The notes beneath the pieces were generated by a model. The model did not search any database. It saw nothing but the letters and a program-made list of their open reading frames with translations, and was not told the origin of the DNA. From contig NW_019217855.1 in NCBI RefSeq assembly GCF_002571385.2, forward strand, positions 755,927 to 819,926: a stretch of DNA of 64,000 nt. The letters are read 5' to 3'. Numbering within the stretch: position 1 is the stretch's first letter; every line of letters begins with the position of its first letter. This document shows, piece by piece, positions 1 to 64,000 of the stretch. The position numbers and the translations under genes were made by a program. Origin of the DNA: Stylophora pistillata (lineage: Eukaryota).

Positions 1-52703: not shown

Positions 52704-53712
52704 CCCTTCAGAGCGAGGGCTGTCAGTGTTCTTTATAATGAGAATATCCAGGCATACTGGTGTAATCTCATTGAGATTGTCTACAGAGACCATTCAGGTT
52801 ACTGGTTTCTTGACACTTTGGAGACCTGACATAATGCGGTGCATAATGCTTCTGCAGAAAGTGGAAGTGCAATGCCCCAAGTTCCATAAGATGTGGAAAC
52901 AGAGATTACTAAAAGCAGAATGGGCCAACAAGGCTCACCTTTTTAAAGCAAACATGATGACTAAACTTGGGAAGGACCTCAACAGGATGATAAGCACATT
53001 GTGTCATACAATTCTTGGCTTTGCACTCAAAGGACAAACATTGAAAATACCTGATAACTGTTTATCTATTTGAAGACAAATTCCAAGAAATGTGTAAAGG
53101 AGATAAGTAGATCCTTCTCCAGTCAATCTTTATCCATCCCTTGTACTAATGTTTCAGGTTTATAGTTCACAAGTTAGTTTTTACTTCTCTTTGAAATTTT
53201 AAAACCAATATTTCACCAAATAGGTTATACGAAATAGAGAGGCTTTCAAGTACAGGGTGTTATTTTGATTTATCAATAAAATTGTCTAATTTGTTCACCA
53301 GAAAGTATGTAGTGAGAGGGTAGAATTCATAATTGTTTGGTTTATCCTTTCATGCTTAACCATTCCTAGGGTATCCACAGAAGAACAGTTTACGACCTTC
53401 ACATCCCATTTAACCTACTGGTTAAACCTTAGAGAAAGGTGATTGATGTTGCAAGTAATTTTATGTTTTATCAACTGTTTCATGTCATTAATCAGACACA
53501 GCTTACCAATATTAAACCAACAATATCAATTACAGTGGTTCCCTCTAGAAGGTCAACATCCTATTTTCTAGATATAGCAAAAACAAGAGGCTTACATAAC
53601 TGGTCAAACAAGTTTTAATGGGTTTTGTACAGAAACATCACAAAGTTGATGTTGAATGTTACCATTTTAACACAAACTCTTGTAAAAGTTTGACAAAGAT
53701 TTGTGATTTCTT

Positions 53713-55630
53713 CTACAGTCCCAACTTGGTTCTACGCCAGTGACGTCTCTTAGCATTGTATCTGAAACCAAACAAATGTAGGAATGGGTCAATAACCTGA
53801 ATTTGGATGCTCACAATGCAACTGTCAACCTTCACTTCAGAACTAAATTTTCTCACATGCTGAACAAGATTACTAAGGTTCTTGCTGATGTTAACTACTA
53901 TGGTAGTGAAAAGCTAGTAGGAGTCATGTCTGACAAATTCCAAGCGTTAGTAATCATTCATAACATTAAAAGCTGTTGACAATTAAATTTACTCAAATTA
54001 CAAGAATATTTCAATAGGTGAAAAACTGTGAATTTGCAGTCGGGTAGACATTAAATTTCATTCAGTAGGAAAAAAAATTCAAGTAAATAACACATCTGAG
54101 AATCCCATATCACACTGTCTGGATGCTAACCAACATGCTTCTCCTACAGATAAAGATTTCTTCTCAGATGTGGAAGTATCTTTTGTTATGTTCATGTTGA
54201 TTACTTTAAACACCCGAGAAGAGTTTGGTTTCCCCACAGGTAGCCCAAGCTCTCTATATGACCACACAAGGAACAAAATATGGCATATTGACTCCTAAGG
54301 AATTGTATGGGATTTTGTACTAGATATCCATGGAGATAGTTAAAAGTGAAAATATTCAAGAAAAATGGCTTACCTTATTCCATACATGTGTTGTTTGCTC
54401 CTGGTGTTGTTATTTTACCAATTTAACTTGATTTAAGTGATTTTTTTAATCCTTGTTTTCTCTTCTTAAAGAAAAGCAAAGGTTGGAACCATGACAGTCG
54501 ACTACCTGAGATATGGTCTCAGTGTTTGGGCCAAAACATAAAGTTAGAATGTTTCAAATCCCCTCAAACTACCCCTCTGCCATGTTCGATAATCGTCCTA
54601 GATAGCCAATGGAAGCAAAATACTCAGTCCCCAATACTCGAAGAATAATTTGCCACGAAAGTTCCATTTCATTGCCCTCAACTCGTATCGATTGAAGCTT
54701 GGATCCATAAGCTGTGCAACCAATCAACTTGCTTAATTGTTAACCGACTCCGAAGTGGGTTCACTAGGTGTTCTGGGGTCAGTTTTCAAGATGACAACTA
54801 CTTCCCCGCCCTCCCCCAGAACCTGTAAAACCTACAAACAAAACACACGCTTACAGGTCCTAGGTTGGCTATCTAGGATGATTATCGAACAAGGCAGAGG
54901 GGCAGTTTGAGGGGATTTGAAGCGTTCTAACTTTATGTTTTGGCCCAAACACTGAGACCATATCTCTGTTGTTGACCACCCTGGTTTCCAACCTTTGCTT
55001 CTCTTTAAGAAGAGAAAACCAGGATTAAAAAAATCGCTTAAATCAAGTTAAATCGGTAAAATAACGACACCAGGAGCAAACAACACACGTATGGAATAGG
55101 TTACGCCATTTTTATTGAATATTTTCTCTTGTAACCACCTTCATGGATATCTAGTAGAAAATCCCATACAAATCCTTATAAATCGATATGCCATATTGTG
55201 TTTCTTGCGCGGTTCATATAGAGAGCTTGGGCTACCTGTGTCTTCCCTTGCTAAGCTATTGGGTTTAACAAGCTTCTAACATAAGGATCGCATACTGCAC
55301 TCGCATGTATAGTTTAATAGTAACCCACCTTATGGTGTTTCCAGTCCTGAGCCTCACCCATTGAGGGATAGGCCTGTTCTGTTTCATTTTCTTGCCCAAC
55401 ACTCTCTTAATTTTGAAGCTTTTGTGGGACGGCTACAGTAAGGAAATTAGAACAACATAAACTTAACCACGGTACACCACCGTGAAATTTTGCAAAGTTA
55501 GCGCTCTCTTTGGCCATCTTGCTGCAATCGCGAGCGAATCCAGTCAATAATACTTTAATCAATGGATCTAGTGGAAGAAACCTACTTTACGTATTTCTAA
55601 ATAAGACAAATATGACTCAATGCTCACCAT
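53713..55630 (-). CDS. RPL39: 60S ribosomal protein L39 (eL39), 51 aa
   Basis: Exons 55628-55630 (ATG), 55329-55432, 53713-53761 give [51 protein letters not shown]. Pyrimidine (TOP/TCT-like) tract on minus at about 55667-55680. Confidence 0.97.
54235..55240. mobile_element. Foldback DNA transposon with about 375-bp inverted arms and CACAG...CTGTG termini, in RPL39 intron 2
   Basis: 54235-54609 is the reverse complement of 54865-55240, with a spacer of about 255 bp; no exact TSD visible. Confidence 0.85.
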
Positions 55631-55759
55631 TTTGAAAAATAGCTCGCTCACTCTTCAAGATGGCGTCTGAAAGAAAGAATTTTGGCGTGAGGGGACTGGT
55701 ATGGATCACCAATTTTTTCCCAAGAATCTTTTCCGCCGGAGCACGCCATTGTAAACAAG

Positions 55760-57258
55760 ATGTCTACCTCGGAGATAGCAGCAGCGCAGAATGCAGATTT
55801 AAGTAGAGCTCACGATGAAGAGGTTGATGTGGAGAACGGTGCTTCAAATTTGAAGCGGAAGAGAGCATCTTCGCTTGATGGTCGGCCTCGTCATCAGTGG
55901 AAGTTTTGGTGAGAGGAACCCTTTTTAAATTTACAACTGTAACTCCCTAATTATCTTCTTGGGTATGATTGTCGTCAAGGTAGATCAGAGCAGTTTTCTA
56001 TCACGAAAACTGGCCTGTCGGACCCTCTTCGGGTCAGCCAGTTTTCATGCTCGTGTTTTAACTACTTATACAGCAACGTACAAAACCGTAACTTGTACTT
56101 GCATAGTTTAAATACTGCCTTTTTGTGTAACTCGTTGATTCAGTTCCATGAAGCGCAGTGCGTGCCTTAGGGAAAGGATCTTTGTGAACGAAAAAAAAAA
56201 AATGAAATAGTCTGCAGTCCGTTAAGAACACACTTTTTATTGGTTTACCACCCACCCCTCTGGCCAACCATATCTAACTTTGGTCTTGTTTTAGGCTCTT
56301 GAGGAATTATGCTCATTCACAAGGAGGCATGACGTTGTTTAATGAAATTGTTGAACATGCTGACAAAGAGAAAGACAGCTTGCGACTGGAAACCTCTGCA
56401 AATCCTAAACTTGTTGGTGACCTCATCAGTGCTTTGTGGGGTGATAAAGTCAAGAAAGTCAGAAGAGGACAAAGAATCGACAGAAAATACTGTGTGCTGA
56501 ATCTTATTCGAAAACAAGGACAAACTGTGCAGCCCCCAGACTATGATGTTACAAATGATTTTCAGCAGTTGGCTAAAAATGATACATTTCAATTACCAAT
56601 AGGTTGGTATAAGGTTGTGGACAATCCTTGTAGAATTAGTTTTGTTCATCCTGAGCCTTTGGAATTTGGAAACCAGCGGATTTATAAAGAGATAGTGATG
56701 GAATTATCTCCAGAGAAAAATGTATCTTTCATTGTCAAGTCTCATTCATGTGAGCTCCATTTGTCCACCCTGAATGTTGAAAGAATTGTTAAAGATTTGA
56801 CTGTTAGTGAAAAAACTGAGGTTGTTTTGGATTTTGTAAACACTTCTAAGTTATGTCTGGGGTGCATTCTTCCTGAAGATGACTCAATTAGGTCTCTAAT
56901 ACCACATCAAACTGGAGTCCTTAAAACGTTAAACAACAGTGAAGTTCTAACACAGAATAGAGCTTTTTCTTCAAAGTGTCAGTTGTTTGTCTGTTATGCT
57001 GGAAAACAATGTTCAAAGTGCAGTGGAGTCTCAAGAACTTACAAGAGAAGGAAAGGTAGAAGAGAAACAGGGGAATCCTTTCACAAGCACTGCAACAAAA
57101 GGTATCTTACAAAAGATGAAATATTCCAACAGTTGCAAGAGCAGAGAAAATTGAACAGGAAGCATGATCAAGAAAAAGAAGACGATCAAAGTCCAGGAAG
57201 TGAGGATGGTGAAAGCAATACAAGCGATGATTCTGGCACGGAAGAGGAGAAAGATTGA
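55760..57258 (+). CDS. Uncharacterised 370-aa protein: NLS, RFX-type winged-helix-like domain, Cys cluster, acidic tail
   Basis: Exon 55760-55908 (MSTSEIA...LKRKR...WKFW) splices in phase 2 to 56295-57258. The joined sequence WLLRNY...VGDLISALWGDKVKKVRRGQRIDRKYCVLNL parallels the RFX DBD pattern WLLDNY...FGKLIRSVF.GLRTRRLGTRGNSKYHY.GL. Confidence 0.75.
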
Positions 57259-57789
57259 CTTGAAAGTTTAAAATAAGGCTTACCATTTTGAACTTCATGT
57301 GACCATCAGTGTAGGGATTTTTTGTTTGGGTTGGAAAAATGGTACACATGATTTTGATTTTGTTTGCGACTGTTTTGGATAGGACATGACAGGACAGAAA
57401 CTGAGGGTGCTGTAAGTACCTCCCGTTGTCCCCCATAAATCCTTTATAAAATTTTCTAAGGATTTTTGAGCGAATATATGAGGTACTCAAAGTGTGTACA
57501 GCTTCTGTCCTGTCTTGGATTGAGGAGGCCTGGGTGGAATTCTCGAAAGCCAACTAGGTGTTAGAAAAAAATAGTGACTAGATTGGCAGCAGAAGTTGCT
57601 AATTGGTGTGTTGAGTCAACAGTAATGTTGTAATGTAGTAGAAAGAATCTTATATTGATTACTGATGAACTTTGAACTTTTACAAAATTGATTATGTACC
57701 CCCTGAGAGGCTCCATTTTGTGTTCAATTCCTTAATTTTTTTTTTAAATTGAAATTATGAGTAAAGGAAAACAATACAGGCTTCTTTCA

Positions 57790-57970
57790 CTGGCAAGGAT
57801 CATACCTTAACTTAATTTCCATCCACAGGTGAACTTTAATGTATTTCATTAAAATTATAATCAGATCCCTCTATGGGGAACAAGTTCCCTTTATCAGGAC
57901 ACATGGGTTTAAATCCTGTCAAAGCCTGAATTTTTTTCCAGGCCTCTTCTCTGGAACTGCTTAAATTGCA
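57790..57970 (+). repeat. Degenerate relative of the tRNA-containing 251-bp repeat family
   Basis: ATGGGTTTAAATCCTGTCAAAGCCTGAATTTTTTTCCAGGC...CTGCTTAAATTGC matches the T-arm/terminator/hairpin part of the unit. Confidence 0.5.
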
Positions 57971-59128
57971 AGCCTTTCTACAAGTATTGCAAAACAATGT
58001 TGTTAAAAAATGTGAACAAACCAAGACAACCAGACACTTAGATGAAAGAACAAATGAGACTGCCCTGAGAAAGAGGAAGAACTGCTTTTTTCAGAGGCCG
58101 TGTTTTACAAGCAAAATTCAAATTTCTGTGCAGACAAATAAAGCCAGTTTCTAAATAAATAGCATTAAAAGCAAGACGTGGGACAAACTGCTTGAGGTTA
58201 TTTCCAGAATAAAAATAATCAATCAACATTGACGGATCGTCTGATGAGATAGCTTTATCCGTCTAATATTGATCAACATAAGAGGCACGGTCCAATTATG
58301 TGCATTGAGACATTTTTACCCAATTAAGGAGGCTATGGCATGTTTTTTTATACCATTCCGTTTGATTTGAGTGCTTTTGTCCATTTCAAACTTTCTGACT
58401 GATTTCAGTCTTATTTTGAATGCTATTGTTTGTTTTTGGCTCCTTTTGTGTGCCTGTGGACAAAAGTGCCCGGCTTTGGACCTCATCGTCCAATTTCATA
58501 TGTTCTATCTGTGAATAATTCTGTTTGATTCTACATATTTTTGTATTATTTTATTTCCCATCTTTTCTTGAAAAGGATAGTTTCATGGAGGGACAATGTA
58601 ACTAAGCATAGGCCATTATAAGAATTGTTTTAACTGTAGAGAGGGTCTAATGATAACTTCCCTGCAGATCGAAACTAAGAAAACCAAACTCAGTAAACCC
58701 AAGTTAAGCCGAATTTTTTTTCCAGTGACGTCAGTACCTTTGCGTGACGCACTCAAAGCTGACGCTTCTCCCCAGAGGCTAAAAAGAAAGAGCGAGAGAG
58801 CTTGCGGTAAAGGAATTATTGTTCGGCTAAATATGGGAATAGAAAATCAACGTTACCATCACCTTGCGCTATCCTAATACGCCGATTAATTCGAAGCTTC
58901 AACCTCCCCCCCAGGCAACCATGGCGCATTTGATTGTTGTCTGTTTCCGGGGGTGGGGAATTTGAGCCTTGACTGGGTGGGATAGGGTATTTGAGCCGGG
59001 AATGTTAAATCTTTCCAGCGTGTTAAAATTGTCTCATCCACATAGCAATATCAAAGAAAAAAAAAACAATTTTTGGGCGCAAAGGTTGAACGTAGCAAGT
59101 TTTTCAAGGAAACTGCAAATCTCAAGGA

Positions 59129-61838
59129 CGTAAAGACAGCAGAGTGACAATAACTCTCAAAAAAGAAACAACAACTTTGAGTTTAAATTTACAAGACATG
59201 TTTCGACATTCTTATGTCATCTTCAGTTGCAAATGAGCATTTAACTGTTGTACATTTGAATTTAAATTAATCAATTAATTACTGGTTCTCAACCAGCCAG
59301 GTTTTATGGGCTACCTAAAATGCACAAGGCTCGGCAGCCTAATGAAACACCTCCTTTTCGACCCATAGTATCTTCAATAGGTACCTACAATTACAATTTA
59401 TCTAAGTTCCTTTGTAATCTTCTAGAGCCACATGTCCCGCGTGAATACAACGTCCGCGACACGTTTTCTTTTGTACATGAAATCAACCAGTTATCAACCT
59501 CAGGGAAGTTCATGGTATCTTTCGATGTTGAGAGTCTGTTCACTAGTATACCTCTTGATGAATGTATTGATCTGGCGATCAGATACATTTATCAAGGTAA
59601 CCCTGGTCTTAAGATAAACGCCGCTGACCTAAAAACGCTTTTTACCTTCGCAACAGCTGAGACTGGTTTCTTGTTTAAGGGTGTGTTTTATGATCAAATA
59701 GATGGGGTTGCCATGGGGTCCCCACTTGCTCCAGTACTTGCAAACCTCTTTATGGGACATCATGAAAAAAACTGGCTAGATAACTATTCATTCTCTGAAG
59801 TTCTGTTCTACAGACGCTATGTTGATGACACCTTTTGTTTGTTCAATAGCGAGGAGGACGCGCTCGTGTTCTTTGATTATATCAACGCCAGGCATCCTAG
59901 TATTCGTTTCACAATGGAAAAGGAAATTGATAAGAAATTATCGTTTCTAGACATATTGTTAGACAACAATCATACATCCATCGTCACTAGTGTATATCGC
60001 AAGAAGACGTTTACTGGCCTTCTTACTAATTATTTCAGCTTCGCCCCTTTGATTTACAAATTAGGTTTAGTCAGAACGTTGATTGACAGAGCATACAAGA
60101 TCAATAATTCCTGGGTTGGTTTTCATCTGGATGTCAAGAAACTTATTTTCNNNNNNNNNNNNNNNNNNNNNNNNNNNNNNNNNNNNNNNNNNNNNNNNNN
60201 NNNNNNNNNNNNNNNNNNNNNNNNNNNNNNNNNNNNNNNNNNNNNNNNNNNNNNNNNNNNNNNNNNNNNNNNNNNNNNNNNNNNNNNNNNNNNNNNNNNN
60301 NNNNNNNNNNNNNNNNNNNNNNNNNNNNNNNNNNNNNNNNNNNNNNNNNNNNNNNNNNNNNNNNNNNNNNNNATTGATCTGGCGATCAGATACATTTATC
60401 AAGGTAACCCTGGTCTTAAGATAAACGCCGCTGACCTAAAAACGCTTTTTACCTTCGCAACAGCTGAGACTGGTTTCTTGTTTAAGGGTGTGTTTTATGA
60501 TCAAATAGATGGGGTTGCCATGGGGTCCCCACTTGCTCCAGTACTTGCAAACCTCTTTATGGGACATCATGAAAAAAACTGGCTAGATAACTATTCATTC
60601 TCTGAAGTTCTGTTCTACAGACGCTATGTTGATGACACCTTTTGTTTGTTCAATAGCGAGGAGGACGCGCTCGTGTTCTTTGATTATATCAACGCCAGGC
60701 ATCCTAGTATTCGTTTCACAATGGAAAAGGAAATTGATAAGAAATTATCGTTTCTAGACATATTGTTAGACAACAATCATACATCCATCGTCACTAGTGT
60801 ATATCGCAAGAAGACGTTTACTGGCCTTCTTACTAATTATTTCAGCTTCGCCCCTTTGATTTACAAATTAGGTTTAGTCAGAACGTTGATTGACAGAGCA
60901 TACAAGATCAATAATTCCTGGGTTGGTTTTCATCTGGATGTCAAGAAACTTATTTTCTTGCTACGGAAAAATTGTTTTCCATCTTGGGTCATAGACAAGA
61001 TCATTTACAGGTATCTAGCGAAGAAAAAGAATCCTCCTACTGGGCAGAACGCCTCTTCTAACTCCGGTAAACCTTCTGCGCACTATTATAAACTTCCCTA
61101 CGTTGGTCGGTTTTCGAACATCGCTCAGACTAAGTTAAGACAACTACTCAAACGTTATTGTAGAACTGATTTAGATATTAAGTTAGTCTTCAGTACGTTT
61201 AAACTCAGAAACATGTTCAGTGTGAAAGATTCAGTACCGCTGGGTCTACGTTCGCGTGTCATATATAAATTTTCATGTGCTGGCTGTAATGTCAGTTATA
61301 TTGGTGAGACCACTCGCCACATTTGTACACGAGTTCGTGAGCACCTCTTGTCGGACAAAACTTCGCATATTTACAAGCACCTGCAATCATCAAGGGCCTG
61401 TCTTGACTCTTGTGATACTGAATGTTTCACGATCTTAGATTCTGCCCCTTCAAAATACCAAATTAAGATCAAAGAGGCATTGCATATTAAGTGGGAAAAA
61501 CCTATCCTTAATCAGCAATTGAAACATCTAGAATTGTCTCTTTCCTTTTAATGATGTTGTTCCTTGGTCTTTTAATTTATTTTTATTATTATTACATTTA
61601 TTTATTTATTTTTTATTTATCTATTTATTTTTTGATCTAGTCAAGCGCTCGCTATTTACATCTTTCGCGTTTTTAACATTCAAATGTAACGTAAGCACTG
61701 ACACGTAGTTTGTAACGTACCCTTATTTAAATTCAAATGTACAACAGTTAAATGCTCATTTGCAACTGAAAATGACATGAGAATGTCGAAACATGTCTTG
61801 TAAATTTAAACTCAAAGTTGTTGTTTCTTTTTTGAGAG
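59129..61838 (+). mobile_element. Penelope-like retroelement (Penelope/Poseidon type), 5'-truncated, with an inverted pLTR
   Basis: RT motifs FYGLPKMHK, RPIVS, SFDVESLFT, QIDGVAMGSPL, RYVDD; GIY-YIG VIYKFSCAGCNVSYIGET...RVREH...KIKEALHI (ORF ends 61551). 59154-59267 is the inverse of 61725-61838. TSD AAATCTCAAGGA at 59117-59128 and 61839-61850. Confidence 0.95.
59190..59231 (-). ncRNA. Minimal type I hammerhead ribozyme in the Penelope pLTR (second copy 61761-61802 +, core mutated)
   Basis: TGCAA-CTGAAGA-TGAC ATAAGAAT GTC-GAAA-CATG-TC-TTGTA: CUGANGA and GAAA cores, stems I and II, palindromic ACATGT stem III. Confidence 0.8.
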
Positions 61839-62080
61839 AAATCTCAAGGAGTTGTTTACCCAGCCCACCCCGTTGGGTACTACTCGTGAAACGTACGCAA
61901 TTGTGTCACGTGACTAGTAAATTAATAACGGAAAAATGTCGCTACGCGTAAGCTTGAAAATATAAAAATTATCGTTGTTTTATAGTCAACTTTCACCGGT
62001 TAAAGCTTTTGAAATTCCCTTTTCTTGTAGGTTACTATCTAGAACAGTAAATTTGGAGGTAAATTCGAAAGGAAAAAGTG

Positions 62081-62386
62081 ATGGTTATGAACAACGAATC
62101 GCAGAAAACAGGATCGCCAACGCAGGCACGACAACTTGCCGAAAGCGACGACATAGCAAGTAGTTTAGTGTTGGACTCTATGCTCGGCTTCACCACACAC
62201 AAAATGGCAGCACGATTTCGGCCTCTTAAAGTCGATCAAGAGGTGGTGAGGAAGGCACTGGAAAGATATCGTCAGGATGGAGATTTGGAACAAGCCTACA
62301 ACGAAATCGTATTCAACGCTGGGGATTGGGGAAGATGTTATTTCATCACTAAATCTAAACCTCAAATTGCGGCTTTCAAAGAACAT
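62081..62386 (+). CDS. KMT5B: First coding exon of the histone H4K20 methyltransferase SUV4-20; gene continues beyond the window
   Basis: ARQLAESDDIASSLVLDSMLGFTTHKMAARFRPLK...FKEH matches the SUV4-20 N-terminus ([26 protein letters not shown]); acceptor at 62030, donor GTAAGT at 62387. Confidence 0.9.
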
Positions 62387-64000
62387 GTAAGTGGAACAGG
62401 CTTGTAATCATACTCGCACGTTAAAAGCGTCAAATTTGCTTTATTCTTGGATATTTGGATAAGTATAGGACGCTTAAAACAAATGTCAAACTTGCAATCC
62501 GCTCTTTGCATTCAAGCAATCTTCCGTCTAAGCGCGTGTTCGTCATTGTGCGACGATCTTTGGTCAAACTTTTGTGCGTTTCTAATTAATTTATGCGGAA
62601 TCGATTCTGCAGATTACTTTAAGACTCATCGTAGATTTTGGTAACTGTCTGTAATGTGCATGTAGTTTTAGATCCGACCTCTTCCTTTTCTCAAGTAGGT
62701 TTTTTTCTTAACTGTAAGAATTTCGCTTTCCACATCCCTCCCACTTCCGTCGCCATAATGGCAGTTGGGATGACGTAATAGTTTTTGCTGAGTTACGCAT
62801 CGACGGTTTCACAGTGGCAATCACTTCCTGTTAGTGCAGTACATCGAGCTCGTGTAAGCAAACTTTGGTGAAAATTATGTACGGTGAAGACCACACATGT
62901 CCAACTTAAGTAGGGATCTTTCTGGCTAAATAATTACAAGGTGCTATTTACACAAGTGGAACTCCAGGGTTGTGGTCCAAGTAATCTTATCATCAGTTAT
63001 TTGTATATTTGTCCTTAACTCCAAATGGATTGATGAAAGGCACAATACTGTGAAAAGTGAAGTAATGAACTGGCACCATGCAATATTAGTCTATTCACCA
63101 CTCAATCAGCACTTCACCTTACAGAATCAGCAATTTCTCTCTTCATTTTGTCTTTTTTTAACTGGAAATTGTTTTGACTTGGCTTCTTATGTTATTGAGT
63201 TGTACAAGCACATGTACTTGATAGAAGTTTATTCTAAAGTTTTTTTTGTTTCCTCAAATTTCATTAGTCAATATTATCTCAATTGGTGGGTCAATCTCTG
63301 TGTGTGAGTGTCACCAAGTGAAAAACTTAATGAACTTTGACATATTGTTTATGCATAAGCTAGATATATAGGCAGTAGGATTGTTTTGGATTGCACTACA
63401 CGTAACCAAAGCAGAAGAACGTCTCTTTGCATCAATGAATTCCTAGTTATCTAGGTAGATTAGGACAGATTAAACTTCTGTCGTCTTCAGTTACCATTGT
63501 GGATGGTATGATCAGCAAATGATTGCTGTTTACAGTTTTTGGTCTTTTTGTGGACAGGGCTCTTCCAGAGTGTTAAGTAAGCTTTGGACATTGCAAAATT
63601 CTCAAGCTACAGTGTGGTTTATTGAATTCTCTGGGTAAATTTCAATGGCCTGAGTTACTTTTTTATTCACACATGTACCACATTCTTTATTTACTTTAAA
63701 CTCTTCTCCAGAAACTTAACTAAACCCTATACACCCTAAAATTGGTATTGATATTCTCTATGCTGTTCTCTATATATTTTCTGATACTACACTGACAAGG
63801 GGAATTTGTTTGACATTCAAGAACTTCTTGAATTGATGATCATTTCCTTTATTTACATGACATTTGTATTTGATTCAAGGTTGATACTGTTGGGCAGGCA
63901 CTCACTGGGTTGGGACTTTTACTTTCTAGATCTTGTAACAATCCATCATGATCTTCATAGCACTGAGTTTCATTTCATTGTATTTGCATTTTGATGAATC

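Follow-up and report, generated by a model that had tools for sequence, protein, structure and literature searches.

Transposases of the P superfamily have so far been described as THAP proteins, and RFX domains as domains of host transcription factors. In Drosophila, P neogenes keep the DNA-binding part of the transposase without the catalytic part. The THAP domain is described as present in all known P transposases (PMC1562414). Long ends and 7-bp duplications characterize Galileo, a member of the P superfamily (PMC4168063); the site bound by its THAP domain lies about 70 bp into the end (PMC3688188). The KP repressor of Drosophila is a protein of 207 aa consisting of the P-transposase DNA-binding domain and part of the coil, with no core (PMC7776569). 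Transposase DNA-binding domains are known to have been domesticated (PMC10027918). Membership of the RFX family has been defined by at least 40% identity and nine contact residues, with the ARID2-like domains left out (PMC2873420), and in RFX factors the wing reads the major groove and helix 3 the minor groove (PMC2533330, PMC4333399). In listings of the openly accessible literature, neither an RFX-type domain on a P transposase nor a host gene derived from one was found, and no listed paper joined RFX, THAP, transposase, and DNA transposon.

The window analyzed here is a stretch of 64,000 nucleotides from Stylophora pistillata. It carries the gene LOC111325463, which is very probably a domesticated fragment of a P-type transposase lineage with an RFX-type domain in place of THAP (Table 1). 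The two exons joined encode 370 aa with 0 internal stops, and this product (P0012) is identical letter for letter to the uncharacterized protein XP_022785009.1 of S. pistillata. The initial annotation had described an intact reading frame with an intron, starting about 130 bp from the ATG of RPL39; this is what was found, with a measured distance of 129 bp to the RPL39 ATG at 55631 on the minus strand, and all motifs it quoted are present in the spliced product. The splice junction 55908/56295, for which it had proposed a check by RNA-seq, is contained in RNA contigs of 3/3 RNA or RNA-guessed runs from three studies and is absent from the one DNA-like run examined. Exon 2 is covered in four further runs, and the intron stretch 56012-56168 had no coverage in the first set of runs. 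The statement that the RFX-like motif appears only after splicing holds for the first helix, but most of the domain is readable in the unspliced exon 2. The KRKR patch of exon 1 is a possible nuclear signal.

Table 1. Features of the LOC111325463 locus and its surroundings, in window coordinates.
Feature	Position	Strand	Basis or remark
Spliced gene	41900-49000	-	Pfam: no match in 5/5 fragments
IFTAP	49700-53446	+	Pfam PF17722; spliced; 2.3 kb from LOC111325463
RPL39, three exons	53713..55631	-	Pfam Ribosomal_L39; both introns spliced; head to head with LOC111325463
MITE, 1006 bp, nested inverted repeats	54235..55240	.	in RPL39 intron 2
Inter-ATG stretch, 128 bp	55632..55759	.	two YY1-like words; no X-box-like site
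Exon 1, coding	55760..55908	+	low-confidence N-terminus, basic KRKR patch, first helix of winged helix
RFX-type winged helix (predicted), residues 40-125, pI about 10	55877..56520 (intron inside)	+	structure match, profile
Intron, GT..AG, phase 2	55909..56294	+	RNA junction
Exon 2, coding through stop codon	56295..57258	+	
RWD/UBC-like alpha-beta domain, residues 130-237	56533..56856	+	Z 6-7.5; hhalign 98.8%
Four cysteines C237, C278, C289, C292	56854..57021	+	invariant in 13/13 coreless rows
NKRYL motif and shortened coil	57094..57186	+	transposases run on from here to W..QQ..RWHP, HTH, RNase H
Acidic disordered tail, in place of transposase core	57163..57255	+	model and alignment
3' untranslated part	57259..58178	+	RNA contigs; contig ends fall between 58098 and 58348

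RNA contigs cover 55751-58178, and since they extend to 58178 with no further exon, no core-coding exon follows. No transposase core was found within 16.6 kb downstream or 11.7 kb upstream of the gene by a search that recovered 5/5 core exons at a control locus, and of the 80 inverted pairs in 50-62 kb the 5 longest include none that flanks the gene, as the initial annotation had noted of core and ends alike. LOC111325463 has one DNA match in the genome, and is thus a single-copy gene. It is not an active P-superfamily transposase: the HTH, the RNase H core, and the GTP-binding insertion are all absent. Because of the 128-bp spacing between the start codons, 55632-55759 is likely to be a two-way promoter shared with RPL39; it contains two YY1-like words. 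RNA contigs in several runs also cover 53734-54343, a part of RPL39 intron 2 reaching up to the MITE, which represents either unspliced RNA or a separate transcript.

Pfam recognized nothing in exon 2 or in the whole LOC111325463 protein, and the description of its parts comes from an AlphaFold2 model (pLDDT 87.7) based on an alignment of 114 rows and from family profiles. Residues 40-125 are predicted to form an RFX-type winged helix. Among 48,161 chains, RFX5 (VIA Z 13.5, rmsd 1.3, 82 aligned) and RFX1 (VIA Z 11.7, rmsd 1.4, 76 aligned) occupy ranks 1-2, ahead of the phage P4 origin-binding domain (Z 8.0). They are also ranks 1-2 in Foldseek (E 1.6e-3 and 5.3e-3), and the family profile against 177,635 PDB sequences gives RFX1 and RFX5 on top (E 3.5e-6 and 5.1e-6). 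The parallel with the RFX DNA-binding domain drawn in the initial annotation is therefore upheld by structure and profile searches, but not by the Pfam model it had named: PF02257 had no match above the cut-off in exon 2 or the whole protein, and weak matches in only 4/114 family rows (E up to 0.1, best 3.8e-4). A PDB search with a small alignment yielded only Hakai, with E 0.2-0.3. The ESM Atlas contained no usable match for P0012; for the transposon-type protein P0066 the matches were one cluster with no name (0.95) and clusters of P elements (0.78-0.85), which are leads only.

The RWD/UBC-like matches of the next domain, at Z 6-7.5, lie under 8; they indicate a common arrangement only and say nothing of function. 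The four cysteines are found in 87/90, 72/81, 71/77, and 75/78 of the other rows, respectively, and likely constitute a zinc site, as predicted from this conservation; the Cys region had no clear fold match within the whole-protein model. The coil that follows is reduced to about 25 residues.

A profile search of 1.84 billion representatives revealed 364 related clusters at 50% identity, with hits in stony corals and a sea anemone; one relative comes from the sea anemone Actinostola. Among 147 newly listed relatives, 95 extend to the NKRYL region, and 65 of these 95 carry a post-coil transposase segment ending in W..QQ..RWHP (49/79 without the training rows). This segment is present in 0/12 coreless proteins. 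No longer full-length proteins were found among the relatives, which is weak evidence. The metagenome locus L061 encodes the winged helix, the RWD-like domain, the Cys part, and a coil exon, followed by five core exons. These five exons align in order with the HTH, RNase H, and GTP-binding parts of the THAP-type P (THAP-P) transposases of the S. pistillata genome with 49.5 bits, against 4.9 for the best of 500 shuffles, the five pieces having been picked by eye. The core motifs of the L061 lineage follow in the order HTH, RNase H acidic residues, D(2)H, and GTP-binding insertion, in an alignment that ends before the third acidic residue. One L061 core exon finds a THAP-P transposase genome-wide with E 3e-4; with Pfam, single short core exons of relatives were recognized in 0/7 cases. 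In the THAP-P reference, L021, THAP and TNP-like RNase H are both above Pfam cut-offs.

The front part of the protein is linked to the same transposases. The THAP-P profile matches the LOC111325463 protein in the RWD/Cys region (E 0.006) and four orthologue ORFs (E 1.7e-5 to 0.25); reversed controls gave nothing below E 1. A comparison of the window family profile with the THAP-P profile gave 98.8% in an alignment that includes post-coil columns absent from LOC111325463, and the match with E 0.006 is the cleaner test; an earlier comparison of the profile with a single THAP-P sequence had reached a probability of 20% only. The domain after THAP in the THAP-P model, of which residues 1-90 alone were used (pLDDT 44.5 overall), folds to the same RWD-like match set, so that an RWD-like domain is common to the LOC111325463 protein and the THAP-type P transposases of the same genome. 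In L021, L034, L044, L047, L049, and others, an RWD-like domain and a Cys cluster with no Pfam name are located between THAP and the coil. Residues 130-345 are thus homologous to the region preceding the HTH in P transposases, and the proposed link of the Cys/NKRYL part to P-element/THAP9-like proteins is substantiated.

In L061 and L002, the RFX-like domain occupies the usual place of THAP. No THAP match was obtained in the L061 or L002 ORFs, a search that leaves out the short first exons of elements, and THAP is absent among the 25 families listed for the 114 rows. The intron within the winged helix is at the same position in the orthologue loci L054-L057 and L060 and in the transposon copy L002. 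The initial annotation had seen the joining of an RFX-like helix to a Cys cluster as a property of this gene, but transposases of the lineage already have both, with the same intron position. Because of the RWD/Cys profile match, the profile-profile match, and the common RWD-like fold set, RFX-type and THAP-type transposases share one chassis and differ in the first domain. An RFX-type domain is thus in use throughout a large P lineage of cnidarians, whose front end corals seem to have retained as a gene of their own.

The RFX-type P family is found in the S. pistillata genome itself. Copies with 86-89% protein identity to L002 are present on six other contigs, and L065 and L067 have decayed or rearranged cores. 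The inverted end, up to 722 bp long, is continuous with the first (5') coding exon in L010, L011, and L014. Exact 7-bp target duplications flank 5/6 scorable copies, four further pairs having N or one end only, and no complete element with both ends was seen among the copies examined. A 322-bp piece of the end has 509 candidates in the genome; the 40 scored are 98-100% identical, which indicates that the family moved recently. The LOC111325463 protein is about 30% identical to this active family. The MITE lies 0.5 kb upstream of the gene. In its 22-bp end, 20/22 positions agree with the end of the RFX-type P family; its flanking 7-mers match at 5/7 positions only. Its very high depth in the DNA-like run points to many copies.

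Several further sequences were observed around these elements. The inverted ends of this young family contain, at 51-60 bp, a 10-bp palindrome similar to an X-box with no spacer (L014:779-838 and 25 other ends); it is expected by chance about 0.06 times per 100 nt, is absent from the MITE in the window, and is regarded as a lead only. In L061:348-780, upstream of the transposase gene, tandem 5' repeats contain a recurring 10-bp word; these are candidate binding sites. L079 has a 20-bp transposon end of the family followed by tRNA-like sequence, as recognized by eye, and may be a SINE-like insertion or a different non-autonomous family. PIF1-like helicase ORFs (L005:15-1208 and L011:1616-3136, the latter PF05970) lie a short distance from two decayed family copies, in convergent orientation, and were not accepted as parts of the element.

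The 13 coreless, acidic-tailed rows constitute one branch against 44 others with an SH-aLRT of 100, in a quick tree in which some rows are near copies. Their frame is kept open over 11 clusters down to 41% identity (41-98% in corals), and spliced transcripts are also present in a distant relative (L058, L059). The dN/dS between LOC111325463 and six relatives is 0.26-0.35, with dS above 1, and three unsaturated pairs give 0.35-0.37; the upper bound is below 0.65 in every one of these comparisons. Over 21 pairs, dN/dS is 0.10-0.37 in 18, 0.43 and 0.66 in two very close pairs whose intervals include 1, and undefined in one. A coreless gene cannot copy itself, and the constraint is therefore most simply attributed to host selection. 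The proposal of a domesticated transposon-derived protein in the initial annotation is well borne out by the single copy, the coreless clade, and the dN/dS near 0.3.

Selection is uneven along the protein. In close pairs, the pN/pS of the winged helix is 1.17, 0.97, and 0.84, against 0.18-0.38 in the RWD and Cys parts (Fisher p 0.006, 0.013, and 0.43, the pairs sharing branches). In one transposon pair, the pN/pS of the winged helix is 0.30. Thus, the dN/dS check that had been proposed finds purifying selection overall, but not, in close pairs, over the winged helix, which is the least constrained part of the protein. Frameshifted copies with 86% DNA identity (L060, L064) exist in relatives. 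The orthologue contigs, 1.9-3.2 kb long, end before any neighbor gene, and a query with 55001-56300 had no match there.

Other proteins of the alignment are truncated as well. P0142 and P0166 have an acidic tail and no transposase segment, and form their own long branch (support 100) far from the clade of LOC111325463; on this placement they are possibly an independent domestication. P0141/P0183/P0125 and P0067/P0068 also end near the coil. Two coreless paralogues are found on contigs of equal length in both P0004/P0005 and P0032/P0034, which suggests a tandem pair in one coral.

The preferred reading of LOC111325463, which is held tentatively and at a little under even odds, is that of a single-copy, coreless P-transposase fragment with an RFX-type winged helix, domesticated in stony corals as a non-cutting, DNA-binding brake on transposons. 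If the domesticated origin is accepted, a repressor role is about an even bet. A truncated insertion would have captured the RPL39 promoter and gained broad expression, and the basic wing would bind DNA in the manner of RFX. The protein could then occupy transposon ends or poison transposase assemblies, repressing like KP of Drosophila, and the host would have kept it because it blocks these ends or complexes. Such a role is favored by a layout like that of KP, by the abundant and young ends of the RFX-type P family in this genome and by wing residues kept across the coreless rows (K/R106 12/12, G108 12/12, R110 13/13). The loss of the helix-3 lysine in 13/13 coreless rows (K or R in 45/84 other rows) and P0006, which is short of 6 wing residues, argue against it, and at about 30% identity to the active family the protein may recognize different sites. 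If the target kept moving, both the rapid change of the winged helix and the turnover of the gene would be explained. An arms race would be consistent with this rapid change and with the copies that are duplicated or broken in relatives; simple relaxation would account for the rapid change equally well.

Nearly as likely as the repressor is an adaptor of host transcription or chromatin, a distinct possibility that keeps the same domesticated origin and dispenses with transposon control, as in THAP-only animal proteins. Partners would be bound through the RWD and zinc parts and histones or co-activators contacted through the acidic tail, with the winged helix holding DNA loosely. This agrees with the constraint seen in the RWD and Cys parts, with NKRYL invariant or nearly so in 13/13 coreless rows, and with the long persistence of the gene over corals, its housekeeping neighbor, and its low identity to the currently active family. 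Many THAP genes are likewise host factors (PMC10027918). However, a domain that reads a fixed set of sites in the host should be under constraint, and here it changes faster than any other part; broken duplicates also occur in relatives.

Much less probable is a transposon relic with no function under selection, which owes its transcription only to an insertion next to the RPL39 promoter. The near-neutral winged helix in close pairs and the frameshifted L060 and L064 are what a relic would leave. Against this, the frame is open in 11 clusters down to 41% identity, where synonymous sites are near saturation, dN/dS is near 0.3 with no self-copying core, the coreless forms are a single clade, and the distant relative also has spliced transcripts, whereas breaks or rearrangements mark the other transposon copies of the genome.

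The relation to RFX factors and to ciliary genes was considered from the residues of the domain and from the neighborhood. Identity to RFX domains is 16-28% (25-26% for RFX1, 16-18% for RFX5, and 20/72 for a host RFX exon). The DNA-contact residues of RFX include R58, G60, R62, Y67, and K45. The LOC111325463 protein keeps the positions matching RFX1 R58, G60, R62, K66, and Y67, the last of which is lost in orthologues, and it has Asp at the position of RFX1 K45. K45 (numbered as in the 1dp7 chain) is the helix-3 lysine, which contacts DNA. Canonical RFX genes exist in this genome, with 8 exon matches over the cut-off.

The initial annotation had placed the gene next to two ciliary genes, a class normally regulated by RFX. 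IFTAP is confirmed by Pfam; the other gene had no Pfam match and is a putative DNAI7/CASC1-like gene. IFTAP is head to head with this minus-strand gene and tail to tail with RPL39. No X-box-like site was found in 55240-55760. The two best X-box-like sites of the window, at 9000 and at 47632 (in an intron of the minus-strand gene), were set aside as neither ties to LOC111325463. With this result and the canonical RFX genes, the suggested link to ciliary neighbors is not retained.

Other observations were made in the same region. At the IFTAP junction 51838-52105, RNA contigs of three runs have 5 extra letters, and over 52838-53357 contigs of the same three runs differ from the assembly at many sites; a micro-exon, an allele, or an assembly difference would account for these. 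A Cor1/SYCP3-like gene is located at about 36.6-38.0 kb. Downstream of LOC111325463, a reverse-transcriptase ORF (59266-61548, RVT_1), which we take to be Penelope-like, lies in 59154-61838 with an assembly gap, an apparent duplication, and flanking 114-bp inverted repeats.

The protein is not, by its sequence, an RFX factor, because it falls short of the 40% identity that PMC2873420 requires, and the non-canonical RFX family proposed earlier, at 25-28%, is dismissed on the same ground. X-box binding and a share in the regulation of ciliary genes, its neighbors among them, make up the least probable reading of all, despite the nearest solved folds, the kept wing positions, and IFTAP 2.3 kb away: besides the identity, PF02257 matches only 4/114 family rows weakly, the helix-3 lysine is lost and the Y67 position not kept in orthologues, the genome owns RFX genes, and RPL39 stands between the gene and IFTAP, a transcription factor having no need to adjoin its targets.

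The preferred reading, a domesticated brake on transposons, would add a DNA-binding class to transposon-derived regulators, and one genome offers a testable pair, in which a host protein stands beside a young family of MITEs whose ends are defined. A wider and improbable extension is that the RFX-type winged helix is a mobile end-binding module of cnidarian P elements, swappable with THAP, which would have been tamed repeatedly by a cut in the coil and an acidic tail (the clade of LOC111325463 and P0142/P0166). The young MITEs, hundreds in number, bear an X-box-like palindrome 51-60 bp from each end. If this reading holds, RFX factors and these proteins could compete for one dispersed set of MITE sites, and true RFX factors may descend from such a transposase domain; the question raised is the direction in which the RFX domain moved between transposons and hosts.

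Compared with RFX factors (PF02257; RFX1 1dp7, RFX5 8zjr), the LOC111325463 protein has the same winged-helix fold, basic wing, and R-x-G-x-R spacing. Unlike them, it is only 16-28% identical, has lost the helix-3 lysine, lacks the B, C, and dimerization domains, and has transposase-derived modules behind the winged helix. The RFX-like domains of ARID2 and of choanoflagellate cRFX3 are similar to it in standing at under 30% identity outside the RFX family (PMC2873420), but the protein has no ARID or other remodeler domain. With P, Galileo, and THAP9 (PF12017, PF21787), its relatives share the core motifs in the same order and long ends starting with CA, with 7-bp duplications like Galileo; in contrast, an RFX-type domain replaces THAP, and LOC111325463 is coreless. 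THAP1-11, ZBED, and CENPB likewise kept the transposase DNA-binding part without the catalytic part (PMC10027918), but none of the six families in that paper has an RFX-type winged helix, and "rfx" and "winged" occur there 0 times. The closest parallels are the KP and 66-kDa repressors, which have an N-terminal DNA-binding domain and a partial coil with no working catalytic core (PMC7776569). KP carries THAP and is produced from mobile copies with deletions (PMC7776569), whereas LOC111325463 is a fixed single copy in which an RFX-type winged helix is followed by an RWD-like and Cys module and by an acidic tail.
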